Part shown: positions 1 to 64,000 of the stretch, one piece after another
Layout: every line of letters starts with the position of its first letter
Position numbering within the stretch: position 1 is the first letter of the stretch
From: an uncultured Chloroflexia bacterium
GTDB lineage: Bacteria; Chloroflexota; Limnocylindria; Limnocylindrales; CSP1-4
Direction of reading: 5' to 3'
Length of the DNA: 64,000 bases
Assembly: GCA_963828165.1 (NCBI GenBank)
Contig: CAWHDR010000001.1
Span: forward strand, 1,120,001-1,184,000
Position numbers and translations under genes: made by a program
Notes under the pieces: generated by a model
Told to the model about the DNA's origin: nothing
Databases searched by the model: none
Seen by the model: only the letters and a program-made list of their open reading frames with translations

Positions 1-985
1 GCTCGAGCCCGCGCCGGCACAACGCAAGGTCGCGCGCCGTGTCGGTCCAGAGCGCGATCAGGGCCTCGGCCGCGCGCCGGCGCTCGGCGGCCGGAGTTCT
101 GACGCTGGTGCCACCTTCGTCGCCGGCGTCGCCGTTGGCGTCGACGCCATCGGACGCGGCGGTGCTCGTGGCTTTCACGACGACCGAGGCCGGCTCTCCT
201 GCCCCTTCGCCCATCGCCGTGAGGGAGCCGGCACGAGCCACGGCCGCCCGCACGCCGGCCAGCCGCTCCGCCGGCCGCGCCGCGAGCAGGTCCAGCAGCG
301 ATCGACTCAATTCATCGCGGACCCGCAGCGCCTCGGGCTGACGCGCCCAGGCCAGTGCAAGCCCTGGTCGTCCCGCGGTGATGCGGGCCAGGCGGCTCGC
401 GAGCGGGGCGTCGGCGACCCCATGCTCGGCCAGGATGGCCTCGACGTCGCGGGTGGCGACCGGCCCGAGTCGGAGACGGGCGCAGCGCGAACGGATGGTC
501 GGCAGCAGCGGCTCTTCGGCGTCCGCGCAGAGGATCAGCGTCACCCTGGAAGGTGGCTCCTCCAGCGTCTTGAGCAAGGCGGCCTGCGCGTCCTCGTTCA
601 TGCGCTGGGCCGCCTCGACGATGGCCACCCGGGCCCCGCCCTCGACCGGCAGGAGCGCAAGGTCGGCGATGAGATCCCGGATCCCTCGGACACGAGCGCC
701 GGGGCCGCCGATGACCACCTGGCGTCCCGGTCCCTCGGGACCGACCCGATGGACGTCGGGGTGGCCGCCCGAGGCGACCAACCGGCACGCGCGACACGAT
801 CCGCAGGGGCGGTCGGCCGGATCGTCCGCGGTGCACAGCAATCCGGCGGCCAGATCCATTGCGAGCGTCGTCTTGCCGACGCCGGCGGGACCCACGAGCA
901 GGACGGCATGGGGCGCTCCGCCACGGATCATCGAGCCGACCGCGGCGAGTGCCGCCGGCTGTCCGCGGGTCCGCGCCCCATCCAT
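1..985 (-). CDS. holB: DNA polymerase III subunit delta' (runs off window start)
   Basis: Manual translation from ATG 985: MDGARTRGQPAALAAVGSMIRGGAPHAVLLVGPAGVGKTT...LLC...RPCGSCRAC...HPDV, and later MNEDAQAALLKTLEEPP. Walker A, Zn finger and clamp-loader motif. Missing from the ORF track because there is no stop in the window. Confidence 0.9.
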   Translation of the reverse strand, partial: MDGARTRGQPAALAAVGSMIRGGAPHAVLLVGPAGVGKTTLAMDLAAGLLCTADDPADRPCGSCRACRLVASGGHPDVHRVGPEGPGRQVVIGGPGARVRGIRDLIADLALLPVEGGARVAIVEAAQRMNEDAQAALLKTLEEPPSRVTLILCADAEEPLLPTIRSRCARLRLGPVATRDVEAILAEHGVADAPLASRLARITAGRPGLALAWARQPEALRVRDELSRSLLDLLAARPAERLAGVRAAVARAGSLTAMGEGAGEPASVVVKATSTAASDGVDANGDAGDEGGTSVRTPAAERRRAAEALIALWTDTARDLALCRRGLE

Positions 986-996
986 CCTGGATTCGC

Positions 997-2997
997 TCAG
1001 GCGGGGTCGCTCGAGCTGGCTGCGGTCTTGCGAGTGGTCTTCCGCTTCGGCTTGGCCTCGGCCCCGGCGGCGTCCCCGGCTGCGCTGTCGGCGGCTGTGG
1101 CCGCGGTCTTGCGCGTGGTCCGTCGCTTGGGTGCGGGTGCTTCCGCGGATCCGGTGCCCGGATCGGTGCTGGCCGGGGCCGGCTCCGTCGCGGTTGCGCT
1201 CGTCGCCGCCTTCCGGGTGGAGCGTCGCTTCGGCGCGGCCGACTGGCCGTCCTCGGCCGGCGCGACAGCGGACGCCGTCGTCTTGCGCGTGGTCCGTCGC
1301 TTCGGCGCTGCGGCCGTCGCAGCATCCTCGATGGCGGCTTCGGCCGTGATCGCCTCGGCTGGTGCGACCGCATCGGCCGCCACCGGACGGGTCTCGCTGG
1401 GGCGGGACTCCGAGGTGCCGGGCTTCTGGCTCACCTGCGCGCGCAGCATCGCCTCGAGCTCGGGCGGGACCTCGCTCCACGGCTCGCTCGACGAGGTCGC
1501 GCGCGGCGTGGCCTCGCGGGGGCGCTCGTCACGGCGGGCGGGTCCCCGGTCCTCGCGTGGTCCGCGGCTCGGTGCGGCGTTTCCGCCCGTCCGGCCGCTG
1601 ACATCGGGGTAGCGGTTGATGCCGCCACCGCCACCGCCGCGTCCGTAGCGCTCGCGCTCGACCGCGGACTGGTACGCGGCCCGTCCGCCGCGCGGTCCCC
1701 CGCGGCCGCCCTGCGGGCTACGGGCGTTGCCGCCACGGGCCCCGCGGCGCTGCTCGGCGATGAGGTACTCGGGAATCTCCGGCTCGTCGAAATCCTCGTC
1801 GTCATCGCTGAGCGGAGTCAGGTTCGCAGAGCTCGGGGCCGCAGTCGTGCCGAGCTGCGAGTCCCACACCGATCCGAACGGAGTGGTTCGCGGGCCGCGC
1901 GGGGCCTGCGGCTCCTCCTCGATGTCGTCGGGATCCTCGTCCAGGTCGCGGGTCGGACCCGAGGCGGCCGATGAGGCCGCTGGGGCGGAACGGTCCGCGC
2001 TCGCGGGAGCGTCGATCGCCTCGTCACGCCCACGGCCACGACCGCGGCCGCGTCCCCCACGACGGCGCCGACGGCGACCCGTCTCGTCCTCGCGGAGCTC
2101 GGTACCCTCGGCATCGTCGGCTCCGGCCGACTCGACCGGCTGGGGCGATCCGTCGGTCGACACGACCGCCGGCTCACCGAGATCATCGATCGTGAAGACC
2201 TCGGCGGCCGCCAGATCCGATTCGGTGAGGTTGCCGACCGCCTTCGAGAGGCGCTCCCCGGGCAGGGCGACGAGTCCGGCGTCGCTGTCGTGAGCGGCCC
2301 CGACCCCGTTCGTGGCGACGGCTCCGGCGCGACCGCGTCCGCCGCGCGAGCGCGATGTCGTCGAGGTCACGGGCTCCGCCTCGCCGGAGCGGCCACGACC
2401 GCGCCCGCCGCGACCACGACCGCCGCGACCGAGCCCGGTGCCCTCCGTCTGCTTGTCGGGAACCTCCGTCATCGACAGGTCCGCGTCATCGTCCGCCACG
2501 CGGCGGCCGGAGCGGGAACCCTTCTCGACGCGCGCGAGCTGGGTGATGTCGGTGAACAGGTCCGCGACCTCGATGAGGTCCGATGAGGTGTTGCCGCGGA
2601 AGCTGATGACCTCGCAGCGTACGCCCATCTCCTGGACGGCACGGATCGCCGGGGCGAAGTCGCCGTCGCCCGACACGACGATCGCGATATCCAGGTTCCG
2701 GGCCGTCTTCATCATGTCGACGACGAGCTCGATATCGAGGTTGGCCTTGACCTTGCCGTCGCCGTACTTGCGGATGTCCTTGCTGACGACCTTGTACCCA
2801 TGACGGCGCAGGAAGTCGTGGAAATTGCGCTGGTTCTCGTTTTCCGGGTCCAGCCCGGTGTATGCGTAGGCACGCACGAGATCGCGCCCGGCCGAGGCCG
2901 ACTTGAGAAGCGTGACGTAATCGATGTCCACGCCGGCGGCCTTTGCCGCAAAGAAGATGTTCGCCACGTCTACGAAGACGGCGACGTTTTTGCTCAC
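997..2997 (-). CDS. NYN (LabA/DUF88) ribonuclease-domain protein with long disordered RGG/Arg-rich, acidic and basic-repeat C-terminal tail
   Basis: GTG start at 2997 behind AAGGAG. NYN motifs VFVDVANI, KANLDIEL, IVVSGDGDFAP in the first ~155 aa; the rest is low complexity. Confidence 0.9.
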   Translation of the reverse strand: MSKNVAVFVDVANIFFAAKAAGVDIDYVTLLKSASAGRDLVRAYAYTGLDPENENQRNFHDFLRRHGYKVVSKDIRKYGDGKVKANLDIELVVDMMKTARNLDIAIVVSGDGDFAPAIRAVQEMGVRCEVISFRGNTSSDLIEVADLFTDITQLARVEKGSRSGRRVADDDADLSMTEVPDKQTEGTGLGRGGRGRGGRGRGRSGEAEPVTSTTSRSRGGRGRAGAVATNGVGAAHDSDAGLVALPGERLSKAVGNLTESDLAAAEVFTIDDLGEPAVVSTDGSPQPVESAGADDAEGTELREDETGRRRRRRGGRGRGRGRGRDEAIDAPASADRSAPAASSAASGPTRDLDEDPDDIEEEPQAPRGPRTTPFGSVWDSQLGTTAAPSSANLTPLSDDDEDFDEPEIPEYLIAEQRRGARGGNARSPQGGRGGPRGGRAAYQSAVERERYGRGGGGGGINRYPDVSGRTGGNAAPSRGPREDRGPARRDERPREATPRATSSSEPWSEVPPELEAMLRAQVSQKPGTSESRPSETRPVAADAVAPAEAITAEAAIEDAATAAAPKRRTTRKTTASAVAPAEDGQSAAPKRRSTRKAATSATATEPAPASTDPGTGSAEAPAPKRRTTRKTAATAADSAAGDAAGAEAKPKRKTTRKTAASSSDPA
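1021..1310 (-). repeat. Four intragenic PKR(R/K)(T/S)TRK basic repeats
   Basis: PKRRTTRKT, PKRRSTRKA, PKRRTTRKT, PKRKTTRKT; the DNA gtcttgcgcgtggtccgtcgctt recurs. Confidence 0.85.
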
Positions 2998-3064
2998 GAA
3001 TGACTCCTTGGTCCGATATATGGCGCTCGGCCGGCGCGATCGCGCTGCTCGGCGGAGCGTTGAG

Positions 3065-3529
3065 CTAGGTGCGGCGCGCCGTGATTCCCACCGCGGCCAC
3101 GGTTCGTTGGATGCGCGGACCGGCGAGCGCAAAACCTTGCGCCGCCCAGCGGCCCAGGGCCGCCGGATCGTCCGGGCGGACTGCCTCCACGAGGGTGCAG
3201 CCTTTGTTGCTCGCCGAGCGGATGAGGTCCTCGAGGAGGGCGTCCGTCACGCGGTCCGCGTCATGGTCGGGGTCGACGACCAGAAGGTCGATCGTGCCGA
3301 CGAAGCCGCCAGCACGTACCGAGGGCCGTAGGGCCAAGACGGCCCCACCTACGACGACACGCTGCGTCTCGGCCACGAAGATGCTGGCCTGCGGAAGGTA
3401 CACCAGCTGGCGCATGAGGTCCGCCGCATCGAGCGGGCTGGCACCACGGTCCACACGAAGGTCACCGTCGCTCAATGCGACGAGACGGTCGATATCCGTG
3501 ACACGGGCTGCTCGGATCAGGTATTCCAC
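3065..3529 (-). CDS. GNAT-family N-acetyltransferase-fold protein
   Basis: GTG start VEYLIRAARVTDIDRL; GNAT topology (GTIDLLVVDPDH...LLEDLIRSASNKGC...WAAQGF). The acetyl-CoA R/QxxGxG motif is degenerate. Confidence 0.7.
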   Translation of the reverse strand: MEYLIRAARVTDIDRLVALSDGDLRVDRGASPLDAADLMRQLVYLPQASIFVAETQRVVVGGAVLALRPSVRAGGFVGTIDLLVVDPDHDADRVTDALLEDLIRSASNKGCTLVEAVRPDDPAALGRWAAQGFALAGPRIQRTVAAVGITARRT

Positions 3530-3687
3530 GCCGAAGGTTCGTACCTCGCAGGACGGCGACCCGTCGCCCCTCGACCTGGGTCGTTGTGACCCTGGGCCGG
3601 TACCTCCTGGCCTGCGGACCCTGCCAACGGCGAGCATGAAGCTCGCGACACGCGCGAGGCGCACGGCGGGGGTGCGGCCGACCGGTA

Positions 3688-3715
3688 TTGCATTCAGGTC
3701 GCCGGTGGCTATGAT
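3688..3715 (+). promoter_or_regulatory. Sigma70-type promoter for the liv operon
   Basis: TTGCAT (3688-3693), 16 nt, TATGAT (3710-3715). Confidence 0.55.
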
Positions 3716-3945
3716 ACGGCATCGTTTCGGCGGTCACCTGCGCACCGCCCGAACACGGTCCTGCATCGCCGTCCGTCACGCACCGCCGCTCGCCCCGTCG
3801 ACGCCCTGGGAGGGCACCGTCGGTGGGACGCGAGCACGAGGGCGACGGGCGAGCCTCGCATCTCCGTTTCGGGAGCTGGCGGGAAGGCCCCGGCCGAAGG
3901 TCGCTCCGGAACCGCCGGACGATCGGACACTCAGGAGGAGAATGC

Positions 3946-5247
3946 ATGAAGCTCACCAAGGTCGGAGCCGTCGCCGCGAGTGCGGTGTTCGTCTTCGCCG
4001 CTTGCTCACCGGCCCCGGCTGGGTCTGCTGCTGCCCCTAGTGGCAGTGGAGGCGCCGCCGCACAGCCGGAGGTCTGCAAGAACAAGAAGGGCACGAGCAG
4101 CAACGAGATCCACGTGTACTCGTCGTTGCCGCGTCAGGGTTCGAACACGGCCCAGACGAACGCCCTCGTCGAGTCGATCAAGGAGATCCTTGACGGCAAG
4201 ACGGTCGGTTCATTCACGATCAAGTACACGGACCTCGACGACTCTTCGGCCGCCAACAATGGCGACTGGGACGGCGCCGTGGCCCAGCAGAACGCGACGA
4301 CCGCGGCCAACGACCCCGACGCGATGGTCTTCATCGGCCACTTCAACTCGGGTGCGGCCAAGCTCACGATCCCGATCCTCAATGCCGCCTGCCTCGTCAT
4401 GATCAGCCCCGCGAACACGTATCCGGGCCTGACCACGGCGGTCGAGGGCGTCACGGAGCCGGGCGAGCCGGATAGCTACTATCCGAACGGCTATCGCAAC
4501 TACTCGCGCGTCATCTCGACGGACAACAAGCAGGGTGGAGCCGGCGCGGCCTGGGCCAAGGAGCTCGGCGCCACGAAGGCCTACGTCCTCGACGACACCC
4601 AGGTCTACGGCAAGGGCCTTGCACGATCGTGGGCACTGTCCGCGAACGAGCTCGGCATCGAGGTCGTCAGCGCGAACGGCACGAGCGAAGGCTTCGACGC
4701 CAAGGCGACGGACTACGCCGCCCTGGCCCAGAAGGTCAAGGACTCGGGTGCCGACTTCGTCTACATCGGATCCATCACGGGCCAGAACACGGGCAAGCTC
4801 TGGAAGGACCTTCGGGCCGCCATGCCTGACATGAAGATCATGTCCGGCGACGGCGTGTTCGAGGAGTCGTGGTACGAGGGCACAGGCGAGGCTGGCAACA
4901 GCACCTACCTCACCTTCGGCGGCGTCGGTCCGAACGAGCAGACCTCGGACGCCGGCAAGAAGTGGGTCGCCGACTACAAGGCGGCGCACGACGGCGACGA
5001 TCCGCCCGTCTACGGCATCTACGGTGCGGCCGCGGCCCAGCTCGCGCTGGACGCCCTCACCCGAGCCGGGACCAACGACCGCTACGAGGTCCTGAAGAAC
5101 GTCTTCTCGACCACGGACTTCGCGTCGTACCTCGGCACGTTCTCCATCAAGCCGGACGGCGACACGACGCTGGCCGAGGCGACCGGTTATCAGGTCGTCG
5201 ACAGCTGGCCGCCGAAGTTCGAGAAGGTGCTCGCCGCGCCCGAGTGA
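3946..5247 (+). CDS. livK: Branched-chain amino acid ABC transporter substrate-binding lipoprotein
   Basis: AGGAGGAG RBS, lipobox FAAC, IGHFNSGAA and MISPANT motifs; first gene of the liv operon. Confidence 0.9.
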   Translation: MKLTKVGAVAASAVFVFAACSPAPAGSAAAPSGSGGAAAQPEVCKNKKGTSSNEIHVYSSLPRQGSNTAQTNALVESIKEILDGKTVGSFTIKYTDLDDSSAANNGDWDGAVAQQNATTAANDPDAMVFIGHFNSGAAKLTIPILNAACLVMISPANTYPGLTTAVEGVTEPGEPDSYYPNGYRNYSRVISTDNKQGGAGAAWAKELGATKAYVLDDTQVYGKGLARSWALSANELGIEVVSANGTSEGFDAKATDYAALAQKVKDSGADFVYIGSITGQNTGKLWKDLRAAMPDMKIMSGDGVFEESWYEGTGEAGNSTYLTFGGVGPNEQTSDAGKKWVADYKAAHDGDDPPVYGIYGAAAAQLALDALTRAGTNDRYEVLKNVFSTTDFASYLGTFSIKPDGDTTLAEATGYQVVDSWPPKFEKVLAAPE

Positions 5248-5274
5248 GGCAGGCGACAACGCCGTAACAGAACG

Positions 5275-5304
5275 GCGGGGGCGGACCACCAGGTCCGCCC
5301 CCGC
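5275..5304 (+). terminator. Intercistronic hairpin after livK
   Basis: Perfect 13-bp stem GCGGGGGCGGACC-acca-GGTCCGCCCCCGC. No U-tract, so it may be an mRNA stabiliser or partial terminator. Confidence 0.6.
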
Positions 5305-5345
5305 TGTCTATCCCACCGGAACTGCCACGGAGAACTGACCGCTCC

Positions 5346-6278
5346 ATGGACGACCAGCTCATCCAGACGATCATCATCGGTCTCTCCAACGGCCTCATCT
5401 ACGCCCTCGTGGCCCTCGGCTACACCCTCGTCTACGGGATCCTCCAGCTGATCAACTTCGCCCACGGCGACGTGTTCATGCTCGGCTCGATGATCGCGTT
5501 GACGCTGCTCCAGATCTTCGGTGTGGTGCCTGGACTCGACCTCCTGACCACGGTCGCCCTGATCTTCGCCGTGCTCGTCATCACGATGGCCATCACGGCG
5601 CTGCTGAACGTCTCGATCGAACGCGTCGCCTATCGACCGTTGCGCAACGCGCCCAAGCTCGCGCCGCTGATCTCGGCGATCGGCATGAGCTTCATCCTCC
5701 AGAACGTCGGCCTGCTCTGGAAGGGCCCCGCCAACCTGGGCTATCCGGACGTCATCCCGAACACGAACATCCTGACCTCGGTCCTTGGCCTGGACACGGC
5801 CATCGAGTTCTCGTTCAAGCAGTTCTTCGTCGCCATCATCACGATCCCGCTCCTGCTGGTCCTGATGTGGTTCGTCGGCAAGACGCGCCAGGGCAAGGCG
5901 ATGCGCGCGACGGCCCAGGATCCGGACACCGCCGGACTGATGGGCATCGACGTCAACCGGACGATCGCGATCACGTTCATCATCGCGGGTGCGCTCGCGG
6001 GCGCCGCCGGCCTCGTCCAGATCCTCTACAACAACACGACCGTGTGGAACCTGGGCTTCCGATTCGGGCTGAACGCCTTCACGTCCGCCGTGCTGGGCGG
6101 CATCGGCAACCTCCAGGGGGCCGTGCTGGGCGGGATCGTGCTGGGCCTCATCAACGCGTTCAGTGACCGCTATCTGTCGGCTCAATGGACGAACGCCATC
6201 GTCTTCGGCGTGCTGATCGCCGTCCTGGTGTTCCGCCCGACGGGCCTCCTCGGCCAGCAGCTGGCGGACCGGGCATGA
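5346..6278 (+). CDS. livH: Branched-chain amino acid ABC permease
   Basis: YALVALGYTLVYGILQLINFAHGD motif. Confidence 0.95.
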   Translation: MDDQLIQTIIIGLSNGLIYALVALGYTLVYGILQLINFAHGDVFMLGSMIALTLLQIFGVVPGLDLLTTVALIFAVLVITMAITALLNVSIERVAYRPLRNAPKLAPLISAIGMSFILQNVGLLWKGPANLGYPDVIPNTNILTSVLGLDTAIEFSFKQFFVAIITIPLLLVLMWFVGKTRQGKAMRATAQDPDTAGLMGIDVNRTIAITFIIAGALAGAAGLVQILYNNTTVWNLGFRFGLNAFTSAVLGGIGNLQGAVLGGIVLGLINAFSDRYLSAQWTNAIVFGVLIAVLVFRPTGLLGQQLADRA

Positions 6279-7729
6279 GCAGCAGCCTGGTCACCCCGGT
6301 CCGGGTCGAAAAGACCGGCGGCCTCTCCGCGTGGCTGCGCCACATGGGCGCAGCCGTCACGAGCTGGCCACAGTCCTATCGGGCGGCCTATGCGAAGAAT
6401 CGGCGCCGCACGATCCTGCTGACGCTCCTCGTCATCGGCGTCTTCCTCTACCCGATCATCTACCCGGCCATCCCGTCGAACATCACCCGGGCGCTGCCGC
6501 TTCCGAGCAGCACGGTGGTCATGTTCATGCTGATCTTCGGGATCATGGCCATCGGCCTCAATGTCGTCATCGGCTTCGCCGGCCTGCTGGACCTCGGGTA
6601 CGTGGCGTTCTACGCGATCGGCGCCTACACGGCCGCCTTCCTCGCATCACCCCACTTCGGCGGCGTGTCGGTCGTCCTGTTCTCGAGCGTGCCACCCGGC
6701 TTCCCGGGGATCCACCTGCCGTTCGCCCTGATCTTCCTGCTAGCGGCCGCCGTGGCCGCGGTCTTCGGCGCGCTGCTCGGCGCCCCGACCCTGCGCCTCC
6801 GTGGTGACTACCTCGCCATCGTGACGCTGGGATTCGGCGAGATCGTTCCGATCTTCTTCAAGAACCTCGTCAACGTGAACTTCACGTTCGGCCCCATCCA
6901 GCTCGTCAACGCCAACCTCACCGGCGGACCTCTCGGGATCAACCCCATCGATCCGCCCAGCTTCCTCGGGTTCAAGTTCGGCGTGATCAGCGGGTTCGCG
7001 CCGATCTATCTCGGCATCGCGCTCGTGGTGATCGCGATCGTCATCGCGCGAAACCTGGAACGTTCGCGTATGGGACGCGCCTGGATGGCCATCCGCGAGG
7101 ACGAGATCGCCGCCGAGATGATGGGCGTCAACACCGTCCGGACCAAGCTCCTCGCGTTCGCCCTGGGGGCGGCCTTCGCGGGCGTCGCGGGTGCGCTGCA
7201 GGCGTCCTACCAGGGCGCGACGACGTCCGACTTCTTCATGTTCTCGACGTCGATCCTGGTGGTGATCATGATCATCCTGGGCGGCATCGGGAACATCTGG
7301 GGCGTGCTCGTCGGGGCCATCGTCGTCCAGTACGTCGACAAGACCCTGCTGGCTTGGGTCGGTAACCGCCTGTCGGATGTCGGCGGCGCGACCGGGCTCG
7401 AGCAGTTGAGCGACATCAACCCCTCGTCCTTCAGCTTCCTGCTGCTCGGCATCGCGCTCGTCGTGATGATGCGGTTCCGTCCGGAAGGCTTCCTGCCGAG
7501 CCGCCAGCGCGCCGCGGAGATGCACACGGCCCCACCGGGCCAGGCGATCGGCTCGATCGGCCTCATCGAGGAGGAGGGTCTCGTGCCCGAGCTCGATCCG
7601 ACCGAGCCCGGCGGTGAGGAGGATCCTGAGCAAGCGGAGGTGCCCGGCGAGGAGCCGCCCGGCCAGACCATCGCAGAAAGCCGCGGCGAAGTCACCGGCG
7701 ATGGCCCCGACGACGAGACGCCACGATGA
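6275..7729 (+). CDS. livM: Branched-chain amino acid ABC permease
   Basis: GLNVVIGFAGLLDLGYVAF and LRLRGDYLAIVTLGFGEI; ATGA overlap with livH. Confidence 0.95.
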   Translation: MSSSLVTPVRVEKTGGLSAWLRHMGAAVTSWPQSYRAAYAKNRRRTILLTLLVIGVFLYPIIYPAIPSNITRALPLPSSTVVMFMLIFGIMAIGLNVVIGFAGLLDLGYVAFYAIGAYTAAFLASPHFGGVSVVLFSSVPPGFPGIHLPFALIFLLAAAVAAVFGALLGAPTLRLRGDYLAIVTLGFGEIVPIFFKNLVNVNFTFGPIQLVNANLTGGPLGINPIDPPSFLGFKFGVISGFAPIYLGIALVVIAIVIARNLERSRMGRAWMAIREDEIAAEMMGVNTVRTKLLAFALGAAFAGVAGALQASYQGATTSDFFMFSTSILVVIMIILGGIGNIWGVLVGAIVVQYVDKTLLAWVGNRLSDVGGATGLEQLSDINPSSFSFLLLGIALVVMMRFRPEGFLPSRQRAAEMHTAPPGQAIGSIGLIEEEGLVPELDPTEPGGEEDPEQAEVPGEEPPGQTIAESRGEVTGDGPDDETPR

Positions 7730-8589
7730 CGACGGGCGTCACCTACGAGCAGGGGGCCACGCCGTTGACCGGCCAGGTACCGGACGACCAGATCCTGGTC
7801 CGCGCCCGGAACGTGACGAAGCGGTTCGGCGGCCTGGTGGCGGTCAACGCCGTCGATTTCGACATCCCGCGGGGCAGCATCGTCTCGCTCATCGGGCCGA
7901 ACGGCGCCGGCAAGACGACGTTCTTCAACATGATCACCGGCGCCTACGTGCCGACGAGCGGCGAGATCTCGTTCGACGGTCGCGACATCGTGACGACGAA
8001 GGGCAGCAAGGTCCGCTCGCTCAAGCCGCACCAGGTCACCCAGCTCGGGATCGGTCGGACCTTCCAGAACATCCGCCTGTTCGGCACGATGTCCGCCCTC
8101 GACAACGTGCTCGTCGGCGAGCACGTCCACCTGCGCAGCCGCTGGTGGGACGCGGTCCTGCGCACGCCCCGCAACAACGTGGAGGAAGAGGCGAGCGTCG
8201 AGCGTGCGCACGAGCTGCTCAAGTTCGTCGGACTCGACGAACGGCCCCACGCCTGGGCGCGGAACCTGCCCTACGGCGACCAGCGCCGCCTCGAGATCGC
8301 GCGAGCCCTCGCGACCAGCCCCAAGCTGCTGCTTCTCGACGAGCCGACCGCAGGCATGAACGCCTCGGAGACGCGTGACCTGACCGACTTCATCCGTCGC
8401 CTGCGCTCCGAGCTCGGCCTGACCGTCCTGCTCATCGAGCACGACATGCGCGTCGTCATGGGCATCAGCGACCGGGTCACGGTGCTCGACTACGGCGAGG
8501 TGCTGGCCGAAGGCAGCCCCGCCGAGGTTCGCGCCAATCCCCGGGTCATCGAGGCGTACCTGGGCCGCGGCGCGGCGGAGGGAGCCTGA
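7726..8589 (+). CDS. livG: Branched-chain amino acid ABC ATPase
   Basis: GPNGAGKTT, RTFQNIRLF, LPYGDQRRLEIARALA. Confidence 0.95.
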   Translation: MTTGVTYEQGATPLTGQVPDDQILVRARNVTKRFGGLVAVNAVDFDIPRGSIVSLIGPNGAGKTTFFNMITGAYVPTSGEISFDGRDIVTTKGSKVRSLKPHQVTQLGIGRTFQNIRLFGTMSALDNVLVGEHVHLRSRWWDAVLRTPRNNVEEEASVERAHELLKFVGLDERPHAWARNLPYGDQRRLEIARALATSPKLLLLDEPTAGMNASETRDLTDFIRRLRSELGLTVLLIEHDMRVVMGISDRVTVLDYGEVLAEGSPAEVRANPRVIEAYLGRGAAEGA

Positions 8590-8590
8590 C

Positions 8591-9304
8591 GTGGCCCTCC
8601 TCGAGCTCAAGGACGTCCACACCTATTACGGGGCGATCCACGCCCTGCGCGGTGTCAGCTTCACGGTCGACGAGGGCGAGATCGTCACGCTGATCGGGTC
8701 GAACGGCGCCGGCAAGTCGACCACGCTGCGCACGATCTCCGGCCTCCTCCGACCGCGCCAGGGCGAGATCTGGCTGCGCGGCGAGCGGATCGACAGCCGC
8801 AAGCCGCACGAGATCGTCGCGCTCGGCGTCAGTCAGAGCCCCGAGGGCCGCCGGGTGTTCGCACGGATGAACATCCAGGAGAACCTGGAGATGGGGGCGT
8901 TTGCGCGAAAGGATCGCGGCGCCCTCGCGACCGAGTACGCGCGGATATACGAGCTGTTTCCTCGCCTGAGCGAGCGCAAGCTCCAGAAGGCCGGCACGCT
9001 GTCGGGCGGTGAGCAGCAGATGCTCGCCATCGGTCGGGCCCTGATGGCGGCTCCCAAGGTGCTGCTCCTCGACGAGCCGTCGATGGGCCTCGCGCCGATC
9101 CTCGTCGAGCAGATCTTCGAGATCCTCAAGACCATCAACGCGCAGGGGACGACCGTGCTGCTCGTGGAGCAGAATGCGTTGATGGCGCTCGGCATCGCGC
9201 GACGTGGCTACATCCTGCAGACCGGGGAGGTCGTCCTCACCGACACCGCCGACAAGCTGCGCACCGACCCGGCCGTCCGCAAGGCCTATCTCGGAGAGGA
9301 CTGA
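8591..9304 (+). CDS. livF: Branched-chain amino acid ABC ATPase
   Basis: GSNGAGKST, LSGGEQQMLAIGRALM, DEPSMGLAP. Confidence 0.95.
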   Translation: MALLELKDVHTYYGAIHALRGVSFTVDEGEIVTLIGSNGAGKSTTLRTISGLLRPRQGEIWLRGERIDSRKPHEIVALGVSQSPEGRRVFARMNIQENLEMGAFARKDRGALATEYARIYELFPRLSERKLQKAGTLSGGEQQMLAIGRALMAAPKVLLLDEPSMGLAPILVEQIFEILKTINAQGTTVLLVEQNALMALGIARRGYILQTGEVVLTDTADKLRTDPAVRKAYLGED

Positions 9305-9316
9305 CCGGGGGGCGCG

Positions 9317-10472
9317 ATGGCCGGACTCACTCGGGTCCCGGCTCCTCGATCGCCGTTCGACGGCCAGTGGGCCGCCATCGGCGGATTCCTCGTGGTCGTC
9401 ATCGTCGCGCTCGCCGATCGAGCCGTGGGGCAGCACCCGGGCGCCGACCGGCCCGACGCCATCCCCGTACCGCCCACCGGCCACCGCCACGCCGGCGCCG
9501 CAAGTCGGCCCGCGGATCGCCCTCCGCCCGTACCGGCCGGAGTCCTTCGGGCCCGCGCCGAGCGAAGCGGAATGGTCGATCCGCACCTCGGCGGCGCGGA
9601 TCACGCCGGTGCCATCAGTCGGCCTTTCCGAGCCAACGGACATCGCCAGCGGTCCCGTCGTCGATATCGGGCCCGCCGACGACCTTGACGTCATCGTCAT
9701 CACCGGCCCGCCAGGTAGCGCCCTGGACAAGATCCGGCTCTGGCGATTCGACGACGTCGGGCGTCCTGAGCGGCTGGACCTGGCCCGTCTGGCATCGCCG
9801 TGGGCCGACGCCCCGGCCTGGGCCGTCGGCCTGCGCGCGCCTGGCGCCGCAGCTGGCCAGGTACTGGCCTGGCAGCCGGGCCTGTACCGCCTGGACCTGC
9901 TCGTGGAACCGGCCGGGACGATCCGGATGGTCATGCTGTCGGCTCGCGCGGATCGCGATGGCGGGGGTGGCGTGGCGCGCATCCCGTCCAAGTCGGACCG
10001 TGTGCCCCTCGATGCATTCGGCGCGTCCATCCTGCGCCGCTTGCCGCAGGCGGCCAACCTGTGGACCGTCGGCGAGATCCTCACGGGCTGGGCGCGACCG
10101 CCGGCCGCGGGGGATTGCCGCGTGGCGCAGATCTGGCAGGCCGGCGGGCCCGAGGCAGGGTGCTGGCCCGTTCCGATCGGCCCGGCGAGCGCCCTCGGGG
10201 TGAACCTGCCGGACGGGCAACGCGTGGCCGCGATCGAGCTGGCCCAGGTGGATCCGCTGCCCGGCCCGATCGCCCTGGAGAGTCAGATCGGCGTGGGCGG
10301 GCGGCCCGGCGTGGCGGCGCTCGAGACGCCGGCCAGTGGCCTGGCCGACGGCATCTACCGGATGAAGGTGGCCGTCGTCGGTGGTGGCGACGAACACTGG
10401 TATGTGGAGGTCGGGCCGAACGGCCGCCAGGCGGCCGCGATCAATGCCTTCGTGACCAGCGCTCAGCGGTAG
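9317..10472 (+). CDS. Membrane-anchored hypothetical protein (frameshift ~9415)
   Basis: The N-terminal TM segment (ORF 9317) joins ORF 9204..10472 at ...VALA/IEPWG; a Pro-rich linker precedes beta-rich domains. Confidence 0.6.
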
Positions 10473-10900
10473 ACGGGCTCCCTGGTCATCCGGTAGACGG
10501 CCCGCGACAGGACGGCGAGGCCAAGGCCGGCGATCCACAGGCCGGGCCCGTTCGTGAACACCTGGATGGGTTCCGTGAACTGGAAGGCCTCGCTCAGGAG
10601 CAGGTCGATGACCCGCCAGCCGAGGCCCAGCCAGCCGACGACGGCCAGCAGCCCGTACGAAACGGTCCGGTCGATCCCGGTGGGGCGGTCGCCGACCGCA
10701 TACGGGAGCGCGACGAGCGCGAGCGTGATGACACCGACGAGGAACACGATGATCCCGCTGCCCTCGAAGGCGTTGCCGGACAGCGGCGGGATCCCGGTCT
10801 CGCCTCCGACCCGCCACCACGGCAGGATGGAGCCCACGACGATGAGGACGCCGGCGATGGCCGCCAGCGTTCGACCCCCGCCCAGGGGCCGGCGGTGCAT
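10463..10900 (-). CDS. Small 4-TM hypothetical membrane protein
   Basis: MHRRPLGGGRTLAAIAGVLIVVGSILPWW...GPGLWIAGLG; starts just after the hpt stop. Confidence 0.75.
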   Translation of the reverse strand: MHRRPLGGGRTLAAIAGVLIVVGSILPWWRVGGETGIPPLSGNAFEGSGIIVFLVGVITLALVALPYAVGDRPTGIDRTVSYGLLAVVGWLGLGWRVIDLLLSEAFQFTEPIQVFTNGPGLWIAGLGLAVLSRAVYRMTREPVYR

Positions 10901-10902
10901 CG

Positions 10903-11490
10903 TCACTCGGCGTCCGCCTCCGGACCGCCGGCTCCGTAGACCTCCGGCTTCAGGACTCCGACGAAGCGCAGGTTGCGGTACAGCTCGCCGTAGTCGAGGC
11001 CGTAGCCGACGACGAACTGGTCCGGGATCTCGAACCCGATGTAGTCGACCGGGATCTCGACCAGTCGGCGGGCGGGCTTGTCGAGCAACGTGCAGATCCG
11101 GAGCGACGCCGGGTTCTTGCCGCGCAGGTAGCGCACGAGGTAGTTCAGCGTGAGGCCGGTGTCGATGATGTCCTCGACGATCAGGACGTCCTCGCGCTCG
11201 ATGCTCGCGGACAGGTCCTTGAGGATCCGGACGAGGCCGGACGACTCGGTGGAGTTGCCACCGTATGAGCTGACCTCCATGAGGTCGATCCGGAGCGGCA
11301 GGTCGATCGCGCGCATGAGGTCGGCCATGAACGGCAGGGAACCCTTGAGGACCGAGACCAGGGTCACCGGGCGACCGGCGTAGTCGGCGCTGATCCGGGC
11401 CCCGAGCTCCGCCACCTTCGCGGCGATCTCCTCCTCGGAGAGGAGGATCTGGCCGATGTCGTCGCGCAGGTCCGCCGTTCGCACCGCCAT
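10903..11490 (-). CDS. hpt: Hypoxanthine phosphoribosyltransferase
   Basis: VLKGS, VLIVEDIIDTGLTL, FVVGYGLDY...YRNL. Confidence 0.97.
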   Translation of the reverse strand: MAVRTADLRDDIGQILLSEEEIAAKVAELGARISADYAGRPVTLVSVLKGSLPFMADLMRAIDLPLRIDLMEVSSYGGNSTESSGLVRILKDLSASIEREDVLIVEDIIDTGLTLNYLVRYLRGKNPASLRICTLLDKPARRLVEIPVDYIGFEIPDQFVVGYGLDYGELYRNLRFVGVLKPEVYGAGGPEADAE

Positions 11491-11492
11491 CG

Positions 11493-12026
11493 TCAGCCCA
11501 CCGCCTCATCGACACCGACGGCCGATGCGGGACGGGTCCGTCGCCGTCGGGCGGCCGGTGCCGGGAGCGTCTCCGGGATCGATTCGGCGTCGACGAGCGC
11601 GGCGATGGCCGCCGGCAGCGGAACGGCCGGCAGCGCATCGGCCGTGGCGGGGCCGTGTGGTAACGCGACCTGCCCGGACGAGCCCGAGAGTCCGTCGAAC
11701 AATGCGATCTTGCCGTACTTGAGCATGAGCGCCCGGAAGTCGCGCGCATAGAACAGCTTGATGTTCACCGCGGGATACAGCTCGCGAAGCCGGCGCAGCT
11801 TGCGGTTCTTCTTGCGCACCAGCCGCTGTCGGAGCGTCGTCATCTCGAGATAGAGGTCCAGGTCCGGGAGAAAGAAGTCGGGCGCGAAACTCTCGACGAC
11901 GGCTCCCTCCAGGTTCCACAGGATCGGGAACGTGTGGGGCTCGTACTCCCAGCGGACCGCGTAGAAATCGAGGATGCGGGCCATCTCCGCCTCGCTGGCG
12001 TGGGCGAACGGCGTACTGGGGTCCAT
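11493..12026 (-). CDS. Hypothetical protein with PD-(D/E)XK-nuclease-like motif
   Basis: SEAEMARILD...WEYEP...FAPDFFLPDLDLYLEMTT...KKNRK; stop 2 nt from the hpt start. Confidence 0.75.
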   Translation of the reverse strand: MDPSTPFAHASEAEMARILDFYAVRWEYEPHTFPILWNLEGAVVESFAPDFFLPDLDLYLEMTTLRQRLVRKKNRKLRRLRELYPAVNIKLFYARDFRALMLKYGKIALFDGLSGSSGQVALPHGPATADALPAVPLPAAIAALVDAESIPETLPAPAARRRRTRPASAVGVDEAVG

Positions 12027-12084
12027 CGGCCGTCAGTCTACCCGAGTGCCGTGTCGGACGGCTGGCGCGCCACCGTCCCGGGCA

Positions 12085-12113
12085 TTGCAGCCCATACCCC
12101 CCGGGGGTATGAT
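12085..12113 (+). promoter_or_regulatory. csoR promoter with CsoR-type operator
   Basis: TTGCAG, 17 nt, TATGAT. The pseudo-palindrome CATACCCCCCGGGGGTATG (12093-12111) has the TAC-C/G-tract-GTA form typical of CsoR operators. Confidence 0.85.
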
Positions 12114-12120
12114 GCCGTGC

Positions 12121-12480
12121 ATGGCCACCACGACCGCCCGCCGTTCGACACCGGCTCCCGATCCCAGCCACTTCCGACACAGTTACTCGAAGGACACCGC
12201 CCAGCTCATGCGACGCCTGTCGCGCATGGAGGGCCAGGTCCGCGGGATCGCGCGGATGATCGAACGCGAGGAGTACTGCGTCGACATCCTCCAGCAGACC
12301 GCCGCGCTGCGGGCCGCCGTCGATGCGCTGTCGATCCTCGTGCTCGAAGACCACGTCCAGGGTTGCGTCCGGACCGCCGCGGAGCGCGGCGAAGCCGACA
12401 AGTACGTCGATGAGGTCATCGATGTCGTCCGGCGGACTCTTGGCCGACCGGTTCGGAGCCCCAGCGCGCGGCCCGGCTGA
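12121..12480 (+). CDS. csoR: CsoR/RcnR-family metal-sensing repressor
   Basis: RLSRMEGQVRGI...YCVDILQQ...EDHVQGCV (C-H-C ligands). Confidence 0.9.
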   Translation: MATTTARRSTPAPDPSHFRHSYSKDTAQLMRRLSRMEGQVRGIARMIEREEYCVDILQQTAALRAAVDALSILVLEDHVQGCVRTAAERGEADKYVDEVIDVVRRTLGRPVRSPSARPG

Positions 12481-12566
12481 CGCGGCCGACCGTACCTTCG
12501 TCCCGTCGCATCGCCTCCGTTCGGGGGGATGCCTGGACGCACCAGTCAGGGCACGATCGGTCCCTG

Positions 12567-14132
12567 ATGGATGACCGCCACCCGGCACGCCTGCCTGTCG
12601 CCGCGCCCGCCGTGCCCCCGCCGCCCCAGTTCGTCGAACGCCGGGCGCAGTCCCGTCGCGAGGCGGACCGCGTCGCCCACGAGGAACGCCTGCTGCTGGC
12701 GCGCGCGCTCGACGTCCTCGCGACCGGCGATGCCCCGGAGCAACGACTGGCCGGCTTGCTCGACCTCCTGGCGCAGACCGTCGGGGCGGAACGCGCCGCG
12801 GTCGTCGCCGACGGGGCCGCTCGCCGCGTCGCCGTCGCCGCCACGGGCCCCAACGACCACGATGCGGCGATCGGGCTGGCGACCTGGCTCGATTCGGCGG
12901 CTCCCCGGAGTCGCGCGCGGCGCGCGGCCGCGAAGCGCGCCCCGATCTCTGTTGCGTTGCGCGGGATGGATGCCGGATCGACGGCCACGTCCATCGCGAA
13001 GACGCCCGCACCGCGCGAGACGTCGGACCTTGTGTATGCCTGCCTCACGATCCCGTCCGCCGGCGAGGTGACGCTCGGGTTCAGCTTCCGCGAGTCCGTC
13101 GACGCCGGGGCCCTCGAGGAGCGGCTGCCGCCCGCCCTCGCGAGGCATGCCGCGGTGGCCCTGACACTCGTGACCGAGGCCCTCGCCACGGAGCGCGAGC
13201 TGGCCAGGATGCGTGCCGTCGAAAGCCAGCGAGCGCAGTTCGTCTCGACGGTGGCGCACGAGCTGCGCACGCCCCTGACCGGGCTGTCGGGCTACCTCGA
13301 TCTCATCCTGGACGGTCGCGTCGGCGACCCCGAGGTCGAGCGCGAGTTCATGGAGCGCGGGCGCACGATCGTCAGCTCGATGGGCGCGCTCGTCGACGAC
13401 CTCCTGGAGCTCTCGCGGATCGAGTCCGGGACACTCGTGCTGGAGCAGGAGCCGTTCTCCGTCGCCGATGCCCTCAACGCCGTGTCCGCCGGGCTGCTGC
13501 CGATCGCGCTCGATCGAGGCGTGCGTCTGTTCGTGTCCGCACCGCCCCGGCTCCGATCCGCGACCGGCGATCGTCGGCGGGTCGAACAGATCGTCACGAA
13601 CCTCGCCGCCAACGCGATCAAGTTCGCGGGCGACCGGGCCGTCGAACTGGTCGGATGGTTCGAGGGACCGGTGGCCGTCGTCGCCGTGCGGGACGAAGGG
13701 CCGGGCATCGCGCCGACCGACCGCGAGCGGATCTTCGAACGCTTCTACCGGATGTCCGATCACGAGCCGATCACCGGGACCGGTCTGGGCCTGCCGATCG
13801 CGCGCGACCTCGCTCGGGCGATGGGTGGCGAGCTCGACGCGGCAAGCGTGCAGAGTGCGGGTTCCAGTTTCGTGCTCGTCCTGCCGGGGCCCGCCGGCAC
13901 CATCCCGGCGGCGGTGATCGCCGAGGCCATGCGCGTGTCGCTGGACCTCGAGACGGAGCGCCTTCGGACGCTGGCCCTGTTGCAGGCGGGCGCCGCGGCG
14001 ACCGATGAGGATCGACGCCGTATCCCGCGCGACGCGGCCGACGGTCGGCGCGAGGGACAGACCCTCGACGACGACGCCCGCCGCGACGATCCTGCCCGCC
14101 ACGATCCATCCCACGCCGTCGCGCGTCGCTGA
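12567..14132 (+). CDS. Soluble sensor histidine kinase (GAF-like, HisKA, HATPase)
   Basis: AHELRTPL, NLAANAIKF, DEGPGI, GTGLGL; no TM segment. Confidence 0.9.
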   Translation: MDDRHPARLPVAAPAVPPPPQFVERRAQSRREADRVAHEERLLLARALDVLATGDAPEQRLAGLLDLLAQTVGAERAAVVADGAARRVAVAATGPNDHDAAIGLATWLDSAAPRSRARRAAAKRAPISVALRGMDAGSTATSIAKTPAPRETSDLVYACLTIPSAGEVTLGFSFRESVDAGALEERLPPALARHAAVALTLVTEALATERELARMRAVESQRAQFVSTVAHELRTPLTGLSGYLDLILDGRVGDPEVEREFMERGRTIVSSMGALVDDLLELSRIESGTLVLEQEPFSVADALNAVSAGLLPIALDRGVRLFVSAPPRLRSATGDRRRVEQIVTNLAANAIKFAGDRAVELVGWFEGPVAVVAVRDEGPGIAPTDRERIFERFYRMSDHEPITGTGLGLPIARDLARAMGGELDAASVQSAGSSFVLVLPGPAGTIPAAVIAEAMRVSLDLETERLRTLALLQAGAAATDEDRRRIPRDAADGRREGQTLDDDARRDDPARHDPSHAVARR

Positions 14133-14138
14133 CGCCGA

Positions 14139-14183
14139 GTTATCCACGAATCCCGCCGCATCGCGACCGAGTTCGTGGATAAC
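14139..14183. promoter_or_regulatory. Inverted pair of DnaA-box-like sequences
   Basis: GTTATCCACGAA-N21-TTCGTGGATAAC; each arm contains TTATCCACG (8/9 match to TTATCCACA). Confidence 0.5.
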
Positions 14184-14394
14184 CGCGTTGACGCGCCCCC
14201 GGCCCGACCCGTACGGTCCCATCCCGCACTGGGGCGAACGCGAGGGTAACGCGATCCACGAGGGGCTCGGGGAGACCCGGCCGCGAACCGGATGGATGGC
14301 GGAAGACCGGACCAGCGCTCACGGTGCGAGATGAGTCGACGTCGGGAGCGGCGCCGCGCGGTCGATGGCACGTGGATCCACAGGAGGGCGTGCC

Positions 14395-15177
14395 GTGGTC
14401 CTAGAGCGCGAGCCGCTCCCGACGCGCGTCCGGGACACGCCGCAACTGCCGCCGTCGTACGAAGGGGCCTTGGTCGGCGGCGTGACCGATCCCTGGCTGG
14501 CGTCAGTCCTGGCGGACCCCGCGGTTCGCGCCGTCATCGATGGCCACGTCCGCCTGCTGCTCGCGTGGACGCCGCACATCAATCTCACGGCCATTCGGGA
14601 GCCGGCGGCCGTCGCGACCGCGCATGTCCTGGACAGCCTGACGGCCTTGACGTGGCTGCGCGACCGGCGCGCCGATCGGGTCCTGGACCTCGGCTCGGGC
14701 GGCGGCTTCCCGGGTCTGCCGCTCGCATCTGCCCTGCCCGACGCCGCATTCACCCTGGTCGAGCCGATCGCCAAGAAGGCGCGCTTCCTCCACACCGTGG
14801 TCGAGGCGACCGGGCTGGTTGATCGGGTGACGGTTTCCATCACGCGAGCCGAGGAGCTCGCGGCGACCCCTGGTCGCCGGGGCTCGTGGTCCGTCGTCAC
14901 GGCGCGCGCGGTCGCGTCGACCGCCGATCTCGTCGAGCTCTCCTTTCCGTTGCTCGACGGTGGCGGGTCGCTGGTGGCCTGGAAGCGCGGCGATCTGGAC
15001 GCTGAGCTCGCGACGGCACGGCGGGCGATCGATGCGCTGGGTGGGGGCACGCTCGAGGTGCGTGAGGTGAGTGTGGCCGGACTCGCCGATCACCGGCTGG
15101 TGATCGCCACCCGGACGGGCGCCGTCCCGGCGGCCTACCCACGCGATCCAGCAGCTCGCCGCCGCGATCCGTGGTGA
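14395..15177 (+). CDS. rsmG: 16S rRNA m7G527 methyltransferase
   Basis: INLTAI, HVLDSL, LDLGSGGGFPGLPLA, VTARAV. GTG start after GGAGG; alternative ATG at 14365. Confidence 0.95.
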   Translation: MVLEREPLPTRVRDTPQLPPSYEGALVGGVTDPWLASVLADPAVRAVIDGHVRLLLAWTPHINLTAIREPAAVATAHVLDSLTALTWLRDRRADRVLDLGSGGGFPGLPLASALPDAAFTLVEPIAKKARFLHTVVEATGLVDRVTVSITRAEELAATPGRRGSWSVVTARAVASTADLVELSFPLLDGGGSLVAWKRGDLDAELATARRAIDALGGGTLEVREVSVAGLADHRLVIATRTGAVPAAYPRDPAARRRDPW

Positions 15178-15225
15178 GATCCCGCATCGGGTGAGCCGCT
15201 CCTGACGCTGCTACGCTCTGCCGCG

Positions 15226-15963
15226 ATGCGGGTCGCCGTCCTGTCGGACATCCACAGCAATCTCGTGGCGCTCGATGCGGTCCTCGCGCATGCCGGTGCG
15301 GTCGACGCGATCTGGCATCTGGGCGACGTCGTGGGCTACGGGCCGGACCCGGACGGGGTCGTCGCGCGGCTGATCAAGGTCGGTGCGGTCGGCGTGCGCG
15401 GCAATCACGACGCCGCGGCGCTTGGCGGGCGCGAGATCGACTGGTTCAACCCGGAGGCGCGCGCCGCGGCGGAATGGACCCGCGACACGATCGACGGCAC
15501 GACCCGCGCATGGTTGACCGCCCTGCCCGAGCGCCACGCGATCGGCCGCATGTCCCTCGTCCACGGCAGCCCGCGCGACCCGATCCGCGAGTACGTCTCG
15601 AGCGCCGACGTCGCCCTCGAGAACCTGGCCGTCCTCGAGACGGAATTCGGCCTGCACGGCCACACCCATGTGCCGGTGGCGTTCTGTCTCGGGCCGGACC
15701 AGCGCTTGCAGGTCGTGGGCCCCGGCTCGGGCAGGAGCTCGGACGGCATCCTCGCGCTCGACGGGCAACGGGCGCTCATCAACCCGGGCAGCGTAGGCCA
15801 GCCGCGGGACGGCGACCCCGATGCCTCGTACCTGATCCTGGACCCCGAGGCCGCGACGGTGAGCTGGCATCGCGTGGCGTACGACATCGCTGCCGTCCAG
15901 GCGGCGATCCGCGCTGCCGGCCTCCCGGGCCGGCTCGCCGACCGGCTCGCGTACGGCGCATGA
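15226..15963 (+). CDS. Calcineurin-like metallophosphoesterase
   Basis: SDIHSN, GDVVGYG, GNHD, HGSP, GHTH, NPGSVGQPRD. Confidence 0.92.
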   Translation: MRVAVLSDIHSNLVALDAVLAHAGAVDAIWHLGDVVGYGPDPDGVVARLIKVGAVGVRGNHDAAALGGREIDWFNPEARAAAEWTRDTIDGTTRAWLTALPERHAIGRMSLVHGSPRDPIREYVSSADVALENLAVLETEFGLHGHTHVPVAFCLGPDQRLQVVGPGSGRSSDGILALDGQRALINPGSVGQPRDGDPDASYLILDPEAATVSWHRVAYDIAAVQAAIRAAGLPGRLADRLAYGA

Positions 15964-15993
15964 CCGCGTCTCGAGCATCGTGAGGTCACGTCC

Positions 15994-18009
15994 GTGATCG
16001 GCGGTCGCCGCTCGCTCCAGGGTCGCAAGCCCGGCGACAAGCGGGTCCGCGTCGAGCGGCCTCATGCCCCGTATTTCCGGTACACGGGCCCCGGCCAGCT
16101 GACGGCCAAGGAAGCGGCCAGCATCCCGACCACGCCTGGAGCGAAGCTGGCGCACAAGATCCGCGGCGTCGTGCTCGGACGCCCGCTGGCCTCGGAAGAC
16201 GAGGCGGGCGAACGCCTGTCGAAGGTCAAGGCGATGGCGATCTTCAGCTCGGATGCGATCTCGTCATCGGCCTATGCGACCGAGGAGATCCTGCGGGCCT
16301 TCGTCCTGGCCGGCGCGGCGATGGCGGCGTTCACCTTCGCGCTGCCGGTCTCGATCGCCATCGCGCTGCTGCTGGGCATCGTCGCGTTCTCCTACCGCCA
16401 GGTGTGCATCGCGTATCCGAACGGCGGCGGGTCGTATTCGGTCTCGAAGGCCAACCTCGGCCGGATCGCCTCGCTCGTGGCGGCCTCGGCACTGCTGATC
16501 GACTACAACCTGACGGTCGCGGTATCGACGTCGTCCGCGGTCGAGCAGATCGTCTCGGCGCTGCCGGCCCTCGCACCGATCGCCGTAGGCATCGGCGTCA
16601 CGGCGATCGCGCTGATGACGATGGCCAACCTGCGCGGCCTGCGCGAGGCCGGCAACATCTTCGCCGTCCCCACCTACCTGTTCCTCGGCAGCGCGTTCCT
16701 GATGATCGGCCTGGGCGTCTTCCGGATCGTCGTCCTGGGCGAGACACGGATGCCCGCAGAGTCGCTCGAGGCGGTCGGGGACACGACCCAGGCCGTCGGC
16801 ATCCTCGTGCTGCTACGGGCCTTCTCGTCGGGCGCCGTAGCTCTGACCGGCACGGAGGCGATCGCGACCGGTGTGCCGGCGTTCAAGCCACCGGAGTCGC
16901 GCAACGCGGCGACGACGCTCATGGTGATGGCGGTCATCCTCGGCGTGCTGTTCGTCGGCATCACCTTCCTGGCGGTCAACCTCGGGGCCGTACCGCCGGC
17001 CCACGTCGGCGACAAGACCGTCATCGCGCAGGTGGCCACCGTCGTCTTCGGCGGCGATTCCATCGGCTTCTACCTGTTCCAATCGTTCACGGCCCTGCTC
17101 CTGTTCTTGGCCGCGAACACCTCCTTCAATGCGTTCCCCAGGCTTGGCGCCGTCCTCGCGATCGACGGGTTCTTCCCGCGTCAGTTCTCGTTCCGCGGCG
17201 ACCGCCTCGCCTTCTCGAGCGGGATCATCGCCCTTGGCGTGGTCGCCGCCTCGCTCGTGGTGATCTTCCGCGGCGAGACCCATGCGTTGATCCCGCTGTA
17301 CGCGGTCGGCGTCTTCATCGACTTCACGATCGCCCAGACCGGGATGGTCCGGCACTGGTGGCGCACCCAGTCGCCAGGCTGGCGCAGACGGCTGGCGATC
17401 AATGCCGTCGGTGGGATCGCGACGGCGATCGTGGCCGTCGTCGTGACGACGATCAAGTTCCGCGACGGCGCGTACCTCGTGCTCCTGCTCATCCCGGTCC
17501 TGGTCGCCGTCATGCTGTTCATCCGGCGCGAGTACGACGATCTGGAGGAGGAGCTCCACGTTCGTGACGACCTGATCGCGGAGGGGCCCCATCGCGAGCA
17601 GCGCGTGGTCATCCCGGTCAACGGCATCAACCGGGCGGTGATCCAGGCAGTGAACTTCGGGCGGACGATGAGCCCGGACATCCGGGCGGTGTACGTCACC
17701 GTGAACCCGGACGAGGGCGACGAGCTGCGCGGACGGTGGGAGCGCCAAGTGCCCGGTGTGCCGCTCGTCATCGTCGAGTCCCCCTATCGCGCCGTGATCT
17801 CGCCGCTCCTCGCCTATCTCGACCTCCTTGACCAGGCCTGGCCGCCGGACAAGGAGGCGCCGGTCACGATCGTCGTGCTGCCGGAATTCGTGCCCCGCCA
17901 CTGGTGGGAGCGCGCGCTGTACAACCAGACGGCCAAGCGTCTCAAGGCGGCGATCCTCGGGCGCGAGCACACGGTCGTCGCCGACGTCCCCTACCGCCGC
18001 GAGCACTAG
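15994..18009 (+). CDS. kimA: APC-superfamily KimA/YdaO-like K+ transporter
   Basis: SSDAISSSAYATEE, AYPNGGGSY, ALTGTEAI, LIPLYAVGVF, and a C-terminal ESPYR...PEF domain. Confidence 0.8.
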   Translation: MIGGRRSLQGRKPGDKRVRVERPHAPYFRYTGPGQLTAKEAASIPTTPGAKLAHKIRGVVLGRPLASEDEAGERLSKVKAMAIFSSDAISSSAYATEEILRAFVLAGAAMAAFTFALPVSIAIALLLGIVAFSYRQVCIAYPNGGGSYSVSKANLGRIASLVAASALLIDYNLTVAVSTSSAVEQIVSALPALAPIAVGIGVTAIALMTMANLRGLREAGNIFAVPTYLFLGSAFLMIGLGVFRIVVLGETRMPAESLEAVGDTTQAVGILVLLRAFSSGAVALTGTEAIATGVPAFKPPESRNAATTLMVMAVILGVLFVGITFLAVNLGAVPPAHVGDKTVIAQVATVVFGGDSIGFYLFQSFTALLLFLAANTSFNAFPRLGAVLAIDGFFPRQFSFRGDRLAFSSGIIALGVVAASLVVIFRGETHALIPLYAVGVFIDFTIAQTGMVRHWWRTQSPGWRRRLAINAVGGIATAIVAVVVTTIKFRDGAYLVLLLIPVLVAVMLFIRREYDDLEEELHVRDDLIAEGPHREQRVVIPVNGINRAVIQAVNFGRTMSPDIRAVYVTVNPDEGDELRGRWERQVPGVPLVIVESPYRAVISPLLAYLDLLDQAWPPDKEAPVTIVVLPEFVPRHWWERALYNQTAKRLKAAILGREHTVVADVPYRREH

Positions 18010-18071
18010 ACGGCGCGACAGCCCGGGCAGCTCACCGACCCGCACGCGTGCCGGTGGTATCGTTCCCGCCG

Positions 18072-18527
18072 ATGTCCGACACCGACACGCCCATCTACCG
18101 AAGGGCCGTCATCGCCCTCAACGGTGGCTCGAGTGACGCGCGGATCGTGCGGCTGGTGGTCGCGCTCGGGACCAAGGACGTGGAGCTGATCGCCGTCCAC
18201 GTCGTCGAGATCGACTGGACCCTCCCGCTCGATGCCGACATCGCCGGGCGATCGGAGGAGGTCCAGCAGGTGCTCGACACCGCGGAAGCGATCGCCGAGG
18301 AGCGCAAGATGAAGATGGAGCCGGTGCTGCTCCAGGCCCGCGACGTCGGGGCGGCCATCGTCGACGAAGCTACCGAGCGCGACGCCGACCTGCTGGTCGT
18401 CGGCCTGCCGTATCGAAAGCGGTTCGGCGGCGAATTCGCCATCGGCCGGACCGTCCCCTACATCCTGCAGAACGCGCCGTGCGCCGTCTGGGTGGTGCGC
18501 GAGCCGATGAGCGAGGAGCCGTCGTGA
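18072..18527 (+). CDS. Universal stress protein
   Basis: USP fold: AIVDEATERDADLLVVG...ILQNAPCAVWVVR. Confidence 0.88.
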   Translation: MSDTDTPIYRRAVIALNGGSSDARIVRLVVALGTKDVELIAVHVVEIDWTLPLDADIAGRSEEVQQVLDTAEAIAEERKMKMEPVLLQARDVGAAIVDEATERDADLLVVGLPYRKRFGGEFAIGRTVPYILQNAPCAVWVVREPMSEEPS

Positions 18528-19066
18528 AGATCGTCATCGTCGGGTGCGGCCGCGTGGGCGCAGCCAGTGCCGAGCTGTGGGACGCCGCCGGGCACGAGGT
18601 GATCGTGCTCGATATCGTCACCCGCGCATTCGAGCGTCTGCCATCCACCTTCGGCGGGGTCGCCATCCGTGGCGACGGCACCGATGAGGACGTGCTCCGT
18701 CGCGCCGGGGCGGAAGGCGCGGACGTCCTGGTGGCCCTTACCGAAGGCGATAACCGGAACGTGATGTCGGCGCAGCTCGCGGTCGAAGCCCTGGGCATCG
18801 CGCGCGTGATCGCCAAGATCAACGACCCGGTGCGGGCCGCGGCGTATTCGGAGCTCGGCATCGCCACGCTGTGCCGGACGGGCTTGATGGCCGACGCCAT
18901 CAACGGGCATCTCGGGTTCCCCCCGTCGGGGCTGCCCGGTGTCCTCGCCGCGACGGGTCACCATGATGGTGGCGCGCACCCCGCGGGCGCGCACCCCGCG
19001 CATGACAAGGCGCCCGGTGACGCCCCCGAACAAGACGCCGCGCCGCGCGCGGCCGTGGAGGCCTGA
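18524..19066 (+). CDS. trkA: TrkA-family RCK_N protein
   Basis: VIVGCGRVG, GDGTDEDVL, TEGDNRN; lacks RCK_C and has a His-rich tail. Confidence 0.85.
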   Translation: MKIVIVGCGRVGAASAELWDAAGHEVIVLDIVTRAFERLPSTFGGVAIRGDGTDEDVLRRAGAEGADVLVALTEGDNRNVMSAQLAVEALGIARVIAKINDPVRAAAYSELGIATLCRTGLMADAINGHLGFPPSGLPGVLAATGHHDGGAHPAGAHPAHDKAPGDAPEQDAAPRAAVEA

Positions 19067-19067
19067 C

Positions 19068-19748
19068 GTGTTCGTACTCGTCGTCGGCGGCGGCAAGGTC
19101 GGCTATTACCTCGCCAAGGAACTGATCGATTCCGGCCACGAGGTGGCCCTCATGGAGAAGGACCCGACCCGCGCCCGGCAGATCGCCGACGAGATCGGCT
19201 CGATCGTGATCCCGCACGACGGGTGCGAGGGCAAGTACCTCGGTGAGGCCGGCTGCAATCGCGCCGACGTCGTGGCTGCCGTGACCGGCGATGACGAGGA
19301 CAATCTCGTGATCTGCCAGATGGCCAAGCATCACTTCGACGTGCCACGCACGATCGCCCGGGTGAACAACCCGAAGAACGAGGTCCTCTTCCGGCACCTC
19401 GGCGTCGACGAGCTCGTCAGCCCGACACGCATGATCCTCGGCTCGATCGAGCAGGACATCCCGGTCCACGAGCTGCTGCACCTGGCGGCGCTCGGTGAAG
19501 GCGAGCTCGAGATCATCGAGGCGCACCTCCAGGCGGGCTCCCCCGCGATCGGCCGATCGCCGGAGCAGCTCGACATGCCGGAGGGGTGCTCGCTGTTCGC
19601 GGTGGTGCGTGGTGGGGTCGCGACCCCGCTCCGTCCGGATGACGTCCTGCGCGAGGGCGACAAGGTCATCGCCATCGGCAAGCAGGAATGCGAGGCCCTG
19701 TTGCACGGGCAGCTCATCGGCGATCCGGAGGCGGTCAGCGCGGGCTGA
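19068..19748 (+). CDS. trkA: TrkA-family RCK_N+RCK_C protein
   Basis: VVGGGKVG, VTGDDEDNLV, ARVNNPKN, C-terminal VVRGG...LREGDKV. Confidence 0.9.
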   Translation: MFVLVVGGGKVGYYLAKELIDSGHEVALMEKDPTRARQIADEIGSIVIPHDGCEGKYLGEAGCNRADVVAAVTGDDEDNLVICQMAKHHFDVPRTIARVNNPKNEVLFRHLGVDELVSPTRMILGSIEQDIPVHELLHLAALGEGELEIIEAHLQAGSPAIGRSPEQLDMPEGCSLFAVVRGGVATPLRPDDVLREGDKVIAIGKQECEALLHGQLIGDPEAVSAG

Positions 19749-19856
19749 ACCTCTAGTTCGGTGTAGCACGGTCGAAGCCGGCTCCACCGCTCCCGACGCG
19801 CTCAGCGGCCCCGCGCTGGCCCCGATGCCATCTCAATCGCCCGATGTGGCAAGACT

Positions 19857-19887
19857 CTTGACAACGCCATTGTCAACGTTCTAGCAT
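19857..19887 (+). promoter_or_regulatory. hspR operon promoter with HAIR-like inverted repeat
   Basis: TTGACA (19858), 18 nt, TAGCAT (19882). The inverted repeat TTGACA-N7-TGTCAA overlaps the -35 box. Confidence 0.8.
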
Positions 19888-19893
19888 CCGTGC

Positions 19894-20286
19894 ATGGCAT
19901 CTCCGCGTCAGGACCGCGATCCCACGAGGCCCGTCTACGTGATCAGCGTGGCGGCCACCCTGGTGAGCGCGCACCCTCGAACCCTGCGTATCTACGAGGA
20001 CGAGGGCCTGCTCTGCCCGGCCCGGACGCCGACCAACATCCGCCTCTATTCCGAGAATGACATCCGGCGGATCCTGTGGATCCGCCACCTGACCCGCGAG
20101 CGGGGCGTCAACCTCGCCGGGATCCGGATCCTGTTCGAGCTGGAGGAGCGCCTCGGTGCTCGCGTCCTGGAGGCGCTCTACGCCGAAGGGACGGGCGATG
20201 CCGAGAGCATCCGTCCCGCGACAGCAGCCCCGGAACCCTCCAAGGACTCATCCACGTCACGCGATCCATCCATGGCAGACCGTTGA
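19894..20286 (+). CDS. hspR: MerR-family heat-shock repressor
   Basis: PVYVISVAA...HPRTLRIYE..GLL.P.R...RLYS...GVNLAGI; precedes lon, dnaJ and clpB. Confidence 0.85.
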   Translation: MASPRQDRDPTRPVYVISVAATLVSAHPRTLRIYEDEGLLCPARTPTNIRLYSENDIRRILWIRHLTRERGVNLAGIRILFELEERLGARVLEALYAEGTGDAESIRPATAAPEPSKDSSTSRDPSMADR

Positions 20287-20363
20287 GCGATCGACCCACC
20301 ACCAAGCCTTCAGCGGGAACCCCTCCCGCCGACACCGAACCCGAACGTCAGGAGAACCTCGAC

Positions 20364-22877
<2,514 letters not shown>

Positions 22878-23076
22878 AATGAGGATCGCCGCCGGGTGCC
22901 CTTTGCGTGCGTTGCAGCCTGCGCTGCTCGCTCACGCAGGAGTCGCCGGGCCGATGGCTAGGGCAGCGTGGTCTCGGACCTCCGGGGGTAGTGCGCTCGC
23001 TCCGCTGCTCGGCGGCGCCTTCGCCTGGGACGTCCGGACGGCGGCTACGCCGTCCGGCTGATTCGGAAGTCGGCCG

Positions 23077-24153
23077 ATGGACTACAAGGACTATTACGCC
23101 GTTCTCGGCGTGCCGAGGACTGCGTCGCAGAAAGAGATCAAGAAGGCCTTCCGTAAGCTCGCGCGCGAGCACCACCCGGACACGAAGGGCGGCGACGCCG
23201 CGGCCGAGGTGCGGTTCAAGGAGGTCAACGAGGCGAACGCCGTCCTGTCCGACCCGGACAAGCGGGCGCTCTACGACCGCCTGGGGGCCGATTGGCAGTC
23301 GTATGCGCGGGCGGGTGCGGGCGCGCCCGCCGGAACGGGGGCTCGGGCCGGCGGCGCCGCAGCCGGCGACCCCTTCGGCGGGTACGCCGGGTTCGGTGGC
23401 GCACCCGGTGGCAGCGTCCGCTACGAGTTCCATACGACCGGAGACGCCGGCGAGTTCAGCGACTTCTTCAACGCGTTCTTCGCGGGCGAGTCCGAGCCAT
23501 TGAGCACACCCGGCCGCGGCCGGCGGGCGACGGGTGGCGCCACGTTCGAGGACATCCTCGCCGGGATGGGCCTCGGTGCCGATGGCGGTGCCGCGACGAG
23601 CCGTCCACGTCCCACGACCACCACGGCCGCACGACCGCGACCCGCGTCGGCGGAGGCCACGGCCGACATCACGCTCGAGGAGGCGTATCACGGGACGAGC
23701 CGGCTCGTCGAGGTCGAGGGCAAGCGCCTCGAAGTCACGATCCCGCGCGGCGCCGATACCGGCAGCCGCATCCGATTGACCGGCAAGGCGCCCGGCGGCG
23801 GCGACCTGTACGTCGTGGTCCGCCAGCGTCCCGACCGGGTGTTCACGCGTCGCGGTGCGGACCTGGAGCGCGAGCTGTCCCTGACCCTCGGGGAGGCGCT
23901 CCTCGGCGCGGACGTCAAGGTCCGTACGCCCAAGGGACGCGTCGTGCTCACGATCCCGGCCGGAACCCAGGGGGGTCGCGTGTTCCGGCTGACCGGCCAG
24001 GGCATGCCGAGGTTTCGCGCGGACGGCTACGGGGACCTGTACGTGAAAGCCCGCGTCATCCTCCCGACCGACCTCTCCGACGCCGCTCGCGAGGCGGCCG
24101 CCCAGTTCTTCGAACTCGTCGACCAACCCGATCCCCGCACCAGTGAGTCCTGA
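23077..24153 (+). CDS. dnaJ: DnaJ class II (CbpA-like) co-chaperone
   Basis: DYYAVLGV...HHPD J domain, G/F region, DnaJ_C; no Zn finger. Confidence 0.9.
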
Positions 24154-24154
24154 C

Positions 24155-26903
24155 ATGCAACTCGATCGCTTCACCCAGAAGGCCCAGGAAACCATCCTCG
24201 CCGCCCAGGCGACCGCCGAGCGGCTGCACAGCCCGGTCCTCGACGCGGAGCATCTCCTCAGCGCGCTCGTCGACCCCGACGACGGCATCCCGGCCGAGAC
24301 GCTTCGCCGGCTCGGCGTCGATCTGCCGGCGTTCCGCGGCGAGGTCGCGGCGGCGCTCGCGCGGCGCGCACGTATCGAGGGCGGCTCGCTCAGCCTGGAC
24401 CCGCGCGCCAAGGGCGTCGTCGAGCGGGCGGAGGCGGAAGCCCGTCGCCTGTCCGACGACTACGTCTCGACGGAGCATCTGCTGCTCGGCGTCGCCGAGG
24501 CCGGCGGCGATGCCCAGGCCATCCTCGAGCGGCACAGCGCCGGCAAGGAAGCGCTCCTGCAGGCCCTGCAGAGTGTCCGGGGCGGGCAACGTGTCACCTC
24601 CCAGAACCCCGAGGGCACGTACGCAGCGCTCGAGAAGTACGGCCGCGACCTGACCGCCGAAGCGCGGGCCGGCAAGCTGGACCCCGTCATCGGGCGCGAC
24701 GACGAGATCCGCCGCGTCATCCAGGTCCTCAGCCGGCGGACCAAGAACAACCCCGTCCTCATCGGGGATCCCGGCGTCGGCAAGACGGCCATCGCCGAGG
24801 GCCTCGCCCAGCGCATCGTGCGCGGCGACGTCCCAGAGGGGCTCAAGGACAAGCGCGTCGTCGGGCTGGACCTTGGCGCCCTCATCGCCGGGGCGAAGTT
24901 CCGAGGCGAATTCGAGGAGCGGCTCAAGGCCGTGCTCAAGGAGATCAAGGACTCGGACGGGCAGGTCGTGCTGTTCATCGACGAGCTCCACACGGTCGTC
25001 GGTGCCGGCGCCGCCGAGGGCGCCATGGACGCATCCAACCTGCTCAAGCCGATGCTCGCACGGGGCGAGCTGCACACGATCGGTGCGACCACCCTCGACG
25101 AATACCGCAAGTACATCGAGAAGGACGCCGCGCTCGAGCGCCGTTTCCAGCCGGTCCTCGTGGATCAGCCCACGGTCGAGGAGACCATCAGCATCCTGCG
25201 CGGGCTGCGCGAACGCTACGAGGTCCATCACGGGGTCCGCATCACCGATTCCGCGCTCGTGGCCGCGGCGACCCTGTCCGATCGCTACATCACCGAGCGC
25301 TTCCTGCCCGACAAGGCGATCGACCTCGTCGACGAGGCGGCCTCGCGGCTGCGCATGGAGATCGACTCGATGCCGATCGAGCTCGACGAGCTCGAGCGCC
25401 GGCGCATCCAGCTCGAGATCGAGCGAGAGGCCCTGCGCAAGGAGACGGACGACGCGTCGAAGGCCCGCCTCGAGGCGCTCGAGAAGGAGCTGGCGGACCT
25501 GGAAGAGCAGGCCGGCGGCATGAAGCAGCGCTGGGAGGCCGAAAAGGCCGCGATCGCCGCCATCCGCACGACAAAGTCGGAGCTCGAGCAGCTCCAGGTT
25601 CGCATCGAGCAGGCGGAGCGGGAGGCTGACTTCGCGACGGCCGCCGAGCTCAAGTACGCCACCCAGAAGGAGCTCAACGACCGGCTCACCGAGGAGGAAG
25701 CGACGCTCGCCGCGCTGCAGGGCCCGGGGACGCTGCTCAAGGAAGAGGTCGGAGCGGACGACATCGCCCAGATCGTCGGGGCATGGACGGGCATCCCGGT
25801 CAGCCGCCTGCTGGAGGGCGAGACCGCCAAGCTCATCGAGATGGAGGACCGCCTGCACCAGCGGGTGGTCGGTCAGGACGAGGCCATCCAGGCGGTTTCG
25901 GACGCCGTCCGCCGAGCCCGAGCCGGGCTCAAGGACCCGCGCCGGCCGATCGGCTCGTTCCTGTTCCTCGGCCCGACCGGTGTCGGCAAGACCGAGCTCG
26001 CCCGCGCACTTGCCGAGTTCCTGTTCGATGACGAGAACGCGATGGTCCGCATCGACATGAGCGAATACATGGAGAAGTTCGCGGTCAGCCGCCTGCTCGG
26101 GGCACCCCCGGGCTACGTCGGCTACGAAGAAGGCGGCCAGCTGACCGAGGCGGTCCGCCGCCGGCCGTACCAGGTGATCCTGCTCGACGAGATCGAGAAG
26201 GCCCATCCGGACGTGTTCAACGTGCTTTTGCAGGTCCTCGACGACGGCCGCCTGACCGACGGTCAGGGCCGCACGGTGAACTTCAAGAACACGGTCGTGA
26301 TCATGACCAGCAACGTCGGCTCCGCGGCCATCGCCGCCACGAACGCCAGGGCTGGTGACGCTGCCTACGAGCAGATGAAGCGAGATGTCACCGAAGCCCT
26401 GCGATCGCACTTCCGGCCGGAATTCCTCAACCGCGTGGACGAGGTCATCGTGTTCCACGCCCTCACCGACGAGGACCTCAGCGCGATCGTGGACCTGCTG
26501 CTCGCGGACCTGGGCCGACGGCTGGCCCAGCAGGACATCGAGCTGGAGCTGACCGCGGCCGCTCGTGCGCTGATCGTGCGCGAGGGCACCGATCCCGCGT
26601 TCGGGGCGCGCCCGCTCAAGCGGACGATCCAGCGACTCGTCGAGAACCAGCTGGCCCGCGCCCTCGTCGGCGGCGAGTTCCGGCCGGGCGACCGGGTGAC
26701 GGCGGACGCGGACCTCACGTCGGGCACGCTCGTCTTCTCGACCGAGGGCGCGACCGTGGTCGGCGAGGCCGGCCGCCGTGACGCCCGGCGCCGCGAGGAC
26801 GACGACCTGGCCGCCGTCGGAGGGCGTGCAGGGCCGCCCGAATTCGCGCCTGGATCTCCCGCCGACGCGCCCCAAGCGCGACGACGGCGAGCTGGTCAAC
26901 TGA
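24155..26903 (+). CDS. clpB: ClpB disaggregase (probable indel ~26831 extends the annotated ORF to 27136)
   Basis: Two AAA modules ([16 protein letters not shown]) plus a coiled-coil M domain. A shifted frame ends ...[20 protein letters not shown] at 26903, just before the next gene. Confidence 0.93.
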
Positions 26904-26932
26904 CCCAAGCCGGCCAGCGGCGATCGGTCGGC

Positions 26933-27616
26933 ATGCGCTTCGACGTCGCCGCGGACGCGCCTGTCGCTCCTGCCCGATCCCCTGCCGGTCCCGGCCGATG
27001 TGATGATGCCCGTCGTCGTCGGCGGGTCGGACCTCAAGGCCGCCCGCGATGCCGCGTTCCGGCCGGCCCGGGCGACCCGCGGCGGTCCTCGTCCTGCTCT
27101 ACCCGGACGCCGAGGGTGAGGCCCGCGTGGTCCTGATCGAACGGACGACCGGTGACGGGCATCACTCGGGCGAGGTCAGCTTTCCCGGTGGCAAGTCGGA
27201 GCCCGAGGACGCTGATCCCGCCGCGACCGCCCTGCGCGAGGCGAACGAGGAGGTGGCCCTCGACGCCGACGCAGCCGGCGTTCGCGTCGTGGGCCTGCTG
27301 GATCGGATGTGGATCCCCGTGAGCGACTTCGACGTGACGCCCGTGGTCGCACTCGCGGAGCGCCCACCACGCTCTGGCGCCGTCCCCGTTCGAGGTGGCC
27401 AGGATCCTGGAGCCACACGTCGCCCGCTTCCTTCCCGACGCGCCGGTGACCATGGTCGAACGGACGATCCGGGAATGGCCTCTGCGTTACGGCACGTACG
27501 ATCTGGACGGCCTGTCGGTGTGGGGCGCCACGGCACGCATCCTGAGCCAGCTCGGGGCGGTCCTCGCGCCCGTGGCCGCGGGACCGAGCAAAGACGGGGA
27601 TCGACCGACGGCCTGA
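26933..27616 (+). CDS. Nudix CoA pyrophosphatase (frameshifted)
   Basis: [18 protein letters not shown]...[11 protein letters not shown] Nudix box; the C-terminal VWGATARIL is in another frame. Confidence 0.85.
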
Positions 27617-27646
27617 GAGGGCCCCGCATCCGATCGCCGGTACGGC

Positions 27647-27672
27647 GGAACCACACGCCGACACATGGCGTC
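27647..27672 (+). promoter_or_regulatory. Possible ECF-sigma promoter
   Basis: GGAAC-N17-CGTC upstream of the VWA lipoprotein gene. Confidence 0.4.
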
Positions 27673-27788
27673 CAGACGGCGGCCCGACGGCACACTCGTG
27701 GTGACCGCTCCGGGACCTGCGGGACCGCCATGCGGCCCGCCCAAGCGGGCCGGTTCCCTCTGCTGGGGCCCGGCTGGGAGGTCGCGTC

Positions 27789-29314
27789 ATGCGCACGCCA
27801 CTCCTGTTCCTGGCCGGGCTCTCCATCGTGGTCGCCGCTTGCGGCGGAACCAGTTCCGCGAGCCGGGGGGTCAGCCAGGCGTCCAGAGGATCCCGGGCAT
27901 CACCAGCCGACCCTTGCGCCGTGGCCGGCGCCCGAAACGACGCCCTACGGCGGTGTCACGTACGACGATCCGGGTGTCAACCCGTACGTCGATCCCGACG
28001 AGGACCAGGTCTCGACCTTCGGCCTCGATGTCGACACCGCGAGCTACACGATCGCGCAACGCTACGTCGATGACGGCAATCGGCCCGATCCGGCCAGCGT
28101 CCGTGTCGAGGAATGGGTCAACGCCTTCGACCAGGGCTACGGCAGCCCGGACGACGACGCGTTCGCGATCGTGGCCGACGGCGGCCCCACTCCGTTCACC
28201 GAGGCCGATGAGGTGCTGCTGCGGATCGGCCTCCAGGCACGCGACGTGCGGGACCGGGCGCGCGAGGACGCCGCCCTCACCTTCGTCATCGACACGTCGG
28301 GCTCGATGGAACGCGAGGGCAGGCTCGAGCTCGTCAAGGATGCCCTGCGCCTGCTCGTCGAGGGGCTCGGCCGCAACGACAGCGTTGCCATCGTCACGTT
28401 CGGCGATGAAGCCCGCGTCCTGCTCGGCCCGACCCGGGCCACGGAGGGCAACGAGATCCTCGGCGTCATCGAGCAGCTTCGGCCGGGCGGCTCCACGAAC
28501 CTGGAGGCGGGTCTGCGGCTCGGGTACGACCTTGCCCGCGAGTCGCTGACGGAGAACGGCATCGACCGGGTCGTGCTGGCGTCGGATGGCGTCGCCAACG
28601 TCGGGTTGACCGATCCTGGATCGATCCTCGATGCGATCCGTCGTGATGCGGAGGCCGGCATCGAGCTCGTCTCCGTCGGCGTCGGGATGGGCAACTACAA
28701 CGACACCCTGCTCGAGCAGCTGGCGAACCAGGGCGATGGCTTCTATGCCTACGTGAACGTCCTGGAGGAGGCCCGCCGGTTGTTCACCGAGGACCTGACC
28801 GGGCACGCTGCAGACGGTCGCGCTCGATGCGCGAGCGCAGGTCGAATTCGATCGCGACGTGGTCGCGGCGTACCGCCTCGTCGGATACGAGAACCGTGAC
28901 ATCCGTGACGACGATTTCACGGATGAGGAGGTGGAAGCGGGTGCGATCGGTGCCGGGCACGCCGTGACCGCGCTGTATGCGCTCCGGTTGCGCGAGGATG
29001 TCGGCCCCCAGGATCTCCTGGGGACCGTGCGGCTGCGCTGGTCCGATCCGGAGACCGATGCCGTCGACGAGCTCGTGCGCGAGGTTCGGACGAGCGATCT
29101 CGCCCGTTCGTTCGAGTCGAGCGCCCCGCACTTCCGGTTTGATGCGATCGTCGCGGCGACCGCCGAGGTCCTTCGCGACAGCCCCTGGACAGAACGCCTG
29201 GATCTCGTCGCGGTCGCCGATGTGGCCGCGCGCGAGGCGCTGGGACTTCCCGAGACCGACGAGGTCCACGGGTTCCTCGACCTGCTGGACCGACTCGCCT
29301 CGATGGACGGCTGA
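27789..29314 (+). CDS. YfbK-like VWA-domain lipoprotein (two frameshifts)
   Basis: Lipobox VAAC; STFGLDVDTASY, VRVEEWVNAF, DTSGSM MIDAS; C-terminal YRLVGYENR (DUF3520-like). Confidence 0.85.
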
Positions 29315-29360
29315 ACCTCGACACGGCCGGGCGGGGCGTCGTGGAGGAGCGGCGCCCCGC

Positions 29361-29831
29361 TCAGGCCGGCTCTCCAGCCTCCGGATCGGGGCGCGGCGGG
29401 CGACTGGGATCCGGTCGGAGCGCGCCCTCGGCCGGGCTGACGGGGCCCGCCGCGAGCTCGCGGGCACGACCCTCGACGATCCCCTTCATGGCGGCGTCAT
29501 CGGCGTCCGCGAATTCGATCACGAACGCGCGCATCTCCGAATGTTCCGTCCACGCGGCGTGCGGGATGTCAGCGGGCCACAGGACGGCCTCGCCGGCCGC
29601 GACCCTGGTCCGCTCGTCCCCGACGCCGACCCAGCCCCCGCCCTCGATGACGATCAGCCACGTCGTGTTCGGCACGGCATGCGGTTCCATCTGGGCGCCG
29701 CGCGCGAAGGCGAGCTCCGAGATCACGCCTCGTTCGTCGCTGTGGATGGGCTGACCGGTCACCCCGGACGTGCCGGCGGGACCATCCGGACGTCGATGGC
29801 CAACGCCGAAGCGGCGGATCTCGATCGGCAT
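29361..29831 (-). CDS. Cupin-domain protein
   Basis: MEPHAVP...VIEGGGWV...GEAVLWPADIPHAAW. Confidence 0.85.
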   Translation of the reverse strand: MPIEIRRFGVGHRRPDGPAGTSGVTGQPIHSDERGVISELAFARGAQMEPHAVPNTTWLIVIEGGGWVGVGDERTRVAAGEAVLWPADIPHAAWTEHSEMRAFVIEFADADDAAMKGIVEGRARELAAGPVSPAEGALRPDPSRPPRPDPEAGEPA

Positions 29832-29866
29832 CGCGTCCCTGAACGCCGGCGCTCGATGCGCGCCGG

Positions 29867-30307
29867 TCAGCGCCGACGTCGACGCGGCGGCCGGCGACCG
29901 CCGCGTCGACGGATCGTGGCTTCCGGGTCCGCGAACTTCTGCTTCGTGTAGTAGCGCTGCCGGGCGAGCCGCTGCTCATGGGCGCGCAGCAGCGGCGGGA
30001 AGCGGACGAACCGGATCCAGACGAGCGTGCCAAGCCCGATGACCGCGGTCGCGAGCACCAGGATGAAGTCGAAGATGAAGAGCGACTCGATCATCAACAA
30101 GGCGAAGGTGATCAGCCCGGTCCACCACAGCCACTCCCACATGTCCACGAACGGGGCGTGCTTGTGGAGCGCCCGGGTGCGAACGTTGTAGAGGACGATG
30201 AGCACGATCAGCAGGATCCCGGAAGCGATCCACGTGGGGTGGAACAGGTCCGGGAACAGCTCGCTGGTGAACGACGTGAACAGGTACTCCCAGGGCGGCA
30301 GCGTCAC
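29867..30307 (-). CDS. Small 3-TM hypothetical membrane protein
   Basis: GTG start TLPPWEYLF...; three hydrophobic segments and an Arg-rich C-terminus. Confidence 0.7.
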   Translation of the reverse strand: MTLPPWEYLFTSFTSELFPDLFHPTWIASGILLIVLIVLYNVRTRALHKHAPFVDMWEWLWWTGLITFALLMIESLFIFDFILVLATAVIGLGTLVWIRFVRFPPLLRAHEQRLARQRYYTKQKFADPEATIRRRGGRRPPRRRRR

Positions 30308-30497
30308 ATGGGACCTCGCGAGGGGTGGTGATCGGTCCGGCGAGGGACGGCACACGTGGCCGATGCCGCTCGACGGTCCCGGGAGTATGCCATGTCGGAC
30401 GCTATACTTCGGCCGCGACGCGCCCGTGGTCCGCCCGCCCGCCCAGGACGGCGTGGAAGCAGCCGCTGCGTCGCTGTCGGATCCGCGTGGATGGAGG

Positions 30498-32054
30498 ATG
30501 CCCCGGTTGCGAGCCCTGCTGTCAGTCGCGAACCGGGAGGGGATCGCCGCGCTCGCGCGGGACCTGCAGGGCCTCGACGTGGAGATCGTGGCCACCGACG
30601 GCACGCGCGAATTCCTGGCCGGTGAGGGCGTGGAGGTCGGCAGCGTGTCCGACCTCACGCAGGTGCCACCGCTCGTCGGTGGACAGGTCAAGACCTTCCA
30701 CCCGGCCGTGTACGCAGGCATCCTCGCGCGGCGCGACGTGCCCGAGCAGCTGGCCGAGCTCGAGGCACAGGGCATCGGCCCGATCGACATCGTGGTCGTC
30801 AACGTCAAACCGTTCGCGCCGGAGGTCGGCGCGAAGCTCGTCGGACTCGACGAGGCCATCGAGATGATCGATGTCGGCGGTGCGGCGCTCCTCGGCGCAG
30901 CCGCACGCAACGCGGCCGGGGTGACGGCCGTCGCCGATCCGGCCCACTACCCGACGGTCGTCGAGGAGTTGCGGGCGCTCGGGCACACGAGCCCGGAGCT
31001 GCGGGCACGCCTGGCGGCCGAGGCGTTCAGCACGGTCGCGGCCTATCACGCCGAGATCGCCGCCTACCTCAACCAGATCTCCGGCAACGTCTTCCCGAGC
31101 CGGCTCGCGATGGTGCTCGAGAAGGTGGACGAGCTGCGCTACGGCGAGAACCCGCACCAGCGAGCGGCGTTCTACCGCGAGACGACGCACCGCAGCGGCA
31201 CCCTCGCCGATGCCGGCCAGCTCCAGGGCGGCCGCCCGTCGTTCAACAACCTGCTCGACCTCGATGCCGCGTATCGCATCGCCCGGGACTACACCGCCCC
31301 GACGGTCACGATCGTCAAGCACACGGACCCGGTCGGGCTGGCGTCGCACGAAGAGCTCGTCGAGGCCTACCGGCACGCGCTCGAGACCGATCCCGTCGCG
31401 TCCTTCGGCGGCATCGTCGGGGTGAACCGCGAGATGGATGGAGCGACCGCCCGCGAGATCGCGGCCAACTCGTACGAGGCGGTCGTCGCGCCGTCGTACA
31501 GCGCGGCTGCCCTCAAGATCCTGCAGGCCAAGGCCGGGCTGGAGATCCTCGCCGTGCCACCCGATCCCACGGAAGGCATGCGCGACTACGGCATCGCGAA
31601 CCTGGACTTCAAACGCGTCGCGGGCGGCCTGCTGGTCGAGGACCTCGACGACCTGGCGCTCGATCGCGGCAACCTGCAAGTCGTCACCCGCCGCCGACCG
31701 ACGCTCGAGGAGCTCACCGACCTGCTGTTCGCGTGGCGCGCGGTGCGCCACGTGCGATCGAACGCGATCATCCTGGCCCGCAACGGCGCGACCGTGGGGA
31801 TCGGCGCCGGCCAGGCGTCGCGGGGGGTGTCGGTCGAGATCGCGCTCCGGCGGGCCGGCGACCGGTCCAAGCTGGCCGTCATGGCCGCGGACGCGTACTT
31901 CCCGTTCCCGGACGGCATCCAGCTGGCGGCCTCGGCCGGCGTGACGGCGATCATCCAGCCCGGCGGCTCCATCCGCGACGAGATGGCGATCGAGGTCGCC
32001 GACCGCCATCATCTCGCGATGGTCTTCACCGGCCGGAGGCATTTTCGACACTGA
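30498..32054 (+). CDS. purH: Bifunctional AICAR transformylase/IMP cyclohydrolase (divergent)
   Basis: [42 protein letters not shown]. Confidence 0.9.
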
Positions 32055-33037
32055 TGGAACAGCTGCTCGCGCTCGAGATGATCCGGGTCACGGAGGCGGC
32101 CGCCATCGAGTCCGCGCGCTTCATGGGTCGCGGCGAGCGCGACGGCGCCGACGCGGCGGCCACCGAGGCGATGCGCAAGACGATGGACGAGATCGACTTC
32201 GCCGGACGGATCGTGATCGGCGAGGGCGAGCGTGACGAGGCCCCGATGCTGTACATCGGGGAGCGGGTCGGGCGCACCGGCGCGGACCGCGATGACGTGC
32301 CGCGCGTCGACATCGCGGTCGATCCGCTCGAGGGCACGAACCTCGTGGCGCACGGGCAGGCCGGTGCCATCACGGTCCTCGCCGCCTCGGAGGCGGGCGG
32401 CCTGACGCATGCCCCGGACACGTACATGGAGAAGCTGTGCGTCGGACCGGTCGTCGCCGGCAAGGTCGACATCCGCCACACGCCCACGGAGAACCTTCGT
32501 GCGATCGCCGACGCCCTCGGGCGAAAGGTCGGGGACATCACGATCGTCATCCTGGAGCGACCGCGCCACGATGCGCTCATCAAGGAGGTCCGCGAGGCCG
32601 GCGCCCGGATCAAGCTCATCGGCGATGGTGACCTGTCGGCCGCCATCTCGTGCGCCGTGTCGGGGACCGGCGTCCACGCGGTCATGGGCATCGGGGGCGC
32701 GCCAGAGGGCGTCATCACCGCGGCGGCCCTGCGCTGCCTGGGCGGCGAGATCCAGGCCCGCTTCAGGTACCGCAGCGACGACGAGCGCGAACGAGGTGCG
32801 CGGATGGGCCACGGCGACGAGGACCGCGTGTACTCGACCGAAGACCTCGCCCCGGGGGAGAACCTCGTGTTCGCCGCGACCGGTGTCACCGCCGGCGACC
32901 TCCTGTCGGGTGTCCGCTTCTTCGGCGGCGGCGCGCGGACGCACTCACTGGTGATGGCCTACCAGACCAAGCAGGTGCGCTTCGTCGACACGGTCCACAT
33001 GTTCGATCGCGACAGCCCGCCGCGGGTCCGGCTCTGA
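32054..33037 (+). CDS. glpX: Class II fructose-1,6-bisphosphatase
   Basis: [36 protein letters not shown]. Confidence 0.96.
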
Positions 33038-34117
33038 CCCGAGCGGCACCCGCGAGCCGGCTCGGCGCGGCGCTGCCCGGCTTGGTGGCGTGCGCCATCG
33101 TCGCGCTGATTGCGCGGCTCATCGGGAACGCGCTGGCGCTGGGCCTCGAGACGCCGGTGGCGCTCGCCTTCGGACTCGTGATCGGCAGCGTCGCTCCGGT
33201 TCGGGCTGTCCTCCTGGCCGGGGCCGCGCCCGCCGCCCGGTTGGCTCTCCGGCTCGGGATCACGCTCCTCGGGGCCCGATTGACGCTCGACCAGTTGATC
33301 TCGACCGGTGGAGCCAGCCTGCTGGCCATCGTGCTGGTCGTCTCGGTCGCGCTGCTCCTGGGGACGTTCCTCGCGCGACGGCTCGGGCTGCGGCCGCCGC
33401 TGTCAGCGCTGATCACCGTGGGCATGGCGATCTGCGGCAACTCGGCGATCCTCGCGCTGTCACCGATCCTTCGCGCCCCACCTCGCGACACCGCCTATGC
33501 CGTGTCGACGATCACCCTGTTCGGACTCGTGGGCGTGCTGCTGCTGCCGTTCGTGGGGTCGCTCCTTGGATTGTCGGACGCGGCGTTCGGGATGTGGGCC
33601 GGCCTCGCGGTCAACGACACGGCCCAGGTGGTCGCGAGCGGGCTACGCGTTCTCGCCACCGGCCGGCGACGTGGCCACGGTCGTCAAGCTGACGCGCAAC
33701 ATCGCGATCCTGCCCGTGTTGCTCGGGGCGACCTGGCTCGCGGTTCGGGCGGCCACGGCCGATGCCTCGGCGGTGTCGGCTGGGTCGACCCCCCGGCTGG
33801 TCGCCCGCGCCGTGCCCTGGTTCGTGGTCGGGTTCGTGGTCGTCGCCGGGCTGCGCTCGGCAGGCCTGCTCGAGGGTGAGCTGTGGGGAGAATCGCTCGC
33901 CGAGCTGTTCCAGAGCGGTGCGACGGTCCTCATCCTGGTGGCGCTGGCGGGCGTCGGGATCTCGACCGATATCCGGGCGATGCTCGGGGTCGGTGCCCGG
34001 CCGTTCGTCCTCGGTGCCTCGATGTGGGTCGTCATCGGTCTGCTCGGGCTGGTCCTGGCGATGGTCCTCGTGGAACCGCCGAGCGGTGGTCTGACGGCCG
34101 TCTACCATGGGGGATAG
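33034..34117 (+). CDS. YeiH/UPF0324 putative sulfate/sulfite exporter (frameshift ~33641; start uncertain)
   Basis: [29 protein letters not shown] joined to ATVVKLTRN and VPWFVVGF. Confidence 0.8.
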
Positions 34118-34121
34118 CGCC

Positions 34122-35523
34122 ATGGACATCGAGATCATCCTCACCCCCGGCCTGGGCAACGCGACCTACCTGCTCGCCTCGGACGGCGAGGCGATCGTGG
34201 TCGATCCGCCGCGTGACGCGTGGCGAGTCACAGCCGTCGCCGACGCCAGGGGCTGGCGGCTGACCCACGTGGTCGAGACCCACGTCCACAACGACTACCT
34301 GTCGGGCGCGCTCGAGCTGCGAGCCGCACCGGCGCGCCGAGATCGTCGCGCCGGCCCGCGGTCGCTACGCCTTCGAGCATCGGGGCGCGGACGAGGGCGA
34401 CGCGGTCGAGGTCGGCGGTCTCCGGCTCGTCGCCCGGGCGACACCGGGACACACGCCGGACCATCTCGCCTGGGAGGTACGGGCGGACGGAGCGGCCGAC
34501 CCATCGGCCGTGCTGACCGGCGGCAGCCTGCTTGTGGGGAGCGCCGGGCGGACGGACCTGCTGGGACGCCGACGCGACGGAGGATCTGACGCGCGCGCAA
34601 TTCGCCTCGCTCCAGCAGCTGGCGACGCTGCCCGACGACGTGGCGGTGCTGCCCACCCACGGACGCTGGCAGCTTCTGCGCGGCGGGGCCCGTCCACGGC
34701 GGCCGCACCTCCACGATGGGCGCTGAGCGGCGGATGAACCCGCTGCTGTCGGCATCCGACGAGACGTCGTTCCGCGTCGAGCTGCTCGGAGGCCTCGGGG
34801 CCTACCCGACCTACTACGACGCGATGGCTCCGATCAACCGGGCCGGACCAGCCGTCCTCGGCCGGCCGGCCCTGCCACCGCGGCTCGACGTTGCCGGGTT
34901 CGCCGCGGCCGTCAGCGCCGGGGCCCATGTCGTCGACGGCCGACCACGCGCCGAGTTCGCAGCCGGCCACCTGCCGGGCTCGATCAACATCGAGCTGACC
35001 GACACCTTCGCCTCGTACGTCGGCTGGTTCGTTCCGTTCGGGGCGGCGGTGGCGCTTGTGCTCCCGGAGCCGCACAGGGAGGCACTCGAGGAGGCGACCG
35101 TCCAGCTGTTCCGGATCGGCTATGACCGGGTCGTGGGGGCATTGACCGGCGGCCTGGCCGCCTGGGCGGCATCCGGTGCCCGGATCGAGACCTACCCCAC
35201 GACCACGATCGAGGCACTTCACGAGCAGGCGCTCGCCGGGCGGAACGCGTATGCCCTCGACGTCCGGGATCCCCACGAGTGGCGCGAGGACGGCGGCGTG
35301 CCGGGTGCGATCCGGATCCCGCTCGGCGACCTGTCGGAGCGGCTCGCCACGATCCCCCGCGACGCGCCGGTGACCGTCATGTGCAAGTCCGGTGCGCGCG
35401 CGTCGATCGCCGCCAGCCTGCTTGATGCTGCCGGTCTCGACGTGCGGCTCATCGACCAGGGCGGCGCACCCGACTGGCCCGCGACGAGCCCGCGCCGAGG
35501 CGGCGGACGCCACCCGTCGGTGA
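34122..35523 (+). CDS. Persulfide dioxygenase (MBL)-rhodanese fusion, CstB-like (several frameshifts)
   Basis: ETHVHNDYLSG, TPGHTPDH, LTGGSLLVG, PTHG; two rhodanese domains ending with MCKSGARAS. Confidence 0.8.
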
Positions 35524-36793
35524 CGACGGCGGCGACGATCCTCGGCGAGGATCACGCCCGACGGCTCGACGCGGCCGACCCCCTGGCCGGTCATCGCGAC
35601 CGGTTCCTCCTGCCGACGGACGCCCGACGGAACGCCCAAGGTCTACCTGGCCGGACAGTCTCTGGGCGCCCAGCCGGCTGCGGCTCGGGACGAGGTGGAA
35701 GCGGAGCTCGACGCGTGGGCACGGCTCGGCGTCGACGGGTGGTTCGCCGCGAAGCGAGCCTGGCTCGACGCCGACGGCGCGATCCGTGAACCGACGGCGA
35801 CGCTGGTCGGTGCTCGACCCGACGAGATCGCGACGATGAACACCCTGACCGTGAACCTGCACCTGCTGTTCGCGACGTTCTTCCGGCCCGCGGGCGGGCG
35901 GACCGCGATCCTCATCGACGCGCCGACGTTCCCGTCCGACCGGTACGCCGTCGAGTCGCAGCTTCGCCTGCACGGCCTCGCCCCAGCGCGCGACCTCATC
36001 GTGGTCCGCCCCCGCGACGGGGAGGCGCTGCTGCGCACCGAGGATCTCGAAGGGGCCATCCACGAGCATCGGGATCGCCTTGCCGTGGCGCTCCTCGCAG
36101 GCGTGAACTACGCCACCGGCCAGGCGCACGACATCGGGACGGCTCACCGCGGCGGTCCACGATGCGGGTGCTGTCGCCCTCTGGGACCTGGCGCACGCGG
36201 TCGGAAACGTCCCGCTGACCTTGCACGATGAGGAGGTCGATGGCGCCGCGTGGTGCACGTACAAATACCTCAACGGCGGCCCTGGATCGATCGGCCAGGT
36301 GTTCGTTCACGAACGGCACGCGGCCGACGCTTCCGCCCTGCGGCTGACCGGTTGGTGGGGCAACGACCCAGCCACGCGGTTCGAGATGGCCGAGACCTTC
36401 GAGCCGGCGCGCGGCGCCGACGGCTGGCGGATCTCGACGCCGCCCATCCTGTCGCTGGCACCGATCCGCGCATCGCTCGCGATCTTCGACGAGGTAGGGA
36501 TGTCCGCCTTGCGCCGGAAGTCCGTCGAGCTGACCGCCTATTTCGAGGGTCTCATCGAGGCGCTCGTAACCGACGCCGAGATCCTGACGCCACGTGCCCC
36601 TGGAGCCCGCGGGGCCCAACTCTCGCTGCGATTCCCGGATGCGACGCGCCGGCTGGACGCGCTGGAGGCTGCGGCGGTCATCGCCGACTTCCGCGAGCCC
36701 GACATCATCCGCATGGCGCCGGTCCCGCTGTACAACACCTTCCACGACGCTTGGCGCGCCGCGCGAGCGCTCGCGGAGACGCGCTCGGCCTAG
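35520..36793 (+). CDS. kynU: Kynureninase (frameshifts ~35630, ~36140)
   Basis: DAADPL, YLAGQSLG, MNTLTVNLHL, WDLAHAVGN, WCTYKYLNGGPG, GWWG. Confidence 0.9.
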
Positions 36794-36801
36794 TCGACTA
36801 C

Positions 36802-37791
36802 TCAGCCAAGCCGCAGGTTCGGCAGCACGTCCTTGCCGAAGACCTCGATGAACTCGGCCTGATTGCGGCCGACGTTGTGGAGATGGATCTCGTCGAAGCC
36901 CATGTCCACGTAGTGCTGGATGTGCTTCGTATGTGCTTCGAGATCGCTGGTCATCAGCACCCGGTTCTTGAAGTCCTCGGGTTTGACCAGCTTCGCCATT
37001 GCCGCGAAGTCCTCGGGATTCTTGATGTCCTGCTTCGGGAACGTCATCCCGCCGTTGGGCCACTCGACCATCGCGTTCTGCACGGCCTCTTCATTGGTGC
37101 GCGCCCACGAGATGTGGATCTGGAGCATCTTCGGCGCCGTAGCCGCTGTCTTGCCGGCCTCACGGGCGCCCTCCTCGAATTTCTCCCAGAGCATCGAGAT
37201 CTTCTCGTCGGCCGCGCCGACCGTGATGATGCCGTCGGCAAACTTCCCGGTCTTCTTCGCGTTAATGGGACCGGCCGTCGCGACGTACACGGGCACCGGC
37301 ACCTCGGGGCGGGTGTAGAGCTTCGCGCTCTCGAGGGTGAAGAACTCTCCCTTGTGCTTGACGACTTTGCCGGTGAACAGCTTGTTGATGATCTCGATCG
37401 ACTCGAACATCATTGCGCTGCGGATCCCGATCTCGGGCCACACACCTCCGACGACGTGCTCGTTCAACGCTTCGCCGGCCCCCAGCCCGAGGTAGAAGCG
37501 CCCGGGGTACATCGCGCCGATCGTGGCCGCGGCGTGGGCGATCACCGCGGGGTGGTAACGGAAGCCTGGGCACGTGACCGCCGTCCCGAACCTGAGGCTC
37601 GTCCGCTGCCCGAGCGCGCCCATGAAGGACCAGGCGAATGCGCTCTGGCCTTGTTGGGGGGTCCACGGGTGGAAGTGCTCGCTGACCATGAACCCGGCTT
37701 CCAATCCGGCAGCCTCAGCCTGGGCGCACCAGTCGAGCAGGTCGTTGGGGTGGAATTGCTCGAGCATCGCCGCATAGCCGATCGTGGTCAT
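36802..37791 (-). CDS. F420-dependent LLM oxidoreductase (G6PDH-like family)
   Basis: GYAAMLEQF, SEHFHPW, TAVTCP..RYHPA, GAGEALNE. Confidence 0.88.
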   Translation of the reverse strand: MTTIGYAAMLEQFHPNDLLDWCAQAEAAGLEAGFMVSEHFHPWTPQQGQSAFAWSFMGALGQRTSLRFGTAVTCPGFRYHPAVIAHAAATIGAMYPGRFYLGLGAGEALNEHVVGGVWPEIGIRSAMMFESIEIINKLFTGKVVKHKGEFFTLESAKLYTRPEVPVPVYVATAGPINAKKTGKFADGIITVGAADEKISMLWEKFEEGAREAGKTAATAPKMLQIHISWARTNEEAVQNAMVEWPNGGMTFPKQDIKNPEDFAAMAKLVKPEDFKNRVLMTSDLEAHTKHIQHYVDMGFDEIHLHNVGRNQAEFIEVFGKDVLPNLRLG

Positions 37792-37846
37792 CGTCGTCCT
37801 CCGTCGTCGTTCGTCGATCTGACGATTTCCGCCGTTCGGCCCTCGA

Positions 37847-37860
37847 GATTGTACCCAATC
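37847..37860. promoter_or_regulatory. GntR-type palindrome
   Basis: GATTG-TACC-CAATC upstream of the LLM gene. Confidence 0.6.
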
Positions 37861-37875
37861 ATGTGTCGCTTGTAT

Positions 37876-38403
37876 CTATGTCCGCGCATCGTCGGCGAGG
37901 AGGACGACGCGCGTCCGGCGTGGCGCTGTACGATCCAGGCGCTCTACGTCTCGCCTACGCAGAAGGTAGCCGCTAGGACCGCGCGATGCGCGCAGGCGGC
38001 CCGTGCGAATGGCTCGACGGAGCCATCCGACCTCCCGCTTGACTAGATTCGCCGCCTCGCGCACCGACAGTGGGTCTCCAGCTTGGTAGAAGTCGCTGTG
38101 GTGACCGAGGTCGCTGTGATAGATGGGCCCCGCGTCGACAGCGTAGGTCGCTGGTCCGCCGGTGCCAGGAGGGGCGAACCGGCCCAAACTCAGCCGCGCG
38201 TCGTAAGCCGCGCGACGCTTCCCGTCCCCCAGGACTTCGTAAGCGCGGGCGATCCGCTTGAACTGTCGCTCCATCGCTGGATCATCGGAATGCCTGTCGG
38301 GATGGGTGGCGCGGGCAAGGCGTCGATACGCTGACCGGATTTCGCCAGGTGTTGCCCCAGGCTCGAGCTCCAACGTCGCATAGTGGCCGCTACGCCGCGC
38401 CAT
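37876..38403 (-). CDS. J-domain protein fused to an excisionase/MerR-like HTH
   Basis: HYATLEL...AYRRLARATHPDR...AYEVLGD..RRAAYD, then LSVREAANLV...WLRRAIRTGRLRA...YLLRRRDV. Confidence 0.8.
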   Translation of the reverse strand: MARRSGHYATLELEPGATPGEIRSAYRRLARATHPDRHSDDPAMERQFKRIARAYEVLGDGKRRAAYDARLSLGRFAPPGTGGPATYAVDAGPIYHSDLGHHSDFYQAGDPLSVREAANLVKREVGWLRRAIRTGRLRASRGPSGYLLRRRDVERLDRTAPRRTRVVLLADDART

Positions 38404-38504
38404 GGCCCTTCTACTTGGCGCTTCGTTGGCCCGTGACGCTCGCCCCGATTGGTGCGCCCCGGCCATTCATGATCGTCTTCAAGGATTCGGCAACCTCTTG
38501 CGGG

Positions 38505-38542
38505 TGCGAGCGTCGCGGGGAGGAGGCACCGCGACCCTCGCA
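38505..38542 (-). terminator. Hairpin downstream of the LLM gene
   Basis: TGCGAG-c-GTCGCGG...CCGCGAC-c-CTCGCA stem. Confidence 0.45.
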
Positions 38543-38552
38543 GGGATTGTTT

Positions 38553-39548
38553 CTAGACGCCGACCGTGGCCGGTTGGCCGACGCGCGGTAGGACATCGCT
38601 GGCGAGGGTCTCGATCTGGTCGAGCCAGTCCGGGAAGCGCATCCGGAAATCGAAGATCAGGAGATCGCAGCCAATCTCCTGGTAGCGCTGAACGCCGCGG
38701 ACAATATCGTCGGGCGAACCGGCCAGGATCGAGCCGTCGAGCTCCTCGATCGTCGTGAACTCGCCGCCTTCCGGCTTCAGCCAGAACTTCTGCGCGTTCG
38801 CGTTCTTGATGAGCCCGGGCACGTTCATGCGGCGTGTCGCGGCTTCGAACGAACTGTCGATGCTGGTGACCGGCACAGCGCCCGTCCAGATCATCCGCTT
38901 GCCCTGCTCGGCGGTCATGTCGCGAATCTTGGCGACCCGCGCCTCGTACGTTGAGAATGGAATCCGGCCGGGCAGCCAGCCATCGCAAAAGTCGACCGCA
39001 AGGCGCGCCGACGCGGGCGTCGCACCGCCCCACCAGACGGGCACGGGATGGAGCGGCTGCGGCTTCAAGTCCACGTCCTCGAAGTCGTATAGCTCGCTGT
39101 GCCAATCGACCGTCTCGCCGGTCCAAAGCTTGCGGGCTATGAGCGTCTGCTCCTTCATCAACTCAGGGCGCTTGAGGTCTCCCTGGCCGATCACGTCGAA
39201 TTCGTGCTGGAAGTTGCCGGCGCCGATGCCGAGGTCGAACCTCCGGCGCGTGATCCACGACAGCGACGCGATGCTTGAGGCCATGTGGATCGGGTGGCGG
39301 AACGGAATAATGGTCGCCGCACCGAGGCCGATCCTCTCGGTCACTCCGGCCAGATATGTAAGAGCCACAAACGGGTCGATGAACGTGCGGTCCGTGCCCT
39401 CCATGCCGTGCGGATGGAACACGAGGTGATCGCGCACCCACAAGGAGTCGAAGCCGAGCCGTTCGGCGAGCTTGGCGCCCTCGATCAGCAGATCCTGGTC
39501 AGCCTCGACCCCGAAGTGCGGGACGAGCAGTCCGAAACGCGTGGCCAT
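38553..39548 (-). CDS. LLM-class flavin/F420-dependent oxidoreductase
   Basis: AERLGFDSLWVRDH, DPFVALTYLAGVTERIGLG, PVWWGG. Confidence 0.88.
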   Translation of the reverse strand: MATRFGLLVPHFGVEADQDLLIEGAKLAERLGFDSLWVRDHLVFHPHGMEGTDRTFIDPFVALTYLAGVTERIGLGAATIIPFRHPIHMASSIASLSWITRRRFDLGIGAGNFQHEFDVIGQGDLKRPELMKEQTLIARKLWTGETVDWHSELYDFEDVDLKPQPLHPVPVWWGGATPASARLAVDFCDGWLPGRIPFSTYEARVAKIRDMTAEQGKRMIWTGAVPVTSIDSSFEAATRRMNVPGLIKNANAQKFWLKPEGGEFTTIEELDGSILAGSPDDIVRGVQRYQEIGCDLLIFDFRMRFPDWLDQIETLASDVLPRVGQPATVGV

Positions 39549-39563
39549 GGTTCCGTACTCTCC

Positions 39564-40970
39564 TTAGGCTCCTACCGACACGGTTGTCGGCGTGGTGGTC
39601 GGTCGCGCGTGGCGACCCCGGCCCGGAAGGCCGCTGACCGTTCCATCGGCGTAGATCACCTCGCCGCGCGAGATCGTGCTGGTTACAGCGCCGCGAACGC
39701 GACGACCAGCGTACGGCGTCCAGCCACATTTGCTGAGCACGAGGTCGTCGGTGATTTCGAATTCGGCGCCGAGGTCGACGACGGCGATGTCAGCGTCCGC
39801 GCCGACGTCTAATCGGCCCTTGTCGCCGAGACCGAAGACGCGAGCCGGTGTGGTCGCCGTCGCGTCGGCGATTCGCTCGAGGCTGATCCGGCCGGCGGCG
39901 CTCGCGTCGAGGAGTAGGGAGAGGTAGAACTGTGTTGATGGCGTACCCGTGTGGGCCTTCCAGCCGTCGGTCCAACCCGGCTCCTTCTCCACACGCAGGT
40001 GCGGAGCGTGGTCGGTCGAGACGAGGTCGATCGTCCCGTCGCGAAGGGCCTCCCAGAGCGGATCGGTATTCGATTCCGGCACGTAGTACGAGAGCGCATA
40101 CGAACCGAGCCGCTCGATGTTCGACCAGTCGTTGCCCAGGAACACGGCCCACGGGTTGATCTCAGCTGAGACGACCTGGCCAGCGTCCTTTGCGCGGCGC
40201 AGTTGCTCGATCACGCCCCGCGTCTGGGTATGGAGCAGGTGGAGTCGCGTTCCGGTCGCCTTCTGAAGTCGCAACAGCAAGGCTACCGCGGTGTCCCAGA
40301 TGATCCCGTCATGCGCCGCGTACGCCTTGGCATATGCGCGGAAGTCGCGCTCGCCACGCTCCCAGTACCGCTCCTCGATCGCGGTCATGAGCGCCTGGTC
40401 GTGGGGATGGACCATAAGCGGCAAGCTCGTTTCGGCAACAGCCCCGAAGATCCGCAGCAGGTCGCCGTGGTCGTGCACGCCGATGCCGGGCATGTGCGGG
40501 TAGTCCCGACCCGTGTCGACGACCATGAACACCTTGAAGGCGGCAATGCCCATGGTCGCAAGCTCGGGGATCTCGTCGAGGACGGTGCCAGCGGCATTCA
40601 CGTTGTAATCGACGATCGACTTCTCGGCGTACAGCCGGAGAATCGACGCTAGCCGTTCCGCCGTGTTCGGGGGAGGCTGGACGTTCGGCATCGCGAATGA
40701 CGTGGTCACGCCGCCGGCCGCGCACGCCGACGTGGCACTGACGATGTCCTCCTTTTCGGTGAATCCGGGCTCGCGGTGGTGGCTGTGGACGTCGATCAGA
40801 CCCGGCAGCAGGTGACGGCCCGTCGCGTCGATGATCTTCGTCGCGTCCAGGGGCGTACCCGGATCGACGATGGCTGCGATCCGCCCATCGGCCACCGCGA
40901 CGTCCGCCGTAGCAAGACCAGTGGCGGACACCACTGTGCCGCCGCTGATCACGAGGTCGTAGGTCCTCAC
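39564..40970 (-). CDS. Cyclic amidohydrolase (dihydroorotase/allantoinase family)
   Basis: PGLIDVHSHHREPG, AGGVTT..MPN, FKVFM, STDHAPH, GADADI. Confidence 0.9.
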   Translation of the reverse strand: MRTYDLVISGGTVVSATGLATADVAVADGRIAAIVDPGTPLDATKIIDATGRHLLPGLIDVHSHHREPGFTEKEDIVSATSACAAGGVTTSFAMPNVQPPPNTAERLASILRLYAEKSIVDYNVNAAGTVLDEIPELATMGIAAFKVFMVVDTGRDYPHMPGIGVHDHGDLLRIFGAVAETSLPLMVHPHDQALMTAIEERYWERGERDFRAYAKAYAAHDGIIWDTAVALLLRLQKATGTRLHLLHTQTRGVIEQLRRAKDAGQVVSAEINPWAVFLGNDWSNIERLGSYALSYYVPESNTDPLWEALRDGTIDLVSTDHAPHLRVEKEPGWTDGWKAHTGTPSTQFYLSLLLDASAAGRISLERIADATATTPARVFGLGDKGRLDVGADADIAVVDLGAEFEITDDLVLSKCGWTPYAGRRVRGAVTSTISRGEVIYADGTVSGLPGRGRHARPTTTPTTVSVGA

Positions 40971-41935
40971 GCGCCCGACGCCTCGCTGATCCCGTCGACA
41001 TACCGGATCGAAGCTTCCGGTGCCGCCTGGTGGACCGCGATATCCCCGGCTACGAGGTAGCACTGAAACCACTCGACGATCATGGGAGCGACGACATCGC
41101 GATACTGCTCATAGGCGCCGTAATGCGTCGTTCCGGTCTGTACCACCAGTCGCTTCGGGGTGCCCGCCTTCTCGTACAGCGCGTAGCTGTGGTCCTCGGG
41201 CGTCGTCCAGTCGTTCTCGACACAAATGAACATCGCTGCACGGGGTGCGATGCGGTCGACGACGTCGATCGGACGGTACTCGAAGATTGCCTCCGCGCTT
41301 GCTAGAGCCACGAGTTCTGGGATCCGATGGTCGACATCGGACTTGACTTGTGTGACCTTGCGCTCGGGCGTGGGAACCATGATGCCGTCCCGTGGCGCGA
41401 CCATCGCACCCTTCCCGGTGCGGTTTCGTTCCAGGCGATCGAGGCGAAGCTCGCTGAGGAACTCCAGCCATTCGTGTTCGCGGCGCATTCGCCGTAGCCA
41501 GTCCCGCCCGTCCGAGATCGGCACCTGCGCGACCATGGCTTTGAAGCGTGGGTCCAACGCCGCGGCCATGACAGCGTTTCCACCGCCCGTGCCACCGGAG
41601 CCGAAAGCACCCACGCGATTCGCGTCAATCTCTGGCCTGGTTTCGAGGTATGTCGCGGCGCTTATGAAGTCCTCAACCTGGGTCCTCGGATCAAGGAACG
41701 TCGCGTCGCCCTCAGAGTCCCCAAAGCCACGGTAGTCAAAGACGAGCACGGCGATGCCCGCGGTCAATAGAGCGTCGTGGTATGGCTTATATAGCTTCGC
41801 GTCGCGAAGCCCGAGCCAGCCTGGGCCCTGCGCGACCGCGGCAACGGGCCCGTCCGCCGACGCTCCGGCGGGGAGCATCAGGGTGCCGGCCAGCATCGCG
41901 CCATGACTGTAGAAGCGGACCTGCTCGATGGGCAT
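40967..41935 (-). CDS. Alpha/beta hydrolase (S15/CocE-like) with atypical nucleophile elbow
   Basis: FDYRGFGDSEG, RVGAFGSGGTGGG, C-terminal THY. Confidence 0.8.
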   Translation of the reverse strand: MPIEQVRFYSHGAMLAGTLMLPAGASADGPVAAVAQGPGWLGLRDAKLYKPYHDALLTAGIAVLVFDYRGFGDSEGDATFLDPRTQVEDFISAATYLETRPEIDANRVGAFGSGGTGGGNAVMAAALDPRFKAMVAQVPISDGRDWLRRMRREHEWLEFLSELRLDRLERNRTGKGAMVAPRDGIMVPTPERKVTQVKSDVDHRIPELVALASAEAIFEYRPIDVVDRIAPRAAMFICVENDWTTPEDHSYALYEKAGTPKRLVVQTGTTHYGAYEQYRDVVAPMIVEWFQCYLVAGDIAVHQAAPEASIRYVDGISEASGA

Positions 41936-42006
41936 CGATCCCTCGGCGTGGAACTGTCAGCATGGATCCGGCCCGAACTTAGCCGGGGCGCATCCGATTT
42001 GATGGC

Positions 42007-42041
42007 CAATGTACCCAAGTTGGCGGTGATTGTCCACATTT
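42007..42041. promoter_or_regulatory. Tandem GntR-type operator boxes
   Basis: CAATGTACCCAAGT and GATTGTCCACATTT upstream of the hydrolase operon. Confidence 0.6.
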
Positions 42042-42136
42042 TCGAGGAGTCGCTTGCCCTGGAGTTAAAGGCCCGCCATGGGAAGGGTCGCCATCGAACG
42101 GGTTGACGTGGGCCGCCAGGGGACCGCTGCCTGACG

Positions 42137-42856
42137 TTACCGGCGTCGGTCCGCCCGCCGACGGGCCTCGGCTTCCTTGATATAGCGCCGGATGAGGACT
42201 GCGACCCGCCGGTAGTGTCCGCCCAGGTGCGCTACGGCACGATCCGCGTCACCGACCCGCACCGCTTCAAAGAAGTGCTCGTGGATCGAACTAGAGTGCT
42301 GGATGGTTGTCCAGCGCAAGACCCTAGCGACCTCCTGGCGCAAGCGCATGATCAAGCCGACGAGCCGCGGGCGGCCGGTCACCGAGTAGAGCCGCAGGTA
42401 GAAGCGCTCGCGCGACGCGAGTTGATCATCGGGGGTCGCGGCAGTTTGCATCGCACTGAACAGGACCTCAAGTTCCTCGAGGTCTTCGTCGGTCAGTAAC
42501 GGGAGCGCTAAGCGCACGGCCTCGCTCTCGAGCAGGATACGAAGGTCGTAGACCTCCTCAACATCATCGGCGTCTAGGGTGGTGACCGTGAAGCCGCGAT
42601 GTGGTTCCGACGTCACCAGACCCTCGTACTCAAGCGCTCGAAGGGCTTCTCGGACGGGGATCCGACTGGTACCGAAGACCTCTGCCAGTTCTTCTTGACG
42701 CAGACGGTCTCCAGGACCGAGCACTCCTGACAGGATCGCCTTTCGTACGGAGTCGAGCACGAGCTCCTGTGCAGTGACACTCTGCTCGCGACCCCCATCG
42801 ATGATTGCCGCGAGCTTCTCGTGTTGGTCATCCCGGGTTCGTCCGTCGCCGTCCAT
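42137..42856 (-). CDS. GntR (FadR/FCD) transcriptional regulator
   Basis: LRQEELAEVFGTSRIPVREAL...EGLV, YDLRILLE. Confidence 0.92.
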   Translation of the reverse strand: MDGDGRTRDDQHEKLAAIIDGGREQSVTAQELVLDSVRKAILSGVLGPGDRLRQEELAEVFGTSRIPVREALRALEYEGLVTSEPHRGFTVTTLDADDVEEVYDLRILLESEAVRLALPLLTDEDLEELEVLFSAMQTAATPDDQLASRERFYLRLYSVTGRPRLVGLIMRLRQEVARVLRWTTIQHSSSIHEHFFEAVRVGDADRAVAHLGGHYRRVAVLIRRYIKEAEARRRADRRR

Positions 42857-43281
42857 CGCACACCTCCGACCTCGGTCCATCTGAATCGGATCGAGTCCTC
42901 GACCGTCGCGCGACGGCGCAGGCGCAGACGCCCCGATCGAACGATTTGTCCGAGCGCCGGATCCTTTCCGGCAAAGATTGTCACACTGTACCCACCTCGG
43001 TGGACACATTGGTATCCGTGGGCACGAAATGAGTAGCCTCAGGGTCTTGTGGTCAACCGCGCAGATTCGCCTAAGGCATGCACGGCGAAGACACCGGACT
43101 GAGAGGATTCACGGCTGGCTCGAACGCCTAATTCGGGCTCTGGGGTCCCAGCCTCACGATCATGGCTAGGCGGCGACATAGCTGCCAATGATTCGGTGGG
43201 AGGCATACAAACCGGTCGGAAGCACACCGCCGCCTGATCGATTTGACGACGGAGCCGTGATGTGGGCAGTTTGCGGTGTGG

Positions 43282-43312
43282 TGTGGACAATCTTGTTGAC
43301 TTTGGATACCCA
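43282..43312. promoter_or_regulatory. Tandem GntR-type operator boxes
   Basis: TGTGGACAATC-N9-TTGGATACCCA upstream of the ABC operon. Confidence 0.6.
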
Positions 43313-43377
43313 CTTAGTCCAGACTCGGCGAGATCGGACCCAGACTTCCTGCAAGTCGGGCGCTGGAGGAGAGCACG

Positions 43378-44442
43378 ATGAGATTGCTACGCGCGGGCAT
43401 TTCAGTGGTGGTCTGTCTTGCACTGGCTGCCTGTGTGGCGCCTGCCGCTTCCACCCCGGCCAGCGTCCCGCCCACACCGTCGACCGGGGGCGCGCAACCA
43501 AGTGCTGTTGGGTCGCAGGCGTCGACAGATGCGACCAAGACAATTTACGGGTACACCTCCAGCCCTTCGATGGACTCCCTTCCCTACCTTGTAGCGATCA
43601 AGAACATGGTTGCGGCTGGCTATGACATCAGCACCCAGCAGCTCGCCAGCAACGACCTCGGACTTGCGGCGCTGGCCACGAATCAGATCCAGATGTGGGG
43701 CACCGGGCCAGTCGAGTGGTCGCGCGTGGTCGGGCAGGCACCGATCAAGCTCATAACGGCTCGAGCCAACAATGGCTGGCAGTTGATCTCTACCGCAGAC
43801 ATCACGGAATGCAGTCAACTCGATGGTAAGAAGGTTGGCCTATTCAACCTCACCGGTATCAGCACTGCCTACCCGATGGCCTACTTCGAGCAGAACTGCC
43901 CGGACATGAAGCCAGAAATCGTGCTCATCCCGGATTCCGGGCTCCGCGCCCAGGCCATGGCGGCCGACGAGCTGGTTGCGACACCGCTACAGGCCGATGA
44001 TGCGGTCAAGCTGTTGAACCAGTATCCGGGAAAATTCAAGGTGCTTGCGAATTTCTCGGAGGACCTCGCCGAGATCGGACGCGACTACGTCGGCACGAAC
44101 TCAACGATGCTCGACGAGCACGCGCCCATCCTTCGAGAGTTCATCAAGCAGCATCTGCTGACGATCCGATCATTCTACGAGGACCCAGCCGTTGCGGTCG
44201 CCGCGGCGAAAGAGCATCTTGAAGTCGGAGACGACGCGGAGCTCGTCACGAATTTCTTCATCGACCAGAAGTTGTGGTGCGCCAACGGCGGCCTCGAGGA
44301 TAGCAATCTGGCCTCAACGCTGACGTACTTCGGCGAGTTCGGGCTGATCACCCCAGGCCTGAGTGCTGCCAACTTCCTTGCGCCCGGGCCGCTGACGGAC
44401 GTTCTGGCCGAGATTGACCGGTCCGACGCGACGGAGTGTTAG
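43378..44442 (+). CDS. ABC substrate-binding lipoprotein (NMT1/SsuA/TauA-like)
   Basis: Lipobox LAAC, LDGKKVG; followed by NitT/TauT-type permeases. Confidence 0.8.
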   Translation: MRLLRAGISVVVCLALAACVAPAASTPASVPPTPSTGGAQPSAVGSQASTDATKTIYGYTSSPSMDSLPYLVAIKNMVAAGYDISTQQLASNDLGLAALATNQIQMWGTGPVEWSRVVGQAPIKLITARANNGWQLISTADITECSQLDGKKVGLFNLTGISTAYPMAYFEQNCPDMKPEIVLIPDSGLRAQAMAADELVATPLQADDAVKLLNQYPGKFKVLANFSEDLAEIGRDYVGTNSTMLDEHAPILREFIKQHLLTIRSFYEDPAVAVAAAKEHLEVGDDAELVTNFFIDQKLWCANGGLEDSNLASTLTYFGEFGLITPGLSAANFLAPGPLTDVLAEIDRSDATEC

Positions 44443-44477
44443 GCCAGAACCCTCCAAGCGACGACAGAGTCACGTAA

Positions 44478-45347
44478 GTGTCCGGCATCACGCGAGCAGA
44501 TCGGTTGGGAGGACAGGGCCCGATCTCCGATACGGAGATCCTCCGGTCCCGCGTCGCCACAGCGGTCGCGCAACGAGAGCGTCGACGGCAGACTTGGGGC
44601 ATCCTCCTGCCAATCGTCCCGCTCGTGGCCTTCGCGATCGTTTGGCAAGTTTATGCCGAGCAGGCGAACAGCCTTGTCTTACCCACCTTTACGGAATTCG
44701 TAGCGGCATTCGCCGATCTGCTGGTTACCTCAGAATTCTGGGAGGCCATGCTGATCAGCAATCAAGCGCTGATTGTCGGCTACCTGCTCGCGGTAGCGGT
44801 CGGTGTCCCGATAGGCCTTGCGATGGGACGAGCCGCGCGAGTCCGCAATGTTGTCGATCCTTACATCAACCTGATTCTCATCATTCCGATGGCCGTGCTT
44901 ATGCCGGTCATCCTCATCGCTCTGGGCATCAACTTCTCGTCGCGAGTCGTTGTTATCTTCGTCTTTGCCCTCCCGTTCATCGTTGTGCCGTGCCTCGCGG
45001 GCGTACGAATCATTGAGCGGCACCTACTGGATATGAGCCGCACATTCGGCTCGAACGAGCGGCAGCTCTGGCGATACATCCTGGTGCCTGGAGCATTGCC
45101 AGCCATCTTGAGCGGGCTTCGCCAAGGCCTCGCCCACGCGTTGACCGGGATGGTGGTCGTCGAGCTAACACTCATGGCCGTTGGTGTCGGGCAGCTTCTG
45201 CAGACCTACGGCTCCAACCTGCAGTACGACTACGTGTTCGCAATCGTGTTTGCGATCATTCTCGAGTCCGTCATCGGCGTGAGCATCCTTCGCTCACTCG
45301 AACGGCGAGCGGAGCGGGGGCGGCGCGCAATGGTGCCCGTCGGTTGA
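44478..45347 (+). CDS. ABC permease (NitT/TauT)
   Basis: GVPIGLAMG, ILVPGALPAILSGLR, VVVEL. Confidence 0.9.
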   Translation: MSGITRADRLGGQGPISDTEILRSRVATAVAQRERRRQTWGILLPIVPLVAFAIVWQVYAEQANSLVLPTFTEFVAAFADLLVTSEFWEAMLISNQALIVGYLLAVAVGVPIGLAMGRAARVRNVVDPYINLILIIPMAVLMPVILIALGINFSSRVVVIFVFALPFIVVPCLAGVRIIERHLLDMSRTFGSNERQLWRYILVPGALPAILSGLRQGLAHALTGMVVVELTLMAVGVGQLLQTYGSNLQYDYVFAIVFAIILESVIGVSILRSLERRAERGRRAMVPVG

Positions 45348-46177
45348 TAGAGGTGGGCATGCAGACGGAAAGCGGGCACGTTAGGACGATCAACGGGGTG
45401 GGAAATGAACATCTCGGTATCGAACTTCGCGGCATCACGAAGCTGTTCAGGCGCCGAACGGCCGGTGGGGGCTCGGACATCTTCGCCGCCCTCGAGCACG
45501 TCGATCTGGCAATCGCCGAGTCGCAGTTCGTCAGCATCATCGGACCGAGTGGCTGCGGCAAGACCACGTTATTGCGCATCGTTGCAGGTCTGGAATATCC
45601 CCAAGCTGGCGAGGCCGTCGTGGGCGGCCGTCCCGTCCAGGGGCCGAGCCCCGAACGGGCGATGGTCTTTCAGCACTTTGCGCTTCTTCCGTGGGCAAAC
45701 GCGCTCGAAAACGTCGCGTTCGGGCTCAAGGTCGCCGGCGTCGGCAAGAAGGAGCGGGAGGAGCGGGCTCGCCATTTCGTTCAGTTGGTGGGCCTGAGCG
45801 GTTTCGAGCATGCCGCTCCTCGCGAGCTTTCGGGCGGGATGCAGCAGCGTGTCGGACTTGCGCGCGCCCTCGCAGTCGATCCAGCATTCCTGCTCCTCGA
45901 CGAGCCATTTGGCGCCTTGGATGAGATCACCCGGCGGGTCATGCAGAACGAGCTAATCACGATTTGGGAGAAGAATCAGAAGACCGCACTCTTTGTCACG
46001 CACAGCGTCGACGAGGCCGTCTTCCTATCCGATCGGATCATCGTGATGAAGTCGGGCCCGGGTCGGATCGTGGACGACATCAAGGTCGACCTGCCGCGGC
46101 CCCGCGTCCGGGATGTCGAGCAGAGCGAGGAGTTCATCGCGATCAGGGCGCACATCTGGAATACGCTCGGGCTGTGA
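45344..46177 (+). CDS. ABC ATPase (NitT/TauT)
   Basis: GPSGCGKTT, LSGGMQQR, DEPFGALD. Confidence 0.93.
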   Translation: MIEVGMQTESGHVRTINGVGNEHLGIELRGITKLFRRRTAGGGSDIFAALEHVDLAIAESQFVSIIGPSGCGKTTLLRIVAGLEYPQAGEAVVGGRPVQGPSPERAMVFQHFALLPWANALENVAFGLKVAGVGKKEREERARHFVQLVGLSGFEHAAPRELSGGMQQRVGLARALAVDPAFLLLDEPFGALDEITRRVMQNELITIWEKNQKTALFVTHSVDEAVFLSDRIIVMKSGPGRIVDDIKVDLPRPRVRDVEQSEEFIAIRAHIWNTLGL

Positions 46178-46971
46178 TCAAGTCATCGCGATCGGCAACG
46201 TTCACTCGTCCACTGCCGCGCCCAGGGTACCCGACGTTGGCAGTGCAGGGGGTGTCCCTGCTGGCGGGCCTCATTGTCTGGGAAGTCGTCTTCGGCTACC
46301 TGCTTGACGTCAAGTTCCTGCCGCCGATCAGCGTCGTCCTGACTCGATGGGCTGAGATCTGGTCGAGCGGGGTCCTGCCGCAGGCGGTGGCTGACAGCGT
46401 CGTCGCGCTGATCCTCGGCTACGTGGTCTCGGTCGTCACCGGTGTCGCCCTGGGTGCTGCTATGGCGCAGTCGGAGAAGTTGAGCCAGATGTTCAGCGGC
46501 TACGTCTCGGCCATGATCGTGTCACCGGGCATCGTACTCGGGCCGATCTTGTTCATCCTGTTTGGCCTTGGGTCCGGCACGCTGATCGCGATCATCGTTG
46601 TCTTCGCGTTCCCGTTCATCGTGCTGAACACGATCACCGCCTTTACGGAGGTTCCGAGAGATACAAGAGAGATGGCGCGCATGTTCGGCGCCAATCGACT
46701 ACAGGTGTTCTTCCTGGTCTCGCTGCGCGCAGCGATGCCGCTGCTGACAGCTGGGCTACGGATCGGAATGGGTCGAGCCATCAAGGGGATGTTTGTCGGG
46801 CAGCTCGTGGTAACCGTCGTCGGCCTCGGGTACCTCGGCCTCCTCTATCAAGGATCGTTCGACGCCGCAGGATCCCTAGCGATCGGCTTCACGATCGTCG
46901 TGATCTCGGTGTTCGGCCTCGGCTTCGTCCTAGCCCTTGACAAGAAGGTCAACTGGTGGGCCGGTCACTAG
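46174..46971 (+). CDS. ABC permease (NitT/TauT)
   Basis: GTGA overlap with the ATPase; EMARMFGA, GLRIGMGRA. Confidence 0.88.
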   Translation: MIKSSRSATFTRPLPRPGYPTLAVQGVSLLAGLIVWEVVFGYLLDVKFLPPISVVLTRWAEIWSSGVLPQAVADSVVALILGYVVSVVTGVALGAAMAQSEKLSQMFSGYVSAMIVSPGIVLGPILFILFGLGSGTLIAIIVVFAFPFIVLNTITAFTEVPRDTREMARMFGANRLQVFFLVSLRAAMPLLTAGLRIGMGRAIKGMFVGQLVVTVVGLGYLGLLYQGSFDAAGSLAIGFTIVVISVFGLGFVLALDKKVNWWAGH

Positions 46972-47698
46972 CAACTAGCGCCCCGAGCTTCACCGCCCTG
47001 AAATCGATGCCCAGCGTCCTGTAAGTCGCCCACATCTCAGCGACAGGGCCAAATACGACCGGAATGCCGAGGTCAGCCTCCAGCGCGACGATCGCGGATT
47101 CGGCGTCCCATCCAGCGCCATGGATGTACAGCGCATCGCAAGGAGCCTTGTTGGCCGCATCCCGCCCGTGGCGATAGACCTCCTGCCACGAGATCCTTTC
47201 GACATCGCGAAGTGACACTGCATAGAGTTCCTCGGTCGACTGTCCCGCGATCGGGTCCACGGCTGCCGTCATGCCGAACTCCGCGAGGTAGCGCACGAGG
47301 GCGTCGTTCAACTCCTCCTTGTAGTAGCTGATGACCGTCACTCGGCTCGCGCCGAGATGGGCCAGCGCCTCCGCATGCGCCGCCAGTGGTGGGATGACAG
47401 CCACGCCGGTGCGTTGGGCAAGCGCGGTGGCCCAGTCGGCTTCGAATTCACGGCCTCGCAGCAGGAAGGGCGGTCCCCCGCTCACGCAGAGCAGGTCGAC
47501 GCCGACTGCACAGAGCTCGTCTGCCAAGGTGTCGATTCTAGCGAACCCGTGCTCGAACGCGGCCGCGTCGCCTTTGGCGTAGCCGATATGCGTGGGTAGA
47601 ATCTCCACGCCGTCGGGAGCATTGCGGTACCAAGGCGCGAACGACTTTCCCCGCAACGTCGGCTTGATCAGTCCGATTCGGGCGCGCCAACCGTACAT
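46949..47698 (-). CDS. Maleate isomerase/arylmalonate decarboxylase-family protein lacking catalytic Cys
   Basis: MYGWRARIGLI.P, ALAHLGASRV.VISYY..ELN, LEADLGIPVV. Confidence 0.8.
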   Translation of the reverse strand: MYGWRARIGLIKPTLRGKSFAPWYRNAPDGVEILPTHIGYAKGDAAAFEHGFARIDTLADELCAVGVDLLCVSGGPPFLLRGREFEADWATALAQRTGVAVIPPLAAHAEALAHLGASRVTVISYYKEELNDALVRYLAEFGMTAAVDPIAGQSTEELYAVSLRDVERISWQEVYRHGRDAANKAPCDALYIHGAGWDAESAIVALEADLGIPVVFGPVAEMWATYRTLGIDFRAVKLGALVASDRPTS

Positions 47699-47815
47699 TC
47701 TGCTCCTTGAGGACGGGGGAAGATGGCCGTCCTGTAAACATTAACGACAATCTTGTCCGCATACGAACTGCCCGTCGCGCGGCCGGCCCAGCCTGCCCGG
47801 CCGGCGGCGATGCCG

Positions 47816-48610
47816 TCAGGGATGGTCGGTCGAACGAGGCTCGAGGCCTCGATCCGAGACACCTCGCGCCGCGACCATCACCTCGGTCGCAAGGCGGATG
47901 AGCGTTGCCTGCTGCCCGATCCGACGCACCGGCCCGCTGACGCCGATCGCCCCGATTGCTTCCGAATGCTCTCCGAAGACGGGGGCCGCCACCCCGGCCG
48001 TATCCAAACTCCAGCCGCGGATGTTGATCGCGAAACCACGTCGCCGAATCGCCTCGAGGGTCCGAGCGAACGCCACCCGCTCGACTATGGTGCGGCGCGT
48101 AAGCGGCTCAAGCCCTTGCGCCACGACTGCCTCCGCGGCCTCCGGGACGTAGGCCAGGATTGCCTGGCCGACCGCGGTGGCGTGCGACGGCAATCGCGAG
48201 CCGATCGGATGGCGCACGATGATCGGGCTAGACCCATCGACGTGATCGATCGCGACGACGTCGAACCCATCGAGGACTGCCAGGTGCGCGGTCTCCCCTG
48301 TGCGATCGGCAAGGTCCGCGAGCACTGGATGGGCGACCTCGCGCAGGCGCATGGGAACTGCCAGCGGGTTTCCGATGAGGTGGAGCAGCGCGGGTCCGCG
48401 GCGGTAGAGCCGGGTGGGCGTCTGCAAGGCAAAGCCATGGGTCACGAGCGTCGCGAGCATCCGGTGGGCCATGCTCGGCGCTATTCCCAAGCGCCGAGAG
48501 ATGTCCGTGACGCGCAACGGTTGCCGGGCCTGCGCGAGGATCGTCAGGAGCGAGAGGGCTCGCCCCACCGTCTGCAGTTCCCCGCTTTGGAGTGGCCCCT
48601 GTCTCTCCAT
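47816..48610 (-). CDS. IclR-family regulator
   Basis: TVGRALSLL, AHRMLATL, TGETAHLAV, ATAVGQAIL. Confidence 0.92.
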   Translation of the reverse strand: MERQGPLQSGELQTVGRALSLLTILAQARQPLRVTDISRRLGIAPSMAHRMLATLVTHGFALQTPTRLYRRGPALLHLIGNPLAVPMRLREVAHPVLADLADRTGETAHLAVLDGFDVVAIDHVDGSSPIIVRHPIGSRLPSHATAVGQAILAYVPEAAEAVVAQGLEPLTRRTIVERVAFARTLEAIRRRGFAINIRGWSLDTAGVAAPVFGEHSEAIGAIGVSGPVRRIGQQATLIRLATEVMVAARGVSDRGLEPRSTDHP

Positions 48611-48670
48611 GGCATTCCCCTCAGAGGAATTCTGTTGACGGACACGTGAACCCGCCCAAGACTGGAGCCG

Positions 48671-50803
48671 ATGAGCGAGGCGAGAGTCAGTTCCCAGGAG
48701 CGGAATGGCGTGACGCGCGGCGAACGGTACACCATCGGTGTCGATATCGGTGGGACGTTCACGGATGTCGTCGTCGTCGGCGTCGATGGACGCATCCACG
48801 GGGCCAAGGCGCCAACGACTCCTCAGGATTTCTCTATCGGTGTGATGGACGCGCTCGGTGCGGCCGCCGATACGCTCGGCATCAGTCGACTTGAATTGCT
48901 TCACGCGACCAATCTCGTGAAGCACGGAAGCACCGTCGCGACAAATGCGCTGATCACGAGAAGCGGTGTCACCGTCGGCCTGCTGACAACACGTGGGTTC
49001 GAAGACACGCCATCGATCATGCGCGCGGTCGGGCGCGTCGATGGACTTCCCGCGGAGGAGGTCCGACGGGTCACGATGATCACGAAGCCGGAGCCGCTCG
49101 TTCCCCCTGAGCTGGTTCGAGGGGTTTCCGAACGGATCGACGCGGCAGGCACCGTCGTCGTCCCGCTCGATCATGAGGAGGTGCGGACCGCCGCGACCGA
49201 TCTCATCGAGCGGCACGCGTGCGAGGCGCTAGCCATCAGCTTCCTCCACGCCTGGCGTAACCCTGTTCATGAGCGAGCCGCGCGAGACCTTGTCCAGGCC
49301 CTCTATCCCTCCAGATCAGTGTTCTGCAGTCTCGGGAGCGACCTGTCTCTCGTGGCGGGAGAGTATGCCCGCACCAACACCGCGATCGCCGACGCATTCG
49401 TGGGTCCCCAAGTCCGGAAATACCTGGACAACCTCGAGCGGCAGCTTCGCGGGGATGGTTTCGGCGGACGGATCCTGGTCATGAAGGGCAACGGCGGACT
49501 CAGCAGCCACGATGGAGCGAGTCCCATCTCGACGCTCCAGTCCGGTCCGGCTGGCGGGATGCTTGCGACCGCTTACATGACCGACCGATTGGATCATCCC
49601 CGCGTGATCACTGCGGACATGGGCGGTACCAGTTTCGATGTCGGGGTCATCGATGGTGGCTACTGGCGGTACGCCGATGAACCAGTGTTCGAGCGGTTCC
49701 GGATCCTGCAACCGATCGTCGACATCACCTCGATCGGGGCGGGTGGCGGAACGATCGCCCGGGTTGACAAGTCGACTGGCAGGCTGCTGGTGGGGCCGGA
49801 GAGCGCGGGCGCGCGACCAGGGCCTGTGTGCTATGGCCAGGGCGGAGAACACCCGACCGTGACTGACTGCGACCTAGTCCTCGGGTACCTTGACCCCGGC
49901 TTCTTCCTGGGCGGGCGTCGTCGGCTCGACCCCGGAAGCGCCCGGGCCGCGGTCGAGGAACTGCTCGCGCGACCACTCGGCCTGACCGTCGAGCACGCCG
50001 CGGCCGGCGTGGTCCGCATCGTCAACAGCAAGATGTCCGACCTCATCCGTCGTGAGGTGATTCGCAGTGGTGGGGTTCCCACCGAATTCACCCTGTATGC
50101 ATTCGGTGGTGCCAGTCCAGCGCACGCTGTCGGATATGCCCGAGACCTGGGCGTCCCCGAGATCGTGATCTTTCCCACGTCACCCGTGTTCTCCGCTTTC
50201 GGCATCGCCGTCGCCGACATCGTCCACACTCGGCTGGCGACCCGGTCGTACGCGCTGCCGGTGGACCCTGAGGTGCTGAATGAGGATCTCGCCTCCCTCG
50301 AGCTCGAGCTGGAGCGGCAACTAGAGGGATCGTCGATCGTGAGTCCCGTATTCAACCGATACGTGACGATGCAGTTCCGCCGTCAGACGAGCGGCGAGGA
50401 GATCGCCCTGCCGTGGGACCGGTTCACACCAGGGCGCGTCGATGAGCTGGTGCAGCTCTTCGTCTCGCACTACGAGCGCCAATACGGCGAGGGCGTCGCG
50501 TATACGGATGCCGGCGTCGACATCAGCGGCCTTCGGGTCGACGCCGTCGTCGCAGTCGCGAAACCGGAGCTCCCCGAGTTCAGCGGCGGCGGCGAGAATC
50601 CCCGAGGAGCGGTCAAGGGCCATCGGGAGGCCTGGTTCGATGATGGCTTCCTCCGTACCGCTATCTACGACTACGACCGGCTCGCGCCGGAGATGCGCCT
50701 GGTCGGTCCGGCGATCATCGAGTCCACGTCGACCACCACGGTCGTGCCACCGAAGGCCGAGGCACGGGTCGACCAGTACCGCAACCTTGTCGTGCGGCCA
50801 TGA
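48671..50803 (+). CDS. Hydantoinase A/oxoprolinase (acetone carboxylase beta-like)
   Basis: VDIGGTFTD, HGSTVATNA, SGPAGG, DMGGTSFD, GAGGG. Confidence 0.92.
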   Translation: MSEARVSSQERNGVTRGERYTIGVDIGGTFTDVVVVGVDGRIHGAKAPTTPQDFSIGVMDALGAAADTLGISRLELLHATNLVKHGSTVATNALITRSGVTVGLLTTRGFEDTPSIMRAVGRVDGLPAEEVRRVTMITKPEPLVPPELVRGVSERIDAAGTVVVPLDHEEVRTAATDLIERHACEALAISFLHAWRNPVHERAARDLVQALYPSRSVFCSLGSDLSLVAGEYARTNTAIADAFVGPQVRKYLDNLERQLRGDGFGGRILVMKGNGGLSSHDGASPISTLQSGPAGGMLATAYMTDRLDHPRVITADMGGTSFDVGVIDGGYWRYADEPVFERFRILQPIVDITSIGAGGGTIARVDKSTGRLLVGPESAGARPGPVCYGQGGEHPTVTDCDLVLGYLDPGFFLGGRRRLDPGSARAAVEELLARPLGLTVEHAAAGVVRIVNSKMSDLIRREVIRSGGVPTEFTLYAFGGASPAHAVGYARDLGVPEIVIFPTSPVFSAFGIAVADIVHTRLATRSYALPVDPEVLNEDLASLELELERQLEGSSIVSPVFNRYVTMQFRRQTSGEEIALPWDRFTPGRVDELVQLFVSHYERQYGEGVAYTDAGVDISGLRVDAVVAVAKPELPEFSGGGENPRGAVKGHREAWFDDGFLRTAIYDYDRLAPEMRLVGPAIIESTSTTTVVPPKAEARVDQYRNLVVRP

Positions 50804-53036
50804 AGGACATCGCGCCCAGCGTCGATCCGATCGATTTTGAGATCTTCTCTCACCGACTCTGGGCCGTCGGCGAGGAGGGCCGAATCGCCCTCCAGCGTGT
50901 AACTGCGTCGCCCATCGTGGCCCAAGGGGGCGAGTGCATGTGTTCGTTCTATGACGCGGACGGCACCATGCTGCTGGCGTGCTCGGGTCACCTCCGGTTC
51001 GCTGCCGCGACCTCAGACGCGATACGGAAGATGATCGAGTGGTTCGAGGTCAGCCCGGGTATCCACGAAGGGGACGAATTCATCTTCAACGACCCGTACG
51101 TCGCCGGCTCGCATACCTACGACACGATGCAGATCGCGCCGGTCTTCTGGGAGGGGCGGCGCGTGGGCTGGGTCGCTTCGAGCTCGCACACCGCCGACAC
51201 CGGCGGCGTGCTACGCGGTGCCGCCACCGAAATCTTCCACGAGGGCATCCGCCTGCTGGGATTGAAGATCGTCGAGCGGGGTGAGTTCCGGCAGGACGTG
51301 TTCAAGACCATCGTGGAACAGTGCCGGGACCCGCATTACGTCGGCATGGACCTGAAATCGCGCACCGCTGCGAACACCGTCTGCAGCCGTGGCTTCCGCG
51401 CGCTGATCGAGCGATTCGGGATCGAATTCTTCGAGGCCGCCGGTCGCAAGCTCGTCAACGATGCCGAGGCCATGGCCCGGGCGAAACTGCGGTCGATTCC
51501 CAATGGCACATGGCGCAGTCGGATCTACGGATCCGCACGCGATCCGCAGACACGCGGCGTGCTCCCGTACCAGGTGGTTTGCGCAGCGACGAAGGTCGAC
51601 GACGAGCTAACACTCGACTTCACCGGGTCGAGTGAGCAGTTCGCGAGCGATCAGAACTCCACGCTGCCGAGCACCACGGCGCACGTCGCGATCGCCCTGA
51701 CCAACCAGATCTTCTGGGACGTGCCATGGAGCGACGGCAAGCTAAGGCCGGTCAGGATCATCGTCCCAGAAGGCTCCGCACTGCACTGCCGCTTTCCCGC
51801 CGCATGTGGCCGCTCGCCAAGGATCGGGCAGTACGTCGTCGAGGCGGTGCGCGAGTGCCTGGCGAAGATGCTCTACGCTGCCGGCAACCGCGAAGACATT
51901 AACGCTTCGTGGGGCGGCTTCTGGTACCTCGGCGGACCCGGATTTCTTCTACGGCGGCCACAACGCACGTGGGATCCCGAATCCCGCAGGGCCTGTACGA
52001 CATCCACGGCGGGGGTCTCGGGGCTGCGCCGGTCCGGGACGGGGTCAACACCGGGGGCCAGATGAACATCCCGTCGGGCGGGATCAGCGACGTCGAACTC
52101 GTGGAACTCCAGTACCCGTTCCTCTACCTCAGCCGCAACCACAACCCGGACAGTGGCGGCTTCGGCCGATGGAGTGGTGGGGCGGGGAGCGCTCGGCTCC
52201 TCGCCGTGCAGGGCTCGGCCGACCTGACGGCGGACTTCTCGCCGTACGCTGGCATGCCTCACGGGGCGTTCGGCCTGTTCGGTGGTTATCCCTCCGGGAC
52301 TGGCGGCCTTCGCGCCATCCTCGAGCCGACTCCCGAACGCGGAGGCGCGATCACGTCCGGGTCCTACCCGACAGACGCAGCCGAAGCAATCGAACGGGGG
52401 ATCGCGACCATGGTGGTCCCCATCGGCGGACCCGGCAGGGTGCCGGTAGCCGAGGGCAGCCTGCTCTCCGACTTCGTCCAGGGCGGCGGCGGCTTCGGCG
52501 ACCCGTTGGATCGTCCCGCGGAGATGGTCGCGACCGATGTTCGCCGGCGACTCGTGTCGGGCCGGACGGCCCGGCTCATCTATGGCGTCGTCGTCGACAA
52601 GTCCGGCGAGATCGACAAGGCATCGACCGAGCGCGAACGAGCATCGATCCGTACTGCGCGTCGCGCCGAATCGCGTCCGCCGCAGACCAGCGATACCGGC
52701 AACGCTGGGCCAGAGGGCGGCGGAACCCTCGAGTTCCACGCTTCCTTGGAGCTCGTCGGCGAGCCCGCAGCCGGTGGCGTCATCCGATGCTCCTGCGGCC
52801 ACGTGCTTTGCTCCGCAGGCGACAACTACAAGCACTTTGCATTGCGTCGCGACCGGCAGCTCAAGGATCTCTCCGATCGGCCGATGCCCGACGGAAGCGA
52901 GTACCTAGCCGTGCTCCGTGAATATGCATGTCCCGGATGCGCGCGACTCCTGCAGGTCGATGTCTGGTGCCCCACGCTGCCGGGGGACCCCGACCTGTGG
53001 GACATCCAACTAGGCTATGACGCCCAAACAAACTGA
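50800..53036 (+). CDS. Hydantoinase B (acetone carboxylase alpha-like) fused to a gamma-subunit-like Zn domain (indels ~51943, ~51984)
   Basis: NDPY..GSH..D, HTADTGG, GGGGFGDP; C-terminal IRCSCGH...NYK...REYACPGC..LLQVD. Confidence 0.82.
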
Positions 53037-54253
53037 CGGGGCTGGCGACGCCGATCGTCGCCCTGTGACCGACGAGACGCCGGACAGCCCACTCGGAGGC
53101 CTGCAGGTCCTCGAGCTCGCAACGTACGTCACTGGTCCGTATGCCGGCGCGCTGCTCGCCGACATGGGCGCCGACGTTATCAAGATCGAGGAGCGCACGC
53201 GCGGTGATCCCTTCCGGGGTTGGGGAAAGGGTGGATACAGCCCAACGTTCCGGTCGGTCAACCGCGGCAAGCGAAGCATCGCGATCGACCTGCGGACCGA
53301 GGCCGGAAGGTCGGTGGCCGAGGGCATCGCCCGCAAGGCCGATGTCGTGATCGAGAACTTCCGGCCCGGCGTCGTGGAGCGCCTTGGCATGGGCTACGAG
53401 CAAGTGGCGGCCATCAATCCGGCCGTCGTGTACTGCTCGATCTCCGGCTTCGGGTCGAGTGGGCCGTATCGCAATCGCCCCGGCTACGACACCGTCGGGC
53501 AAGCGATGAGTGGCCTGCTCGGACTACTCACGGACCTCGAGGCACCTCGGGCGATGGGCATTTCGCTGTCGGACCACATCACCGGCCTGTACGCGTGCTA
53601 CGGGGTGCTGACGGCCCTCGTCGGAAGGGGACTCAGTGGGAAGGGTCGCCACGTGGAAACGTCGCTTCTCCAGGCCACGACTGCCTTCGTGGCCGAGAAC
53701 GCGGCGCGATACCTCGATGACGGCGATGTGCCCACCCGGGCCACGCGGGCGCACATCGCTCAGGCCTACGCATTCACAGCGGGCGATGGCCGTCCGTTTG
53801 TCGTGCACCTGTCCTCACCCCCGAAGTTCTGGCTTGGATTGGTCGAGGTCGTCGGCCAGCCGAATCTCGAGCGTCGACGAGCGCTTCGTCGACCGTGCGG
53901 CACGGATCGCGAACTACGATCACCTGCACGAGATTCTTCAAGCAGCGTTCGCGGCCGCTCCTCGCGAACATTGGTTGGCGCGGCTCGAGACGGCGGACGT
54001 CCCGGCTGGGCCCTTGAACAGCATGGATGAGGCCATGACTGATCCAGGGGTCGAAGCCCTTGGCCTCGTGCAGCACGTCGTGCACCCCACGGCCGGCGCC
54101 ATGCGGCTCCTTGGGAGCGGGGTGACGCTCGATCGCCACCCGGACCTGGTGGGTCCACCGCCGCTCCTGGGGGAGCACACTGAGCCGATCCTGGTCGAGC
54201 TCGGCTACAGCCCTGCCAGCATCGCCCGACTGCGAAAGGAGGAGGTGATCTAG
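53017..54253 (+). CDS. CaiB/BaiF family III CoA transferase (frameshift ~53870)
   Basis: LADMGADVIKIE, NRGKRS, ENFRPG, PGYD; the C-terminal PPLLGEHT is in another frame. Confidence 0.9.
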
Positions 54254-55057
54254 GTGCGTACGTCGCTCGGCCGCGCCGAAACCGATCGGGTCTTGGTTCG
54301 CGGACGCGACTTAACGGGCGAGCTCCTGGGAAAGACCACCTTCGCGGACATGGTGTCGATCATTCTCCTAGGGCGGCAGCCGTTGGTCGCAGAGGCCAAG
54401 ATGATCGACGCTCTCCTCGTCGCGCTCGTCGAACACGGACTCGTCAAGCCTGTGGTCGTCGCCCGTTTCGTGTACAGCAACGCGCCGGAGTCCCTGCAGG
54501 CGGCGGTCGCGGCGTCCCTGCTCGGTGCCGGCAGTCGCCACCTCGGATCGTCGGAGTGGTGCGCGCAGGTCCTGCAGGTGACGCTGCGTGGGTCGTCAAT
54601 CTCGGACGACCTCAGGACCATGGCCGCGCGTGTCGTCGACGACCACGCCGCCCGGCGCGAACGCATCCCCGGCATTGGCCACAGGACGCACCCCGACGGC
54701 GACCCGCGTGCGGAGCGGCTTTTCGAGATCGCGACCGGGACGGCCACCTACGGACGGCACTGCGCCCTGCTTCGGGAGATCTCCGACGAGGCTTCGCGGC
54801 GGCGGGAAACGCCCCTCGCGGTCAATGTGACTGGTGCGATCGCGGCCATCGCGAGTGACATGGGTTTCCGGTGGGAGATCGTCCGCGGCTTCGCGTTGAT
54901 CAGCCGAACCCTCGGGGCGCTGGGCCACATCCAGGAGGAGATGGCCGAGCCGCTCTCCGATGAGCTCGTCCGCGAGATCCAGCGCTCTGTCGAGTACGAC
55001 CCGGGCGCGGAAGTCGGGGTCGACGCCGAGTCCTCAGGGCGGCGGGATGGCGTCTGA
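54254..55057 (+). CDS. Citryl-CoA lyase-like (citrate synthase fold) protein
   Basis: VRGRDL, EHG, IPGIGH..H...DPRA, NVTGAIA. Confidence 0.85.
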   Translation: MRTSLGRAETDRVLVRGRDLTGELLGKTTFADMVSIILLGRQPLVAEAKMIDALLVALVEHGLVKPVVVARFVYSNAPESLQAAVAASLLGAGSRHLGSSEWCAQVLQVTLRGSSISDDLRTMAARVVDDHAARRERIPGIGHRTHPDGDPRAERLFEIATGTATYGRHCALLREISDEASRRRETPLAVNVTGAIAAIASDMGFRWEIVRGFALISRTLGALGHIQEEMAEPLSDELVREIQRSVEYDPGAEVGVDAESSGRRDGV

Positions 55058-56290
55058 GGTCGGGGCATTCACCGGGGCAGCGGGGAGCGCAGCCGACCGT
55101 CTGGCTTCTATGGACGCGACGACACCGAGAGGGACCAGGATCAGACAGGCGAGCAAGGCGCCGACGGCTCCGAAAGTCGCCGCGATGATCCCACCGAGCA
55201 ATGCCGTGGCTGGCCGCGATCCTAGGTGCGCCAGCGTGTGGATAGAAAGCACCCGGCCACGGAACTCGTCCGAGACGGTCTCCTGAAGGAAAGCGGTGGA
55301 GGACGTGAATGCCAAGGCGTGGCCGACCCCAATCACAGACAGCCCGAGCAGCCCGATCGCAACGTTCGGCGCGGTAATCGCGATGAGGAGCCCGGCACCA
55401 CCACATAGGAAGCCCGCGATCGGGACTTCGACGTGCTTACTATCGCGAAACGCCGGGAAAACACGGAAAGCCAGGAGGCCGACGACCGATCCGACGCTCA
55501 CGGCCGCGATGACTACTCCGGCGAAGGCGTCCGACCCAGCGAAGATCTCGACGGCGATTAGCGGACTCAGCGTGCGGACGATCTCCGGAAAGACCCCGAC
55601 CGCCAGGACCGCGGCCAAGGTCGCCCGGATTCGACGATGGGCCCAGGCGTGGGCGACCCCGTCCCGCATCGCACGCCCGGCGTTCGTCCCGGGGATGATC
55701 CCCGACGGCGAAAGCGGCAGGGACGACATCGCCCACACCGGGATGAGGAAGGTGATCGCGTTGAGCGCGAAGGCTGATGCTGGAGCGTCCGCCAGAAGGA
55801 ACGCCGAGGCGAGCAGGGGCCCGACGAGCTGCCCAATCGAGAATTGCATGGTGACAGCAGCGGTCGCCTCCGTCAGTTGGGCCCGCGGGACTAGCGACGG
55901 CACCATCGCGACGAGCGCCGGCTTGGCGAGGGCATACGAGCCATGCGTTGTAAACGCGACCAGCGCGATCAATGGCCACGATGCCTGCTCCGCCCAGATC
56001 GTCACGGCGGCGACAGCTGCAGCGGCGGCCGCGACCAGGTGGGTTGCGACGACGACTTGGCGTCGGTCGACGCGGTCTGACAGCACGCCCGCCGGCAAGG
56101 ACAACACCAGCAAGGGCAGGAACGAGACAAATCCCAGGATACCGACGTACAGGGCCGAGCCGGTGAGTTGGAACACAGTGACGGCGGCCACGACGTTCTG
56201 GAGCCACGTCCCGATGTTGCTCAGCATTCCCGAGACCCAGTACCGCCTAAACGCGGGCCGGCGGAAGAGCGCCACCCGATCTGCCGTCAT
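55034..56290 (-). CDS. MFS transporter (DHA3-like)
   Basis: SNIGTW, GVLSDRVDRR, FRGRVLS. Confidence 0.9.
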   Translation of the reverse strand: MTADRVALFRRPAFRRYWVSGMLSNIGTWLQNVVAAVTVFQLTGSALYVGILGFVSFLPLLVLSLPAGVLSDRVDRRQVVVATHLVAAAAAAVAAVTIWAEQASWPLIALVAFTTHGSYALAKPALVAMVPSLVPRAQLTEATAAVTMQFSIGQLVGPLLASAFLLADAPASAFALNAITFLIPVWAMSSLPLSPSGIIPGTNAGRAMRDGVAHAWAHRRIRATLAAVLAVGVFPEIVRTLSPLIAVEIFAGSDAFAGVVIAAVSVGSVVGLLAFRVFPAFRDSKHVEVPIAGFLCGGAGLLIAITAPNVAIGLLGLSVIGVGHALAFTSSTAFLQETVSDEFRGRVLSIHTLAHLGSRPATALLGGIIAATFGAVGALLACLILVPLGVVASIEARRSAALPAAPVNAPTSDAIPPP

Positions 56291-56340
56291 GACCGCGCCA
56301 AGGCGGTCAAGATCCGTGCGAGGCCGCCGTCAACTGGCAA

Positions 56341-56392
56341 GATTGCCCACGAGACCTCACAAAGTGCATACAATCACGTTGCCATTGTCCAC
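56341..56392. promoter_or_regulatory. Three GntR-type boxes in a divergent promoter region
   Basis: GATTGCCCAC, AAGTGCATACAATC, CATTGTCCAC. Confidence 0.5.
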
Positions 56393-56452
56393 GGTACTGA
56401 GCCGCGGTTCAAGTGGGTCGGTCATGTCCCTTTATGAGAAGGAGCTCCCCGG

Positions 56453-57283
56453 ATGATCGTTGACGAGCGCGGCACCGAATACTTCGTGTTCGATGATCAC
56501 ACCCACATGGGGCCAAGGGCCAACCCGTCGCTCGCCTTTCCGTCGGCGTTCGACCTTGGCGAGATGCTCGGTGACATGGACCGCTCCGGGGTCGACATGG
56601 CCGTCGCGTTCCCGCGATCGAACCCGGTGACGGACTACCGAACGGAGAACGAACTGATCCTCTCCTTCCAGGAGAAGCACCCCGACCGGATCGCGGCCTT
56701 CGCCCGGATCCAGCCCTTCTTCAAGGCGACCGGGCCGTCCGACATCCGGGAGTACGCCGGCCGGGGCGTTCGCGGCCTCAAGTTCCACCCGATTATCGAC
56801 GGGGGCAACAACGCGGTCAACAATCGGGAGCTTATGTTCCCCTTGATGGAGGAGGCGGCCCGCCAGAAGATGACGGTTTTGATCCACAGCGGGTCGCACT
56901 GGAACTGCACGCCCTCGCTCATCGGCGACTTGGCGGCCCATTTTCCCGACGCAAAGGTCATCGTCGGCCACACCGGGCTGTGGGACAACCACCAAGAAGC
57001 GATCGCCACCGCCAAACGCGTCCCCAACCTGTACCTCGATGTCTCCGAGCTCGCAGGGCCGGCGATCGTCCGTCTCGTCGTGCGTGAGGTGGGGGCCGAG
57101 CGTGTAATGTTCGGCTCGGACCATCCCATGAGCCCGTTCGGCTTCGAGCTAGGCAAGATCGCCAAGTACGCGGAGCTCAGCGACGAGGAGCTGCATCTGG
57201 TCCTGGGCCGAAACATCGCGAGGCTGCTGGGGATCGAGCCGACCACGGACGGGCGTCCGCGCGTGCCTGTCGCCGCCCTCTAG
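56453..57283 (+). CDS. Amidohydrolase_2 family metal-dependent enzyme
   Basis: DDHTH, GLKFHP, IHSG, GH.G, FGSDHP. Confidence 0.9.
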   Translation: MIVDERGTEYFVFDDHTHMGPRANPSLAFPSAFDLGEMLGDMDRSGVDMAVAFPRSNPVTDYRTENELILSFQEKHPDRIAAFARIQPFFKATGPSDIREYAGRGVRGLKFHPIIDGGNNAVNNRELMFPLMEEAARQKMTVLIHSGSHWNCTPSLIGDLAAHFPDAKVIVGHTGLWDNHQEAIATAKRVPNLYLDVSELAGPAIVRLVVREVGAERVMFGSDHPMSPFGFELGKIAKYAELSDEELHLVLGRNIARLLGIEPTTDGRPRVPVAAL

Positions 57284-57301
57284 GGCGGTGAGCTCTTACC
57301 G

Positions 57302-58192
57302 ATGACCGCGATGAAGATCGGCGTGATCGGCCTCGGCCGGATGGGTCGACCGATGGCTCAACACATGGTTCGGGCCGGCCACTCCGTCTACGGATACGAC
57401 CCTAGGATGGGGGAAATCTTCGGTGGCGAGACTGCTGGGATCGCGCTCCGGGGTTCCCCGGCGCTGGTGGGGGCGGAAGCCGACCTGACGTTCCTGGTCG
57501 TCGGTTTCGATGACGAGGTCCTTGAGGCCTGCCTGGGCCGCGATGGGGTCTTTTCGACCGCGCGCAGCGGCTCGATCGTCGCCATCTGCAGCACCGTCCG
57601 CGTCGAGACGATCATCACCCTTGATTCCTCGGCGGCCGAGCATGGCATCGCTATGCTCGATGCCCCGCTCTGTCGCGCCGAGCACGCGGCTGTGTCGGCT
57701 GACCTTCTCGTTCTCGTAGGCGGCGACCGAGAGACCCACTTGAAGGCAGAACCGGTGATGCGGGCCTTCGCTACCGATATCGCCTACCTGGGCGGCCTCG
57801 GCGCGGGTCAGGTGGGAAAGATGGTCAACAACTACGTGCTTTGGGCGACGGTCGTCGCGAATTACGAAGGGCTGCGGCTCGGGCAGGCAGCCGGCCTGGA
57901 ACTCGAGCCGCTGCGCCAGGCGCTGCTTCTCAGCAGCGCCGACAACTGGGCGCTGGAAACGTGGCGCAAGGGTCGCCCGATGCCGTGGGCGGAAAAGGAC
58001 ATGACCATCGTGCTCGAAGCGGCGGGATCGCTCGGCCTGGATCTTCCACTGGCGGACTCGGTCCGTGTCGCTATCGCTGAGGTCCGCGGGCTGAAGGAAC
58101 GCTGGCGAACGTCGAACGGGGTCGCCCCAGGTGGCGATGCGGACAGCATGGACGCCTTCATGTCGGCGACGGCGCCCGAGGTTCGGCACTGA
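57302..58192 (+). CDS. Beta-hydroxyacid (3-hydroxyisobutyrate-type) dehydrogenase
   Basis: IGLGRMG, DAPL, GAGQVGKMVNN, KD. Confidence 0.88.
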   Translation: MTAMKIGVIGLGRMGRPMAQHMVRAGHSVYGYDPRMGEIFGGETAGIALRGSPALVGAEADLTFLVVGFDDEVLEACLGRDGVFSTARSGSIVAICSTVRVETIITLDSSAAEHGIAMLDAPLCRAEHAAVSADLLVLVGGDRETHLKAEPVMRAFATDIAYLGGLGAGQVGKMVNNYVLWATVVANYEGLRLGQAAGLELEPLRQALLLSSADNWALETWRKGRPMPWAEKDMTIVLEAAGSLGLDLPLADSVRVAIAEVRGLKERWRTSNGVAPGGDADSMDAFMSATAPEVRH

Positions 58193-58201
58193 GACACTGA
58201 A

Positions 58202-59050
58202 CTACCGCTGAAGGCGCTCATCGAGGAATGCGCCCACGATCCGCGCGATCGTCGGCGCGTGCTCATCGACCATGAAGACGCCGCCCTCCGGGACCATCAC
58301 GACGCGGCTGTCGCGGAACAGCCGTGCTGCGGCTTCCTGGCCGGCGCGCGACAGGACGTCTCGCCGCCCCGCGATCAAGAGCGTGGGGCAGCGAACCAGG
58401 GGCGCCCTCGGGCCGACATCGAACGGGAATGTCTCGGCATAGACTAGGTCGTAGCGCGTCGCGGCCAGCGTGTCGACCAACTCTCGATGCAACAGGTCCG
58501 GGCTGGAGGTAGGCGACAGGGCCCGTAGGCGCTCCCACTCGCGTTTGACGTGGCCCGCATCCGCCTCCGGGATCATCGGAAGGACCGTCTTCGCCCGCCA
58601 CCGCCGCTCGCGCTCTTCCGGTGTCCCGTAGTACGGAAGGCCGGCTAGGACGAGGGCACTGACGCGATCGGGCGCGATAGCCGCGATCTCGACCGCGACT
58701 TTCGCCCCGGTATGGTGGCCCATCAGAACGACGGGTCCGTCGATGCCCAGGTCGTCCAGGAATCGGAGCGTCGATTCGGCTAGGCGCGACACGCCGGAGG
58801 CGGCAGCGCCCGCGTCGGACCCACCGAACCCCGGGAAATCCATCGCGATCGGCGTGTACCCACCATCGGCAAGGAAGGGCATCACGGCCTCGTACATCCG
58901 CGAGGAGCTCGAAACCTGGTGCAGCAGGAGCATCGGCTGGCCGTCGCTGGTCCGCAGCGAGCGGTAGTGGACCTGGCGGCCGGGCGGGCCGACATAGGCA
59001 CGGGCGACCCCGTCCGACGATCCGGTGTCGGCCGGATTATCGATGCGCAC
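58202..59050 (-). CDS. Alpha/beta hydrolase with GHHTG elbow
   Basis: QVHYR, LLHQ, DFPGFGGS, GHHTGA; the GTG start overlaps the upstream gene end. Confidence 0.8.
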   Translation of the reverse strand: MRIDNPADTGSSDGVARAYVGPPGRQVHYRSLRTSDGQPMLLLHQVSSSSRMYEAVMPFLADGGYTPIAMDFPGFGGSDAGAAASGVSRLAESTLRFLDDLGIDGPVVLMGHHTGAKVAVEIAAIAPDRVSALVLAGLPYYGTPEERERRWRAKTVLPMIPEADAGHVKREWERLRALSPTSSPDLLHRELVDTLAATRYDLVYAETFPFDVGPRAPLVRCPTLLIAGRRDVLSRAGQEAAARLFRDSRVVMVPEGGVFMVDEHAPTIARIVGAFLDERLQR

Positions 59051-60761
59051 AGACGACGTCGACGAGCGCGGGCCGGCCCTCGCTCGCAACCACTTGGGCC
59101 GCTCGCTCGACGCTCGCCCTGACGTCGCCGGGTCGCTCGACGGGACCTTCAGCCCACCAGCCGAACGAGCGAGCCAGCTGAGCGAAATCGATACTCGGCC
59201 CGTCGATCTCGATGCCGATCGCCGCTCGCTCGATCGGAGTCCCGCGGTGCCGCGCCATGAGTATCTGATGGTGCCAGTCGTTGTAGTACGCCCGGTTGTT
59301 GTACATGACGAGCAGGAGCGGCAACCGATTCGTGGCGGCGACCCAAAGCGAGGCGGGATCGAATAGCAGGTCGCCGTCCGGCTGGAGGCCGACGACCAGG
59401 CGGCCCTTGCCGCGGTGGGCCAGGGCCACACCCAGCGACATACCAATCTGCGTGGCCGTACCCAGGCTCTTGCCCGGGTGCCGGTACGCGCGATCGAAGT
59501 CCCAGACCCGGGTCGCCCACTCGTTGAGCGTCCCGGCGGCGAGCACCCAATCATGCTCCCGCACGACAGACCAGACTTCCGAAGCCAGCCAGGCGGGCGC
59601 GACGGGGCGGTCATCGGCATGCTTGACGGCTTCCCGCTCCCAGTCCGATCGCATCTGGCGATGAGCGGCCCTAATCCGAGCCCGACGCTGCTCGCGTGCC
59701 TCTTGCTGCGTCCCCGCCTCCGAGCCGAGCAGTTCCTGGCATCGTGCGAGGAGGAGGGGCAGCGCAACGGCCGTGTCCGACGGCACCTGGACGTCGACGG
59801 GCAGCGGCGCGCCCTGGTGCTGGACCCAGGACGATGCGTGCAGGTCGCCGAATCCGACGTCGATCAGGCGCGCACCCTCGGCGAGGCGGGAGCTGTCGCG
59901 CGTCTGGGTCTCGGTTTGCGACACAGCCCGCAGGAGATCCTTGACGTCAAGGAAGACAACGACATCAGCGGTGTCGGGGACACCGAGTCCTGTCAGGTTC
60001 ATCGGGTGCGTGTTGGGCGCGCTGAGGCGGGAGCCGGTATCGATGATGCGAGCTCCGAGCAGCGTGGCTAGCTGCGGGATCAATGTGAACGCGGCGGGAT
60101 CACGACCGGCGTAGCCCGTCACGATCACCGGCTCCTCGGCCGCGACGAGCATCCGGGCAGCCGCATCCAGACGTTGTGGGTCGGGTCCGTGTCGGCCGAC
60201 CGACGTGATTCGTTCATCCGCGATCGATCGCCGGACCTCAGTTGGCTGTTCCTGAAGGTCCGCATCGATGGCGACATATACGGGGCCGGCAGGCTCGCCG
60301 ATGGCTAAGCGATAGGCCCGCAGGAGGCTGTCCGGGATGGCGGCGATCGAGGCTGGCTGATCGTCCCACTTCACGAAGTCCCGAACGGCGTTCCCCTGGA
60401 CGTTCGCCGTGTGGATCCAGTCGATCTCGGGTCGCCGCCTCATCGTATCCATCGGCCCTGCGCCGCCCAGGACGATGACTGGGCAGCGGTCCGTTGTCGC
60501 GTAGAACAGGCCGAGACTGCCATGGAGCAGTCCGACCACATCGTGGACTATCGCCGCCATCGGCCGGCCAGTGGCTTTGGCAAAGCCGTGGGCAATGTTG
60601 ATCGCGATCTTCTCGTGTGGACACAGGATGATCGACGGCGCGTCCGACCGATTGACAAGTGAGTCATGGATCCCGCGGAAGCTCGCGCCCGGGTTCAACG
60701 CCACATGTTCGATTCCGAGGTCGATGAGGCCATCAACCACGACGTCAGATCCATATCGCAT
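59037..60761 (-). CDS. Thiamine-diphosphate-dependent enzyme (ALS/benzoylformate decarboxylase-like)
   Basis: NPGASF, HE catalytic Glu, PDGDLL...YNN ThDP motif. Confidence 0.9.
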   Translation of the reverse strand: MRYGSDVVVDGLIDLGIEHVALNPGASFRGIHDSLVNRSDAPSIILCPHEKIAINIAHGFAKATGRPMAAIVHDVVGLLHGSLGLFYATTDRCPVIVLGGAGPMDTMRRRPEIDWIHTANVQGNAVRDFVKWDDQPASIAAIPDSLLRAYRLAIGEPAGPVYVAIDADLQEQPTEVRRSIADERITSVGRHGPDPQRLDAAARMLVAAEEPVIVTGYAGRDPAAFTLIPQLATLLGARIIDTGSRLSAPNTHPMNLTGLGVPDTADVVVFLDVKDLLRAVSQTETQTRDSSRLAEGARLIDVGFGDLHASSWVQHQGAPLPVDVQVPSDTAVALPLLLARCQELLGSEAGTQQEAREQRRARIRAAHRQMRSDWEREAVKHADDRPVAPAWLASEVWSVVREHDWVLAAGTLNEWATRVWDFDRAYRHPGKSLGTATQIGMSLGVALAHRGKGRLVVGLQPDGDLLFDPASLWVAATNRLPLLLVMYNNRAYYNDWHHQILMARHRGTPIERAAIGIEIDGPSIDFAQLARSFGWWAEGPVERPGDVRASVERAAQVVASEGRPALVDVVCAHR

Positions 60762-60764
60762 CGA

Positions 60765-61586
60765 TCAACCTTCCTGACGACGTGGTGTTCCAGCGGACGG
60801 GGGGAGCAGTCCGCGCTGCGAGAGAAACGCGAGGACCCGTCCGTCGTACTCCCAGGGCTGCTCGAGGTTCGGGGCGTGCCCCGCGCCATCGATGGTCTGG
60901 TGCTCGGCGCCGACGATGGATCTCGCGAGTTCGAGGCTGCCGGCCCAGGCCTTATCCTCGGATCCGGCGAGCACGAGCGTGGGACATCGGATGCGCGCTT
61001 CCGGTGGCGGGTCGGGCGCGACCGTGCTCGCGTCGTACATCCGCAAGATGCTGTCGAGGTCAGCTAGGTCGGCGCGGTCGGCGTAGATCGTCGCGAGGTA
61101 GCCCCCGATCGCCGTATCGCGGAAGCCCGGCGAGAACAGCTCGGAGACGTAATCGGCCCGGTAGCCAAGGCCACGCGCCGCGAACTCGTTTCGTCGAGCG
61201 AGCGCAAATTCACGAGATCCGGTCGGCCCACGAGTCCCGGACAGGATCAGGGCACTAACCTCGTCCGGGTGGGTCGCTGCGATCTCTTTTGCGACGCGCG
61301 CTCCTAGCGAGACGCCGGCGACGATGTAGGGCGGGGGCGCGATCCGGGTCAGGGTCGTCCAGACCGAGTCCGCGACGTCCGGGATGGTCACTCCCACGGG
61401 GGCGGGACCGGATTCGCCATATCCGGGCAGATCGACGGCGACCGTCCGGAACCAGGCCGAGAAGTGGGCCAGCTGATATGCCCAGGCCCACGAGTCGAGC
61501 GGATTCGGGTGGAGCAGGGCGAACGCCGGGCCCCTTCCGGCCTCGCGATGGAACAAGCGCCGCGGGATCACGTCAGGCCGGCCCAT
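60765..61586 (-). CDS. Alpha/beta hydrolase
   Basis: DLPGYGES, GVSLG, GSED, AGHAPNLEQP. Confidence 0.88.
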   Translation of the reverse strand: MGRPDVIPRRLFHREAGRGPAFALLHPNPLDSWAWAYQLAHFSAWFRTVAVDLPGYGESGPAPVGVTIPDVADSVWTTLTRIAPPPYIVAGVSLGARVAKEIAATHPDEVSALILSGTRGPTGSREFALARRNEFAARGLGYRADYVSELFSPGFRDTAIGGYLATIYADRADLADLDSILRMYDASTVAPDPPPEARIRCPTLVLAGSEDKAWAGSLELARSIVGAEHQTIDGAGHAPNLEQPWEYDGRVLAFLSQRGLLPPSAGTPRRQEG

Positions 61587-62808
61587 CCGCGGCCTCCTTT
61601 CGTTTCTGGGTCGCCAAGGGATTTGCGGGCATCGTGCTCATGATCAGGGCCGCGACCAAATAGCTCGCCGCCATGAGAGTGAACCCGGCCCCGAAGCCGG
61701 CGATATGGATGATGCCACCGAGGATGACGGCCCAGAGCGCTCCGACTCCGAACGTGATTGCGAAGAAGAGGGAGAACGCCGAATCTCGCTCGCCCGGCTC
61801 CGTCCGGTCGGCGAGGATCGCCTGGAGGATGGGCGATTCGGAGAACACCGCCATCCCGAAAGGCACCAACGCGATGATCAGTGCGATGAGATTCGTCCCT
61901 GCCGCGAAAAAGAGGAGGACCCCGCCCGCGGACGCGAGGTAGTAGAGGATGGCCACCTTTCGCCGTCCGTGCCGGTCGGAAAGGTAGCCCGCGAGGAGAG
62001 GCCCGACGACGCTGCCAACGAGCAGCAGGGTATAGAGGACGGAGACCACCCCATGGGCGTATCCGAGTGGCCCGCCGAGATAGAGGAGCACGAACGGCGC
62101 GATCAGGAGTCCGCGGCCGCCCGCGACGATCGTCGCGACCGCGATGAGCGTTGCGAGCTCCCGTCGACGAGCGAACGACCACCGACGTGGAGGCGCGGCT
62201 GAGGACTGCGCGGGCCTCGCCACCGGGACCTCTCGGATCAGGATGGGGACCACGAGGCCCATGACCAGGGCCGGGATCGCGAACAGGGCGAGAGTGACGT
62301 TCCATCCGGCGAGCGCGATCATCCAGGCGCCGAGGATGGGGATCGCGACCGCTCCGAGGTTCGCCCCAGCCGTATGGGCGCTGATCGCAAGTCCGCGCCG
62401 GGAGGGCGTGACGTGATCGCTGATCAACGCCGTCCCGAGGGGATGCTGCGGACTGCCCCCGAGCCGCGCACCCGCCAGAGCGATGACGAACTGCCTGGGT
62501 CCCTGCGATAGGCCCACCAGGACGAGGCTGATCCCGAGCACGACGTAGCCGACCGCCAGCACCCGGACGCGCGACACGCGAGCGACCAGCGTCCCGTACG
62601 CGATCTGCGAGAAGCCTCCAACCAGATCGGTGATCGCGATGATCGCGCCGATCGAGGCCGCCGTTAGTCCGAACTGAGCGCTGACGGAGACGTACACGAG
62701 AGGCATCAGCGCCACCTGAGCATGGATGATCGCGTGGGCGAAGGACATCAGCCCCAGGACAGTCCGAGGCTTTGGTGCTCCGCTGAGTGGCCTGGAGGCC
62801 GTGTGCAC
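61573..62808 (-). CDS. MFS transporter (Fsr-like)
   Basis: About 12 hydrophobic segments; QHPLG, GYLSDRHGRR. Confidence 0.88.
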   Translation of the reverse strand: MHTASRPLSGAPKPRTVLGLMSFAHAIIHAQVALMPLVYVSVSAQFGLTAASIGAIIAITDLVGGFSQIAYGTLVARVSRVRVLAVGYVVLGISLVLVGLSQGPRQFVIALAGARLGGSPQHPLGTALISDHVTPSRRGLAISAHTAGANLGAVAIPILGAWMIALAGWNVTLALFAIPALVMGLVVPILIREVPVARPAQSSAAPPRRWSFARRRELATLIAVATIVAGGRGLLIAPFVLLYLGGPLGYAHGVVSVLYTLLLVGSVVGPLLAGYLSDRHGRRKVAILYYLASAGGVLLFFAAGTNLIALIIALVPFGMAVFSESPILQAILADRTEPGERDSAFSLFFAITFGVGALWAVILGGIIHIAGFGAGFTLMAASYLVAALIMSTMPANPLATQKRKEAADGPA

Positions 62809-62852
62809 CTCAGACGTCGCGCGACGGTGTCGGCGACGTCCAGGCCCCAGCG

Positions 62853-63740
62853 CTACCTGCCGGCATCACGCACGATCGCCACGACGCGCTCAGCGTCTCG
62901 CACGACTCGTTCGCCCCCGGCAGCGTCGGCCATCAGAACCAGATGATCGGAGCCCGCGTCGGCCAGACGGATGGCCAATGCTGACGTGTCCCGAATGGTG
63001 TGTTCGTCCGTGCTCGTCTTGAGTTGCACGGACACCGTGACCTCGCGCGGGTCTCGCCCGATAGCTCCGCAATAGGTTCGAAGCGCCTCAAGCTTCCGAC
63101 TGAAGGCATCGAGATCGAGCCCCTTGGCAGCCGAATGGTTCCAACCATCCGCGTATCGGGCGACGAGTCGCAGACCGATTCGTTCTCCGGCGGTCCCGAG
63201 CCAGATCGGCGGCCCCCCCGACGTGCGCGGAGCAGGCTCGAATACGGCCGTCTTAGGGACTTCGAAAGACCGGTCCTGGCGCGTGACCGGGAGAGTACCC
63301 TCGGCGTGGTCCGGGGCTCCCCACAGCTGTCGGATCGACCGCAGACTGCCCTCGAGCAGGGCCATTCGCTCGGCCAACACCGGCATCGGTAACCCGAAGT
63401 CGGCGGCTTCTGTAACGTGCCAGCCGGCCCCAAGGCCGAGGACGAACCGGCCGTCAGTCGCGTGATCCATCACGGTCGCCATCTTCGCGAGCAACGACGC
63501 GTTCCGGTAAGGAACAGCCATGACCAGGTGACCGATCGTCTTCGACCCGGACCGATGCGCCAGCACGGCCAAGCTCGTCCAGCCCTCAAGGCACGGCCCG
63601 CGACCGGCGATCGGGTAGAGGTGATCGAACGACCAGAGCGAATCGAACGCCTCAGAAGCGCCCGCCGCCGCCCAGGTGCGTTCGAGCGTTTTGAAATCGA
63701 CCCATTGCGGACTGAGTTTCAGGCCAATTCGCATCGGCAT
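62853..63740 (-). CDS. LLM-class (F420-type) oxidoreductase
   Basis: MRIGLKLSPQ, FDSLWSFDHLYP, LLAKMATVMD, GLGAGW. Confidence 0.88.
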   Translation of the reverse strand: MPMRIGLKLSPQWVDFKTLERTWAAAGASEAFDSLWSFDHLYPIAGRGPCLEGWTSLAVLAHRSGSKTIGHLVMAVPYRNASLLAKMATVMDHATDGRFVLGLGAGWHVTEAADFGLPMPVLAERMALLEGSLRSIRQLWGAPDHAEGTLPVTRQDRSFEVPKTAVFEPAPRTSGGPPIWLGTAGERIGLRLVARYADGWNHSAAKGLDLDAFSRKLEALRTYCGAIGRDPREVTVSVQLKTSTDEHTIRDTSALAIRLADAGSDHLVLMADAAGGERVVRDAERVVAIVRDAGR

Positions 63741-63741
63741 C

Positions 63742-64000
63742 CTAGCCGAGGCTCCGAAGGACCTCGGCGTACTCCGCGGGCTCCCGTGGATCGCGGCTTC
63801 CATTGATGACTTTCCAGCGGACGACACCGTCGCGATCCACGATGAACGTCCCTCGGAGGGCCGTGCCCACAGCGCCATCGAGGACGCCATATGCCTCGGC
63901 GACGGCGCCGTGCGGCCAGAAGTCAGACAGGAGCGCGAACGTAAAGCCCTCCTCCTCCGCCCACCGCTTCTGGGATGCGGACTGGTCGACGCTGAGAACC
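63742..64000 (-). CDS. Peroxiredoxin (AhpE-like), 3' part
   Basis: Manual translation VLSVDQSASQKRWAEEEGFTFALLSDFWPHGAVAEAYGV...RGTFIVDRDGVVRW...SLG*. Confidence 0.85.
   Translation of the reverse strand, partial: VLSVDQSASQKRWAEEEGFTFALLSDFWPHGAVAEAYGVLDGAVGTALRGTFIVDRDGVVRWKVINGSRDPREPAEYAEVLRSLG

Follow-up and report, generated by a model that had tools for sequence, protein, structure and literature searches.

Among bacterial RNases, disordered tails of the scaffold type are, to our knowledge, known mainly from RNase E. The available parts of two studies describe the disordered regions of RNase E as scaffolds of degradosome clients and of BR-bodies (PMC13405055, PMC11321048). The LabA-like NYN proteins (PF01936, NYN.COG1432), which include 2QIP (VPA0982 of Vibrio parahaemolyticus), are described in the accessible portion of a family survey as stand-alone proteins of about 160-240 aa or as proteins with OST-HTH/LOTUS domains (PMC5499597). 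The NYN domain of MARF1 is an endoribonuclease according to the part of the source at hand (PMC6294520), and an excerpt of another work presents one bacterial NYN protein as a Mn-dependent, non-specific single-strand RNase (10.1101/2024.04.08.588522). In the eukaryotic P-body, the NYN endoribonucleases MARF1, DNE1 and N4BP1 enter mRNA-decay condensates through extra binding modules, as far as the available texts go (PMC6294520, 10.1101/2021.10.01.462782, PMC13586276). As of Matelska 2017, the accessible portion of the survey gives no demonstrated function for bacterial PF01936 proteins (PMC5499597), and this counts against the reading that we favor. In this study, we describe a NYN protein with a long disordered tail, and we would place about half of our belief in its being a housekeeping single-strand RNA endonuclease whose tail tethers RNA and docks partners.

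The window, which is a stretch of 64,000 nucleotides from an uncultured Limnocylindria bacterium (assembly GCA_963828165.1, contig CAWHDR010000001.1, positions 1,120,001 to 1,184,000), carries the gene on its minus strand as a single ORF of 666 aa, with a NYN domain followed by the tail (997..2997, stop at 997-999). The bacterium lives in soil and is not a pathogen. The start is a GTG at 2997, the homologues begin at the same point (MSKNV/MGKNV), and a Shine-Dalgarno sequence, AAGGAG, was read 6 nt before it (3004..3009, minus strand). The GC content of the third codon position tops all codon positions in both parts of the gene (0.877 in the NYN domain and 0.834 in the tail). In four of five close pairs, the dN of the NYN domain was approximately 0 at a dS of 0.13-0.29, and in the fifth, more distant pair (L079), the dN was 0.030 and the dN/dS was 0.066. 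The dN/dS of the tail linkers was 0.31-0.50, and 0.77 in the fifth pair; because conservation itself defined the island and linker classes, the independent findings are limited to the NYN value and to the linkers staying below 1. The ORF is thus a genuine coding sequence under selection, as opposed to an open frame that arises from high GC. Metatranscriptome contigs from four studies cover the gene, which is compatible with expression and does not prove it. One RNA contig of 802 nt (821-1625) runs over the junction of the gene with holB and cannot prove a single transcript. The share of words present was at most 0.20 in every sequencing run, and a promoter and terminator scan of positions 1-4200 returned nothing on the minus strand.

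The original prediction of a complete NYN domain with its acidic motifs was borne out. The LabA-like PIN-fold domain occupies residues 4-151 (2545..2988, minus strand) and matches Pfam NYN PF01936 over profile positions 1-144 of 145 (E 5.3e-36, 124.7 bits, cut-off 24.2); no further Pfam family, and no OST-HTH domain, was found in the 666-aa protein. Its sequence also matches 2QIP (E 2e-17). When the domain was modeled alone by AF2 with a diverse alignment, the mean pLDDT was 82.6, with values above 90 in the core and core blocks of 84-98. The best Foldseek matches of this model were 2QIP (E 7.5e-16, TM 0.74/0.86) and the NYN domains of MARF1 (TM 0.72-0.73). Full-length AF2 gave a mean pLDDT of 44 and scored the NYN part poorly too, because the alignment is nearly invariant over the NYN domain. 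Residues D10, N13, D88, D94, D111 and D113 are invariant in 119 close relatives and in 18 distant sequences, the latter set being made up of three families and five outgroups. The part of the family survey available predicts four acidic metal-binding residues for NYN proteins (PMC5499597), and the conserved acidic residues of such a predicted metal site are all present here. By analogy, the domain is a predicted metal-dependent ribonuclease.

The same residues bear on the possibility that the NYN fold binds RNA and does not cleave it. Cyanobacterial LabA is known only genetically, and the protein may likewise be a non-catalytic RNA-binding regulator or scaffold. In the available text of the survey, nuclease activity is not shown for most PF01936 proteins, and the members of NYN.COG1432 vary from 1 to 5 conserved acidic residues (PMC5499597), which would suit such a role. 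However, the complete invariance of the predicted metal site in close and distant sequences is hard to explain without catalysis, and we regard a purely binding function as very unlikely.

The tail comprises residues 156-666. The original prediction had described about 500 residues with RGG tracts, blocky charge and acidic runs, and this description held: the tail has 511 aa with 65 R, 14 K, 38 D and 42 E, eight RGG motifs, a charged fraction of 0.31 and a net charge per residue of approximately 0, which makes it a polyampholyte. The segregation of charge lies 7.1 sd above 1000 shuffles, none of which reached the observed value. Hydrophobic residues make up 10.8% of the tail, as against 36.8% of the NYN domain. 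The tail is predicted to be disordered, and the short predicted helices fall exactly on the islands. In the ESM Atlas, no look-alike of the tail was found at 0.9, the best matches being the protein's own family at 0.81-0.82. One NCBIfam match, to RNase E of mycobacteria, fell on a low-complexity stretch and was rejected (E 0.003; 15 bits, cut-off 1400).

Directly after the NYN domain lies an invariant linker, RVEKGSRSGRRVA..DLSMTEVPDKQTEG (residues 156-186, 2440..2532, minus strand, as are all tail features below), which is predicted to be disordered (pLDDT ~36). Its strict regex matched 67/75 genes of family f1 and 2/2 of family f2, the core P[DA]K[QE] was also present in 8/8 genes of family f4, and the part 'SGRRVA..DLSMTEVPDK' is kept in f1 and f2. 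The first RGG/RG box (residues 188-203, 2389..2436) drifts in its pattern among species in the alignment. It is followed by the island LPGERL...LTExDLAAAEVFTLDDLG (residues 244-272, 2182..2268), with a predicted helix at 260-266; LPGE was found in 73/75 and AEVF in 48/75 f1 genes. The arginine tract RRRRRRGGRGRGRGRGR (residues 308-324, 2026..2076) is the sole tail island in all three families that carry the gene. This 17-mer (R6GGRGRGRGRGR) is exact in 61/75 f1 genes, with near-versions in 13; R6GGRGRG occurs in 8/8 f4 genes, and the f2 counterpart is RRRRRRGGRGRR. Because the 17-mer is kept exactly while its synonymous codons vary freely, selection acts on the protein.

The island PRGPRTTPFGSVWDSQLGT (residues 366-384, 1846..1902) contains FGS[VIF]WD.Q, which was found in 74/75 f1, 0/2 f2 and 0/8 f4 genes. 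An acidic run and the island DDEDFDEPEIPEYLIAEQRRG (residues 399-419, 1741..1803) come next, with a predicted helix at 410-416; the strict regex of this island matched 57/75 f1 genes, its columns are invariant in 119 sequences, and its f2 counterpart is a degenerate GVPEYLATERR. The pattern EIPEYL...RR also has a candidate likeness to the FtsZ C-terminal peptide. The island GGRAAYQSAxERERYG...GGINRYPDVSGR (residues 434-469, 1591..1698) has a predicted helix at 440-451, with RYPDV in 62/75 f1 genes and the strict AYQ..RERYG regex in 37/75. The island SSEPWSEVPPELEAMLRAQV (residues 503-522, 1432..1491) was found in 65/75 f1 genes, and no segment of the tail scores better than its predicted helix at 512-523 (block pLDDT 75). 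The tail ends in four basic repeats, PKRR(T/S)TRK (residues 565-572, 589-596, 623-630 and 650-657, within 1027..1305), which are separated by drifting Ala/Thr/Glu spacers and have as counterparts AAKPAAKP in f2 and KPRRSRSR in f4. A search for the islands in the other ORFs of the genome found none, save chance matches to very short patterns.

Every string quoted in the original prediction is present in the protein, and the homologue alignment that it proposed gave the expected picture. Across a set of 73 species-level genes, the NYN domain hardly varies, nor do about ten islands of the tail, whereas the linkers drift with indels. Of the four islands that it named, three proved specific to one family, and the EIPEYL island has the degenerate f2 form. 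The single-copy gene was found in 60/60 f1, 7/7 f2 and 61/66 f4 genomes, and is lacking in family f3, where only weak matches were found, in 3/66 genomes. Of the five families sampled in Limnocylindria, a class of Chloroflexota, three have a NYN domain with a long tail. The only class-wide tail elements are RRRRRRGGRGR, the P-[DA]-K-[QE] linker core and the basic C-terminal repeats. The remaining islands are family-specific: residues 360-530 match 59/60 f1, 0/7 f2, 0/66 f3 and 0/66 f4 genomes. LabA-type proteins had been said to be normally small, and the other NYN genes of Chloroflexota that were read agree with this: among eight fetched frames, the four that could be parsed are stand-alone genes of 170-237 aa, and another of the eight has its NYN domain at the C-terminal end of a different protein.

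Over 44 species, the mean pairwise amino acid distance rose from 0.054 in the NYN domain and 0.091 in the islands to 0.40 in holB and 0.756 in the linkers, which makes the NYN domain about seven times slower to change than holB. A distance of 0.054 against 0.40, with a dN of nearly 0 in 4/5 pairs, would be expected for the partner of an invariant substrate, and the NYN domain may act on a very conserved RNP as a nuclease of ribosome, rRNA or tRNA maturation. The Arg/Gly-rich and acidic blocks would then hold pre-ribosomal RNA, as in nucleolar proteins. Within the accessible parts of the literature, bacterial NYN genes are tied by neighborhood to tRNA and rRNA processing (PMC5499597), and cyanobacterial proteins of the LabA/NYN type co-precipitate with Rbp3, which is associated with ribosomes (PMC12232666). 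Nevertheless, the conserved neighborhood of our gene holds no ribosomal, rRNA or tRNA gene, an Rfam scan of the window gave no match, and f3 manages without the gene. We consider the maturation role unlikely, and the same holds for the nucleolar-like use of the tail blocks.

The gene was predicted to lie in a locus directly upstream of holB, and this is the case. The holB gene, which encodes the DNA polymerase III delta' subunit (Pfam and NCBIfam; 2..985, minus strand), begins 11 nt past the NYN-tail stop and runs off the window start. It lies downstream in 77/80 f1 loci, the three misses being contig ends, and also in f2 and f4 loci, which makes the link class-deep. Upstream lies a GNAT acetyltransferase gene (3065..3664, minus strand, Pfam Acetyltransf_1, E 1.8e-7); its homology sets in only near residue 33-46, so the true start probably lies inside the called frame. 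GNAT was found upstream in 75/80 related loci, and four of the five misses had no room at the contig end. It is also present in 6/8 NYN-bearing f4 loci (the misses being L107 and L111) and at the f4 locus L105, where the NYN gene was not parsed, and it is absent in 2/2 f2 loci. GNAT, NYN-tail and holB thus form a conserved gene row. No RNA-decay genes are among the conserved genomic links of the NYN-tail gene, which are holB and GNAT only, and this too counts against our favored reading.

The constant position of holB, together with the divergence of both the islands and holB between families, would suit a nuclease coupled to replication or the nucleoid. Such a protein would be made together with delta', held on DNA by histone-like basic repeats, and would remove RNA at the replisome (primers, R-loops or transcripts). 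The basic repeats of the tail could bind DNA as well as RNA, which also counts against our favored reading, and the f2 tails (AAKPAAKP) presumably resemble DNA-binding tails of the histone-H1/HU type. However, replication genes commonly share operons with unrelated genes, so synteny alone is weak evidence for this role. In addition, two genes for FEN-type 5'-3' exonucleases are already present in the genome, the gap between NYN-tail and holB in f4 is 650-1100 nt, and what is known of NYN biochemistry is the cleavage of RNA. A further apparent point in its favor was rejected: the 'Rosetta stone' fusions of the tail with holB in metagenome gene calls are frame-shift artefacts. Ten odd-length matches were scanned among the 150 listed, of which five had a delta' domain, one had a NYN domain and four had nothing; the text between tail and holB was garbled and out of frame in 4/4 read, which indicates frame-shifted gene calls. 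A complex prediction of holB (48-row alignment) with tail residues 240-530, run without controls, scored 0.00 against a mark of 0.32, which speaks neither for nor against such contact. We believe that a replisome function is quite unlikely.

The RNA-decay enzymes of the genome and the class were compared in the same way as the original prediction had suggested. RNase E/G (PF10150) gave no match in the 666-aa protein or in the genome (3.3 Mb, 87.7% complete), nor in any of 201 Limnocylindria genomes. The genome encodes RNase J, RNase Y and PNPase, all without such disordered tails. The PNPase of the source genome is itself unusual. RNase Y was found in 81/81 class genomes, including 26/26 of f3, the family without the NYN-tail gene. 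This canonical decay-initiating endonuclease is already present, so the proposal that the NYN protein substitutes for the RNase E scaffold is not required. Since f3 lacks the gene and yet has the same RNase Y, the function of the NYN-tail protein is dispensable or replaced in f3, a further point against our favored reading.

For the housekeeping endonuclease that we favor, the following mechanism is proposed. The protein would be a metal-dependent LabA-like NYN endonuclease that cuts single-strand RNA, and its 510-residue disordered tail would act as a tether and a hub. RNA may be kept close to the exposed active site of the NYN domain by three kinds of basic module, namely the RGG box, the invariant RRRRRRGGRGRGR tract and the four PKRRTTRK repeats. 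Five or six short islands, mostly helix-forming or aromatic and with acidic runs alongside, may dock partners or further tail copies. With its blocky polyampholyte pattern, the tail could undergo multivalent self-association with RNA, and condensate-like behavior is plausible. One operon would yield the NYN-tail protein, the GNAT acetyltransferase and holB, and the pathway would be mRNA decay or processing beside RNase Y, RNase J and PNPase. We also speculated on a stronger form, in which the protein serves Limnocylindria as the organizing scaffold of an RNA-decay body independent of RNase E, that is, a convergent degradosome or BR-body built on a PIN-fold nuclease. Here, RNA would be collected by the RRRRRRGGRGRGR tract and the basic repeats. 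The helical islands particular to each family would bring in decay enzymes or the clamp-loader subunit encoded alongside, and the neighboring GNAT might acetylate the tail and tune assembly. We consider this scaffold to be rather unlikely. Against the docking in our favored reading, family-specific islands fit poorly with a site on highly conserved enzymes such as RNase Y, RNase J or PNPase.

Compared with the known LabA-like NYN proteins, the NYN-tail protein has the same domain family, fold and DxxN...D...SGDGDF residues, but differs in its conserved disordered tail of 510 aa and in having no OST-HTH domain. Our literature search found no description of a NYN domain joined to a long disordered tail. 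MARF1, DNE1 and N4BP1 share the NYN fold with it; they have 13-16% identity, folded RRM, LOTUS or KH domains and no long disordered tail, and the comparison gave no evidence for common descent of the architecture. Bacterial PF01936 proteins are largely without a tested function, and Limnocylindria is an abundant class of soil and freshwater. If the link with holB is functional, RNA cleavage would be connected to the replisome.

The layout resembles that of RNase E in E. coli and Caulobacter, in which the catalytic part is likewise continued by a long disordered C-terminal scaffold with Arg-rich stretches, blocks of acidic residues and short conserved microdomains. The sequence features expected of a degradosome scaffold, namely a long region of predicted disorder, Arg-rich segments and short conserved microdomains, are all present in the NYN-tail protein. 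The catalytic domains are unrelated and there is no sequence relation. An Arg-rich nonapeptide of cyanobacterial RNase E binds PNPase. The six-arginine run of the NYN-tail protein is likewise strictly conserved inside the disordered tail of a nuclease; it differs in being internal and followed by GGRGRGR, and PNPase binding would be a candidate function by analogy. The NYN-tail protein is thus a second, unrelated nuclease with an RNase E-like sequence grammar under very strong selection. Should the tail bind partners or form condensates with RNA, the protein would offer a compact, expressible model of ten short motifs for RNA organization by a disordered tail in an RNase Y/J-type bacterium, and the degradosome/BR-body design would have arisen more than once.

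The NYN-tail gene is a minus-strand gene running from a start at 2997 of the window to a stop codon at 997-999, and encodes a product of 666 residues. The longest ORF in this frame opens at TTG 3132. The real start is GTG at 2997: AAGGAG lies six bases upstream of it, the upstream gene is not overlapped, and relatives (N-terminus MSKNV or MGKNV) start at the same residue. The frame is coding. GC was highest at the third codon position in both the NYN part and the tail. Compared with four close relatives, the NYN part had no amino-acid changes at a dS of 0.13-0.29, and in a fifth, more distant pair its dN was 0.030. The dN/dS of the least conserved linkers (the drifting spacers of the tail) was 0.31-0.50, and 0.77 in the fifth pair; since linkers and islands (the short conserved tail motifs) were classed by conservation, comparing the two is in part circular. 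On both strands of window 2-1612, several alternative frames stay open for as many as 536 aa across the tail and holB. These ORFs have no support as genes and are a by-product of the 75% GC.

The only Pfam family in the product was NYN (PF01936, residues 4-151, E 5.3e-36). A match of an Arg-rich stretch to the NCBIfam mycobacterial RNase E model (15 bits against a cut-off of 1400) was discarded as low-complexity. By sequence, 2QIP (LabA-like protein VPA0982; E 2e-17) was the sole solved structure found for the domain. The AF2 model of residues 1-190, built from 18 diverse sequences, had a mean pLDDT of 82.6, with a confident core and disorder from residue 157. Its best Foldseek neighbour was again 2QIP (TM 0.86 on target), followed by the mouse and human MARF1 NYN domains (TM 0.72-0.73). 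Residues D10, N13, D88, D94, D111 and D113 were the same in all sequences compared from three class families and from five outgroup NYN proteins, and invariant or nearly so in 119 close relatives, where D10 and N13 were kept in at least 90% of rows. The NYN domain has a LabA-type fold with a complete acidic site, and we consider it very improbable that the protein is a non-catalytic regulator. MARF1 has endoribonuclease activity (PMC6294520), and a Bacteroides CRISPR-associated NYN protein is an Mn-dependent, non-specific ssRNase (10.1101/2024.04.08.588522). A 2017 classification of PIN-like domains lists bacterial PF01936 proteins without a tested function and describes them as stand-alone or as OST-HTH fusions (PMC5499597).

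The tail is a disordered polyampholyte of 511 residues (65 Arg, 14 Lys, 38 Asp and 42 Glu; net charge about 0), with eight RGG motifs and 10.8% hydrophobic residues. Its charge segregation was 7.1 sd above 1000 tail shuffles, none of which scored as high. The architecture described originally, an NYN domain followed by a low-complexity tail with blocky charge, is confirmed. Full-length AF2 was poor (mean pLDDT 44), and the tail was predicted to be unstructured except for short helices at 260-266, 410-416, 440-451 and 512-523, which fall exactly on four islands. A word-indexed protein search gave at least 2335 proteins at E ≤0.001 (8000 candidates scored). The best 120 of these all carry PF01936 (one also PF00593) and are mostly 600-690 aa long; many align along the full query (100%) with identities of 56-94%. 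Alignments of 19 and 119 relatives showed a nearly invariant NYN part and a tail in which invariant blocks alternate with gapped, unalignable spacers.

Among 600 pattern matches listed from species-level genome contigs, at least 493 were confirmed relatives. Of the best 80, 79 were labelled as Chloroflexota lineages, many as Candidatus Limnocylindrales or Limnocylindria, and one as Saccharimonadales. From these 80 loci 75 complete genes were taken, and a conservation map over 73 of the sequences made the alternation of islands and linkers visible at each residue. Strict pattern counts found R6GGRGRG and FGS.WD.Q in 74/75 genes each, LPGE[RKH]L in 73, SGRRVA..DLSMTEVP[DE]K in 67, W.E.PPELE in 65, RYPDV in 62, E[IV]PEYL..E in 57, AEVF in 48 and, with a very strict pattern, AYQ..RERYG in 37. 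The 17-residue RRRRRRGGRGRGRGRGR was exact in 61/75 genes, present in a near-version in 13 and lacking in one; its positions each use all Arg and Gly codons, so selection is at the level of the protein, not of the DNA. Amino-acid distances, averaged over pairs from the 44 species that have both genes, were 0.054 for NYN, 0.091 for islands, 0.40 for holB and 0.756 for linkers. The islands are therefore conserved while the linkers drift, as had been predicted. In all, the protein contains basic modules of three kinds and some ten short conserved motifs, and purifying selection is strong.

Two FtsZ-like genes were seen outside the window, at G000:C1:2585316-2586575 (+) and C1:~991010-992374 (-) of our genome, the second with a hydrophobic N-terminal segment. 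The tail island DEPEIPEYLIAEQRRG is similar to the peptides at their C-termini, DDLEIPSFLRRK and DDLDVPSFLRRGG, and one idea is that this island might mimic an FtsZ tail.

The NYN part (residues 1-190) and the island block (residues 360-530) were surveyed in 200 genomes from five families of the class. The NYN part was found in 60/60 genomes of f1, the family of the 75 genes (83-99% identity), in 7/7 of f2, with genomes of about 1.1 Mb (74-77%), in 61/66 of f4 (64-71%), in only 3/66 of f3, as weak, short matches, and in 0/1 of f5. The unpublished genomes G159, G123 and G112 are counted here and leave the picture unchanged. For the island block, 59/60 f1 genomes gave a match, against 0/7 f2, 0/66 f3, 0/66 f4 and 0/1 f5 genomes. 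The f2 and f4 genes read also have disordered tails, of 300-380 residues. In f2, SGRRVA..DLSMTEVPDKQ, TLDDLG, RRRRRRGGRGRR and GVPEYLATERR are kept, and the ending consists of AAKPAAKP repeats. In f4, the P-A-K-E linker core, R6GGRGRG (8/8) and KPRRSRSR-type repeats are kept, and the family has islands of its own: PEFGFREA, EIGWQEVDD, EREYSFEEADAxTLAELGL and a C-terminal EGIWQRFRSAR. Most tail motifs are thus family-level.

In 300 Chloroflexota genomes, no NYN match from beyond the class exceeded 48% identity. Of eight such loci retrieved, four encode proteins of 170-237 aa, and in one NYN ends a different protein. Long open frames around these matches were dismissed as a high-GC effect. Tail residues 240-530 matched only 185 of 1.84 billion cluster representatives at E ≤0.001, all of them full-length relatives or fragments. 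The tail is thus an invention of this class, set on a domain that is old. The gene is single-copy and class-restricted.

Synteny links the gene to GNAT and holB. In 75/80 loci it is preceded on the same strand by a GNAT acetyltransferase gene (four of the five misses had no room at the contig end). The position upstream of holB, described originally, holds in 77/80, the three misses being contig ends; in the window, holB begins 11 nt past the NYN stop. In f2, holB directly follows and GNAT was not detectable. In f4, GNAT is upstream in 6/8 NYN-bearing loci read, and 650-1100 nt separate NYN and holB (L106-L113). Three of these loci were read and showed no convincing coding-strand ORF in the gap, which may represent a small gene, an RNA or the leader of holB. 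In f3 and f5, holB is present without a GNAT or NYN-tail neighbour. A replication- or nucleoid-coupled role of the protein was also considered, and seems quite unlikely to us.

A simple scan found no terminator-like site between GNAT, the NYN-tail gene and holB, and one metatranscriptome contig crosses the NYN/holB junction; neither is proof of a single transcript. Five metagenome gene calls joining tail and holB (P0145, P0178, P0207, P0258 and P0262) were rejected as frame-shift artefacts. The joining stretch was out-of-frame text in all four read (P0207 was judged by Pfam scan only), and such calls are possible because high-GC DNA has few stop codons. An acylphosphatase-like gene follows holB just before the window (G000:C1:~1119514-1119800, minus strand), which agrees with the acylphosphatase Pfam match ending P0178. 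After holB at the low end of L125, an f3 locus, a frame begins MMRTVVGVRF..., which resembles the opening of a PSP1/RicT-type protein, such as follows holB in Bacillus. The genes running divergently from the GNAT-NYN-holB row (window 3823-8589, plus strand) read in translation as an ABC transporter cluster of the branched-chain amino-acid type, with one substrate-binding protein, two permeases and one ATPase.

A search for RNase E/G (PF10150) in our genome (87.7% complete) and in 201 class genomes gave no match. Our genome does have RNase J, RNase Y and PNPase, together with one NYN gene, two FEN-type 5'-3' exonuclease genes and Rho; no YacP-type NYN was found there. Neither RNase J, which opens directly with its catalytic core, nor RNase Y, whose layout is canonical, carries a disordered tail, in line with the check proposed originally. 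RNase Y was found in 81/81 class genomes, including 26/26 of f3 (the tally counts in the unpublished genome G067). This places the lineage, like Bacillus, among RNase Y/J organisms, and the suggested substitution for the RNase E scaffold is not needed: the NYN-tail protein adds to the RNase Y/J set and does not stand in for an absent endonuclease. Outside the window, at G000:C1:~2795030-2797610 (+), the PNPase gene has model positions 1-227 and 282-611 in one frame, separated by an insert of about 200 aa resembling a DnaQ/epsilon-type DEDDh 3'-5' exonuclease; the S1 end of the PNPase lies in another frame (a frameshift or assembly error).

We give an even chance to the protein being a hub nuclease. 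Its NYN domain would cut single-stranded RNA using a divalent metal, with nucleic acid held by the basic modules. Candidate sites for docking or self-association are the helical and aromatic islands, all of them beside an acidic run, and the blocky charge pattern would favour multivalent assembly with RNA. Because RNase Y, RNase J and PNPase are strongly conserved but the islands differ by family, the island partners are likelier to be faster-evolving proteins or the islands themselves. Only in the R6GGRGR tract does conservation seem high enough to suit a target conserved across the class, which may be RNA or a conserved enzyme. A part in ribosome or rRNA maturation instead of such a hub appears unlikely. 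In the literature we found no description of an NYN protein with such a tail, nor of the Limnocylindria NYN-tail gene. The protein joins a known nuclease domain to a known scaffold grammar, and it is this combination that is new.
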